Shown here: one piece after another, positions 1 through 64,000 of the stretch
How positions within the stretch are numbered: position 1 is the first letter of the stretch
Layout: each line of letters opens with the position of its first letter
Assembly: GCA_964016885.1 (NCBI GenBank)
Contig: OZ024745.1
Location: forward strand, 10,850,001-10,914,000
DNA from: Eledone cirrhosa
Taxonomy: Eukaryota
Length of the DNA: 64,000 bases
Reading direction: 5' to 3'
The notes under the pieces: model-generated
What the model saw: only the letters and a program-made list of their open reading frames with translations
What the model was told of the DNA's origin: nothing
Databases searched by the model: none
Position numbers and translations under genes: made by a program

Positions 1-507
1 TTGTGTGCCTGTATGCCATTTCAAAACTTGGACGTTAATCTGAAAGAACGAAAGATATGGTGCATGTGAGATCACGGGGAAATACAGGTTCGGCTAAAGA
101 AGGAAGCAATAACGAATTCGGTAGACGTTAAACATGAGAAACTATTTATTACATGAGACAACATAATTATTGTACCTGCCATATCGAATTTTGGTCGCTA
201 TCCTGGATTTCCGGCATATTGGATGGTCGTAATGCAAATAAAATACCATAAATGAGTTTATCGACCCCCAAAACCCCCATTGTGACGAAAACATATCGAG
301 TATAGGTGCAATAATAGCGGACTTTTCCTTCTTTTCGACCATCCTCAACTTCAGGGGGTATGTACAAGGGGTTCCGGCTCTCGGGAAAATTTTTAGTATG
401 ATTTCAGTGAATGGTATGGGTCACTACATATTTTAAAGGGGGCCCGGAAAAAATCCATATTTATTACCCCCCCCTATACTATTAGCATTGGTTTCTAAGC
501 TGGGTTC

Positions 508-508
<1 letters not shown>

Positions 509-538
<30 letters not shown>

Positions 539-596
539 TGTATGTATGTATGTATGTATGTATGTATGTATGTATGTATGTATGTATGTATGTATG
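509..596. repeat. (TATG)n microsatellite; further tracts at ~923-983, ~1596-1662 and ~2017-2087
   Basis: Directly visible perfect tetranucleotide repeats; source of the MYVC/HTYI pseudo-ORFs. Confidence 0.98.
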
Positions 597-922
597 TTTT
601 CTCTTTCTCTTAATTTCGAGTATATTTTTTTGACCGGCCACCTTCCTGGTGGCAAGGTTGTAAAAGAAAAGAAATTGTCATCCCTTGAATCGCAAGAATG
701 TTTTGTAAATTTTGAAGGTGCCAGCTATCGCAGCCATTTGTAGACTATGAATTAGGGAGCTGCGCTTTTTGTCCGCAAATCCAAGTTCAGTCATACTTTG
801 GTCCAAGCAGGTTGGTATATAACCCGTAGCACCAATAATGATGGGTATGAAGCTAAAGGTATATCTTGGATACTGGATTTGTAAACTCCTCATCAATGGT
901 CCGTAGATGTCCTCCTTCTCCT
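597..922 (-). mobile_element. 3' fragment of an RLE-type non-LTR retrotransposon (R4/Dong-like), copy 1
   Basis: Minus strand reads QEKEDIYGPLMRSLQIQYPRYTFSFIPIIIGATGYIP...[13 protein letters not shown]. This fits the C-terminus of a restriction-like endonuclease (EK..KY..L...L.....PIIIGA.G.IP). A short 3' UTR follows and ends in (CATA)n. Confidence 0.8.
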
Positions 923-986
923 GTATGTATGTATGTATGTATGTATGTATGTATGTATGTATGTATGTATGTATGTATGTATGTTA

Positions 987-1262
987 TGTCAGGTCACCAG
1001 TTGGTGCTACTGGTAACATGTATCCCAGTACAACCTGTCTCATGGTCGAGTCGTTGGCGACTAAACTGGCAACCCCACCAAGGTTTCTTGGTGAGGAGGG
1101 TGACTTTGGACATCCTGCAGGACTAAAAACAAAACCTGTCAAAGGGAAAAGGAGCTCTTAAGAGTCAATGGCCATCCAAAATCACCGGGAGAGATGACCC
1201 CTTAGCCTTTGTCAAGGCAGAATTCTAGGAGAAGGAAAACTCTGATATAACACCTGCAACCC
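987..1262 (+). mobile_element. Probable RTE-clade LINE 5' UTR fragment
   Basis: GC-richer segment containing TCTAGGAGAAGGAAAACTCTGA, which I recall from RTE-family 5' UTRs; no coding match seen. Confidence 0.35.
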
Positions 1263-1662
1263 TGATGGTATCCAATGATGTCGACTTGTTCTTCTTTTTG
1301 ATAAATATCATCTTGGTTAAGAGAGTGGGACTGGCTTTGTGCAGTGCCTTTGCTCACTATAAAAGCTTCACGGCACAGGCATTGCTTTATATCTGGTGAT
1401 CTCTCTGCACTTGTCATCACATGGTACCATGGGCACAGCACTATGTGTCAGTAATTGTCACAAGTGTAGTGTTTGTACCAGAGTTTTCAAGTCGCTGGCT
1501 GGACTAAAAAGTCACACTCGTTCAGCGCATCGGTAGGGGTTCTCCTACATGGATATAAAGTAGTGACCGTACTCGAAAACGAGTTGGCAGCCACCATGTA
1601 TGTATGTATGTATGTATGTATGTATGTATGTATGTATGTATGTATGTATGTATGTATGTATG

Positions 1663-2015
1663 TCTCTTTCTCTTAATTTCGAGTACATTTTTTTTGACCG
1701 GCCACCTTCCTGGTGGCAAGGTTGTAAAAGAAAAGAAATTGTCATCCCTTGAATCGCAAGAATGTTTTGCAAATTTTAAAGGTGCCAGCTATCGCAGCCA
1801 TTTGTAGACTATGAATTAGGGAGCTGCACTTTTTGTCCGCAAATCCAATTTCAGTCATACTTTGGTCCGTAGCTCCAATAATGATGGGTATGAAGCTAAA
1901 GGTGTATCTTGGATAATGGATTTGTAAACTCCTCATCAAGGTATTTTTCTGACAACGTTTACATCAAGTGGGCAGCTGATCTCCACAACAGAACACGTTT
2001 TCAATGTGTGGTCCC

Positions 2016-2016
<1 letters not shown>
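1663..2016 (-). mobile_element. 3' fragment of the same R4/Dong-like LINE, copy 2
   Basis: Near-identical to 597-897 apart from small deletions. Extends upstream into WDHTLKTCSVVEISCPLDVNVVRKI, an RLE E-x-S-C-P-x-D motif. Flanked by (TATG)n. Confidence 0.8.
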
Positions 2017-2046
<30 letters not shown>

Positions 2047-2160
2047 TGTATGTATGTATGTATGTATGTATGTATGTATGTATGTATGTGTATGTATGTA
2101 TGTGTGCGCGCATGTGTGTGTGTATGTATGCATGTATGTATATGTGTATGTATATATATG

Positions 2161-2217
<57 letters not shown>

Positions 2218-2574
2218 TATATATATGTGTATGTATGTGGATGGGGGGTAAACATCCGTTCAACATTTTTCAAAACAAAATTCTCGGATAAACAAACCCC
2301 AAATCTGTAGTGTTTATTTTTTATTTGTTATTTTATAAACTATTTACTCTAGTCAGACGATACCTTTTGAAATATGAGGAAACCATGAAGAAACCATCTT
2401 GTATTTCTTATGTATTTCAAATTTCTTCCATTTTTTAATTTTTCACCTCGATTTTTCCCTTTGATCTCCATGGAAACTTCTTTTTTATTAAGGTTTGAAA
2501 GGATTAAAAAAATATGTTTTTCATATATTTAAATATTTGTTTAAGAAGTTCATAAGTTCGTATCGCAATTTTAG

Positions 2575-2877
2575 TTAGCATGTTGGGAACATGATCGGGA
2601 GTTCGATTCCTGGCGACACATTTTGTCCTTGAGCAAGTCACTTTATTTTACGTTTTTCTTGTCAATTCAGCTGGCAAAAAATGAGTTGTCCTTGTGATTT
2701 AAAGGGCCAGCTTTGCTCCACACAATGTCGGGTCTACTCTCTCCGAGAATTACGTTAAATGTACACGTGTCTGTGAACTGTTCAGCTACTAGCATGTTAA
2801 TTACATGAACAGGCGATTCCATTAATCAAGATCAAATAACTGGAACACTCATCGTCTCAACAGACGTAGTGCCAACA
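2575..2877 (+). mobile_element. Degenerate tRNA-derived CORE-type SINE
   Basis: B-box GTTCGATTCC followed by CORE-like TGTCCTTGAGCAAGTCACTTTATTT...CAGCTGGCAAAAAATGAGT. Confidence 0.7.
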
Positions 2878-2893
2878 TATATATATATATATA

Positions 2894-3157
2894 GGTGAAG
2901 GCGCATGGCTTAGTGGTCTTTTTTTCATATTGCTCCAGTTTACTCAGCTGTAGAAATGAGATGATAGGATTGGGGTCTCTATCATTAAATTACCCAAGAC
3001 ACCTCCAACGAGATATACCTTGGAGGAGGCCAGCTAAACCTGCATAGGTGTGAGTTGTAACATGATAGGACTGGGTCCCTATCATTAAATTACCCGAGAC
3101 ACCTCCAACGAGATATACCTTGGAGGAGGCCAGCTAAACCTGCAGAGGGGTGAGCTG

Positions 3158-3160
<3 letters not shown>
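2894..3160 (+). mobile_element. CORE-type SINE (family A), internally deleted, with its ~99-bp 3' tail duplicated in tandem
   Basis: Head GGTGAAGGCGCATGGCTTAGTGG (A-box). The tail GATAGGA...CAAGACACCTCCAACGAGATATACCTTGGAGGAGGCCAGCTAAACCTGCA...GTGAGCTGTCA occurs twice (~2962-3060 and ~3063-3160). Matches the copies at 11993 and 14464. Confidence 0.8.
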
Positions 3161-3219
<59 letters not shown>

Positions 3220-3249
3220 CATATATAGATACTATATTATACAATATAT

Positions 3250-3410
3250 GGCAGCGAATTGGCAGAGTCGTTAGAATGTCATATAGAATGCTTTATGGTA
3301 TTCCTTCCGGCTCTCTGCTCTCTGAGTTAAAATTTCGTCAAGGTCAACTTTACCTCTTTCATCCTTCCAAGGTTGATAAAAAAAGAACCAGTCTAGTACT
3401 GGGGTCGATT
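3250..3410 (+). mobile_element. tRNA-derived SINE (family B) with a Nin/Deu-like central domain
   Basis: TGGCAGAGTCGTTAGA A-box, degenerate GAGTTAAAAT B-box, then CTTTCATCCTTCCAAGGTTGATAAAA...ACCAGT. Confidence 0.7.
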
Positions 3411-3524
3411 CTTTCTTTGGAAAAAATCTGCTGTACTCAGGCCTGGAGAGGGATGGGCTCAGCCAGGCTTAAAATGTCCAAGAATCACCATATGTCAATA
3501 TGACGCCCCTACCATTCTATGATG

Positions 3525-3691
3525 AGTTACGGGACCATACATACATTATACAATATACATAGATAACAGGTTTAGATACCGATGTTTCTCAGAGTTCGTT
3601 CTGAGGAACCCCGGGCTTAAACATTTGGAGTTCTGCAAGATCATGTATCTTTTATAGATATTGTATATACATTATACATGGTCCCGTAACT
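3525..3691. repeat. Short inverted-repeat element (MITE-like)
   Basis: AGTTACGGGACCAT (3525-3538) and ATGGTCCCGTAACT (3678-3691) form a perfect 14-bp inverted repeat, with an inner TATACAATAT/ATATTGTATA pair. Confidence 0.55.
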
Positions 3692-3756
3692 TCCGAGAGA
3701 GGCGTACGATCTGAATTACGGAAAATAAACAGTCCTGTTTGATACTTTAAATGTCG

Positions 3757-3842
3757 TAGACGAGTCGGTTGAAAAGTCCATAGGCTGACTATGAAGGAGT
3801 GATGCTAGAGCTGTGAAATCTTGAATGCATTAATTTCAACTC
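3757..3842 (+). mobile_element. Tc1/mariner-type terminal fragment
   Basis: ACGAGTCGGTTGAAAAGTCCATAGGCTGACTATGAAGGAGTGATGCTAGAGCTGTGAAAT resembles a TA-CGAGGG mariner end. A second copy lies in reverse at 11495-11602. Confidence 0.6.
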
Positions 3843-3867
3843 CCCCTTCTCTCTACCCTCTCTCTCT

Positions 3868-3937
<70 letters not shown>

Positions 3938-4098
3938 CGATTCTTTATCTGTTAGAACACGAAAAGTGTGAAACAACAGAATGTTCACTTTTCGTGTTCT
4001 AACATATATGCCTAGCTTCTTCATAAATTTTTCGGGGATAGCCGTGGTGGTGGTGATCGTATGTCATTGGCTAATTTTCAACCAATCAGAGTAAGTGT

Positions 4099-4162
<64 letters not shown>

Positions 4163-4164
<2 letters not shown>

Positions 4165-4490
4165 CCCCTCTCTCTATATATATCTTACGCTTTCGCTTTA
4201 CACTCCTCCCCTTCAATAACACATTTCCCACTCTCTATATATCTCTTCCACTGTTACTTACGCCTGTTTCTCTCTATCTGTTCCGTCTCTATATATATCT
4301 CTCTTACTCTTTCGCTTTGCACTCCTCCCCTTCAATACCATCTCTCCCCCTCTCTATATATTTGTTACTCTATCGCTGCACGCTCCTCTCCTTCAATATA
4401 TCAATTACACACGCTTTACACTCCTTTATCCCCAGCGCCCCTATATATACACCCCCCTCCCGCATCTATATTTTAATGTTCCGTTGCACC
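4163..4490. repeat. Degenerate pyrimidine-rich minisatellite (~60-bp units)
   Basis: Recurrent TTAC(G/T)CT(T/A)TCGCT...C(A/G)CTCCT(C)CCCTTCAATA...CTCTCTATATAT motifs. Confidence 0.55.
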
Positions 4491-4604
4491 GTGAATATAT
4501 GTGTCTATATATATATACATATATATTGTATATACACATTCATGTATGTGTATACACACTCATGTATGTATATACACTGGTTTTATGTGTGTATTGTAAA
4601 TTTG

Positions 4605-4712
4605 TACTGTTAAAACACGAAACTAACATTCGATTGACACTTTGATTACCTGTACAGGCAATAGTTATTAGAATGCTGTTGAAGTGTGTATATATTTTTG
4701 GGGGACATCCTG
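4605..4712. mobile_element. Tc1/mariner-type right end
   Basis: Ends in TTTTTGGGGGACATCCTG|TA, the reverse complement of a TA-CAGG(A/G)TGTCCC TIR. The inner boundary is uncertain. Confidence 0.45.
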
Positions 4713-5515
4713 TATATACACACATTATATATAATACAATAAACAGATAAATACACACATATATATATGAGCTTATTTAATTATAAATATTGTGAATTTT
4801 TAACTCAGTTCAATTATATATATAAATGGCTTCTACAGGACTAGAACTGTTTCATTCGAAAGAAATCATCATAATATTGAGAGGGGGGACTAGATAAAAT
4901 ATTTCAAATCAAATGTGTATAAGTTATAAGTTAAAATGTATAAATAGAGACGATAGTGGAGGTATATCTGTTTAGTGGAACAGTAGACGATAGAATTAAA
5001 TACAGACGAGAATCTCCCTTTAATGAAACAGCAGACGATAGAATTAAGGCAATTTAAATTTTAAACATTTGCATTTTTGCCTTTCATCGTTACGGGGTCG
5101 ATAAAATAAAGTACCAGTAATACACTGTCACTATAAGTAGACGACTTTCAAATTGAATTGTTGGTTCCATTTCTTTAGTATTTTCAATTGTAGTTATCTA
5201 CTTAAAAAGCGTTACACGGTTAGAGACATAATTGGTAAGTTATATCTTCCCTATTAAACCATTGCATTATTTCGCCTACAATAGAACAAAAACGAAATGT
5301 TCTTTAAAGAAACAGGAATATAACTTTATAAAAAAAAAAGTTGCATCCGCTTCTTTTATCATTGATAATTTTTTCGTTTTAATATTAATTGTTTTTTGTA
5401 GTTGTTTATATTAAAAATCTTACTGTAATATTTACTTAAACGAAGGCAGACATCTAAACTTATAGATTAATCTTGAGCGAAGGACTAGATAAATCTCTCT
5501 CTCTCTCTCTCTCTC

Positions 5516-5709
5516 AACGAAGAATGATAACATTTCAAGCAAAGAGTTTAATTAGGTAATGACTTACAAATTTGTTTCAGTATATCTTTAATATAATATT
5601 ATTAACTAATTATTATAATTAGCGCTTCAGGCTTTGTCTATATACTGAAACAAATTTGTAAGTCATTACCTAATTAAACTCTTTGCTTGAAATGTTATCA
5701 CTCTTCGTT
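5516..5709. repeat. Inverted repeat with 70-bp arms (5516-5585 / 5640-5709) and a 54-bp spacer
   Basis: AACGAAGAATGATAACATTTCAAGC...GTTTCAGTATAT mirrored by ATATACTGAAAC...GCTTGAAATGTTATCACTCTTCGTT, with about one mismatch. Confidence 0.9.
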
Positions 5710-5899
5710 TTGAATTTCTCCTAAGTATTCAATACTCTGTTGAGAAATACATTTTACATAAACAGTCTTTGTACCATTTATACGGCATTAATTACTTATA
5801 TTTATATATATATATATATATAGCGTATGATTAGAACTGTGTTTATTATTAATATTTTAATGGATTTAATGAAAAATTTTAGGTGTTCATATATATATT

Positions 5900-5961
5900 C
5901 TAAAAATGCGCGAAATCGTGAATCCGCGATAGTTGAACCGCCAAGTAGCGAGGTATCACTG
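5900..5961. mobile_element. pogo/Tigger-like TIR (one end only)
   Basis: CCGCGATAGTTGAACCGCCAAGTAGCGAGGTATCACTG|TA is the reverse complement of a TA-CAGT..CCTCG end typical of Tigger-type elements. Confidence 0.55.
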
Positions 5962-5989
5962 TATATATGTTTAAATATATAGTGTAGCT

Positions 5990-6454
5990 GTGATGTATCT
6001 CGCGAGTGAATCGAGACCTGTCACTGATTTTGGTGTCCCCACTGCCGATGTGAATGAGCAACGCTGCACTTGTGAATTGGGTCTTGATGTTGCAGGCAGT
6101 TCATATACTTACAATGATGCGGTCCCACAAGCTTGTTCACATTCCTGTGCTAATAATCTAGATGGGCGTATTAAATTGGATGTGAAAGCAGCTTACCGGA
6201 TGCGGAATCGGGAGAAGTTGAGACAAAAACAGGCCGATTATAGAGCTGTGAATTTTGCTAAATTAACACAAAAACAGGCCAAGTATAGATGTTCAAAACG
6301 GTATGAGTTGGCAAACAAGCAGGCCAAGTATAGATCTGCAAATTCAGCTATTATATCTCAAAAGCAAGCCGAGAGTAGAGCTTCTAAACGTACCGAGTTG
6401 GCTAAAGAGCAGACCAAGTACAGATCTGCAAATATCTTATTGCACAAACAATAA
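5990..6454 (+). pseudogene. ORF fragment with six 15-aa basic helical repeats, probably TE- or virus-derived
   Basis: YRMRNREKLRQKQAD YRAVNFAKLTQKQAK YRCSKRYELANKQAK YRSANSAIISQKQAE SRASKRTELAKEQTK YRSAN. The 45-nt DNA period is diverged while the frame stays open. Confidence 0.45.
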
Positions 6455-6481
6455 TTCTGCACAAATGTTGCTCCATTATTT

Positions 6482-6662
6482 TGGCAGTATTGGTAGAGGG
6501 TCGGATGCCATGCTTTCCAGCATAGTTACGTCCCTTTACGATCTGAGTTCAAATCCTGCCGAGGTTGACTTTGCCTTTCATCCTTACGGGGTAGATAAAA
6601 TAAAGTACCAGTAATGCACTGGGTAATTGCTGGCCTTGTGCCTAAAGTAGAAACAATTATTA
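6482..6662 (+). mobile_element. SINE family B (Nin/Deu-like)
   Basis: TGGCAGTATTGGTAGA A-box, GAGTTCAAATCC B-box, GTTGACTTTGCCTTTCATCCTTACGGGGTAGATAAAATAAAGTACCAGT, and the tail GCTGGCCTTGTGCCTA.AGTAGAAACAATTATT. Confidence 0.8.
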
Positions 6663-6844
6663 GATCTAATGTTGTAACGATACAGTTAAATGTTGTCTGT
6701 GTATTTTAAAAAAGATTTGCTTATAATCTTTTCAAATTTCATTACGCCAATGATTCAAGCTCAAATTGACATTATCTAAAAAATTGTACAAACAGCGGTG
6801 GATTAGCAGTAGTGAACAGATAAATCAGTCAATTTATTAAGATT

Positions 6845-7500
6845 GACTTGGCATCAATCAGCAAAACCTTCATTAGCTGCTCTCCAGCCATCTATTTAAA
6901 GCTGTATACATCTATGGTACGAATACACTTGGAGTTCGCGTCATCAGTCTGGAACCCCTATCTTGCTCAGAACATTGACCTCCTGGAAACTGTTCAGAGA
7001 CATGCAACCAAGCGCATACCCTCCATCAGACACCTACCATACCCTGAATATTTTGCTTCCCTCTGGCAATGGACTTGGTAAACACCCACAAAGTTATTAA
7101 CCATCCGACCAACAACAACCCCGAACACCTTTTTGATCTCCATGTGTCTAACACGTGGACATGCCTACAAAGTCAGAAAACAACACAGCTCCCATGACTT
7201 TAGGAAATATTTCTTCATGCTCAGAGTTGCTGAAGGATGGAACAAACTTCCTGCATCAGTTGTTAGCTGATGACACACTGCATCCTTTAAAACCATCATA
7301 CATTCCGAAATACACCAAAACTACACCTGATGTCCCCCTTCCATACATATGCACATATGTGTATATCATGACTCATGCACTGTTCTTTTTTCCTGACGTT
7401 TTTATATTACCCTATGTATTATATATGCACTTTTGATGAGTTCTAGTGCACCTCAGCATTGTACACAATATTTTCATTATTATTATCATTATTATTATTA
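6845..7500 (+). mobile_element. CR1-type LINE 3' fragment (RT C-terminus plus 3' UTR)
   Basis: LYTSMVRIHLEFASSVWNPYLAQNIDLLETVQRHATKRIP, then TRGHAYKVRKQHS..DFRKYFF..RVAEGWNKLP in another frame. Frameshifted; ends in (ATT)n. Confidence 0.85.
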
Positions 7501-7969
7501 CACTCATTGATCCATTTTGCACTAACTCTGCATCAAGCACCCTCACCTAAATATTAACCAATCAAGGATCCAATACAGCTATCTGTTGGATGAGTATTGT
7601 ATAGTGCCAAAAACGAAACCAATCAGTTTAGCAGAAAGTTTCCAGACAAGAAACACGCATATTTTGCTATCCTCAAACACGTTTACACATGGCATGAAAT
7701 ATAACTAATCCGAGATGGCTAGGTTTCATCTTCTAATTGGATATACGAAATCCATTATGTCTTGACAACAACATGAGGTAACATTATGTTATTCACAGAC
7801 ACACTTTGTACACTGTTCCATATCAGAATGTATTTCCTTCGTCACATTCACAAACAGTATTGAAAATATGTTCTTCGGCAAATAAAAATGTTTTGTTCAT
7901 AATATTTCAACTAGCGATTGCTCTACTCCACGCACGACCACCATAAATTAATGACCAGCTCAACACAAG

Positions 7970-8140
7970 TATTAGTAGAGCGTCAGACACCATGCTTTGC
8001 AGTATTGTTATGGTCCTTTGCATTCTAAGTTCAAATCCTGCCGAGGTTAACTTCGACTTTCATACTTACTAATTCGATAAAATAAAGTACCAGTAATGGA
8101 CTGCCGTAATCGATTTGTGCCGAAAAATAGAAACACTATT
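7970..8140 (+). mobile_element. SINE family B, degenerate
   Basis: GTTCAAATCCTGCCGAGGTTAACTTCGACTTTCAT...GATAAAATAAAGTACCAGT; homologous to 6482 and 10760. Partial copies also at ~5078-5125 and ~12882-12930. Confidence 0.7.
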
Positions 8141-8692
8141 AATGTGCAATAAGAGCAAAATATAACGACATTGCTCAATTATTTTATCTAATGTTGTAAT
8201 AACACAAGGAAATGTTGTTTGTGTATTTTTTTTTTATATTTGCTCATAGGCTTTTACAATTTCGCTCAGCCAACAACTATTAAAAAGTGAGTTGCTTAAG
8301 ATAACAATTTAATCACAAATTGTTGCTATCTTTTAATACACTCCAACAAGTCATCAAATTATGTACAATAAAAACAAATCTTATTAATTTGCTCAGGGAA
8401 TATAAAGAAAATGTATATACACTGATAATTGCAATTGTATGTAAATATTTTGTTTTTGTATTGTTTATTTTATGTTTTCTATTATGTATAATATATTGAT
8501 TTAATATTGATTGTTTTTTGTAGTTGTTTATATTAAAAGTCTGAAAATATTTTTATACATCTTACACTAATATTTATAAGATAATTTATAATAACAATTA
8601 CATAATCTAATTACATTACAACGATAATTTATTATTAATATATATCCTGTTTAACTAGAGTTATTACAAGCGTTGCCTTAAAAAAATATTAA

Positions 8693-9649
8693 ACTAGACA
8701 TGAAAAATGCGCAAGCTCAAAAGTGCCACAGAATGTTATAATAAACCTTCAAAAGTGTGGGACTAGAGTTGTTGCTAAAAAATATTGTAATCATTATATA
8801 TCGTACATTCTGTGGCATCCTTTATAAAAATAGCTTAAACCAACGAAGCCTTTATTTTTACGCTATTTCACTTAGTTAATTCTTAGAGTGTAACATATAA
8901 AAATAAATACATCTATGTTTAATGTAATAACAGCTATAAATAATTACGTAATATTATTATCATATACTCATAGTAACAAAATAATTGTGTTGAAAATTAA
9001 TATGATGCTTATATGAACGATCAAATCTATAATGATAATTTCTTAAATATACTAATAGTAAAATAATTTAGTTATCTATTGTTACATTTTCATAGAACTA
9101 TAATATTAACAATCGTATTGCATTATCAAATTTTTATCACTACAAACTTTCATATTGGAATTACCTTAAGCCACTTATTATTACTTCGCTTTCGTACTTT
9201 TACAGCTGTAGATATTGCGCTGTATCTTATATCTAATATCAATATCTCATGGTAATTTGCATGCAGTGTAAAATAGGTTTATTAATAACTTTAATATGAA
9301 ATGTATTATACAGGGCTGCGGAGTCGGCCAAAAATTGACTGGCTCCAACTCAGGATCCGATACTCCATTATTTCCTAAATTTCAGCTCCGCAGCTCTGTT
9401 ATTATATTAATTAATTTATTTTATAGTTGTAAATCATATTTTTATATGTTACACTCTAAGAATTAACTAAGTGAAATGGCGTAAAAATAAAGGCTTCGTT
9501 GGTTTAAGCTATTTTTATAAAGGATGCCACAGAATGTACGATATATAATGATTACAATATTTTTTAGCAACAACTCTAGTCCCACACTTTTGAAGGTTTA
9601 TTATAACATTCTGTGGCACTTTTGAGCTTGCGCATTTTTCATGTCTAGT
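8693..9649. repeat. Long inverted repeat with 213-bp arms (8693-8905 / 9437-9649) and a 531-bp AT-rich spacer
   Basis: The arms are near-perfect reverse complements (ACTAGACATGAAAAATGCGCAAGC... / ...GCTTGCGCATTTTTCATGTCTAGT). The right end abuts (TA)n. Confidence 0.92.
9311..9398. mobile_element. 88-bp MITE, probably hAT superfamily
   Basis: TIRs CAGGGCTGCGGAG / CTCCGCAGCTCTG. The 8-bp flanks GTATTATA and TTATTATA match at 7/8, consistent with an 8-bp TSD. Confidence 0.7.
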
Positions 9650-9833
9650 ATATATATATATATATATAGTTATACTTGGAGAGGATCATATTGTTGTAAT
9701 AATATTGCCAGAAATAATAACAGAACACACTCACTGTTTGGTTGGTTTTCGCTTCTGTATCTTTTATATCTCCATAGTTAATTTATTTGGCCATCAATGT
9801 TCATCATTGATTGACCAACGGTTAAAAATACAG

Positions 9834-9911
<78 letters not shown>

Positions 9912-9995
9912 ATCAAAGATATTTCGTTGCACACCTGCAACATCATCATCAGTGGTACTATTATTTTGTTCCCTCCTATTGTATTGTATTGTAAG

Positions 9996-10055
<60 letters not shown>

Positions 10056-10425
10056 CTTGACTTAGTTCTTTTAGAGGAATTAGGGCTTGCGTTTCCACGC
10101 GTTCTTGTGTTACTGTATGTACATATATGTGTGTGTATGCATGTATCTATATTGCATTTGTATGTATGTGTCTGTCTGTGTGTGCTAAAGGTAAGCTATT
10201 TCTTGTTCTATCTTTGCATATTTCTCTCGCCTTCCTCTCCCCGCCTTTCTTTTTCTCCATAAAAATACTTTTAGTAGCAATTGTGCGAAAATTATCTTTG
10301 AACAATGTCAACAATGGCAAAAGGATGAAAGTTTGTGATTTCCATTCTCTGATATAAATTATCTGAGTAAATACGAGACTGGAAATCAATTCAAGCGACT
10401 ATGGCGCGGCTGGCGATCATTTCAG

Positions 10426-10498
<73 letters not shown>

Positions 10499-10759
10499 CT
10501 AAATTTAGTACTAGCTAACTCTAGCATATTTCTAATTCTCTAAAAAGAATGTGCCACGGTTTTGGGGATTGCCATTTCTTTAGATACGATCGCATTTCCG
10601 GGATTGTTATAGAGAAGTACAAAACATGTTAGGAATTTATGTCAATGGAATCGGTCAAATTATTTTTAGACGCCATCCATCACTCCTATTCTATGTTTGT
10701 TTACCATTTCATTCTTAGCTAATGTTTTGTATTTATTTATTGATAGATTTTCATCTTTT

Positions 10760-10961
10760 GGCAGAGTCGTTAGAGCATCGGACAACATGCTTTGCATTAT
10801 AGGACCCTTTATATTCTGAGTTCAAATCCCGCCGAGGTTAGCTTTACCTTTTACTCTTATGGGGTAAATAAAATAAAGTACCAGTAATGCACTGGGGTCA
10901 ATTTAATCGACCCCCCCCTTCAAATTGCTGGCCTTGTGCCTATAGTAGAAACAATTATTAT
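10760..10961 (+). mobile_element. SINE family B (Nin/Deu-like), near full length
   Basis: GGCAGAGTCGTTAGAGC A-box, GAGTTCAAATCCC B-box, central domain, and tail ending GTAGAAACAATTATTA. Confidence 0.8.
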
Positions 10962-11066
10962 TTTGCACATTATCACAACATTACCGAGCGGAAGTCTGTG
11001 CACTTCGGGTATGTGTAGTGTTTCTATTGTATTGAGTACTCTTTGTTATATATGTACAGTACATAG

Positions 11067-11430
11067 CTGTTGTTGTTGTTATCTGTTTGTCGCCCAGCAT
11101 TTGTTGCCAGTAATGTAGTTCTGGTGTCCACAACCAGGGAGTTGAATTGGCACCTTCAATTGTCAAGCACTTCTCTGAGTATTCTGGCAGTTCTAAGGAG
11201 TTGTTTTCTGAAGGGGCATCTCCTTCATGTTGACCCCAATGTAAAAACAAAATAAAACTTTCTGGTTCTCACAATACTAAGTGCCCCAACTGGGACCACC
11301 TCAACTTTTTTCATTGCCCACAAATGTTTTATATCCCATGTTATTGATTCGTATTTTTCGACCTTCTTCAATACTTTACCACAAACCTTATTGCCAGTGG
11401 AACACACCACGTCCAGAATCAAACATTGTA
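11067..11430 (-). mobile_element. R4/Dong-like RLE LINE 3' end (second family)
   Basis: ILDVVCS...KKVEKYESITWDIKHLWAMKKVEVVPVGAL, then LLRTARILREVLDN*, then a 3' UTR with an (ACA)n tail. Confidence 0.75.
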
Positions 11431-11494
11431 CGGAGCTCGGTTGAATTGTTCATGGAATGAGTAAATGAGGTTTATTTTACAACATGGTGCTTAG

Positions 11495-11602
11495 AAAGAA
11501 ACAATGCAGTTATTAATAAGAAGAGTTGAAATTAATGCATGCAATATTTCACAGCTCTAGCATCCCTCCTTCATAGTCAGCCTATGGGCCAGCCTACCCT
11601 CG
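11495..11602 (-). mobile_element. Tc1/mariner-type terminal fragment
   Basis: Reverse complement begins TA-CGAGGG...CCATAGGCTGACTATGAAGGAG; homologous to 3757-3842. Confidence 0.6.
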
Positions 11603-11992
11603 TAACTGGTTTTTGATGATCAATTTCATGGTCACATTGGACCATGAAGTCCCATAGCATCTCGAGGTGGTCATTTTCTATAAGGCCTGGTTTAGGCTCA
11701 AGCCTTCTGTAGAGTTAAGAAATTCATTTCTATGTCCAACATCCTCAACTAACCATTCCAACAACTAGACACTGTCTCTAACGTTCCTATTACACTTGAA
11801 ATAACAAAGTTTTAACAATTTCAGATTCTTTGCATTTTAGATTTTTGGTATTTTTCTATTTTCTCGTAATCTCCGTCTCTCCCCCTCTAACGTTTAACAG
11901 AAAACCAACAATTAGCGAACACATTCTTTCCTCTTTGTTTAGAATAGCAATGTGTGTGTGACAGCTCACACCTATGTGTGTGTGTTTGTGTG

Positions 11993-12237
11993 TGTGACAG
12001 CTCACACCTATGCAGGTTTAACTGGCCTCCTCCAAGGTATATCTCGTTGGAGGTGTCTTGGGTAATTTTATGATAGGGGCCCCAGTCCCTATCATCTCAT
12101 TTCTACAGCTGAGTAAACTGGAGCAATGTGAAATAAAGTGTCTTGCTCAAGGAAAAACACATCACCCAGTCCGAGAATCGAACTCACAACCTTTCGATTG
12201 CAAGCCCAATGCTCTAACCACTAAGCCACGCGCCTTC
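11993..12237 (-). mobile_element. CORE-type SINE family A, full length
   Basis: Reverse complement shows GAAGGCGCGTGGCTTAGTGGTTAGAGC (A-box), GAGTTCGATTCTC (B-box), CCTTGAGCAAGACACTTTATTTCAC (CORE), and the shared tail. Confidence 0.85.
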
Positions 12238-12254
12238 GTATAACAATGTCTTGG

Positions 12255-12690
12255 GGTAAATACTTCATTTGTCTAATTCCTTCGAATCTTTGAATCCTTA
12301 TTTCCCATAGTATTCTACATGGTTGATTTCAAGATATACTTTCTGCTTTCAGGTCATACCATTTCTTCGCAAGAACAAATTCAAACATTATACACATTCG
12401 CCAATGTAGTATAAAGGCATGTCACGTCTCCAGTTCTTATAATGTTTCTCAACAGAGAATCTTTCATTGAGATCACATACGTCACGACCACTTCTCTGCC
12501 ACCACACGTGCAACATGTAACCAAGATTTTTCCTTGTGAGACCACATACACCACCACCACCACCTCCACCACACATACTACATGTAACCAAGATCTTCTT
12601 CCTAATCTCTGCACCGCTAACATAAAGACTTCTGTCTCCTCTTTCTTCAGATCTCCATTCTTTAGCTCCTGGAATCACTTCTAATATCGA
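12255..12690 (-). mobile_element. Highly decayed R4/Dong-like LINE segment (post-RT / zinc-knuckle region)
   Basis: Across frameshifts: DLKKEETEVFMLAVQ...TCSMCG...YKNWRRD...FVLAKKWYDLKAESILE...CRILWE.RIQ. This is the region that precedes the RLE domain found at 11067-11430. Confidence 0.6.
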
Positions 12691-12937
12691 TACCTTCTCT
12701 ATTTCGGAGAAAAAAAAGCTTATCTCTTCATATCGCTGCTTTCTTCTTCTTCTTCTTCTTCTTCTTCTTCTTCTTCTTCTTCTCCTTCTTCTCCTTCTCC
12801 TTCTCCCCCCCCCCCCCACATCTATTACTCTATCTATCATGTATACAATCCTTTCTAATTTCATTTTTTGCTATTATTATTCACTGGGTAATTGCTGGCC
12901 TTGTGCCTAACGTAGAAACAATTATTATTCCTTTCTG

Positions 12938-13049
<112 letters not shown>

Positions 13050-13067
13050 TATATATGTATATATATA

Positions 13068-13203
13068 TAACGAAAGAAATGTGGTAAGGAACTAAATGGA
13101 CCATAACGCACCAAAGTACTCAATACTTAGGGTAGTAGAGTGGGTAATAGGAACAAGTAAGACCCCGACGGCTTCAGCTCAGCCGTCGGGGTCTTACTTG
13201 TTC

Positions 13204-13208
<5 letters not shown>
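13068..13208. mobile_element. Short (TA)n-embedded repeat family C, copy 1, ending in a ~26-bp hairpin
   Basis: ATAACGAAAGAAATGTGGTAAGGAAC...GGACCATAACGCACCA shared with 55307 and 56831. Hairpin GGAACAAGTAAGACCCCGACGGC / GCCGTCGGGGTCTTACTTGTTCC. Confidence 0.75.
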
Positions 13209-13257
<49 letters not shown>

Positions 13258-13266
13258 CATATATAT

Positions 13267-13669
13267 GTGTGTTTCTTGGTCAGTATCCAAGTCTCAGATG
13301 GTGGATGGGTGCTACACGAGAATGCTGAGGATGGCTCTGAACATTAATCAGTATACACTGAGGATGAAAAACTCAGAGCTGTATGGGAGCATCCCAAAAG
13401 TCAGCTCAAAAGTGACACAGAAGAGACTGAGGTTAGCTGGACATGCTCACCGACATCCAGAGTTGACATTGCACTCAGTGCTCCTTTGGGAGCCCCTACA
13501 TGGACACACTAGAAGAGGAAGACCAAGGTTAACGTATGTTGATGCCCTAAGGACAGACACTGGTCTGTTGGAGATGCGGGACATGGCAGCGATAATGAGG
13601 GACAGAGACCGCTGGAGAGAACTCGTCCATGGATCTCGGGAATTTTACCCGCCTTAGATAGATAGATAG

Positions 13670-13670
<1 letters not shown>
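13267..13670 (+). mobile_element. RTE-clade LINE 3' fragment with a 5' micro-inversion
   Basis: QMVDGCYTRMLRMALNI...RLRLAGHAHRHPE...LLWEPLHGHTRRGRPRLTYVDAL...MRDRDRWRELV; (TAGA)n tail; homologous to 57727-58122. Confidence 0.9.
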
Positions 13671-13746
<76 letters not shown>

Positions 13747-13770
13747 TGTGTATTTATGTATATATATATA

Positions 13771-13801
<31 letters not shown>

Positions 13802-13869
13802 TCCGGGTTGAATCGGAGGTAACCACAGTAAGTAAGGTACTCAATACATAGCAGAGTATAAAAGTTTTA

Positions 13870-13979
13870 ATATAGACGAGATTCAACAGGACTAGAACTG
13901 TTTCATTCTTTAGAAATCATCAGTCCTGATGATTTCTAAAGAATGAAACAGTTCTAGTCCTGTAGAATCTCATCTATAT
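13870..13979. repeat. 110-bp near-perfect palindrome with a hammerhead-like core on both strands
   Basis: Centre CATCAG-TC-CTGATG. The right arm reads CTGATGA tttctaaagaat GAAA cagttc TA gtcctg. A third partial copy lies at 4831-4872 (-). Confidence 0.85.
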
Positions 13980-13999
13980 ATATATAGATAGATAGATAG

Positions 14000-14087
<88 letters not shown>

Positions 14088-14214
14088 TCTATTCTCAAGG
14101 TGGTAGATGTTCAGTTTTCAGCTGTTGCTATGTCTCCAGTTGTTAAATCGTTCTTATCTTTCCATCTCTTGCTACAAAGTCCTTTCCCCATCTCTTAGGA
14201 GGATTTCCTATTTA

Positions 14215-14417
14215 GACACAACATCAACAATTGGGGGAAGGGGGCAGTATATTACTTTAACCCTAGTACATGACTGGTACTTTATTTTATGGACCCTGAA
14301 AGAATGAAACATGAAGTTGACCTTGGCCGAATTTGAACTCAGAAGGTAATGAGTCATAACTAAATACCACAAAAAAACATTTGTTCGACGCTCAACAGAT
14401 TCTGTCAATCTCCACCC
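14215..14417 (-). mobile_element. SINE family B-related copy
   Basis: Reverse complement has GACAGAATCTGTTGAGCGTCG, CTGAGTTCAAATTCGGCCAAGGTCAACTTCATGTTTCATTCTTTCAGGGTCCATAAAATAAAGTACCAGT. Confidence 0.7.
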
Positions 14418-14463
14418 TGTTTACATCTGATATAACAATAACAGTTATATAATCCACCCGTGT

Positions 14464-14714
14464 GGTGAAGGCGCATGGCTTAGTGGTTAGAGCATTGGGC
14501 TTGCAATCGAAAGGTTTTGTGTTCAATTCTCGGACAATTCTTGTTTCCTTAAGCAAGACACTTTATTTCACGTTGCTCCAGTTTACTCAGCTGTAGAAAT
14601 AAGATTATAGGACATGGGGTCCCTATCATTAAATCACCCAAGACACCTCCAACGAGATATACCTTGGGGGAGGCCGGCTAAACCTGCATAGGTGTGAGCT
14701 GTCACAACAACAAC
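14464..14714 (+). mobile_element. CORE-type SINE family A, full length, with a 13-bp TSD
   Basis: A-box, B-box, CORE, tail and (ACA)n. Flanks AATCCACCCGTGT (14451-14463) and AATCCACACGTGT (14715-14727). Confidence 0.88.
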
Positions 14715-14960
14715 AATCCACACGTGTTTACATCTGATATAACAATACCAGTTATATAATCTAATATAATGGAATTGGAAAAAATGTCTTTAGATAAAAA
14801 ATAACAGCTCCATTCATGTTGACATCTCTTGGAAAACTGTTGGTGCTGGCGTTTTGTGTATGATTTATTTTTTTAGAAAAGTGGATGATGGAACGCGTCT
14901 ACACGGAATGGAAAAAAAACCGTTTTGTAAAAAGAGCTATACTTGAACACGTGAGTAAGC

Positions 14961-15006
<46 letters not shown>

Positions 15007-15129
15007 ATACGTCCGTACGAAGCTAAGAAGAAAAGTGTGTGTATATGTGAGTAAAAGAGTGTGTGTGCATGCAAGTACGAAGCTATGAGCAAAAGTATGT
15101 TAATATAAGGGTGTGTATGTGTGTATACA

Positions 15130-15873
15130 GAGCAGTGAAGGGAAAAGTGGAGTGAGCAGATATAGTCGGCATGTATTAGTTGTAAGAGAAGATGTTAATG
15201 ATCAAGAGAAAGCGATAGGAATCTAGGGGTGTGATAATAGACGGGGTATTAGAGAAATTGGGGAGGTGAGTTGAGTCCAAGTGGAGACTAGGACCCAAGG
15301 CGGTGAATCAGACTTTGTTCAGTCCTGGTGCGCGAGGCCTGTGATCCATGATGTAAAAAGATACCCAGGACTGAAACATGTAGGGAAGAATGACCAGGAG
15401 AACAGAAATGACGGGCGACGGGCGACGGGAGTATCCAAACCGAGTCGTATGTCCCTCAAATGTTCAACAAAACGGTCCGCCATACGGTGTCCCGTTTGTC
15501 CGATATATAAAGACCCGCAAAGGGAACACCGGAGGGCATAGACAACGTGGGTGGATGTGCAGGTGAAGGAATGGCGGATACTTAAAGACCCGTTAGGGCC
15601 TGTAAGAGTGGTGAGGGTGGAAATAAAGGGACAAGTGTTGCAGAGGGAACGGGAACAAGGATGAGAGCTGGGTGAAGTCGTGGGAGAGGATGAAAAGGAA
15701 CTGCGAACCAGGAGGTCGCAGGGGTTGCGGGCGCACTTAAAAGCAGTAATGGGTGGGTTTAGAAAAGAGCGAGAAGTGACGGGGTCAGAAGAGAAGATGC
15801 GGAAAGAACGGAGGATATGTCGCCGGAGTGGTAGGATGATGGGGTGGTAGGTGAGAGGAAAAGGAACGCGGGT

Positions 15874-15905
<32 letters not shown>

Positions 15906-16750
15906 TGAGGTGAGCAGGCTGTGGTGCGGTCTGTTTCACGAGCGCGGGTGAGAGCAGCTTGGATCAGGGTGGGGGGATATCCACGCTGGATGAAGCATGA
16001 AGCCATGCGAAGGGAATGGGTTTCGAAATCGTCATCCCGGCTACAGAGCCGTCGAAGACGGAGGAATTGGGAAAAGGGTATGGAGTGTTTAGTATGGGTT
16101 GGATGGAAGGAGGTGAAGTCGAGGTAAGAGATGGAATCTGTTGGTTTAATGAAGATGGAAGTAGAGAGGGTGTGGTGAGAATGATTAATAGATAGAGAGA
16201 TATCTAGAAAAGCGACAGAAGAATCGGAGACGGAGGCAGTGAAAGTGAGAGCAGGATGGAAAGATTGGACAAAAGAAAGAAAACAGTCGAGCTGTTCTCG
16301 TGATAGAGAGATGGCGCCGATACAGTCATCGATATAACGACCGTATAGCTCAGGAGTTGGTCCAGCGTACTGGGAGAAGATCTGGGCTTCGACGTATCCA
16401 ACAAACAAGTTGGCATAGTTTAGACCCATTCTGGTTCCCATCGCTACCCCAGAGACCTGCTGATAGAATTCACCCGAAAAAGAAAAGCCATTGAGGGCGA
16501 GAACAAGCTCAATCAGACGGAGAAGAGTGGTAGTGCTGGGATAAGGGGTAGGGCGTAAGTCTAAAAAATGTTGGAGAGCGGGGAAGTCATCATGTAGAGG
16601 GATGACCGTATAGAGAGAGCTGTTGTCCAGGGTAAAGAGAAGGCGAGAGGGACCAGGAGGCAAGGAGAAAGAGTTGAAGAGTCTAAGTGCATGATTTGTA
16701 TCGTGAATGTGGGAGGGGAGATTGACGACCATGGGGCGAGGATGGTGTTG
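15130..16750 (-). mobile_element. Penelope-like element (Neptune-type), 5'-truncated: RT plus GIY-YIG endonuclease pseudogene
   Basis: RT motifs LFTLD.SSLYT.IP, YQQVSGVAMGT, YANLFVG, RYIDD, FLD, KPTDS..YL...S.HP...K.SIPFSQFLRLRRLCS. Cys-rich linker PCSRSLCNTCPFI. GIY-YIG VVYALRCSLCGSLYIGQTG...RFVEH, then VARHF...E..LI..LG...P.GLN ending near 15249. Contains frameshifts and a stop. Confidence 0.93.
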
Positions 16751-17053
16751 CGACCGAAGATAATATCAGCAATGGAAAGATCAATAGAAACATCGTTTCC
16801 TTGGTCCGATCTGATAAATTCCACCGCACTCGACAAGTGAGGTCTGGGAACATGCTGATCGATAAAATATGACCATAATTCCAGATTTTGTTATAATTTC
16901 AGAAAAGTTTTATAAAAGTTCAGAATCCTCATCACATTAAAAACCAACACTGTTGCTTACTGCAATGAACTATACTTTCATGTGGTATCTTTTAGAATTC
17001 GGTGGATAGAATTAGTGAGAAGTAGAGACCATGAATTTTTGGACAGGGAGACC
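16751..17053 (-). pseudogene. Decayed L1/Tx1-like ORF2 C-terminal (zf-RVT-like) fragment; its upstream part continues at 53393-53458
   Basis: Minus-strand pieces in the expected order: QICWKLV (far side of the array), IHRIL (16993-17007), CWF/CDEDSE (16919-16950), FIKLF*NYNKIW, and IDLSIADIIFG (16753-16785). Several frameshifts are needed. Confidence 0.5.
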
Positions 17054-20000
17054 ATAGAATTAGAGGGAAATAAGTCTATATAACCATCAACACTGGGACA
17101 GGTAGACTATAGAATTAGAGAGAAGTAAGTCTATATAACCATCAACTCTGGGACAGGTAGACTATAGAATTAGAGAGAAGTAAGTCTATATAACCATCAA
17201 CTCTGGGACAGGTAGACTATAGAATTAGAGAGAAGTAAGTCTATATAACCATCAACTCTGGGACAGGTAGACTATAGAATTAGAGAGAAGTAGGTCTATA
17301 TAATCATCAACTCTGAGACAGGTAGATTATAGAATTAGAGAGAAGTAGGTCTATATAACCATCAACTCTGGGACAGGTAGACTATAGAATTAGAGAGAAG
17401 TAGGTCTATATAACCATCAACTCTGGGACAGGTAGACTATAGAATTAGAGAGAAGTAGGTCTATATAACCATCAACTCTGGGACAGGTAGACTATAGAAT
17501 TAAAGAGAAGTAGGTCTATATAACCATCAACTCTGGGACAGGTAGACTATAGAATTAGAGAGAAGTAGGTCTTATAACCATCAACTCTGGGACAGGTAGA
17601 CTATAGAATTAGAGAGAAGTAAGTCTATATAACCATCAACTCTGGGACAGGTAGACTATAGAATTAGAGAGAAGTAGGTCTATATAATCATCAACTCTGA
17701 GACAGGTAGACTATAGAATTAGAGAGAAGTAGGTCTATATAACCATCAACTCTGGGACAGGTAGACTATAGAATTAGAGAGAAGTAAGTCTATATAACCA
17801 TCAACTCTGGGACAGGTAGACTATAGAATTAGAGAGAAGTAAGTCTATATAACCATCAACTCTGAGACAGGTAGACTATAGAATTAGAGAGAAGTAGGTC
17901 TATATAACCATCAACTCTGGGACAGGTAGACTATAGAATTAGAGAGAAGTAAGTCTATATAACCATCAATTCTGAGACAGGTAGACTATAGAATTAGTGA
18001 GAAGTAAGTCTATATAAACATCAACTCTGGGACAGGTAGACTATAGAATTAGAGAGAAGTAGGTCTATATAACCATTAACTCTGAGACAGGTAGACTATA
18101 GAATTAGAGAGAAGTAGGTCTATATAACCATCAACACTGGGACAGGTAGACTATAGAATTAGAGAGAAGTAGGTCTATATAACCATCAACTCTGGGACAG
18201 GTAGACCATAGAATTAGAGAGAAGTAAGTCTATATAACCATCAACTCTGGGACAGGTAGACTATAGAATTAGAGAGAAGTAGGTCTATATAACCATCAAC
18301 TCTGGGACAGGTAGACTATAGAATTAGTGAGAAGTAAGTCTATATAACCATCAACTCTGGGACAGGTAGACTATAGAATTAGAGAGAAGTAAGTCTATAT
18401 AACCATCAACACAGGGACAGGTAGACTATAGAATTAGAGAGAAGTAGGTCTAATTAACCTTCAACTCTGGGACAGGTAGACTATAGAATTAGAGAGAAGT
18501 AGGTCTATATAACCTTCAACTCTGGGACAGGTAGACTATAGAATTAGAGGGAAGTAAGTCTATATAACCATCAACTCTGGGACAGGTAGACTATAGAATT
18601 AGAGGGAAGTAAGTCTATATAACCATCAACTCTGGGACAGGTAGACTATAGACTTAGAGAGAAGTAGGTCTATATAACCATCAACGCTGGGACAGGTAGA
18701 CTATAGAATTAGAGAGAAGTAAGTCTATATAACCATCAACTCTGGGACAGTTAGACTATAGAATTAGAGAGAAGTAGGTCTATATAACCTTCAAATCTGG
18801 GACAGGTAGACTATAGAATTAGAGAGAAGTAGGTCTATATAACCATCAACTCTGGGACAGGTAGACTATAGAATTAGAGGGAAGTAGGTCTATATAACCA
18901 TCAACTCTGGGACAGGTAGACCATAGAATTAAAGAGAAGTAGGTCTATATAACCATCAACACAGGGACAGGTAGACTATAGAATTAGAGAGAAGTAGGTC
19001 TATATAACCATCAACTCTGGGACAGGTAGACTATAGAATTAGAGAGAAGTAAGTCTATATAACCATTAACTCTGGGACAGGTAGACTATAGAATTAGAGA
19101 GTAGTAAGTCTATATAACCTTCAACTCTGGGACAGGTAGACTATAGAATTAGTGAGAAGTAGGTCTATATAACCTTCAACTCTGGGACAGGTAGACTATA
19201 GAATTAGAGAGAAGTCGGTCTATATAAACATCAAATCTGGGACAGGTAGACTATAGAATTAGAGAGAAGTAAGTCTATATAACCATCAACTCTGGGACAG
19301 GTAGACTATAGAATTAGTGAGAAGTAGGTCTATATAACCATCAACTCTGGGACAGGTAGACTATAGAATTAGAGAGAAGTAGGTCTATATAACCATCAAC
19401 TCTGGGACAGGTAGACTATAGAATTAGAGAGAAGTAAGTCTATATAACCATTAACTCTGGGACAGGTAGACTATAGAATTAGAGAGTAGTAAGTCTATAT
19501 AACCTACAACTCTGGGACAGGTAGACTATAGAATTAGAGAGAAGTAAGTCTATATAACCTTCAACTCTGGGACAGGTAGACTATAGAATTAGAGAGAAGT
19601 AGGTCTATATAACCATCAACACTGGGACAGGTAGACTATAGAATTAGAGAGAAGTAGGTCTATATAACCATCAACACTGGGACAGGTAGACTATAGAATT
19701 AGAGAGAAGTAGGTCTATATAACCATCAACTCTGGGACAGGTAGACTATAGAATTAGAGAGAAGTAAGTCTATATAACCATTAACTCTGGGACAGGTAGA
19801 CTATAGAATTAGAGAGTAGTAAGTCTATATAACCTACAACTCTGGGACAGGTAGACTATAGAATTAGTGAGAAGTAGGTCTATATAACCATCAACTCTGG
19901 GACAGGTAGACTATAGAATTAGAGAGTAGTAAGTCTATATAACCTTCAACTCTGGGACAGGTAGACTATAGAATTAGAGAGAAGTAGGTCTATATAACCA

Positions 20001-23000
20001 TCAACTCTGGGACAGGTAGACTATAGAATTAGAGAGAAGTAAGTCTATATAACCATCAACTCTGGGACAGGTAGACTATAGAATTAGAGAGAAGTAGGTC
20101 TATATAACCTTCAACTCTGGGACAGGTAGACCATAGAATTAGAGAGAAGTAAGTCTATATAACCATCAACTCTGGGACAGGTAGACTATAGAATTAGAGA
20201 GAAGTAGGTCTATATAACCTTCAACTCTGGGACAGGTAGACTATAGAATTAGAGAGAAGTAAGTCTATATAACCATCAACTCTGGGACAGGTAGACTATA
20301 GAATTAGAGAGAAGTAGGTCTATATAACCATCAACTCTGAGACAGGTAGACTATAGAATTAGTGAGAAGTAGGTCTATATAACCATCAACTCTGGGACAG
20401 GTAGACTATAGAATTAGTGAGAAGTAGGTCTATATAACCATCAACTTTGGGACAGGTAGACTATAGAATTAAAGAGAAGTAGGTCTATATAACCATCAAC
20501 AACGGGACAGGTAGACTATAGAATTAGAGAGAAGTAAGTCTATATAACCATCAACACTGGGACAGGTAGAATATAGAATTAGAGAGAAGTCGGTCTATAT
20601 AAACATCAAATCTGGGACAGGTAGACTATAGAATTAGAGAGAAGTAAGTCTATATAACCATCAACTCTGGGACAGGTAGACTATAGAATTAGTGAGAAGT
20701 AGGTCTATATAACCATCAACTCTGGGACAGGTAGACTATAGAATTAGAGAGAAGTAGGTCTATATAACCATCAACTCTGGGACAGGTAGACTATAGAATT
20801 AGAGAGAAGTAAGTCTATATAACCATTAACTCTGGGACAGATAGACTATAGAATTAGAGAGTAGTAAGTCTATATAACCTACAACTCTGGGACAGGTAGA
20901 CTATAGAATTAGAGAGAAGTAAGTCTATATAACCTTCAACTCTGGGACAGGTAGACTATAGAATTAGTGAGAAGTAGGTCTATATAACCATCAACTCTGG
21001 GACAGGTAGACTATAGAATTAAAGAGAAGTAGGTCTATACAACCATCAACTCTGGGACAGGTAGACTATAGAATTAGAGAGAAGTAGTTCTATATAACCA
21101 TCAACACTGGGACAGGTAGACCATAGAATTAGAGAGAAGTAGTTCTATATAACCATCAACTCTGGGACAGGTAGACTATAGAATTAGAGAGAAGTAGGTC
21201 TATATAACCATCAACACTGGGACAGGTAGACCATAGAATTAGAGAGAAGTAAGTCTATATAACCATCAACTCTGGGACAGGTAGACTATAGAATTAGAGA
21301 AGTAGGTCTATATAACCATCAACTCTGGGACAGGTAGACTATAGAATTAGAGAGAAGTCTATATAACCATCAACTCTGGGACAGGTAGACTATAGAATTA
21401 GAGAGAAGTAGGTCTATATAACCATCAACTCTGGGACAGGTAGACTATAGAATTAGAGAGAAGTAAGTCTATATAACCATCAACTCTGGGACAGGTAGAC
21501 TATAGAATTAGAGAGAAGTAGGTCTATATAACCATTAACTCTGGGACAGGTAGACTATAGAATTAGAGAGAAGTAGGTCTATATAACCATCAACTCTGGG
21601 ACAGGTAGACTATAGAATTAGTGAGAAGTAGGTCTATATAACCATTAACTATGGGACAGGTAGACTATAGAATTAGAGAGAAGTAGGTCTATATAACCAT
21701 CAACACTGGGACAGGTAGACCATAGAATTAGAGAGTAGTAAGTCTATATAACCATCAACTCTGGGACAGGTAGACTATAGAATTAAAGAGAAGTAGGTCT
21801 ATATAACCATCAATTCTGGGACAGGTAGACTATAGAATTAGTGAGAAGTAGGTCTACATAACCATTAACTCTGGGACAGGTAGACTATAGAATTAGAGAG
21901 TAGTAAGTCTATATAACCTTCAACTCTGGGACAGATAGACTATAGAATTAGAGAGAAGTAAGTCTATATAACCTTAAACTCTGGGACAGGTAGACTATAG
22001 AATTAGTGAGAAGTAGGTCTATATAACCATCAACTCTGGGACAGGTAGACTATAGAATTAGAGAGTAGTAAGTCTATATAACCTTCAACTCTGGGACAGA
22101 TAGACTATAGAATTAGAGAGAAGTAGGTCTATATAACCATTAACTCTGGGACAGGTAGACTATATAATTAGTGAGAAGTAGGTCTATATACCCATCAACT
22201 CTGGGACAGGTAGACTAAAGAATTAGAGAGAAGTAAGTCTATATAACCATCAATTCGGGGACAGGTAGACTATAGAATTAAAGAGAAGTAGGTCTATATA
22301 ACCATCAATTCTGGGACAAGTAGACTATAGAATTAGTGAGAAGTAGGTCTATATAACCATTAACTCTGGGACAGGTAGACTATAGAATTAGAGAATAGTA
22401 AGTCTATATAACCTTCAACTCTGGGACAGGTAGACTATAGAATTAGAGAGAAGTAAGTCTATATAACCTTCAACTCTGGGACAGGTAGACTATAGAATTA
22501 GAGAGAAGTAAGTCTATATAACCATCAACTCTGGGACAGGTAGACTATAGAATTAGAGAGAAGTAGGTCTATATAACCTTCACTTCTGGGACAGGTAGAC
22601 TATAGAATTAGTGAGAAGTAGGTCTATATAACCATCAACTCTGGGACAGGTAGACTATATAATTAGAGAGAAGTAGGTCTATATAACCATCAACTCTGGG
22701 ACAGGTAGACTATAGAATTAGAGAGAAGTAGGTCTATATAACCATCAACTCTGGGACAGGCAGACTATAGAATTAAAGAGAAGTAGGTCTATATAACCAT
22801 CAACTCTGGGACAGGTAGACTATAGAATTAGAGAGAAGTATGTCTATATAACCATCAACTCTGGGACAGATAGACTATAGAATTAGAGAGAAGTAGGTCT
22901 ATATAACCATGAACTCTGGGACAGGTAGACTATAGAATTAGAGAGAAGTAGGTCTATATAACCATCAACTCTGGGACAGGTAGACTATAGAATTAGAGAG

Positions 23001-26000
23001 AAGTAGGTCTATATAACCATCAACTCTGGGACAGGTAGACTATAGAATTAGTGAGAAGTAGGTCTATATAACCATCAACACTGGGACAGGTAGACTATAG
23101 AATTAGAGAGAAATAGGTCTATATAACCATCAACTCTGGGACAGGTAGACTATAGAATTAAAGAGAAGTAGGTCTATATAACCATTAACTCTGGGACAGG
23201 TAGACTATAGAATTAGAGAGAAGTAAGTCTATATAACCATCAATTCGGGGACAGGTAGACTATAGAATTAGAGAGAAGTAGGTCTATATAACCATCAACT
23301 CTGGGACAGGTAGACTTTAGAATTAGAGAGAAGTATGTCTATATAACCATCAACTCTGGGATAGGTAGACTATAGAATTAGAGAGAAGTAGGTCTATATA
23401 ACCATCAACTCTGGGACAGGTAGACTATAGAATTAGAGAGAAGTAAGTCTATATAACCATCAATTCTGGGACAGGTAGACTATAGAATTAGTGAGAAGTA
23501 GGTCTATATAACCATCAACTCTGAGACAGGTAGACTATAGAATTAGAGAGAAGTAGGTCTATATAACCATCAACTCTGGAACAGGTAGACTATAGAATTA
23601 GAGAGAAGTAAGTCTATATAACCATCAACTCTGGGACAGGTAGACTATAGAATTAGAGAGAAGTAAGTCTATATAACCATCAACTCTGGGACAGGTAGAC
23701 CATAGAATTAGAGAGAAGTAGGTCTATATAACCATCAACTCTGGGACAGGTAGACTATAGAATTAAAGAGAAGTAGGTCTATATAACCATCAACTCTGGG
23801 ACAGGTAGACTATAGAATTAGAGAGAAGTAGGTCTATATAACCATCAACTCTGAGACAGGTAGACTATAGAATTAGTGAGAAGTAGCTCTATATAACCAT
23901 CAACTCTGGGACAGGTAGACTATAGAATTAGTGAGAAGTAGGTCTATATAACCATCAACTTTGGGACAGGTAGACTATAGAATTAAAGAGAAGTAGGTCT
24001 ATATAACCATTAACTCTGAGACAGGTAGACTATAGAATTAGAGAGAAGTAGGTCTATATAACCATCAACACTGGGACAGGTAGACTATAGAATTAGAGAG
24101 AAGTAGGTCTATATAACCATCAACTCTGGGACAGGTAGACTATAGAATTAGAGAGAAGTAGGTCTATATAACCATCAACACTGGGACAGGTAGACTATAG
24201 AATTAGTGATAAGTAAGTCTATATAACCATCAACACTGGGACAGGTAGACTATAGAATTAGAGAGAAGTAGTTCTATATAACCATCAACTCTGGGACAGG
24301 TAGACTATAGAATTAGAGAGAAGTAGTTCTATATAACCATCAACACTGGGACAGGTAGACCATAGAATTAGAGAGAAGTAGTTCTATATAACCATCAACT
24401 CTGGGACAGGTAGACTATAGAATTAGAGAGAAGTAGGTCTATATAACCATCAACACTGGGACAGGTAGACCATAGAATTAGAGAGAAGTAAGTCTATATA
24501 ACCATCAACTCTGGGACAGGTAGACTATAGAATTAGAGAAGTAGGTCTATATAACCATCAACTCTGGGACAGGTAGACTATAGAATTAGAGAGAAGTAGG
24601 TCTATATAACCATCAACTCTGGGACAGGTAGACTATAGAATTAGAGAGAAGTAGGTCTATATAACCATCAACTCTGGGACAGGTAGACTATAGAATTAGA
24701 GAGAAGTAGGTCTATATAACCATCAACTCTGGGACAGGTAGACTATAGAATTAGAGAGAAGTAGGTCTATATAACCATCAATTCTGGGACAGGTAGACTA
24801 TAGAATTAGTGAGAAGTAGGTCTATATAACCTTCAACTCTGGGACAGGTAGACTATAGAATTAGAGAGAAGTAGGTCTATATAACCATTAACTCTGGGAC
24901 AGGTAGACTATAGAATTAGAGAGAAGTAGGTCTATATAACCATTAACTCTGGGACAGGTAGACTATAGAATTAGAGAGAAGTAGGTCTATATAACCATTA
25001 ACTCTGGGACAGGTAGACTATATAATTAGTGAGAAGTAGGTCTATATAACCATTAACTCTGGGACAGGTAGACTATAGAATTAGAGAGAAGTAGGTCTAT
25101 ATAACCATCAACTCTGGGACAGGTAGACTATAGAATTAGTGAGAAGTAGGTCTATATAACCATTAACTCTGGGACAGGTAGACTATAGAATTAGAGAGAA
25201 GTAGGTCTATATAACCATCAACACTGGGACAGGTAGACCATAGAATTAGAGAGTAGTAAGTCTATATAACCATCAACTCTGGGACAGGTAGACTATAGAA
25301 TTAAAGAGAAGTAGGTCTATATAACCATCAATTCTGCGACAGGTAGACTATAGAATTAGTGAGAAGTAGGTCTATATAACCATTAACTCTGGGACAGGTA
25401 GACTATAGAATTAGAGAGTAGTAAGTCTATATAACCTTCAACTCCGGGACAGGTAGACTATAGAATTAGAGAGAAGTAAGTCTATATAACCTTCAACTCT
25501 GGGACAGGTAGACTATAGAATTAGTGAGAAGTAGGTCTATATAACCATCAACTCTGGGACAGGTAGACTATAGAATTAGAGAGTAGTAAGTCTATATAAC
25601 CTTCAACTCTGGGACAGGTAGACTATAGAATTAGAGAGAAGTAAGTCTATATAATCATCAACTCTGGGACAGGTAGACTATAGAATTAGAGAGAAGTAGG
25701 TCTATATAACCTTCAACTCTGGGACAGGTAGACTATAGAATTAGTGAGAAATAGGTCTATATAACCATCAACTCTGGGACAGGTAGACTATAGAATTAGA
25801 GAGAAGTAGGTCTATATAACCATCAACACTGGGACAGGTAGACTATAGAATTAGAGAGAAGTAGGTCTATATAACCATTAAATCTGGGACAGGTAGACTA
25901 TAGAATTAGAGAGAAGTAGGTCTATATAACCATCAACACTGGGACAGGTAGACTATAGAATTAGAGAGAAGTAGGTCTCTATAACCATTAAATCTGGGAC

Positions 26001-29000
26001 AGGTAGACTATAGAATTAAAGAGAAGTAGGTCTATATAACCATCAACTCTGGGACAGGTAGACTATAGAATTAGCGAGAAGTAGGTCTATATAACCATCA
26101 ACTCTGGGACAGGTAGACTATAGAATTAGAGAGAAGTAGGTCTATATAACCATCAACACTGGGACAGGTAGACTATAGAATTAGAGAGAAGTAGGTCTAT
26201 ATAACCATCAACTCTGGGACAGGTAGACTATAGAATTAGAGAGAAGTAGGTCTATATAACCATCAACTCTGGGACAGGTAGACTATAGAATTAGAGAGAA
26301 GTATGTCTATATAACCATCAACACTGGGACAGGTAGACTATAGAATTAGAGAGAAGTAAGTCTATATAACCATCAACTCTGGGACAGGTAGACTATAGAA
26401 TTAGAGAGAAGTAGGTCTATATAACCATTAAATCTGGGACAGGTAGACTATAGAATAAGAGAGAAGTAAGTCTATATAACCATCAACTCTGGGACAGGTA
26501 GACTATAGAATTAGAGAGAAGTAGGTCTAGATAACCATCAACTCTGGGACAGGTAGACTATAGAATTAGAGAGAAGTAGGTCTATATAACCATCAACACT
26601 GGGACAGGTTGACTATAGAATTAGAGAGAAGTAGGTCTATATAACCATCAACTCTGGGACAGGTAGACTATAGAATTAGAGAGAAGTAGGTCTATATAAC
26701 CATCAACACTGGGACAGGTAGACTATAGAATTAGTGAGAAGTAAGTCTATATAACCATCAACACTGGGACAGGTAGACTATAGAATTAGAGAGAAGTAGT
26801 TCTATATAACCATCAACTCTGGGACAGGTAGACTATAGAATTAGAGAGAAGTAGTTCTATATAACCATCAACACTGGGACAGGTAGACCATAGAATTAGA
26901 GAGAAGTAGTTCTATATAACCATCAACTCTGGGACAGGTAGACTATAGAATTAGAGAGAAGTAGGTCTATATAACCATCAACACTGGGACAGGTAGACCA
27001 TAGAATTAGAGAGAAGTAAGTCTATATAACCATCAACTCTGGGACAGGTAGACTATAGAATTAGAGAAGTAGGTCTATATAACCATCAACTCTGGGACAG
27101 GTAGACTATAGAATTAGAGAGAAGTAGGTCTATATAACCATCAACTCTGGGACAGGTAGACTATAGAATTAGAGAGAAGTAGGTCTATATAACCATCAAC
27201 TCTGGGACAGGTAGACTATAGAATTAGAGAGAAGTAGGTCTATATAACCATCAACTCTGGGACAGGTAGACTATAGAATTAGAGAGAAGTAGGTCTATAT
27301 AACCATCAATTCTGGGACAGGTAGACTATAGAATTAGTGAGAAGTAGGTCTATATAACCTTCAACTCTGGGACAGGTAGACTATAGAATTAGAGAGAAGT
27401 AGGTCTATATAACCATTAACTCTGGGACAGGTAGACTATAGAATTAGAGAGAAGTAGGTCTATATAACCATTAACTCTGGGACAGGTAGACTATAGAATT
27501 AGAGAGAAGTAGGTCTATATAACCATTAACTCTGGGACAGGTAGACTATATAATTAGTGAGAAGTAGGTCTATATAACCATTAACTCTGGGACAGGTAGA
27601 CTATAGAATTAGAGAGAAGTAGGTCTATATAACCATCAACTCTGGGACAGGTAGACTATAGAATTAGTGAGAAGTAGGTCTATATAACCATTAACTCTGG
27701 GACAGGTAGACTATAGAATTAGAGAGAAGTAGGTCTATATAACCATCAACACTGGGACAGGTAGACCATAGAATTAGAGAGTAGTAAGTCTATATAACCA
27801 TCAACTCTGGGACAGGTAGACTATAGAATTAAAGAGAAGTAGGTCTATATAACCATCAATTCTGCGACAGGTAGACTATAGAATTAGTGAGAAGTAGGTC
27901 TATATAACCATTAACTCTGGGACAGGTAGACTATAGAATTAGAGAGTAGTAAGTCTATATAACCTTCAACTCCGGGACAGGTAGACTATAGAATTAGAGA
28001 GAAGTAAGTCTATATAACCTTCAACTCTGGGACAGGTAGACTATAGAATTAGTGAGAAGTAGGTCTATATAACCATCAATTCTGGGACAGGTAGACTATA
28101 GAATTAGAGAGTAGTAAGTCTATATAACCTTCAACTCTGGGACAGGTAGACTATAGAATTAGAGAGAAGTAAGTCTATATAATCATCAACTCTGGGACAG
28201 GTAGACTATAGAATTAGAGAGAAGTAGGTCTATATAACCTTCAACTCTGGGACAGGTAGACTATAGAATTAGTGAGAAATAGGTCTATATAACCATCAAC
28301 TCTGGGACAGGTAGACTATAGAATTAGAGAGAAGTAGGTCTATATAACCATCAACACTGGGACAGGTAGACTATAGAATTAGAGAGAAGTAGGTCTATAT
28401 AACCATTAAATCTGGGACAGGTAGACTATAGAATTAGAGAGAAGTAGGTCTATATAACCATCAACACTGGGACAGGTAGACTATAGAATTAGAGAGAAGT
28501 AGGTCTCTATAACCATTAAATCTGGGACAGGTAGACTATAGAATTAAAGAGAAGTAGGTCTATATAACCATCAACTCTGGGACAGGTAGACTATAGAATT
28601 AGCGAGAAGTAGGTCTATATAACCATCAACTCTGGGACAGGTAGACTATAGAATTAGAGAGAAGTAGGTCTATATAACCATCAACACTGGGACAGGTAGA
28701 CTATAGAATTAGAGAGAAGTAGGTCTATATAACCATCAACTCTGGGACAGGTAGACTATAGAATTAGAGAGAAGTAGGTCTATATAACCATCAACTCTGG
28801 GACAGGTAGACTATAGAATTAGAGAGAAGTATGTCTATATAACCATCAACACTGGGACAGGTAGACTATAGAATTAGAGAGAAGTAAGTCTATATAACCA
28901 TCAACACTGGGACAGGTAGACTATAGAATTAGAGAGAAGTAGGTCTGTATAACCATTAAATCTGGGACAGGTAGACTATAGAATAAGAGAGAAGTAAGTC

Positions 29001-32000
29001 TATATAACCATCAACTCTGGGACAGGTAGACTATAGAATTAGAGAGAAGTAGGTCTAGATAACCATCAACTCTGGGACAGGTAGACTATAGAATTAGAGA
29101 GAAGTAGGTCTATATAACCATCAACACTGGGACAGGTTGACTATAGAATTAGAGAGAAGTAGGTCTATATAACCATCAACTCTGGGACAGGTAGACTATA
29201 GAATAAGAGAGAAGTAAGTCTATATAACCATCAACTCTGGGACAGGTAGACCATAGAATTAGAGAGAAGTAGGTCTATATAACCATCAACTCTGGGACAG
29301 GTAGACTATAGAATTAGAGAGAAGTAGGTCTATATAACCATCAACTCTGGGACAGTTAGACTATAGAATTAGAGAGAAGTAGGTCTATATAACCATCAAC
29401 TCTGGGACAGGTAGACCATAGAATTAGAGAGAAGTAGGTCTATATAACCATCAACTCTGGGACAGGTAGACTATAGAATTAGAGAGAAGTATGTCTATAT
29501 AACCATCAACTCTGGGACAGGTAGACTATAGAATTAGAGAGAAGTAGGTCTATATAACCATCAACTCTGGGACAGGTAGACTATAGAATTAGAGAGAAGT
29601 AAGTCTATATAACCATCAACTCTGGGACAGGTAGACTATAGAATTAGAGAGAAGTAAGTCTATATAACCATCAACTCTGGGACAGGTAGACTATAGAATT
29701 AGAGAGAAGTAGGTGTAATTAATCATTAACTCTGGGACAGGTAGACTATAGAATTAGAGAGAAGTAAGTCTATATAACCATCAACTCTGGGACAGGTAGA
29801 CTATAGAATTAGAGAGAAGTAGGTCTATATAACCATTAAATCTGGGACAGGTAGACTATAGAATTAGAGAGAAGTAGGTCTATATAACCATCAACACTGG
29901 GACAGGTAGACTATAGAATTAGAGAGAAGTAGGTCTCTATAACCATTAAATCTGGGACAGGTAGACTATAGAATTAAAGAGAAGTAGGTCTATATAACCA
30001 TCAACTCTGGGACAGGTAGACTATAGAATTAGCGAGAAGTAGGTCTATATAACCATCAACTCTGGGACAGGTAGACTATAGAATTAGAGAGAAGTAGGTC
30101 TATATAACCATCAACACTGGGACAGGTAGATTATAGAATTAGAGAGAAGTAGGTCTATATAACCATCAACTCTGGGACAGGTAGACTATAGAATTAGAGA
30201 GAAGTAGGTCTATATAACCATCAACTCTGGGACAGGTAGACTATAGAATTAGAGAGAAGTATGTCTATATAACCATCAACACTGGGACAGGTAGACTATA
30301 GAATTAGAGAGAAGTAAGTCTATATAACCATCAACTCTGGGACAGGTAGACTATAGAATTAGAGAGAAGTAGGTCTATATAACCATCAACTCTGGGACAG
30401 GTAGACTATAGAATTAGAGAGAAGTAGGTCTATATAACCATCAACTCTGGGACAGGTAGACTATAGAATTAGAGAGAAGTAGGTCTATATAACCATCAAC
30501 TCTGGGACAGGTAGACTATAGAATTAGAGAGAAGTAGGTCTATATAACCATCAACTCTGGGACAGGTAGACTATAGAATTAGAGAGAAGTAAGTTTATAT
30601 ATCAATCAACTCTGGGACAGGTAGACTATAGAATTAGAGAGAAGTAAGTTTATATATCAATCAACTCTGGGACAGGTAGACTATAGAATTAGAGAGAAGT
30701 AAGTCTATATAACCATCAACTCTGGGACAGGTAGACTATAGAATTAGAGAGAAGTAAGTCTATATAACCATCAACTCTGGGACAGGTAGACTATAGAATT
30801 AGAGAGAAGTAGGTCTATATAACCATCAACTCTGGGACAGGTAGACTATAGAATTAGAGAGAAGTAAGTCTATATAACCATCAACTCTGGGACAGGTAGA
30901 CTATAGAATTAGAGAGAAGTAGGTCTATATAACCATCAACTCTGGGACAGGTAGACTATAGAATTAGAGAGAAGTAGGTCTATATAACCATCAACTCTGG
31001 GACAGGTAGACTATAGAATTAGAGAGAAGTAGGTCTATATAACCATTAAATCTGGGACAGGTAGACTATAGAATTAGAGAGAAGTAAGTCTATATAACCA
31101 TCAACTCTGGGACAGTTAGACTATAGAATTAGAGAGAAGTAGGTCTATATAACCATCAACTCTGGGACAGGTAGACTATAGAATTAGAGAGAAGTAAGTC
31201 TATATAACCATCAACTCTGGGACAGGTAGACCAGAGAATTAGAGAGAAGTAGGTCTATATAACCATCAACTCTGGGACAGGTAGACTATAGAATTAGAGA
31301 GAAGTAAGTCTATATAACCATCAACTCTGGGACAGGTAGACTATAGAATTAGAGGGAAGTAGGTCTATATAACCATCAACTCTGGGACAGGTAGACTATA
31401 GAATTAGAGAGAAGTAGGTCTATATAACCATCAACTCTGGGACAGGTAGACTATAGAATTAGAGAGAAGTAAGTCTATATAACCATCAACTCTGGGACAG
31501 GTAGACTATAGAATTAGAGAGAAGTAGGTCTATATAACCATCAACTCTGGGACAGGTAGACTATAGAATTAGAGAGAAGTAAGTCTATATAACCATCAAC
31601 TCTGGGACAGGTAGACTATAGAATTAGAGAGAAGTTGGTCTATATAACCATTAAATCTGGCACAAGTAGACTATAGAATTAGAGAGAAGTAGGTCTTTAT
31701 AACCATCAACTCTGGGACAGGTAGACCATGGAATTAGAGAGAAGTAGGTCTATATAACCATCAACTCTGGGACAGGTAGACTATAGAATTAGAGAGAAGT
31801 AAGTCTATATAACCATCAACTCTGGGACAGGTAGACTATAGAATTAGAGAGAAGTAGGTCTATATAACCATCAACTCTGGGACAGGTAGACTATAGAATT
31901 AGAGAGAAGTAGGTCTATATAACCATTAAATCTGGGACAGGTAGACTATAGAATTAGAGAGAAGTAGGTCTATATAACCATCAACTCTGGGACAGGTAGA

Positions 32001-35000
32001 CTATAGAATTAGAGAGAAGTAAGTCTATATAACCATCAACTCTGGGACAGGTAGACTATAGAATTAGAGAGAAGTAAGTCTATATAACCATCAACTCTGG
32101 GACAGGTAGACTATAGAATTAGAAAGAAGTAGGTGTAATTAATCATTAACTCTGGGACAGGTAGACTATAGAATTAGAGAGAAGTAAGTCTAAATAACCA
32201 TCAACTCTGAGACAGGTAGACTATAGAACTAGAGAGAAGTAAGTCTATATAACCATCAACTCTGGGACAGGTAGACTATAGAATGAAAGAGAAGTAGGTC
32301 TATATAACCATCAACTCTGGGACAGGTAGACCATAGAATTAGAGAGAAGTAGGTCTATATAACCATCAACCCTGGGACAGGTAGACTATAGAATTAGAGA
32401 GAAGTAAGTTTATATATCAATCAACTCTGGGACAGGTAGACTATAGAATTAGAGAGAAGTAAGTCTATATAACCATCAACTCTGGGACAGGTAGACTATA
32501 GAATTAGAGAGAAGTAAGTCTATATAACCATCAACTCTGGGACAGGTAGACTATAGAATTAGAGAGAAGTAGGTCTATATAACCATCAACTCTGGGACAG
32601 GTAGACTATAGAATTAGAGAGAAGTAGGTCTATATAACCATCAACTCTGGGACAGGTAGACTATAGAATTAGAGAGAAGTAGGTCTATATAACCATCAAC
32701 TCTGGGACAGGTAGACTATAGAATTAGAGAGAAGTAGGTCTATATAACCATCAACTCTGGGACAGGTAGACTATAGAATTAGAGAGAAGTAGGTCTATAT
32801 AACCATTAAATCTGGGACAGGTAGACTATAGAATTAGAGAGAAGTAAGTCTATATAACCATCAACTCTGGGACAGGTAGACTATAGAATTAGAGAGAAGT
32901 AGGTCTATATAACCATCAACTCTGGGACAGGTAGACTATAGAATTAGAGAGAAGTAAGTCTATATAACCATCAACTCTGGGACAGGTAGACCAGAGAATT
33001 AGAGAGAAGTAGGTCTATATAACCATCAACTCTGGGACAGGTAGACTATAGAATTAGAGAGAAGTAAGTCTATATAACCATCAACTCTGGGACAGGTAGA
33101 CTATAGAATTAGAGGGAAGTAGGTCTATATAACCATCAACTCTGGGACAGGTAGACTATAGAATTAGAGAGAAGTAGGTCTATATAACCATCAACTCTGG
33201 GACAGGTAGACTATAGAATTAGAGAGAAGTAAGTCTATATAACCATCAACTCTGGGACAGGTAGACTATAGAATTAGAGAGAAGTAGGTCTATATAACCA
33301 TCAACTCTGGGACAGGTAGACTATAGAATTAGAGAGAAGTAAGTCTATATAACCATCAACTCTGGGACAGGTACACTATAGGATTAGAGAGAAGTAAGTC
33401 TATATAACCATCAACTCTGGGACAGGTAGACTATAGAATTAGAGAGAAGTAGGTCTATATAACCATTAAATCTGGGACAGGTAGACTATAGAATTAGAGA
33501 GAAGTAAGTCTATATAACCATCAACTCTGGGACAGGTAGACTATAGAATTAGAGAGAAGTAGGTCTATATAACCATCAACTCTGGGACAGGTAGACTATA
33601 GAATTAGAGAGAAGTAGGTCTATATAACCATTAAATCTGGGACAGGTAGACTATAGAATTAGAGAGAAGTATGTCTATATAACCATCAACTCTGGGACAG
33701 GTAGACTATATAATTAGTGAGAAGTAGGTCTATATAACCATCAACTCTGGGACAGGTAGACTATAGAATTAGAGAGAAGTAAGTCTATATAACCATCAAC
33801 TCTGGGACAGGTAGACTATAGAATTAGAGAGAAGTAGGTCTATATAACCATTAACTCTGGGACAGGTAGACTATAGAATTAGAGAGAAGTAGGTCTATAT
33901 AACCATCAACTCTGGGACAGGTAGACTATAGAATTAGAGAGAAGTAGGTCTATATAACCATCAACTCTGGGACAGGTAGACCAGAGAATTAGAGAGAAGT
34001 AAGTCTATATAACCATCAACTCTGGGACAGGTAGACTATAGAATTAGAGAGAAGTAGGTCTATATAACCATTAAATCTGGGACAGGTAGACTATAGAATA
34101 AGAGAGAAGTAAGTCTATATAACCATCAACTCTGGGACAGGTAGACTATAGAATTAGAGAGAAGTAGGTCTAGATAACCATCAACTCTGGGACAGGTAGA
34201 CTATAGAATTAGAGGGAAGTAGGTCTATATAACCATCAACTCTGGGACAGGTAGACTATAGAATTAGAGAGAAGTAGGTCTATATAACCATCAACTCTGG
34301 GACAGGTAGACTATAGAATTAGAGAGAAGTAAGTCTATATAACCATCAACTCTGGGACAGGTAGACTATAGAATTAGAGAGAAGTAGGTCTATATAACCA
34401 TCAACTCTGGGACAGGTAGACTATAGAATTAGAGAGAAGTAAGTCTATATAACCATCAACTCTGGGACAGGTGGACTATAGAATTAGAGAGAAGTTGGTC
34501 TATATAACCATTAAATCTGGCACAAGTAGACTATAGAATTAGAGAGAAGTAGGTCTTTATAACCATCAACTCTGGGACAGGTAGACCATAGAATTAGAGA
34601 GAAGTAGGTCTATATAACCATCAACTCTGGGACAGGTAGACTATAGAATTAGAGAGAAGTAAGTCTATATAACCATCAACTCTGGGACAGGTAGACTATA
34701 GAATTAGAGAGAAGTAGGTCTATATAACCATCAACTCTGGGACAGGTAGACTATAGAATTAGAGAGAAGTAGGTCTATATAACCATTAAATCTGGGACAG
34801 GTAGACTATAGAATTAGAGAGAAGTAGGTCTATATAACCATCAACTCTGGGACAGGTAGACTATAGAATAAGAGAGAAGTAAGTCTATATAACCATCAAC
34901 TCTGGGACAGGTAGACCATAGAATTAGAGAGAAGTAGGTCTATATAACCATCAACTCTGGGACAGGTAGACTATAGAATTAGAGAGAAGTAGGTCTATAT

Positions 35001-38000
35001 AACCATCAACTCTGGGACAGTTAGACTATAGAATTAGAGAGAAGTAGGTCTATATAACCATCAACTCTGGGACAGGTAGACCATATAATTAGAGAGAAGT
35101 AGGTCTATATAACCATCAACTCTGGGACAGGTAGACTATAGAATTAGAGAGAAGTATGTCTATATAACCATCAACTCTGGGACAGGTAGACTATAGAATT
35201 AGAGAGAAGTAGGTCTATATAACCATCAACTCTGGGACAGGTAGACTATAGAATTAGAGAGAAGTAAGTCTATATAACCATCAACTCTGGGATAGGTAGA
35301 CTATAGAATTAGAGAGAAGTAAGTCTATATAACCATCAACTCTGGGACAGGTAGACTATAGAATTAGAGAGAAGTAGGTGTAATTAATCATTAACTCTGG
35401 GACAGGTAGACTATAGAATTAGAGAGAAGTAAGTCTAAATAACCATCAACTCTGAGACAGGTAGACTATAGAATTAGAGAGAAGTAAGTCTATATAACCA
35501 TCAACTCTGGGACAGGTAGACTATAGAATTAGAGAGAAGTTGGTCTATATAACCATTAAATCTGGCACAAGTAGACTATAGAATTAGAGAGAAGTAGGTC
35601 TTTATAACCATCAACTCTGGGACAGGTAGACCATAGAATTAGAGAGAAGTAGGTCTATATAACCATCAACTCTGGGACAGGTAGACTATAGAATTAGAGA
35701 GAAGTAAGTCTATATAACCATCAACTCTGGGACAGGTAGACTATAGAATTAGAGAGAAGTAGGTCTATATAACCATCAACTCTGGGACAGGTAGACTATA
35801 GAATTAGAGAGAAGTAGGTCTATATAACCATTAAATCTGGGACAGGTAGACTATAGAATTAGAGAGAAGTAGGTCTATATAACCATCAACTCTGGGACAG
35901 GTAGACTATAGAATAAGAGAGAAGTAAGTCTATATAACCATCAACTCTGGGACAGGTAGACCATAGAATTAGAGAGAAGTAGGTCTATATAACCATCAAC
36001 TCTGGGACAGGTAGACTATAGAATTAGAGAGAAGTAGGTCTATATAACCATCAAATCTGGGACAGTTAGACTATAGAATTAGAGAGAAGTAGGTCTATAT
36101 AACCATCAACTCTGGGACAGGTAGACCATAGAATTAGAGAGAAGTAGGTCTATATATCCATCAACTCTGGGACAGGTAGACTATAGAATTAGAGAGAAGT
36201 ATGTCTATATAACCATCAACTCTGGGACAGGTAGACTATAGAATTAGAGAGAAGTAGGTCTATATAACCATCAACTCTGGGACAGGTAGACTATAGAATT
36301 AGAGAGAAGTAAGTCTATATAACCATCAACTCTGGGACAGGTAGACTATAGAATTAGAGAGAAGTAAGTCTATATAACCATCAACTCTGGGACAGGTAGA
36401 CTATAGAATTAGAGAGAAGTAGGTGTAATTAATCATTAACTCTAGGACAGGTAGACTATAGAATTAGAGAGAAGTAAGTTTATATATCAATCAACTCTGG
36501 GACAGGTAGACTATAGAATTAGAGAGAATTAAGTCTATATAACCATCAACTCTGGGACAGGTAGACTATAGAATTAGAGAGAAGTAAGTCTATATAACCA
36601 TCAACTCTGGGACAGGTAGACCAGAGTATTAGAGAGAAGTAGGTCTATATAACCATCAACTCTGGGACAGGTAGACTATAGAATTAGAGAGAAGTAAGTC
36701 TATATAACCATCAACTCTGGGACAGGTAGACTATAGAATTAGAGGGAAGTAGGTCTATATAACCATCAACTCTGGGACAGGTAGACTATAGAATTAGAGA
36801 GAAGTAGGTCTATATAAACATCAACTCTGGGACAGGTAGACTATAGAATTAGAGAGAAGTAAGTCTATATAACCATCAACTCTGGGACAGGTAGACTATA
36901 GAATTAGAGAGAAGTAGGTCTATATAACCATCAACTCTGGGACAGGTAGACTATAGAATTAGAGAGAAGTAAGTCTATATAACCATCAACTCTGGGACAG
37001 GTAGACTATAGAATTAGAGGGAAGTAGGTCTATATAACCATCAACCCTGGGACAGGTAGACTATAGAATTAGAGAGAAGTAGGTCTATATAACCATCAAC
37101 TCTGGGACAGGTAGACTATAGAATTAGAGAGAAGTAAGTCTATATAACCATCAACTCTGGGACAGGTAGACTATAGAATTAGAGAGAAGTAGGTCTATAT
37201 AACCATCAACTCTGGGACAGGTAGACTATAGAATTAGAGAGAAGTAAGTCTATATAACCATCAACTCTGGGACAGGTAGACTATAGGATTAGAGAGAAGT
37301 AAGTCTATATAACCATCAACTCTGGGACAGGTAGACTATAGAATTAGAGAGAAGTAGGTCTATATAACCATTAAATCTGGGACAGGTAGACTATAAAATT
37401 AGAGAGAAGTAAGTCTATATAACCATCAACTCTGGGACAGGTAGACTATAGAATTAGAGAGAAGTTGGTCTATATAACCATTAAATCTGGCACAAGTAGA
37501 CTATAGAATTAGAGAGAAGTAGGTCTTTATAACCATCAACTCTGGGACAGGTAGACCATAGAATTAGAGAGAAGTAAGTCTATATAACCATCAACTCTGG
37601 GACAGGTAGACTATAGAATTAGAGAGAAGTAAGTCTATATAACCATCAACTCTGGGACAGGTAGACTATAAAATTAGAGAGAAGTAGGTCTATATAACCA
37701 TCAACTCTGGGACAGGTAGACTATAGAATTAGAGAGAAGTAGGTCTATATAACCATTAAATCTGGGACAGGTAGACTATAGAATTAGAGAGAAGTAGGTC
37801 TATATAACCATCAACTCTGGGACAGATAGACTATAGAATTAAAGAGAAGTAGGTCTATATAACCATCAACACTGGGACACGTAGACTATAGAATTAGAGA
37901 GAAGTAAGTCTAAATAACCATCAACTCTGAGACAGGTAGACTATAGAATTAGAGAGAAGTAAGTCTATATAACCATCAACTCTGGGACAGATAGACTATA

Positions 38001-41000
38001 GAATGAAAGAGAAGTAGGTCTATATAACCATCAACTCTGGGACAGGTAGACCATAGAATTAGAGAGAAGTAGGTCTATATAACCATCAACTCTGGGACAG
38101 GTAGACTATAGAATTAGAGAGAAGTAGGTCTATATAACCATCAACTCTGGGACAGGTAGACTATAGAATTAGAGAGAAGTAAGTCTATATAACCATCAAC
38201 TCTGGGACAGGTAGACCATAGAATTAGAGAGAAGTAGGTCTATATAACCATCAACACTGGGACAGGTAGACTATAGAATTAGAGAGAAGTAAGTCTATAT
38301 TACCATCAACACTGGGACAGGTAGACTATAGAATTAGGGAGAAGTAGGTCTATATAACCATTAAATCTGGGACAGGTAGACTATAGAATTAGAGAGAAGT
38401 AGGTCTATATAACCATCAACTCTGGGACAGGTAGACCATAGAATTAGAGAGAAGTAAGTCTATATAACCATCAACTCTGGGACAGGTAGACTATAGAATT
38501 AGAGAGAAGTAAGTCTATATAACCATCAACTCTGGGACAGGTAGACTATAGAATTAGAGAGAAGTAGGTCTATATAACCATCAACTCTGGGACAGGTAGA
38601 CTATAGAATTAGAGAGAAGTAAGTCTATATACCCATTAATCTGGGACAGGTAGACTATAGAATTAGAGAGAAGTAGGTCTATATAACCATCAACACTGGG
38701 ACAGGTAGACTATAGAATTAGAGAGAAGTAAGTCTATATAACCATCAACACTGGGACAGGTAGACTATAGAATTAGAGAGAAGTAGGTCTATATAAGCAT
38801 CAACTCTGGGACAGGTAGACTATAGAATTAGAGAGAAGTAAGTCTATATAACCATCAACACTGGGACAGGTAGACTATAGAATTAGAGAGAAGTAAGTCT
38901 ATATAACCATCAACACTGGGACAGGTAGACTATAGAATTAGAGAGAAGTAAGTCTATATAACCATCAACTCTGGGACAGATAGACTATAGAATGAAAGAG
39001 AAGTAGGTCTATATAACCATCAACTCTGGGACAGGTAGACCATAGAATTAGACAGAAGTAGGTCTATATAACCATCAACTCTGGGACAGGTAGACTATAG
39101 AATTAGAGAGAAGTAGGTCTATATAACCATCAACTCTGGGACAGGTAGACTATAGAATTAGAGAGAAGTAAGTCTATATAACCATCAACTCTGGGACAGG
39201 TAGACCATAGAATTAGAGAGAAGTAGGTCTAAATAACCATCAACACTGGGACAGGTAGACTATAGAATTAGAGAGAAGTAAGTCTATATTACCATCAACA
39301 CTGGGACAGGTAGACTATAGAATTAGGGAGAAGTAGGTCTATATAACCATTAAATCTGGGACAGGTAGACTATAGAATTAGAGAGAAGTAGGTCTATATA
39401 ACCATCAACTCTGGGACAGGTAGACCATAGAATTAGAGAGAAGTAAGTCTATATAACCATCAACTCTGGGACAGGTAGACTATAGAATTAGAGAGAAGTA
39501 AGTCTATATAACCATCAACTCTGGGACAGGTAGACTATAGAATTAGAGAGAAGTAGGTCTATATAACCATCAACTCTGGGACAGGTAGACTATAGAATTA
39601 GAGAGAAGTAAGTCTATATACCCATTAATCTGGGACAGGTAGACTATAGAATTAGAGAGAAGTAGGTCTATATAACCATCAACACTGGGACAGGTAGACT
39701 ATAGAATTAGAGAGAAGTAAGTCTATATAACCATCAACACTGGGACAGGTAGACTATAGAATTAGAGAGAAGTAGGTCTATATAAGCATCAACTCTGGGA
39801 CAGGTAGACTATAGAATTAGAGAGAAGTAAGTCTATATAACCATCAACACTGGGACAGGTAGACTATAGAATTAGAGAGAAGTAAGTCTATATAACCATC
39901 AACACTGGGACAGGTAGACTATAGAATTAGAGAGAAGTAAGTCTATATAACCATCAACACTGGGACAGGTAGACTATAGAATTAGAGAGAAGTAAGTCTA
40001 TATAACCATCAACACTGGGACATGTAGACTATAGAATTAGAGAGAAGTAGGTCTATATAACCATCAACACTGGGACAGGTAGACCATAGAATTAGAGAGG
40101 TGTAGGTCTATATAACCATCAACTCTGGGACAGGTAGACTATAGAATTAGAGAGAAGTATGTCTATATAACCATCAACTCTGGGACAGGTAGACTATAGA
40201 ATTAGAGGGAAGTAGGTCTATATAACCATCAACTCTGGGACAGGTAGACTATAGAATTAGAGAGAAGTAAGTCTATATAACCATCAACTCTGGGACAGGT
40301 AGACCAGAGAATTAGAGAGAAGTAGGTCTATATAACCATCAACTCTGGGACAGGTAGACTATAGAATTAGAGAGAAGTAAGTCTATATAACCATCAACTC
40401 TGGGACAGGTAGACTATAGAATTAGAGGGAAGTAGGTCTATATAACCATCAACTCTGGGACAGGTAGACTATAGAATTAGAGAGAAGTAGGTCTATATAA
40501 CCATCAACTCTGGGACAGGTAGACTATAGAATTAGAGAGAAGTAAGTCTATATAACCATCAACTCTGGGACAGGTAGACTATAGAATTAGAGAGAAGTAG
40601 GTCTATATAACCATCAACTCTGGGACAGGTAGACTATAGAATTAGAGAGAAGTAAGTCTATATAACCATCAACTCTGGGACAGGTACACTATAGGATTAG
40701 AGAGAAGTAAGTCTATATAACCATCAACTCTGGGACAGGTAGACTATAGAATTAGAGGGAAGTAGGTCTATATAACCATCAACTCTGGGACAGGTAGACT
40801 ATAGAATTAGAGAGAAGTAGGTCTATATAACCATCAACTCTGGGACAGGTAGACTATAGAATTAGAGAGAAGTAAGTCTATATAACCATCAACTCTGGGA
40901 CAGGTAGACCAGAGAATTAGAGAGAAGTAGGTCTATATAACCATCAACTCTGGGACAGGTAGACTATAGAATTAGAGAGAAGTAAGTCTATATAACCATC

Positions 41001-44000
41001 AACTCTGGGACAGGTAGACTATAGAATTAGAGAGAAGTAGGTCTATATAACCATTAAATCTGGGACAGGTAGACTATAGAATTAGAGAGAAGTATGTCTA
41101 TATAACCATCAACTCTGGGACAGGTAGACTATATAATTAGTGAGAAGTAGGTCTATATAACCATCAACTCTGGGACAGGTAGACTATAGAATTAGAGAGA
41201 AGTAAGTCTATATAACCATCAACTCTGGGACAGGTAGACTATAGAATTAGAGAGAAGTAGGTCTATATAACCATTAACTCTGGGACAGGTAGACTATAGA
41301 ATTAGAGAGAAGTAGGTCTATATAACCATCAACTCTGGGACAGGTAGACTATAGAATTAGAGAGAAGTAGGTCTATATAACCATCAACTCTGGGACAGGT
41401 AGATCAGAGAATTAGAGAGAAGTAGGTCTATATAACCATCAACTCTGGGACAGGTAGACTATAGAATTAGAGAGAAGTAAGTCTATATAACCATCAACTC
41501 TGGGACAGGTAGACTATAGAATTAGAGGGAAGTAGGTCTATATAACCATCAACTCTGGGACAGGTAGACTATAGAATTAGAGAGAAGTAGGTCTATATAA
41601 CCATCAACTCTGGGACAGGTAGACTATAGAATTAGAGAGAAGTAAGTCTATATAACCATCAACTCTGGGACAGGTAGACTATAGAATTAGAGAGAAGTAG
41701 GTCTATATAACCATCAACTCTGGGACAGGTAGACTATAGAATTAGAGAGAAGTAAGTCTATATAACCATCAACTCTGGGACAGGTGGACTATAGAATTAG
41801 AGAGAAGTTGGTCTATATAACCATCAACTCTGGGACAGGTAGACTATAGAATTAGAGAGAAGTAAGTCTATATAACCATCAACTCTGGGACAGGTAGACC
41901 AGAGAATTAGAGAGAAGTAGGTCTATATAACCATCAACTCTGGGACAGGTAGACTATAGAATTAGAGAGAAGTAAGTCTATATAACCATCAACTCTGGGA
42001 CAGGTAGACTATAGAATTAGAGAGAAGTAGGTCTATATAACCATTAAATCTGGGACAGGTAGACTATAGAATTAGAGAGAAGTATGTCTATATAACCATC
42101 AACTCTGGGACAGGTAGACTATATAATTAGAGAGAAGTAGGTCTATATAACCATCAACACTGGGACAGGTAGACTATAGAATTAGAGAGAAGTAAGTCTA
42201 TATTACCATCAACACTGGGACAGGTAGACTATAGAATTAGGGAGAAGTAGGTCTATATAACCATTAAATCTGGGACAGGTAGACTATAGAATTAGAGAGA
42301 AGTAGGTCTATATAACCATCAACTCTGGGACAGGTAGACCATAGAATTAGAGAGAAGTAAGTCTATATAACCATCAACTCTGGGACAGGTAGACTATAGA
42401 ATTAGAGAGAAGTAAGTCTATATAACCATCAACTCTGGGACAGGTAGACTATAGAATTAGAGAGAAGTAGGTCTATATAACCATCAACTCTGGGACAGGT
42501 AGACTATAGAATTAGAGAGAAGTAAGTCTATATACCCATTAATCTGGGACAGGTAGACTATAGAATTAGAGAGAAGTAGGTCTATATAACCATCAACACT
42601 GGGACAGGTAGACTATAGAATTAGAGAGAAGTAAGTCTATATAACCATCAACACTGGGACAGGTAGACTATAGAATTAGAGAGAAGTAGGTCTATATAAG
42701 CATCAACTCTGGGACAGGTAGACTATAGAATTAGAGAGAAGTAAGTCTATATAACCATCAACACTGGGACAGGTAGACTATAGAATTAGAGAGAAGTAAG
42801 TCTATATAACCATCAACACTGGGACAGGTAGACTATAGAATTAGAGAGAAGTAAGTCTATATAACCATCAACTCTGGGACAGATAGACTATAGAATGAAA
42901 GAGAAGTAGGTCTATATAACCATCAACTCTGGGACAGGTAGACCATAGAATTAGACAGAAGTAGGTCTATATAACCATCAACTCTGGGACAGGTAGACTA
43001 TAGAATTAGAGAGAAGTAGGTCTATATAACCATCAACTCTGGGACAGGTAGACTATAGAATTAGAGAGAAGTAAGTCTATATAACCATCAACTCTGGGAC
43101 AGGTAGACCATAGAATTAGAGAGAAGTAGGTCTAAATAACCATCAACACTGGGACAGGTAGACTATAGAATTAGAGAGAAGTAAGTCTATATTACCATCA
43201 ACACTGGGACAGGTAGACTATAGAATTAGGGAGAAGTAGGTCTATATAACCATTAAATCTGGGACAGGTAGACTATAGAATTAGAGAGAAGTAGGTCTAT
43301 ATAACCATCAACTCTGGGACAGGTAGACCATAGAATTAGAGAGAAGTAAGTCTATATAACCATCAACTCTGGGACAGGTAGACTATAGAATTAGAGAGAA
43401 GTAAGTCTATATAACCATCAACTCTGGGACAGGTAGACTATAGAATTAGAGAGAAGTAGGTCTATATAACCATCAACTCTGGGACAGGTAGACTATAGAA
43501 TTAGAGAGAAGTAAGTCTATATACCCATTAATCTGGGACAGGTAGACTATAGAATTAGAGAGAAGTAGGTCTATATAACCATCAACACTGGGACAGGTAG
43601 ACTATAGAATTAGAGAGAAGTAAGTCTATATAACCATCAACACTGGGACAGGTAGACTATAGAATTAGAGAGAAGTAGGTCTATATAAGCATCAACTCTG
43701 GGACAGGTAGACTATAGAATTAGAGAGAAGTAAGTCTATATAACCATCAACACTGGGACAGGTAGACTATAGAATTAGAGAGAAGTAAGTCTATATAACC
43801 ATCAACACTGGGACAGGTAGACTATAGAATTAGAGAGAAGTAAGTCTATATAACCATCAACACTGGGACAGGTAGACTATAGAATTAGAGAGAAGTAAGT
43901 CTATATAACCATCAACACTGGGACATGTAGACTATAGAATTAGAGAGAAGTAGGTCTATATAACCATCAACACTGGGACAGGTAGACCATAGAATTAGAG

Positions 44001-47000
44001 AGGTGTAGGTCTATATAACCATCAACTCTGGGACAGGTAGACTATAGAATTAGAGAGAAGTATGTCTATATAACCATCAACTCTGGGACAGGTAGACTAT
44101 AGAATTAGAGGGAAGTAGGTCTATATAACCATCAACTCTGGGAAAGGTAGACTATAGAATTAGAGAGAAGTAAGTCTATATAACCATCAACTCTGGGACA
44201 GGTAGACCAGAGAATTAGAGAGAAGTAGGTCTATATAACCATCAACTCTGGGACAGGTAGACTATAGAATTAGAGAGAAGTAAGTCTATATAACCATCAA
44301 CTCTGGGACAGGTAGACTATAGAATTAGAGGGAAGTAGGTCTATATAACCATCAACTCTGGGACAGGTAGACTATAGAATTAGAGAGAAGTAGGTCTATA
44401 TAACCATCAACTCTGGGACAGGTAGACTATAGAATTAGAGAGAAGTAAGTCTATATAACCATCAACTCTGGGACAGGTAGACTATAGAATTAGAGAGAAG
44501 TAGGTCTATATAACCATCAACTCTGGGACAGGTAGACTATAGAATTAGAGAGAAGTAAGTCTATATAACCATCAACTCTGGGACAGGTACACTATAGGAT
44601 TAGAGAGAAGTAAGTCTATATAACCATCAACTCTGGGACAGGTAGACTATAGAATTAGAGGGAAGTAGGTCTATATAACCATCAACTCTGGGACAGGTAG
44701 ACTATAGAATTAGAGAGAAGTAGGTCTATATAACCATCAACTCTGGGACAGGTAGACTATAGAATTAGAGAGAAGTAAGTCTATATAACCATCAACTCTG
44801 GGACAGGTAGACCAGAGAATTAGAGAGAAGTAGGTCTATATAACCATCAACTCTGGGACAGGTAGACTATAGAATTAGAGAGAAGTAAGTCTATATAACC
44901 ATCAACTCTGGGACAGGTAGACTATAGAATTAGAGAGAAGTAGGTCTATATAACCATTAAATCTGGGACAGGTAGACTATAGAATTAGAGAGAAGTATGT
45001 CTATATAACCATCAACTCTGGGACAGGTAGACTATATAATTAGTGAGAAGTAGGTCTATATAACCATCAACTCTGGGACAGGTAGACTATAGAATTAGAG
45101 AGAAGTAAGTCTATATAACCATCAACTCTGGGACAGGTAGACTATAGAATTAGAGAGAAGTAGGTCTATATAACCATTAACTCTGGGACAGGTAGACTAT
45201 AGAATTAGAGAGAAGTAGGTCTATATAACCATCAACTCTGGGACAGGTAGACTATAGAATTAGAGAGAAGTAGGTCTATATAACCATCAACTCTGGGACA
45301 GGTAGATCAGAGAATTAGAGAGAAGTAGGTCTATATAACCATCAACTCTGGGACAGGTAGACTATAGAATTAGAGAGAAGTAAGTCTATATAACCATCAA
45401 CTCTGGGACAGGTAGACTATAGAATTAGAGGGAAGTAGGTCTATATAACCATCAACTCTGGGACAGGTAGACTATAGAATTAGAGAGAAGTAGGTCTATA
45501 TAACCATCAACTCTGGGACAGGTAGACTATAGAATTAGAGAGAAGTAAGTCTATATAACCATCAACTCTGGGACAGGTAGACTATAGAATTAGAGAGAAG
45601 TAGGTCTATATAACCATCAACTCTGGGACAGGTAGACTATAGAATTAGAGAGAAGTAAGTCTATATAACCATCAACTCTGGGACAGGTGGACTATAGAAT
45701 TAGAGAGAAGTTGGTCTATATAACCATTAAATCTGGCACAAGTAGACTATAGAATTAGAGAGAAGTAGGTCTTTATAACCATCAACTCTGGGACAGGTAG
45801 ACCATAGAATTAGAGAGAAGTAGGTCTATATAACCATCAACTCTGGGACAGGTAGACTATAGAATTAGAGAGAAGTAAGTCTATATAACCATCAACTCTG
45901 GGACAGGTAGACTATAGAATTAGAGAGAAGTAGGTCTATATAACCATCAACTCTGGGACAGGTAGACTATAGAATTAGAGAGAAGTAGGTCTATATAACC
46001 ATTAAATCTGGGACAGGTAGACTATAGAATTAGAGAGAAGTAGGTCTATATAACCATCAACTCTGGGACAGGTAGACTATAGAATAAGAGAGAAGTAAGT
46101 CTATATAACCATCAACTCTGGGACAGGTAGACCATAGAATTAGAGAGAAGTAGGTCTATATAACCATCAACTGTGGGACAGGTAGACTATACAATTAGAG
46201 AGATGTAGGTCTATATAACCATCAACTCTGGGACAGTTAGACTATAGAATTAGAGAGAAGTAGGTCTATATAACCATCAACTCTGGGACAGGTAGACCAT
46301 AGAATTAGAGAGAAGTAGGTCTATATAACCATCAACTCTGGGACAGGTCGACTATAGAATTAGAGAGAAGTATGTCTATATAACCATCAACTCTGGGACA
46401 GGTAGACTATAGAATTAGAGAGAAGTAGGTCTATATAACCATCAACTCTGGGACAGGTAGACTATAGAATTAGAGAGAAGTAAGTCTATATAACCATCAA
46501 CTCTGGGACAGGTAGACTATAGAATTAGAGAGAAGTAAGTCTATATAACCATCAACTCTGGGACAGGTAGACTATAGAATTAGAGAGAAGTAGGTGTAAT
46601 TAATCATTAACTCTGGGACAGATAGACTATAGAATTAGAGAGAAGTAAGTCTAAATAACCATCAACTCTGAGACAGGTAGACTATAGAATTAGAGAGAAG
46701 TAAGTCTATATAACCATCAACTCTGGGACAGGTAGACTATAGAATTAGAGAGAAGTTGGTCTATATAACCATTAAATCTGGCACAAGTAGACTATAGAAT
46801 TAGAGAGAAGTAGGTCTTTATAACCATCAACTCTGGGACAGGTAGACCATAGAATTAGAGAGAAGTAGGTCTATATAACCATCAACTCTGGGACAGGTAG
46901 ACTATAGAATTAGAGAGAAGTAAGTCTATATAACCATCAACTCTGGGACAGGTAGACTATAGAATTAGAGAGAAGTAGGTCTATATAACCATCAACTCTG

Positions 47001-50000
47001 GGACAGGTAGACTATAGAATTAGAGAGAAGTAGGTCTATATAACCATTAAATCTGGGACAGGTAGACTATAGAATTAGAGAGAAGTAGGTCTATATAACC
47101 ATCAACTCTGGGACAGGTAGACTATAGAATAAGAGAGAAGTAAGTCTATATAACCATCAACTCTGGGACAGGTAGACCATAGAATTAGAGAGAAGTAGGT
47201 CTATATAACCATCAACTCTGGGACAGGTAGACTATAGAATTAGAGAGAAGTAGGTCTATATAACCATCAACTCTGGGACAGTTAGACTATAGAATTAGAG
47301 AGAAGTAGGTCTATATAACCATCAACTCTGGGACAGGTAGACCATAGAATTAGAGAGAAGTAGGTCTATATATCCATCAACTCTGGGACAGGTAGACTAT
47401 AGAATTAGAGAGAAGTATGTCTATATAACCATAAACTCTGGGACAGGTAGACTATAGAATTAGAGAGAAGTAGGTCTATATAACCATCAACTCTGGGACA
47501 GGTAGACTATAGAATTAGAGAGAAGTAAGTCTATATAACCATCAACTCTGGGACAGGTAGACTATAGGATTAGAGAGAAGTAAGTCTATATAACCATCAA
47601 CTCTGGGACAGGTAGACTATAGAATTAGAGAGAAGTAGGTGTAATTAATCATTAACTCTGGGACAGGTAGACTATAGAATTAGAGAGAAGTAAGTTTATA
47701 TATCAATCAACTCTGGGACAGGTAGACTATAGAATTAGAGAGAATTAAGTCTATATAACCATCAACTCTGGGAGAGGTAGACTATAGAATTAGAGAGAAG
47801 TAAGTCTATATAACCATCAACTCTGGGACAGGTAGACCAGAGAATTAGAGAGAAGTAGGTCTATATAACCATCAACTCTGGGACAGGTAGACTATAGAAT
47901 TAGAGAGAAGTAAGTCTATATAACCATCAACTCTGGGACAGGTAGACTATAGAATTAGAGGGAAGTAGGTCTATATAACCATCAACTCTGGGACAGGTAG
48001 ACTATAGAATTAGAGAGAAGTAGGTCTATATAACCATCAACTCTGGGACAGGTAGACTATAGAATTAGAGAGAAGTAAGTCTATATAACCATCAACTCTG
48101 GGACAGGTAGACTATAGAATTAGAGAGAAGTAGGTCTATATAACCATCAACTCTGGGACAGGTAGACTATAGAATTAGAGAGAAGTAAGTCTATATAACT
48201 ATCAACTCTGGGACAGGTAGACTATAGGATTAGAGAGAAGTAAGTCTATATAACCATCAACTCTGGGACAGGTAGACTATAGAATTAGAGAGAAGTAGGT
48301 CTATATAACCATTAAATCTGGGACAGGTAGACTATAGAATTAGAGAGAAGTAAGTCTATATAACCATCAACTCTGGGACAGGTAGACTATAGAATTAGAG
48401 AGAAGTAGGTCTATATAACCATCAACTCTGGGACAGGTAGACTATAGAATTAGAGAGAAGTAAGTCTATATAACCATCAACTCTGGGACAGGTAGACCAG
48501 AGAATTAGAGAGAAGTAGGTCTATATAACCATCAACTCTGGGACAGGTAGACTATAGAATTAGAGAGAAGTAAGTCTATATAACCATCAACTCTGGGACA
48601 GGTAGACTATAGAATTAGAGGGAAGTAGGTCTATATAACCATCAACTCTGGGACAGGTAGACTATAGAATTAGAGAGAAGTAGGTCTATATAACCATCAA
48701 CTCTGGGACAGGTAGACTATAGAATTAGAGAGAAGTAAGTCTATATAACCATCAACTCTGGGACAGGTAGACTATAGAATTAGAGAGAAGTAGGTCTATA
48801 TAACCATCAACTCTGGGACAGGTAGACTATAGAATTAGAGAGAAGTAAGTCTATATAACCATCAACTCTGGGACAGGTAGACTATAGGATTAGAGAGAAG
48901 TAAGTCTATATAACCATCAACTCTGGGACAGGTAGACTATAGAATTAGAGAGAAGTAGGTCTATATAACCATTAAATCTGGGACAGGTAGACTATAGAAT
49001 TAGAGAGAAGTAAGTCTATATAACCATCAACTCTGGGACAGGTAGACTATAGAATTAGAGAGAAGTTGGTCTATATAACCATTAAATCTGGCACAAGTAG
49101 ACTATAGAATTAGAGAGAAGTAGGTCTTTATAACCATCAACTCTGGGACAGGTAGACCATAGAATTAGAGAGAAGTAAGTCTATATAACCATCAACTCTG
49201 GGACAGGTAGACTATAGAATTAGAGAGAAGTAAGTCTATATAACCATCAACTCTGGGACAGGTAGACTATAAAATTAGAGAGAAGTAGGTCTATATAACC
49301 ATCAACTCTGGGACAGGTAGACTATAGAATTAGAGAGAAGTAGGTCTATATAACCATTAAATCTGGGACAGGTAGACTATAGAATTAGAGAGAAGTAGGT
49401 CTATATAACCATCAACTCTGGGACAGATAGACTATAGAATTAAAGAGAAGTAGGTCTATATAACCATCAACACTGGGACACGTAGACTATAGAATTAGAG
49501 AGAAGTAAGTCTAAATAACCATCAACTCTGAGACAGGTAGACTATAGAATTAGAGAGAAGTAAGTCTATATAACCATCAACTCTGGGACAGGTAGACTAT
49601 AGAATGAAAGAGAAGTAGGTCTATATAACCATCAACTCTGGGACAGGTAGACCATAGAATTAGAGAGAAGTAGGTCTATATAACCATCAACTCTGGGACA
49701 GGTAGACTATAGAATTAGAGAGAAGTAAGTCTATATAACCATCAACTCTGGGACAGGTAGACTATAGAATTAGAGAGAAGTAAGTCTATATAACCATCAA
49801 CTCTGGGACAGGTAGACTATAGAATTAGAGAGAAGTAAGTCTATATAACCATCAACTCTGGGACAGGTAGACTATAGAATTAGAGAGAAGTAGGTCTATA
49901 TAACCATCAACTCTGGGACAGGTAGACTATAGAATTAGAGAGAAGTAGGTCTATATAACCATCAAATCTGGGACAGGTAGACTATAGAATTAGAGAGAAG

Positions 50001-53000
50001 TAGGTCTATATAACCATCAACACTGGGACAGGTAGACTATAGAATTAGAGAAAAGTAGGTCTCTATAACCATTAAATCTGGGACAGGTAGACTATAGAAT
50101 TAGAGAGAAGTAAGTCTATATAACCATCAACACTGGGACAGGTAGACTATAGAATTAGAGAGAAGTAAGTCTATATAACCATCAACACTGGGATAGGTAG
50201 ACTATAGAATTAGAGAGAAGTAGGTCTATATAACCATCAACACTGGGACAGGTAGACTATAGAATTAGAGAGAAGTAAGTCTATATTACCATCAACACTG
50301 GGACAGGTAGACTATAGAATTAGAGAGAAGTAAGTCTATATAACCATCAACACTGGGACAGGTAGACTATAGAATTAGAGAGAAGTAAGTCTATATAACC
50401 ATCAACACTGGGACAGGTAGACTATAGAATTAGAGAGAAGTAGGTCTATATAACCATCAACACTGGGACAGGTAGACCATAGAATTAGAGAGGTGTAGGT
50501 CTATATAACCATCAACTCTGGGACAGGTAGACTATAGAATTAGCGAGAAGTAGGTCTATATAACCATTAAGTCTGGGACAGGTAGACTATAGAATTAGAG
50601 ACAAGTAAGTCTATATAACCATCAACTCTGTGACAGGTAGACTATAGAATTAGAGAGAAGTAAGTCTATATAACTATCAACTCTGGGACAGGTAGATTAT
50701 AGAATTAGAGAGAAGTAGGTCTATATAACCATTAAATCTGGGACAGGTAGACTATAGAATTAGGGAGAAGTAGGTCTATATAACCATTAAATCTGGGACA
50801 GGTAGACTATAGAATTAGAGAGAAGTAGGTCTATATAACCATCAACTCTGGGACAGGTAGACCATAAAATTAGAGAGAAGTAAGTCTATATAACCATCAA
50901 CTCTGGGACAGGTAGACTATAGAATTAGAGAGAAGTAAGTCTATATAACCATCAACTCTGGGACAGGTAGACTATAGAATTAGAGAGAAGTAGGTCTATA
51001 TAACCATCAACTCTGGGACAGGTAGACTATAGAATTAGAGAGAAGTAAGTCTATATACCCATTAATCTGGGACAGGTAGACTATAGAATTAGAGAGAAGT
51101 AGGTCTATATAACCATCAACACTGGGACAGGTAGACTATAGAATTAGAGAGAAGTAAGTCTATATAACCATCAACACTGGGACAGGTAGACTATAGAATT
51201 AGAGAGAAGTAGGTCTATATAACCATCAACTCTGGGACAGGTAGACTATAGAATTAGAGAGAAGTAAGTCTATATAACCATCAACACTGGGACAGGTAGA
51301 CTATAGAATTAGAGAGAAGTAAGTCTATATAACCATCAACACTGGGACAGGTAGACTATAGAATTAGAGAGAAGTAGGTCTATATAACCATCAACACTGG
51401 GACAGGTAGACTATAGAATTAGAGAGAAGTAAGTCTATATAACCATCAACACTGGGACAGGTAGACTATAGAATTAGAGAGAAGTAAGTCTATATAACCA
51501 TCAACACTGGGACATGTAGACTATAGAATTAGAGAGAAGTAGGTCTATATAACCATCAACACTGGGACAGGTAGACCATAGAATTAGAGAGGTGTAGGTC
51601 TATATAACCATCAACTCTGGGACAGGTAGACTATAGAATTAGCGAGAAGTAGGTCTATATAACCATTAACTCTGGGACAGGTAGACTATAGAATTAGAGA
51701 CAAGTAAGTCTATATAACCATCAACTCTGGGACAGGTAGACTATAGAATTAGAGAGAAGTAGGTCTATATAACCATCAACTCTGGGACAGGTAGACTATA
51801 GAATTAGAGAGAAGTAGGTCTATATAACCATCAACACTGGGACAGGTAGACTATAGAATTAGAGAGAAGTAAGTCTATATAACCATCAACCCTGGGACAG
51901 GTAGACTATAGTATTAGAGAGAAGTAAGTCTATATAACCATCAACTCTGGGACAGGTAGACTATAGAATTAGAGAGAAGTAAGCCTATATAACCATCAAC
52001 TCTGGGACAGGTAGACTATAGAATTAGAGAGAAGTAAGTCTATATAACCATCAACTCTGGGACAGGTAGACTATAGAATTAGAGAGAAGTAAGTCTATAT
52101 AACCATCAACACTGGGACAGGTAGACTATAGAATTAGAGAGAAGTAAGTCTAAATAACCATCAACTCTGGGACAGGTAGACTATAGAATTAAAGAGAAGT
52201 AGGTCGATATAAACATCAACTCTGGGACAAGTAGACTATAGAATTAGAGAGAAGTAAGTCTATATTACCATCAACTCTGGGACAGGTAGACTATAGAATT
52301 AGAGAGAAGTAAGTCTATATAACCATCAACACTGGGACAGGTAGACTATAGAATTAGAGAGAAGTAAGTCTATATAACCATCAACTCTGGGACAGGTAGA
52401 CTATAGAATTAGCGAGAAGTAGGTCTATATAACCATCAACACTGGGACAGGTAGACTATAGAATTAGAGAGAAGTAAGTCTATATAACCATCAACTCTGG
52501 GACAGGTAGACTATAGAATTAGCGAGAAGTAGGTCTATATAACCATCAACTCTGGGACAGGTAGACCATAGAATTAGAGAGAAGTAAGTCTATATAACCA
52601 TCAACTCTGGGACAGGTAGACTATAGAAATAGAGAGAAGTAAGTCTATATAACCATTAACTCTGGGACAGGTAGACTATAGAATTAGAGAGAAGTAGGTA
52701 TATATAACCATCAACTCTGGGACAGGTAGACTATAGAATTAGCGAGAAGTAAGTCTATATAACCATCAACTCTGGGACAGGTAGACTATAGAATTAGAGA
52801 GAAGTAGGTCTATATAACCATCAACTCTGGGACAGGTAGACTATAGAATTAGAGAGAAGTAGGTCTATATAACCATCAACTCTGGGACAGGTAGACTATA
52901 GAATTAGCGAGAAGTAAGTCTATATAACCATCAACACTGGGACAGGTAGACTATAGAATTAGAGAGAAGTAGGTCTATATAACCATCAACTCTGGGACAG

Positions 53001-53392
53001 GTAGACTATAGAATTAAAGAGAAGTAGGTCGATATAAACATCAACTCTGGGACAAGTAGACTATAGAATTAGAGAGAAGTAAGTCTATATTACCATCAAC
53101 ACTGGGACAGGTAGACTATAGAATTAGAGAGAAGTAGGTCTATATAACCATTAACTCTGAGACAGGTAGACTATAGAATTAGAGAGAAGTAGGTCTATAT
53201 AACCATCAACTCTGGGACAGGTAGACTATAGAATTAGAGAGAAGTAAGTCTATATAACCATCAACTCTGGGACAGGTAGACTATAGAATTAGAGAGAAGT
53301 AAGTCTATATAACCATCAACTCTGGGACAGGTAGACTATAGAATTAGAGAGAAGTAAGTCTATATAACCATCAACTCTGGGACAGGTAGACC
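17006..53392. repeat. 55-bp tandem repeat (satellite), ~660 units, ~36.4 kb
   Basis: Consensus CTATAGAATTAGAGAGAAGTA(G/A)GTCTATATAACCATCAACTCTGGGACAGGTAGA, head-to-tail and in one orientation, with few variants per unit and no inserted elements seen. Confidence 0.99.
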
Positions 53393-53459
53393 AATTTCCA
53401 ACAGATTTGATCAGGGGTAACTTTCTTCTTCAGATTAAACAGGTATATACCACCTCTCA

Positions 53460-53804
53460 TACATACACATACACATACAGACATACACACATACACACAC
53501 ATACACATATACACACATACACATACACATACACACATACACATACACACATACATACACACATATACACACATACACATATACACACATACACATACTT
53601 ATATACACATATACACATACACATACACATACACGTTCACATATACACACTATTCCGTCCCCAAACCATAGATCGATACATCTTTCTCAATAAAGTACAT
53701 TAATTTAATCACACACACACACACATATATATATACACACACACACACTCACACACACACATACCCACACACACACATACACACATACACACACACATAC
53801 ACAA

Positions 53805-53861
<57 letters not shown>

Positions 53862-54177
53862 ATACACACACGTACAGTCACACACTCACGCACACATAGA
53901 AGAACATACATGTACACATCCTTATGCATGAACATGTACACACATATACATACGACTAGTTTCACAGATATACACACAGTCACAAGATACACTTACACAC
54001 ACATATACATATTCATAAGGTCTCTTACACATAGACACACATTTGTATAGTTTGACACACGTGTTATACAGATATATATATATATATGTGTGTGTGCGTG
54101 CGTGTGTGTGTATGTATACGAACATGTATATATGTATATATGTATATATGTATATATATACATGTACATGTATGTAT
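53460..54177. repeat. Compound (CA)/(CATACA)/(TA)/(TG) microsatellite region
   Basis: Directly visible low-complexity dinucleotide and hexanucleotide repeats. Confidence 0.9.
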
Positions 54178-54883
54178 GAGAGCTGGCTGACGATCAAGGG
54201 CATACGGTTTATCATCTCACCTATCCAATTCGATAGCTGGCGGTATATTCTAAAACACTTGGTACCTCAAAGCCGAGCGATCATTTTACCGAAGACGCTG
54301 TTTTAATGGAAGACATCCAACCGAGAGATGAAAGATTAACTCTAAAACGCCGTTCTTAATACTACTTCAGAGCATATGGAAGACATTGAAAGCGGTGATA
54401 TGTCCGCTTTGATCATTTTGCTCATCTGCCAATCAAAAATTTCCTCTTTAGAACATATACTGGACCGACCGATTCCAGTTACGTTTTGCCATTTCCTCAT
54501 TACTGTTCATCTCAAAAGCGTTCGTATTTTCTCTGAAAGGAGTCTCAAGTGTTAGCTGACCAGCATGTAATTATGAGACGAGAAATAGGACTTTTACCAT
54601 TATTGTTATTACTGTTATTCTTGTTGTTGTTGCTCTAATAATAATAGTAATAGTAAAAATAATAATAATAATAATGATGATGATAATGATAATAATTATC
54701 ATTATTAAATGTTTCGTTTTTGAGTAATAGTGACCGAGCCAAAAGCAAGGACGATAACGAGATTATTATAAGATGTTTTCTTTATCTCGTTTATATGACA
54801 TTTCTTAATCCAATAAAAAGAAGAAAAAATACGAAGAGATAGAATTACAGTTGCGGTCCAGTATTATGAAGGATGACACAAAA

Positions 54884-54979
<96 letters not shown>

Positions 54980-55055
54980 TTATACACACACACAGATAAA
55001 CGCACAGAAACAACAAAAACAAATATGCACATTCTGATGCACACACACACACATA

Positions 55056-55118
<63 letters not shown>

Positions 55119-55219
55119 AAATGGCTGCCAGAATACATACGTGCTTTTTCTCAAAAGTTTTTTTCCATTCCTTCCTCTTCTCACGTTCTATCTTTCTATT
55201 TCTTTTATTTCGCATTCTA

Positions 55220-55256
55220 TTTTCTGATGAAGGACGAGTGTCTGAAACGTAAAGTC
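55220..55256 (+). ncRNA. Minimal hammerhead-like motif in a PLE-type 3' end fragment
   Basis: tttt CTGATGA aggac gagt gtct GAAA cg TA aag. Core strands are intact, stem II has a bulge, stem III is reduced to the palindrome ACGT, and stem I is weak. Confidence 0.45.
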
Positions 55257-55306
55257 TTTTTCCTACTATATCAAACATTAAACTTATATATATATATATA
55301 TATATA

Positions 55307-55423
55307 TAACGAAGGAAATGTGGTAAAGAACCAGATGGACCATAACGCACCAGAGTGGACTGAAATAGCCTGTCCAGAAATAGCCGTCGAAACGGCTTGA
55401 GCTCTGCCGTCGGGGTCATACTT

Positions 55424-55428
<5 letters not shown>
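55307..55428. mobile_element. Repeat family C, copy 2 (carries the 3' half of a hammerhead)
   Basis: Shared ATAACGAAGGAAATGTGGTAA... start, then TGGAC...GTCCA GAAATAGCCGTC GAAA CGGC ttgagctct GCCG TC GGGGTC. Flanked by (TA)n. Confidence 0.7.
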
Positions 55429-55462
<34 letters not shown>

Positions 55463-55595
55463 TAGAAGTGGTATTTAATTTGTTGGAAGTCCGACAAACA
55501 TAAATGTTTATAACTGATTTGGAGCACTCAACAGTTACTGGAGTAAATATTCAATGATATTAAATAAATGGAAACTATATTTATAAAACCATATT

Positions 55596-55660
55596 TATTT
55601 TATTATATATATTTCAAGGGTAACCAAGACGACATTGGTACGCTTTCATCAGATAAAATA
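55596..55660 (-). ncRNA. Type I hammerhead ribozyme (minus-strand copy)
   Basis: Exact reverse complement of 55785-55849. Confidence 0.75.
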
Positions 55661-55784
55661 CAAAGTTTGTTTTATAAATAGAGACATACTCATGAAAATC
55701 ATACCTTATCGGTTGGAAATTCCAGTGAATTTCCAACCGATAAGGTAGAATTTTCATGGGTATGTCTCTATAAAACAAACTTTG

Positions 55785-55849
55785 TATTTTATCTGATGAA
55801 AGCGTACCAATGTCGTCTTGGTTACCCTTGAAATATATATAATAAAATA
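55785..55849 (+). ncRNA. Type I hammerhead ribozyme with a palindromic minimal stem III
   Basis: Stem I TATTTTAT/ATAAAATA (8 bp); core CTGATGA (55793-55799); stem II AAG-c-GTACCAA/TTGGT-t-AC-c-CTT with loop TGTCGTC; GAAA (55830-55833); stem III ATATATAT; cleavage triplet AUA, with the cut predicted after 55841. Confidence 0.75.
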
Positions 55850-55888
55850 AATATGGTTTTATAAATATAGTTTCCATTTATTTAATAT

Positions 55889-55938
<50 letters not shown>

Positions 55939-55940
<2 letters not shown>

Positions 55941-56483
55941 TAGATTGAGTTAGAAACTCAAAATAGTTAGAAACTCAAAATATTCTCTACATACGGCTCT
56001 ATATGTAGAGCTAACTTTAGTCTCATAAACACAGCTGCTATTTTTTAGCGGCATGAGTATGAGAAGTGTTAGGCGCTGTAACATGTGCGTTTTTATCAGC
56101 GCATCCTTCAGTCTTCTTAGATCCTTTGAAGTGAAAGGGACGAATTTTCCTGGATACCCGCAGAAGAGCACAGGAATTCTGGCTTTCACTTCATAATTCT
56201 TGCGAAACAGATTTTGGGTCTGTCCGGGTATCAAAGGCTATTTGCCCGATATAGGTTTGTTATTTTTATTGATTTATTACGTTAAATCGAGTCAGGCAAA
56301 CCATATTGTTTTAAATTAGTATTTGTTCAACCTAGCTAACTTGGTCATTTACAATTAGAACGCATGTATACTTATATATGTGTTCATCCCTCTCATATAT
56401 TCAGTTGTGTTACACGGCTCGGATAGATTCCCTTCTTTAATGGTAAAAGACTATTTTGAGTTTCTAACTCAACTCAATCTATG
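55939..56483. mobile_element. 545-bp non-autonomous TIR element in (TA)n
   Basis: Ends CATAGATTGAGTTAGAAACTCAAAATAGT and ACTATTTTGAGTTTCTAACTC(AACTC)AATCTATG. The CATAG terminus suggests the P superfamily (inference). Confidence 0.75.
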
Positions 56484-56516
<33 letters not shown>

Positions 56517-56765
56517 TATTACATAACTAATAAGCTCTGTAACCTACATAGAGCACTCTTTTTTCCTGGACGACGGAATTCATTTATATATATATATATA
56601 TATACATGATGTATATATATATCGATCTCAAATGAATCCACAAGATATATCGATTCCAGGGTCGGGCCGGATTACTACCGATCGTACCTTGAGCTGATCG
56701 ATCGCAAAACGCGCGTCACGCGTGCATAAACATAATGATGTGATGTTGATACTTCGTTTCTACTC

Positions 56766-56830
<65 letters not shown>

Positions 56831-56833
<3 letters not shown>

Positions 56834-56988
56834 ACGAAGGAAGTGTGGTAAGGAACCAGGTGGACCATAACGCACCAGAGTACCCGATACTATGGGTAGT
56901 AGAGTGGGTAATAGAAAAAGAATCAGGACCCCAGAAATAGCTGTCGAAACGGACGGAGCTCAGCCGTCGGGGTCCTGACTCTTTTCCT
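56831..56988. mobile_element. Repeat family C, copy 3
   Basis: Shared 5' part; arms TAGAAAAAGAATCAGGACCCC / GGGGTCCTGACTCTTTTCCTA enclose AGAAATAGCTGTCGAAACGGACGGAGCTCAGCCGTC. Confidence 0.75.
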
Positions 56989-57022
56989 ATATATATATAT
57001 ACATACACACACACACACACAT

Positions 57023-57103
57023 AAATTACCTCAGATTTTTTGTTTAAGATGTGGTCTTTGGCGTATATACATATATATATATATATTTGTGTGTGTGTGT
57101 GTA

Positions 57104-57137
<34 letters not shown>

Positions 57138-57226
57138 TACACACACACACACACACACAAATATATATATATATATATGTATATACGCCAAAGACCACAT
57201 CTTAAACAAAAAATCTGAGGTAATTT
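57023..57226. repeat. 204-bp palindrome centred on a (TA)n tract
   Basis: AAATTACCTCAGATTTTTTGTTTAAGATGTGGTCTTTGGCGTATATACAT..(TG)n..TATGCA-(TA)n-TGCATA..(CA)n..ATGTATATACGCCAAAGACCACATCTTAAACAAAAAATCTGAGGTAATTT. Confidence 0.9.
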
Positions 57227-57689
57227 CGGCTTGTAACACAAATTGCATAAAACATTCCTGTATTACAGCCCCACATCATACCCTAACGGATAGTACGAAC
57301 TATACGTGAATAATTTACGTCTTGATGTGGTAGCTAAGTATATTTTATGTTTATACCATTACTTATTTGTATAGGTAAGCATATATTACCTGTATGTTTT
57401 GTGACGGTACGTATACTTTCTCGTACGTATATTTTCTTGTATTTGTTATAGGTGTATATATTATATATACTGGTATGTGTGTATATGGTAATGTGTATAT
57501 GTGTATTTTGTGTTTGTGTGCTTATGCGTGTACGCGTGTTTGCACGTATGTAAAGTGTGTATATGTGTACTTTGTGTTTTGGTTGACATACGTTTGGTGA
57601 ACATATGTGTAATTACCTGTAGGTATGTGTGTGCGTGCGCTATATACGTATTTATGTGTGTATATTTATATACGTTTATATAATTATAT

Positions 57690-57725
<36 letters not shown>

Positions 57726-57726
57726 T

Positions 57727-58650
57727 CTAGGGCGGGTAACATTCCCGAGATCTATGGTCGAGTTCTCTCCAGCGGTCTCTGTCCCTCATTATCGCTGCCA
57801 TGTCCTGCGTCTCCAACAGACCAGTGTCTGCCCTTAGGGCATCAACATACGTTAATCTTGGTCTTCCTCTTCCAGTGTGTCCATGTAGGGGCTCCCACAG
57901 GACCACTGAGTGCAATGTCAACTCTGGATGTCGGTGAGCATGTCCAGCTAACCTCAATCTCCTCTGTGTCACTTTTGAGCTGACTTTTGGGAGGCTCCCA
58001 TACAGCTCTGAGTTTTTCATCCTCAGTGTATACTGATTAATGTTCAGAGCCATCCTCAGCATTCTTGTGTAGCACCCATCCACCATCTGAGTGAGTTTCT
58101 TGGTCAGTGTCCAAGTCTCAGACCCGTACAGCAGCACAGACTCCACTACAGCTATGAAGAGGCGGATTTTCAGGTCTTTACGAAGGTCCGACTTCCACAC
58201 CGATCTCAAGCTGTGGCACGCCGCCCAGGCTTTGCTCTTCCTCTCAACCACATCATCTTCCGTATTCCCAATCTTTGCTCCCAAATACAGTCCTCAACCA
58301 ATTCTACCGGCTTCCCGCCTACATTAGTGATCCCCTCTGGCTTCTCAACATTCTCTACCAGATATTTTGTTTTAGTCTCATTCATTCTCAGCCCCACACT
58401 CATCGACACAGTCTCAACCTCCCGCATCAAATCCTCTGCCCCCTTCACTGTATTTGTCACCAAAACTATATCGTCGGCAAATTTTTCGCCTTAACTCTCC
58501 TGGTCGGAGCCGGTGCTACAGTAAAGCCAGAGTCCTGGTGTTTCTCCAGTGCAAGGCGCATACAATAGTCCACTACAATGATAAAAAGGTAGGGAGCCAA
58601 TGTATCTCCCTGGAGCACTCCAGCCAGTATCTCAAAGAACTCTGTCATCC
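57727..58650 (-). mobile_element. RTE-clade LINE, 5'-truncated RT pseudogene
   Basis: FEILAGVLQGDTLAPYLFIIVVDY, FADDI (58467-58481), GLRMNETKTKY, KIRLFIAVVESVLLYGSETWTLTK...RLRLAGH...GRPRLTY. Two frameshifts. Confidence 0.92.
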
Positions 58651-59127
58651 TATCATATATTTTTTATGTGTATTTGGTGCATACGTTCGTATATGTGCGG
58701 GTACATGTATCGCGCGGGTTTATGTATGTGTGCGCGTGTTTATGTGTACGTGCATGTATATGCATGCTTGGCGGGTGTTTTCGCGTATGCACGTGTATGT
58801 ACGTATATAGTGCGTGTATGTATATCTTTAATTATTATTGATTTTAATAACCTCTGTCATTTTCGTTCTACTAATTTATTTACATTATTCTTAACTCTGA
58901 AGCCGAGAATCATTCAGTTTCCTAAATAGAATATTAGTCTAATGACTCCATTTATACCATAAAAATGGTTTTGTCTTTGCGTGTAATTGTTCTCACCGCT
59001 CCACATAACGAGGTATTATCTTCGCTTTTTTCCGTTCATTGCCTGGGAACGTCTTCCCGAACCAATGTATCGTCTTCCTGTTTTCCTTCGGTTGCAACGT
59101 TTTTCGAAATATTCACTTCTGCGTTCA

Positions 59128-59201
59128 CAGGTTGATTTTTTTAGTTTCAGAAGATCCCGTTAAGGGTGAAAGCAGCGATTCTTTGCTTAAACTTTAATCT
59201 G
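59128..59201 (+). ncRNA. Type I hammerhead-like motif with one core substitution
   Basis: Stem I CAGGTTGA..AGTTT / AAACT-TTAATCTG; core CAGAAGA (consensus CUGANGA); stem II t-CCC-gttaa-GGG-t; GAAA; stem III AGCA/TGCT; triplet CUU. AATAAA lies just downstream. Confidence 0.6.
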
Positions 59202-59300
59202 TTATTTTAATAAATATTTGCTCTACGGTTCTTATATATTTGATATATATTTATCCTTATCGAGCTCTCTTTGGATTTTAGTCTTCAAATTTATTATTAT

Positions 59301-59342
<42 letters not shown>

Positions 59343-59508
59343 GTATATATCACACGAGGAAGCATCTTACTTGCAATACATATCCTGTACTGATGTGAAG
59401 GATACCGCAAGTATTTAATGATAAACCACCACCTGACTCTAGGACTTTTTAGAAGGGAGATCCTCATCAAAATGGTGACATTTGTTCTCGGGATTGTATC
59501 TTGTCGCT

Positions 59509-62500
59509 CCAGACTCTGTTCCCATGTTGCTCCAGCTGGTCCTACGATGCCCCAGACCCTACTCCCATGTTGCTCCAGCTGGTCCTACGATGCCCTAGAC
59601 CCTACTCCCATTTTGCTCCAGCTGGTCCTACGATGCCCTAGACCCTACTCCCATTTTGCTCCAGCTGGTCCTACGATGCCCCAGACCCTACTCCCATGTT
59701 GCTCCAGCTGGTCCTACGATGCCCCAGACTCTACTCCCATGTTGCTCCAGCTGGTCCTACGATGCCCCAGACCCTACTCCCATGTTGCTCCAGCTGGTCC
59801 TACGATGCCCCAGACTCTACTCCCATGTTGCTCCAGCTGGTCCTACGATGCCCTAGACTCTACTCCCATGTTGCTCCAGCTAGTCCTACGATGCCCCAGA
59901 CCCTACTCCCATGTTGCTCCAGCTGGTCCTACGATGCCCCAGACTCTACTCCCATGTTGCTCCAGCTGGTCCTACGATGCCCCAGACTCTACTCCCATGT
60001 TGCTCCAGCTGGTCCTACGATGCCCCAGACTCTACTCCCATGTTGCTCCAGCTGGTCCTACGATGCCCTAGACTCTACTCCCATGTTGCTCCAGCTAGTC
60101 CTACGATGCCCCAGACCCTACTCCCATGTTGCTCCAGCTGGTCCTACGATGCCCCAGACTCTACTCCCATGTTGCTCCAGCTGGTCCTACGATGCCCCAG
60201 ACCCTACTCCCATGTTGCTCCAGCTGGTCCTACGATGCCCTAGACCCTACTCCCATGTTGCTCCAGCTGGTCCTACGATGCCCCAGACCCTACTCCCATT
60301 TTGCTCCAGCTGGTCCTACGATGCCCTAGACCCTACTCCCATTTTGCTCCAGCTGGTCCTACGATGCCCCAGACCCTACTCCCATGTTGCTCCAGCTGGT
60401 CCTACGATGCCCCAGACCCTCCTCCCATGTTGCTCCAGCTGGTCCTACGATGCCCTAGACCCTACTCCCATGTTGCTCCAGCTGGTCCTACGATGCCCCA
60501 GACTCTACTCCCATGTTGCTCCAGCTGGTCCTACGATGCCCCAGACCCTACTCCCATGTTGCTCCAGCTGGTCCTACGATGCCCCAGACTCTACTCCCAT
60601 GTTGCTCCAGCTGGTCCTACGATGCCCTAGACCCTACTCCCATGTTGCTCCAGCTGGTCCTACGATGCCCCAGACTCTACTCCCATGTTGCTCCAGCTGG
60701 TCCTACGATGCCCCAGACCCTACTCCCATGTTGCTCCAGCTGGTCCTACGATGCCCCAGACTCTACTCCCATGTTGCTCCAGCTGGTCCTACGATGCCCC
60801 AGACTCTACTCCCATGTTGCTCCAGCTGGTCCTACGATGCCCCAGACCCTACTCCCATGTTGCTCCAGCTGGTCCTACGATGCCCCAGACTCTACTCCCA
60901 TGTTGCTCCAGCTGGTCCTACGATGCCCCAGACTCTACTCCCATGTTGCTCCAGCTGGTCCTACGATGCCCCAGACTCTACTCCCATGTTGCTCCAGCTG
61001 GTCCTACGATGCCCCAGACTCTACTCACATGTTGCTCCAGCTGGTCCTACGATGCCCCAGACTCTACTCCCATGTTGCTCCAGCTGGTCCTACGATGCCC
61101 CAGACTCTACTCCCATGTTGCTCCAGCTGGTCCTACGATGCCCCAGACTCTACTCACATGTTGCTCCAGCTGGTCCTACGATGCCCCAGACTCTACTCAC
61201 ATGTTGCTCCAGCTGGTCCTACGATGCCCCAGACTCTACTCCCATGTTGCTCCAGCTGGTCCTACGATGCCCCAGACTCTACTCCCATGTTGCTCCAGCT
61301 GGTCCTACGATGCCCCAGACTCTACTCACATGTTGCTCCAGCTGGTCCTACGATGCCCCAGACTCTACTCCCATGTTGCTCCAGCTGGTCCTACGATGCC
61401 CCAGACTCTACTCCCATGTTGCTCCAGCTGGTCCTACGATGCCCCAGACTCTACTCCCATGTTGCTCCAGCTGGTCCTACGATGCCCCAGACTCTACTCA
61501 CATGTTGCTCCAGCTGGTCCTACGATGCCCCAGACTCTACTCACATGTTGCTCCAGCTGGTCCTACGATGCCCCAGACTCTACTCCCATGTTGCTCCAGC
61601 TGGTCCTACGATGCCCCAGACTCTACTCCCATGTTGCTCCAGCTGGTCCTACGATGCCCCAGACTCTACTCCCATGTTGCTCCAGCTGGTCCTACGATGC
61701 CCCAGACTCTACTCCCATGTTGCTCCAGCTGGTCCTACGATGCCCCAGACTCTACTCACATGTTGCTCCAGCTGGTCCTACGATGCCCCAGACTCTACTC
61801 ACATGTTGCTCCAGCTGGTCCTACGATGCCCCAGACTCTACTCCCATGTTGCTCCAGCTGGTCCTACGATGCCCCAGACTCTACTCCCATGTTGCTCCAG
61901 CTGGTCCTACGATGCCCCAGACTCTACTCCCATGTTGCTCCAGCTGGTCCTACGATGCCCCAGACTCTACTCACATGTTGCTCCAGCTGGTCCTACGATG
62001 CCCCAGACTCTACTCCCATGTTGCTCCAGTTGGTCCTACGATGCCCCAGACTCTACTCCCATGTTGCTCCAGCTGGTCCTACGATGCCCCAGACTCTACT
62101 CCCATGTTGCTCCAGCTGGTCCTACGATGCCCCAGACTCTACTCCCATGTTGCTCCAGCTGGTCCTACGATTCCCCAGACTCTACTCCCATGTTGCTCCA
62201 GTTGGTCCTACGATGCCCCAGACTCTACTCCCATGTTGCTCCAGCTGGTCCTACGATGCCCCAGACTCAACTCCCATGTTGCTCCAGCTGGTCCTACGAT
62301 GCCCCAGACTCTACTCCCATGTTGCTCCAGCTGGTCCTACGATTCCCCAGACTCTACTCCCATGTTGCTCCAGCTGGTCCTACGATGCCCCAGACTCTAC
62401 TCCCATGTTGCTCCAGCTGGTCCTACGATGCCCCAGACTCTACTCACATGTAGCTCCAGCTGGTCCTACGATGCCCCAGACTCTACTCCCATGTTGCTCC

Positions 62501-64000
62501 AGTTGGTCCTACGATGCCCCAGACTCTACTCCCATGTTGCTCCAGCTGGTCCTACGATGCCCCAGACTATACTCCCATGTTGCTCCAGCTGGTCCTACGA
62601 TGCCCCAGACTCTACTCCCATGTTGCTCCAGCTGGTCCTACGATTCCCCAGACTCTACTCCCATGTTGCTCCAGCTGGTCCTACGATTCCCCAGACTCTA
62701 CTCCCATGTTGCTCCAGCTGGTCCTACGATTCCCCAGACTCTACTCACATGTTGCTCCAGTTGGTCCTACGATTCCCCAGACTCTACTCCCATGTTGCTC
62801 CAGCTGGTCCTACGATTCCCCAGACTCTACTCCCATGTTGCTCCAGCTGGTCCTACGATTCCCCAGACTCTACTCACATGTTGCTCCAGTTGGTCCTACG
62901 ATTCCCCAGACTCTACTCCCATGTTGCTCCAGCTGGTCCTACGATTCCCCAGACTCTACTCACATGTTGCTCCAGTTGGTCCTACGATTCCCCAGACTCT
63001 ACTCCCATGTTGCTCCAGTTGGTCCTACGATGCCCCAGACCCTACTCCCATGTTGCTCCAGCTGGTCCTACGATTCCCCAGACTCTACTCCCATGTTGCT
63101 CCAGCTGGTCCTACGATGCCCCAGACTCTACTCACATGTTGCTCCAGTTGGTCCTACGATTCCCCAGACTCTACTCCCATGTTGCTCCAGCTGGTCCTAC
63201 GATTCCCCAGACTCTACTCCCATGTTGCTCCAGCTGGTCCTACGATTCCCCAGACTCTACTCACATGTTGCTCCAGCTGGTCCTACGATTCCCCAGACTC
63301 TACTCCCATGTTGCTCCAGCTGGTCCTACGATTCCCCAGACTCTACTCACATGTTGCTCCAGTTGGTCCTACGATTCCCCAGACTCTACTCCCATGTTGC
63401 TCCAGCTGGTCCTACGATTCCCCAGACTCTACTCCCATGTTGCTCCAGTTGGTCCTACGATGCCCCAGACCCTACTCCCATGTTGCTCCAGCTGGTCCTA
63501 CGATGCCCCAGACTCTACTCCCATGTTGCTCCAGCTGGTCCTACGATTCCCCAGACTCTACTCCCATGTTGCTCCAGTTGGTCCTACGATGCCCCAGACC
63601 CTACTCCCATGTTGCTCCAGCTGGTTCTACGATGCCCCAGACTCTACTCCCATGTTGCTCCAGTTGGTCCTACGATGCCCCAGACCCTACTCCCATGTTG
63701 CTCCAGCTGGTCCTACGATGCCCCAGACTCTACTCCCATGTTGCTCCAGCTGGTCCTACGATTCCCCAGACTCTACTCCCATGTTGCTCCAGTTGGTCCT
63801 ACGATGCCCCAGACCCTACTCCCATGTTGCTCCAGCTGGTCCTACGATGCCCCAGACTCTACTCCCATGTTGCTCCAGCTGGTCCTACGATTCCCCAGAC
63901 TCTACTCCCATGTTGCTCCAGTTGGTCCTACGATGCCCCAGACCCTACTCCCATGTTGCTCCAGCTGGTCCTACGATGCCCCAGACTCTACTCCCATGTT
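59509..64000. repeat. 43-bp tandem repeat, at least 104 units, running off the window end
   Basis: Consensus CCCATGTTGCTCCAGCTGGTCCTACGATGCCCCAGAC(T/C)CTACT, head-to-tail. Confidence 0.99.

What the first reader, a model, noticed from the sequence alone, without database searches (positions are those of the whole stretch)
55552..55893. 342-bp palindrome encoding an apparently intact hammerhead ribozyme on each strand
Seen: all core nucleotides (CUGAUGA, GAAA, UH) are present, with an 8-bp stem I, a 10-bp interrupted stem II and a self-complementary stem III (AUAUAUAU). The motif is at 55785-55849 (+) and identically at 55596-55660 (-). Known: PLE hammerheads with a palindromic stem III can work as dimers, and ribozymes in both polarities on a rod-like RNA are a hallmark of viroid-like agents. 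Inferred: most likely an inverted pair of PLE or retrozyme termini. A read-through RNA would fold into a ~170-bp rod that masks the ribozyme, while RNA starting near the centre could self-cleave, so activity would depend on the start site.
Basis: partly seen in the sequence, partly recalled or inferred. Interest (0 to 1): 0.75.

Follow-up and report, generated by a model that had tools for sequence, protein, structure and literature searches.

The report
Head-to-head Penelope (Hydra-type) retroelement stub
The mirror-image DNA with a hammerhead ribozyme motif on each strand is real and is one of many similar short stubs of an abundant Penelope-like jumping gene lodged in TA repeats; each stub was likely built on landing by copying the capped, still uncut start of the element's RNA twice, so it is an ordinary insertion product and not a viroid-like agent.

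Summary
The palindrome (55552-55893) and both type I hammerhead motifs are as described. The insertion is larger, 55461-55893: one arm carries an extra 91-nt tail, and (TA)n lies on both sides. The hammerhead is the pLTR motif of a Penelope-like retroelement in this 3-Gb genome (3,921 exact hits of a 32-mer). Longer copies carry an RT + GIY-YIG ORF with the Hydra-clade motifs.

The palindrome is not copied as a unit. Centre junctions differ between copies, the two arms share copy-private mutations, and 27 of 31 head-to-head pairs have one short and one tailed end (none short/short or long/long). Arms stop at a fixed +1. An untemplated G precedes +1 in 25 of 57 AT-flanked junctions, against 0 of 54 at a control position, which likely marks a cap.

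Best model: twin priming on one capped, uncleaved RNA, with strand displacement. The layout is published for Penelope-like elements, and this scan has reported such stubs before, in this genome and others, including the cap-G. Cleavage was not tested, and the monomer fold is predicted to be very unstable.

The parts
55428..55460 (.). (TA)n target microsatellite, left side
55461..55551 (-). One-sided 91-nt tail: PLE sequence between the first and second 3' end points (about +182 to +275 in the reference copy L125). In full-length copies it runs on into the ORF leader.
55552..55722 (-). Long (tailed) arm: pLTR copy starting at +11 of the family's start site, reading outward from the centre
55596..55660 (-). 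Type I hammerhead motif of the long arm; predicted cleavage after 55604
55721..55722 (.). Inversion junction with a 2-nt overlap shared by both arms
   Evidence: L001: +11/+5, overlap 2
55721..55893 (+). Short arm: pLTR copy from +5 to the first 3' end point (about +181)
55785..55849 (+). Type I hammerhead motif: stem I 55785-92/55842-49, core 55793-99, stem II 55800-29, GAAA 55830-33, palindromic stem III 55833-40, predicted cleavage after A55841
55894..55938 (.). (TA)n target microsatellite, right side

Best explanation
This is one of many short head-to-head insertions of the hammerhead-bearing pLTR of a Penelope-like retroelement with Hydra-type protein motifs, lodged in a TA microsatellite, and it was likely made at insertion by two reverse transcriptions of one capped, uncleaved RNA. 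Shown: the family, its RT + GIY-YIG ORF, the (TA)n targets, two fixed 3' end points about 94 nt apart, a fixed 5' wall at +1, and copy-specific junctions. Inferred: the protein nicks both strands of (TA)n. One nick primes cDNA at the inner site (+181) and usually runs to the cap. The other primes at the outer site (+275) and stops anywhere from inside the tail (no overlap, like L1 twin priming) to the cap, displacing the first cDNA. The two cDNA ends are then joined with short overlaps or fill-ins. When both run almost to the cap, the result is this 342-bp palindrome with a one-sided tail. The stub is most likely dead on arrival, and its ribozymes are passengers.
For: (1) The family is large: 3,921 exact hits of a hammerhead 32-mer. 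All 40 scored of 813 candidates are full palindromes with the tail on one side. [quoted passage not shown] (3) 27 of 31 head-to-head pairs from pattern-picked loci are short+tailed; none is short+short or tailed+tailed; 3 have one unresolved end and 1 was called ORF+short. (4) Arms of one copy are closer (p-distance 0.020) than arms of different copies (0.035). 46 of about 100 minor substitutions are shared by both arms (null mean 5.3, maximum 15 in 2,000 permutations), 14 are private to one copy, and there is no fixed left/right difference (39 copies). (5) Junctions vary: 34 distinct types in 39 copies. (6) In 38 of 39 copies no arm extends beyond -1. An untemplated G precedes +1 in 25 of 57 AT-flanked junctions against 0 of 54 at +7 (Fisher p=2.5e-9). 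An extra G marks capped full-length L1 insertions (PMC11702581, passage). (7) The short arm reaches further 5' than the tailed arm in 28 of 39 (tailed further in 8, ties 3). In 5 of the 21 loci where I could read an inverted partner, the tailed arm stops inside the tail or at the inner site with no overlap; snap-back on a cDNA cannot give that. (8) In vitro, a PLE protein nicks and extends both strands, starts RT at two internal sites that define the tail, and uses uncleaved RNA (PMC11167929).
Against: Arm concordance is incomplete. At family-polymorphic sites 42 variants are on both arms but 22 on only one, and this copy mixes a private shared change with arm-specific ones, so two RNAs or later arm-to-arm gene conversion may contribute. 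The 40 palindromes were picked by similarity to this one, which biases the 5'-end and arm-length counts. The +7 control is dominated by TAT microhomology joins. The 'cap' and 'start site' readings rest on DNA junctions only. No RT tree was built, and the GIY-YIG Pfam hit is just under the curated cutoff (21 vs 22.6 bits).
Confidence: 0.88

Rival explanations
1. Same PLE origin, but the two arms come from two RNA molecules held by a dimeric protein, and their shared changes reflect a common source locus or gene conversion between the arms after insertion.
For: 22 one-arm-only variants at polymorphic sites; this copy's short arm carries a 2-nt variant that L038 has on both arms; the PAc protein is predicted to be a dimer (PMC11167929).
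Against: 42 both-arm variants against about 10 expected; 14 copy-private shared changes; abutting non-overlapping arms and the short/long rule are simplest with one RNA.
Confidence: 0.25
2. Fold-back synthesis: one cDNA snaps back on itself and is copied to make the second arm.
For: Explains shared private changes; in 8 of 39 copies the tailed arm reaches further 5', as snap-back predicts.
Against: A cDNA primed at the inner site lacks the tail, yet the short arm is the longer at the 5' end in 28 of 39; some pairs do not overlap at all.
Confidence: 0.07
3. The palindrome is itself a non-autonomous mobile unit (fold-back or MITE-like, or a retrozyme) or the trace of an ambisense viroid-like RNA with working ribozymes in both polarities.
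For: Many copies share the same outer ends; five junction types recur in two of the 39 parsed copies each; the hammerhead core and stems are conserved with covariation.
Against: Junctions mostly differ and there are no fixed arm differences; the ends are asymmetric; no same-strand pairs within 1 kb in 100 listed hits; copies span the cleavage site and begin at a likely cap; conservation is explained by selection on the parent PLE.
Confidence: 0.04
4. Assembly or library fold-back artefact.
For: Palindromes are a known chimera type (general knowledge).
Against: Seven differing bases between the arms, a one-sided tail, and 40 dispersed copies with distinct junctions, flanks and shared private changes.
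Confidence: 0.01

Closest known systems
Insertion unit of EN+ Penelope-like elements: pLTR, adjacent inverted 5'-truncated copy, one-sided tail (Craig et al. 2021, PMC8557442, Fig. 2 legend; passages read)
   Same: Inverted 5'-truncated partner at the 5' end, tail at one end only, hammerhead in the pLTR, microsatellite target.
   Different: The tail is about 91-94 nt rather than 30-40. Both arms are cut to the pLTR alone and cluster at a fixed +1 with an extra G, which the passages read do not describe.
Hydra clade of Penelope-like elements (PMC8557442, section on Hydra; passage read)
   Same: C-terminal GIY-YIG, DKT, CxCX5C linker, no CCHH, CxxC and CxH near the C-terminus, canonical hammerhead, (TA)n target.
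   Different: The RWK motif reads RWC here; the unit is about 3.4 kb with a 1-kb 3' UTR (Hydra elements are generally under 3 kb); the copy number is in the thousands. No tree was built.
Poseidon_Ac (PAc) of Anolis carolinensis (Frangieh et al. 2024, PMC11167929; parts 1-2 of 4 read)
   Same: Two internal RT start sites bounding the tail; both strands nicked and extended; AT-rich target; uncleaved RNA as template; ribozyme inactive without protein.
   Different: Here the ORF starts about 50 nt after the tail rather than inside the hammerhead; both end points are followed in the RNA by AU runs resembling (TA)n, so short primer pairing is possible.
PLE minimal hammerheads (Cervera and de la Pena 2014, PMC4209133; parts 1-2 of 4 read)
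   Same: Type I, long helix II, palindromic helix III suited to a dimer; dual motifs 100-700 bp apart on opposite strands were already noted in Schistosoma; low in vitro activity reported.
   Different: Longer, all A-U stem I (8 bp), an 8-nt palindrome, and A-U at 10.1-11.1 in this subfamily.
L1 twin priming and cap-derived extra G (PMC11702581; passages read)
   Same: Second primer starting internally on the RNA, an inverted segment joined by microhomology, and an extra G at full-length 5' junctions.
   Different: L1 inversions overlap by at most about 10 bp; here the arms overlap by up to about 180 nt and both priming sites are fixed.
Non-LTR retrozymes (bioRxiv 10.64898/2026.07.22.740005, parts 1-2 of 5 read; PMC7229834 seen as a search listing only)
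   Same: Non-coding type I hammerhead repeats related to PLE pLTRs.
   Different: Retrozymes are head-to-tail tandem arrays; these are dispersed head-to-head stubs.

Membership tests
EN+ Penelope-like element | Single ORF with RT and GIY-YIG endonuclease linked to this repeat | tested here: met
   Open frames of 689-699 aa; RT motifs seen by eye in the alignment; PF01541 E=4e-4, under the curated cutoff; Pfam found nothing on the two long proteins.
EN+ Penelope-like element | pLTR on both sides of the ORF (partial tandem) | tested here: met
   The unit follows the 3' UTR and runs directly into the ORF in 30 fetched copies, several with 3' UTR upstream.
EN+ Penelope-like element | Inverted 5'-truncated partner and one-sided tail | tested here: met
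   13 of 25 distinct pattern-picked insertions have an adjacent inverted partner; 27 of 31 pairs are short+tailed.
EN+ Penelope-like element | Hammerhead motif in the pLTR | tested here: met
   Core nearly invariant in 19 diverged versions; 14 of 20 pairs show two-sided changes (shuffle mean 5.2, 0 of 500). Two distant rows and relatedness inflate this.
EN+ Penelope-like element | 5' UTR intron retained in genomic copies | tested here: inconclusive
   Donor-like and acceptor-like motifs are conserved, but a pattern for one spliced junction found 0 copies; no RNA data.
Hydra clade | DKT in place of DKG | tested here: met
   SDKTNN
Hydra clade | CxCX5C linker; CCHH absent; CxxC and CxH near the C-terminus | tested here: met
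   CNCRIKVNC; one Cys in the GIY-YIG core; FCKLC and SCRH (read by eye)
Hydra clade | RWK motif | tested here: inconclusive
   RLRWC here; RWK, RWR or RWQ in relatives
Hydra clade | (TA)n insertion target | tested here: met
Hydra clade | Placement in the Hydra clade by RT phylogeny | not tested
   No named reference proteins were fetched; the paper's supplements were not opened.
Non-LTR retrozyme | Head-to-tail tandem units each with a hammerhead | tested here: not met
   0 same-strand pairs within 1 kb and 11 head-to-head pairs among the 100 listed hits; one 233-nt same-strand pair among the 57 hits.
Viroid-like ambisense RNA | Circular RNA replicating through both polarities with active ribozymes | not testable with these tools
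   Needs RNA data and cleavage assays; the DNA evidence points to a retroelement instead.
Active hammerhead ribozyme | Self-cleavage at UH | not testable with these tools
   Predicted monomer fold probability 3e-5; stem I pairing about 0.01 in the arm-long RNA; the stem III palindrome gives a -5.2 kcal/mol duplex in trans.

The most novel reading that the evidence does not exclude
These stubs are a fossil record of the PLE transposition intermediate. One capped, unspliced, ribozyme-uncleaved RNA is copied twice by strand-displacing twin priming from two fixed AU-rich sites onto both nicked (TA)n strands. That would explain in vivo how PLE inverted repeats and the one-sided tail arise, and it would show that the conserved hammerhead does not make the ends of the inserted RNA and may instead act to remove or regulate transcripts.
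Probability: 0.6. Interest if true: 0.55.

Novelty: new member of a known kind. Interest (0 to 1): 0.3.

Why it matters
As a locus it is an ordinary dead stub. As a family it offers hundreds of natural junctions bearing on an open question named in PMC8557442: how PLE inverted and tailed insertions form. The short/long rule, the cap-like G and the arm-shared mutations give a specific twin-priming model that the existing in vitro PLE assay can test. The many perfect hairpins could also be a source of host double-stranded RNA (untested).

Tried and rejected
Rfam scan: no hammerhead family match, only spurious miRNA hits.

Neptune assignment, my first guess from the Cys linker: dropped after reading the clade diagnostics, which fit Hydra.

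Intron enclosing the hammerhead: motifs are conserved, but 0 spliced genomic copies were found for the one junction tested and no such joint appeared among the rows shown; left open.

Sequencing runs: no RNA holder listed. The laid runs are DNA or of unknown kind, so they say nothing on expression, cleavage, circles or editing. Their summed contig depth over the pLTR is far above that over the ORF start, but that is not a copy number.

A-to-I editing trace in the retrocopies: no sense-strand A>G excess (shared A>G 5, T>C 16; unshared 14 and 18; 48 A and 62 T columns).

A conserved 9-12 bp helix enclosing the outer end point appears in the alignment fold of 31 copies, but with only one two-sided change in that helix; not claimed.

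The architecture census was swamped by (TA)n hits and was repeated.

Rows dropped: one of 40 copies failed anchor parsing and one (L046); L016, L031 and L047 junction calls are imperfect; one search missed pairs with diverged anchors; the satellite hits were ignored.

Literature: a search for Penelope + retrotransposon + cap + non-templated + twin priming (4 of 5 terms) and one for octopus + Penelope + hammerhead listed no paper that, by title or abstract start, describes a cap-G or twin priming for PLEs. The library lacks most subscription papers, and no supplements were opened; those of PMC8557442 hold Hydra sequences and hammerheads that may include this family.

Full report
Observation. 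The inverted repeat runs from 55552 to 55893, with a 4-nt centre, one 4-nt indel and three substitutions between the arms. A type I hammerhead descriptor finds two hits in the whole 64 kb, at the coordinates given, and none in 5,000 shuffles of the 342 nt. All core positions are present, but pair 10.1-11.1 is A-U. The hammerhead conformation is not the minimum-energy fold of the 65-mer (probability 3e-5), and stem I pairs at about 0.01 in an arm-long RNA. The whole palindrome folds into a -250 kcal/mol rod. The two motifs lie on opposite strands, so one transcript carries only one sense ribozyme and a dimer could form only in trans.

True boundaries. The window lies in a 3.0-Gb genome. All 40 scored of 813 candidates are dispersed full palindromes, and all carry the same extra sequence of about 91 nt on one side only (one with an internal deletion), nearly always between (TA)n tracts. 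The insertion here is 55461-55893. A 32-mer from the 3' half of the hammerhead has 3,921 exact hits. Among the 100 listed, 11 pairs lie head to head within 1 kb and none lies in tandem within 1 kb. Of 25 distinct insertions fetched this way, 13 have an adjacent inverted partner.

Parent element. Head-to-head pairs 0.4-3.4 kb apart enclose pieces of an ORF and a 1-kb 3' UTR that lead into the same unit. Longer copies give open frames of 689-699 aa, and in 30 fetched copies the unit continues through the tail into the ORF, whose ATG lies at about +325. The protein has RT motifs, DKT, a CNC-x5-C linker, a C-terminal GIY-YIG (PF01541, E=4e-4, just under cutoff) without CCHH, and CxxC/CxH motifs. 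These match the diagnostics given for the Hydra clade (PMC8557442, passage); 390 representatives match at E<=1e-30. No tree was built, so the clade call rests on motifs. Across 19 diverged versions the hammerhead core is nearly invariant and 14 of 20 pairs show two-sided changes. This points to selection on the fold in the parent elements, not in this stub.

Built at each insertion. In 39 copies the two arms of a copy differ by 2.0% and arms of different copies by 3.5%. 46 of about 100 minor substitutions are on both arms (null mean 5.3), 14 are private to a single copy, and no column separates left from right arms. Junctions fall into 34 types in 39 copies, with overlaps of 0-4 nt or short fill-ins. 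Against a pure single-template reading, 22 variants at polymorphic sites are on one arm only, versus 42 on both.

Fixed ends. The 3' ends fall at two points, +181 and +275, each followed in the element by an AU run resembling (TA)n. Of 31 head-to-head pairs from pattern-picked loci, 27 pair a short end with a tailed end, none pairs like with like, and 4 are unresolved or atypical. The 5' ends stop at a wall: in 38 of 39 palindromes neither arm passes -1 of an initiator-like motif (the initiator label is recalled). At junctions where +1 follows 12 A/T bases and one G or C, 25 of 57 have G although the template base is C. At a control position (+7), 0 of 54 do (p=2.5e-9). An extra G is the described mark of capped full-length L1 insertions (PMC11702581, passage), and D. 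virilis Penelope has an internal promoter with an initiator (PMC2377424, passages). I therefore read +1 as the capped start of the RNA. This copy starts at +5 and +11 and has lost it.

Mechanism. Copies that run from the likely cap across the intact hammerhead imply an uncleaved template, as found in vitro for PAc, where both DNA strands are nicked and extended and two internal RT starts define the tail (PMC11167929). The short arm reaches further 5' in 28 of 39 copies (a sample biased by the query), and among arms starting at +1 the tailed partner stops anywhere from about +11 to inside the tail; 5 of 21 readable partners have no overlap. Snap-back on one cDNA cannot give a tailed second arm or non-overlapping arms. 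Twin priming on one RNA, with the outer polymerase displacing the inner cDNA, gives both. A two-RNA version with later conversion remains possible. These steps are inferred; none was observed.

Comparison and verdict. The inverted partner with a one-sided tail is the published layout of EN+ PLE insertions (PMC8557442), and opposite-strand hammerhead pairs 100-700 bp apart were noted in 2014 (PMC4209133). Retrozyme membership fails on tandem structure. Earlier notes of this scan describe the same kind of stub in this and other genomes, the short/long rule and the cap-G; I reached these readings from my own calls before seeing the notes. My two targeted paper searches found no cap-G or twin-priming description for PLEs. 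Verdict: real, a new member of a known kind, of modest interest (0.3), with a testable mechanistic by-product.

Noticed in passing
window 55309-55428; also 56834-56984 and 13070-13203: A second (TA)n-inserted family with the same build (tail piece plus inverted arm; full palindromes at L081 and L002), found in 31 of 222 fetched loci. It has a GAAAC half-core but no CUGANGA that I could find, so it may be a PLE stub with a variant or missing hammerhead.
   Followed up: partly
window 55205-55282: A separate minimal hammerhead-like motif (CUGAUGA, short stem II, GAAACGUA) just before a (TA)n; similar flanks in 15 of 222 loci; probably a third PLE family.
   Followed up: partly
window 57023-57226: A near-perfect 204-bp palindrome centred on a (TA)n/(CA)n tract with 43-bp unique outer arms, a different geometry from the PLE stubs.
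   Followed up: no
window 57730-58660 (-): Frameshifted C-terminal fragment of a non-LTR retrotransposon RT (RTE-like by recalled motifs).
   Followed up: partly
window 17041-53391 and 59509-64000: A 55-bp satellite (661 copies, strong strand skew) and a 43-bp satellite (at least 104 copies) flank the repeat-rich island that holds the finding.
   Followed up: no
G000:C2 near 232.25 Mb: A 35-bp-period tandem array containing this element's +1 region, accounting for many of the 1,101 reverse hits: a satellite apparently born from the pLTR start.
   Followed up: no
L133-L162, about 100 nt upstream of +1: Motif blocks upstream of the start site, including an ATTTGCAT octamer-like word, stay conserved across subfamilies only 80-85% identical, suggesting upstream promoter elements in the 3' UTR.
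   Followed up: no
L133-L162, tail and ORF leader: Two complementary pairs (about 7 and 12 bp) between the tail and the leader are arranged as a possible pseudoknot around the outer end point; one diverged copy (L127) has a compensatory change in the 12-bp pair.
   Followed up: partly
L119 (G000:C5 near 1.94 Mb): A near-intact ORF whose 5' end joins (TA)n right at the outer end point, with no pLTR upstream.
   Followed up: no
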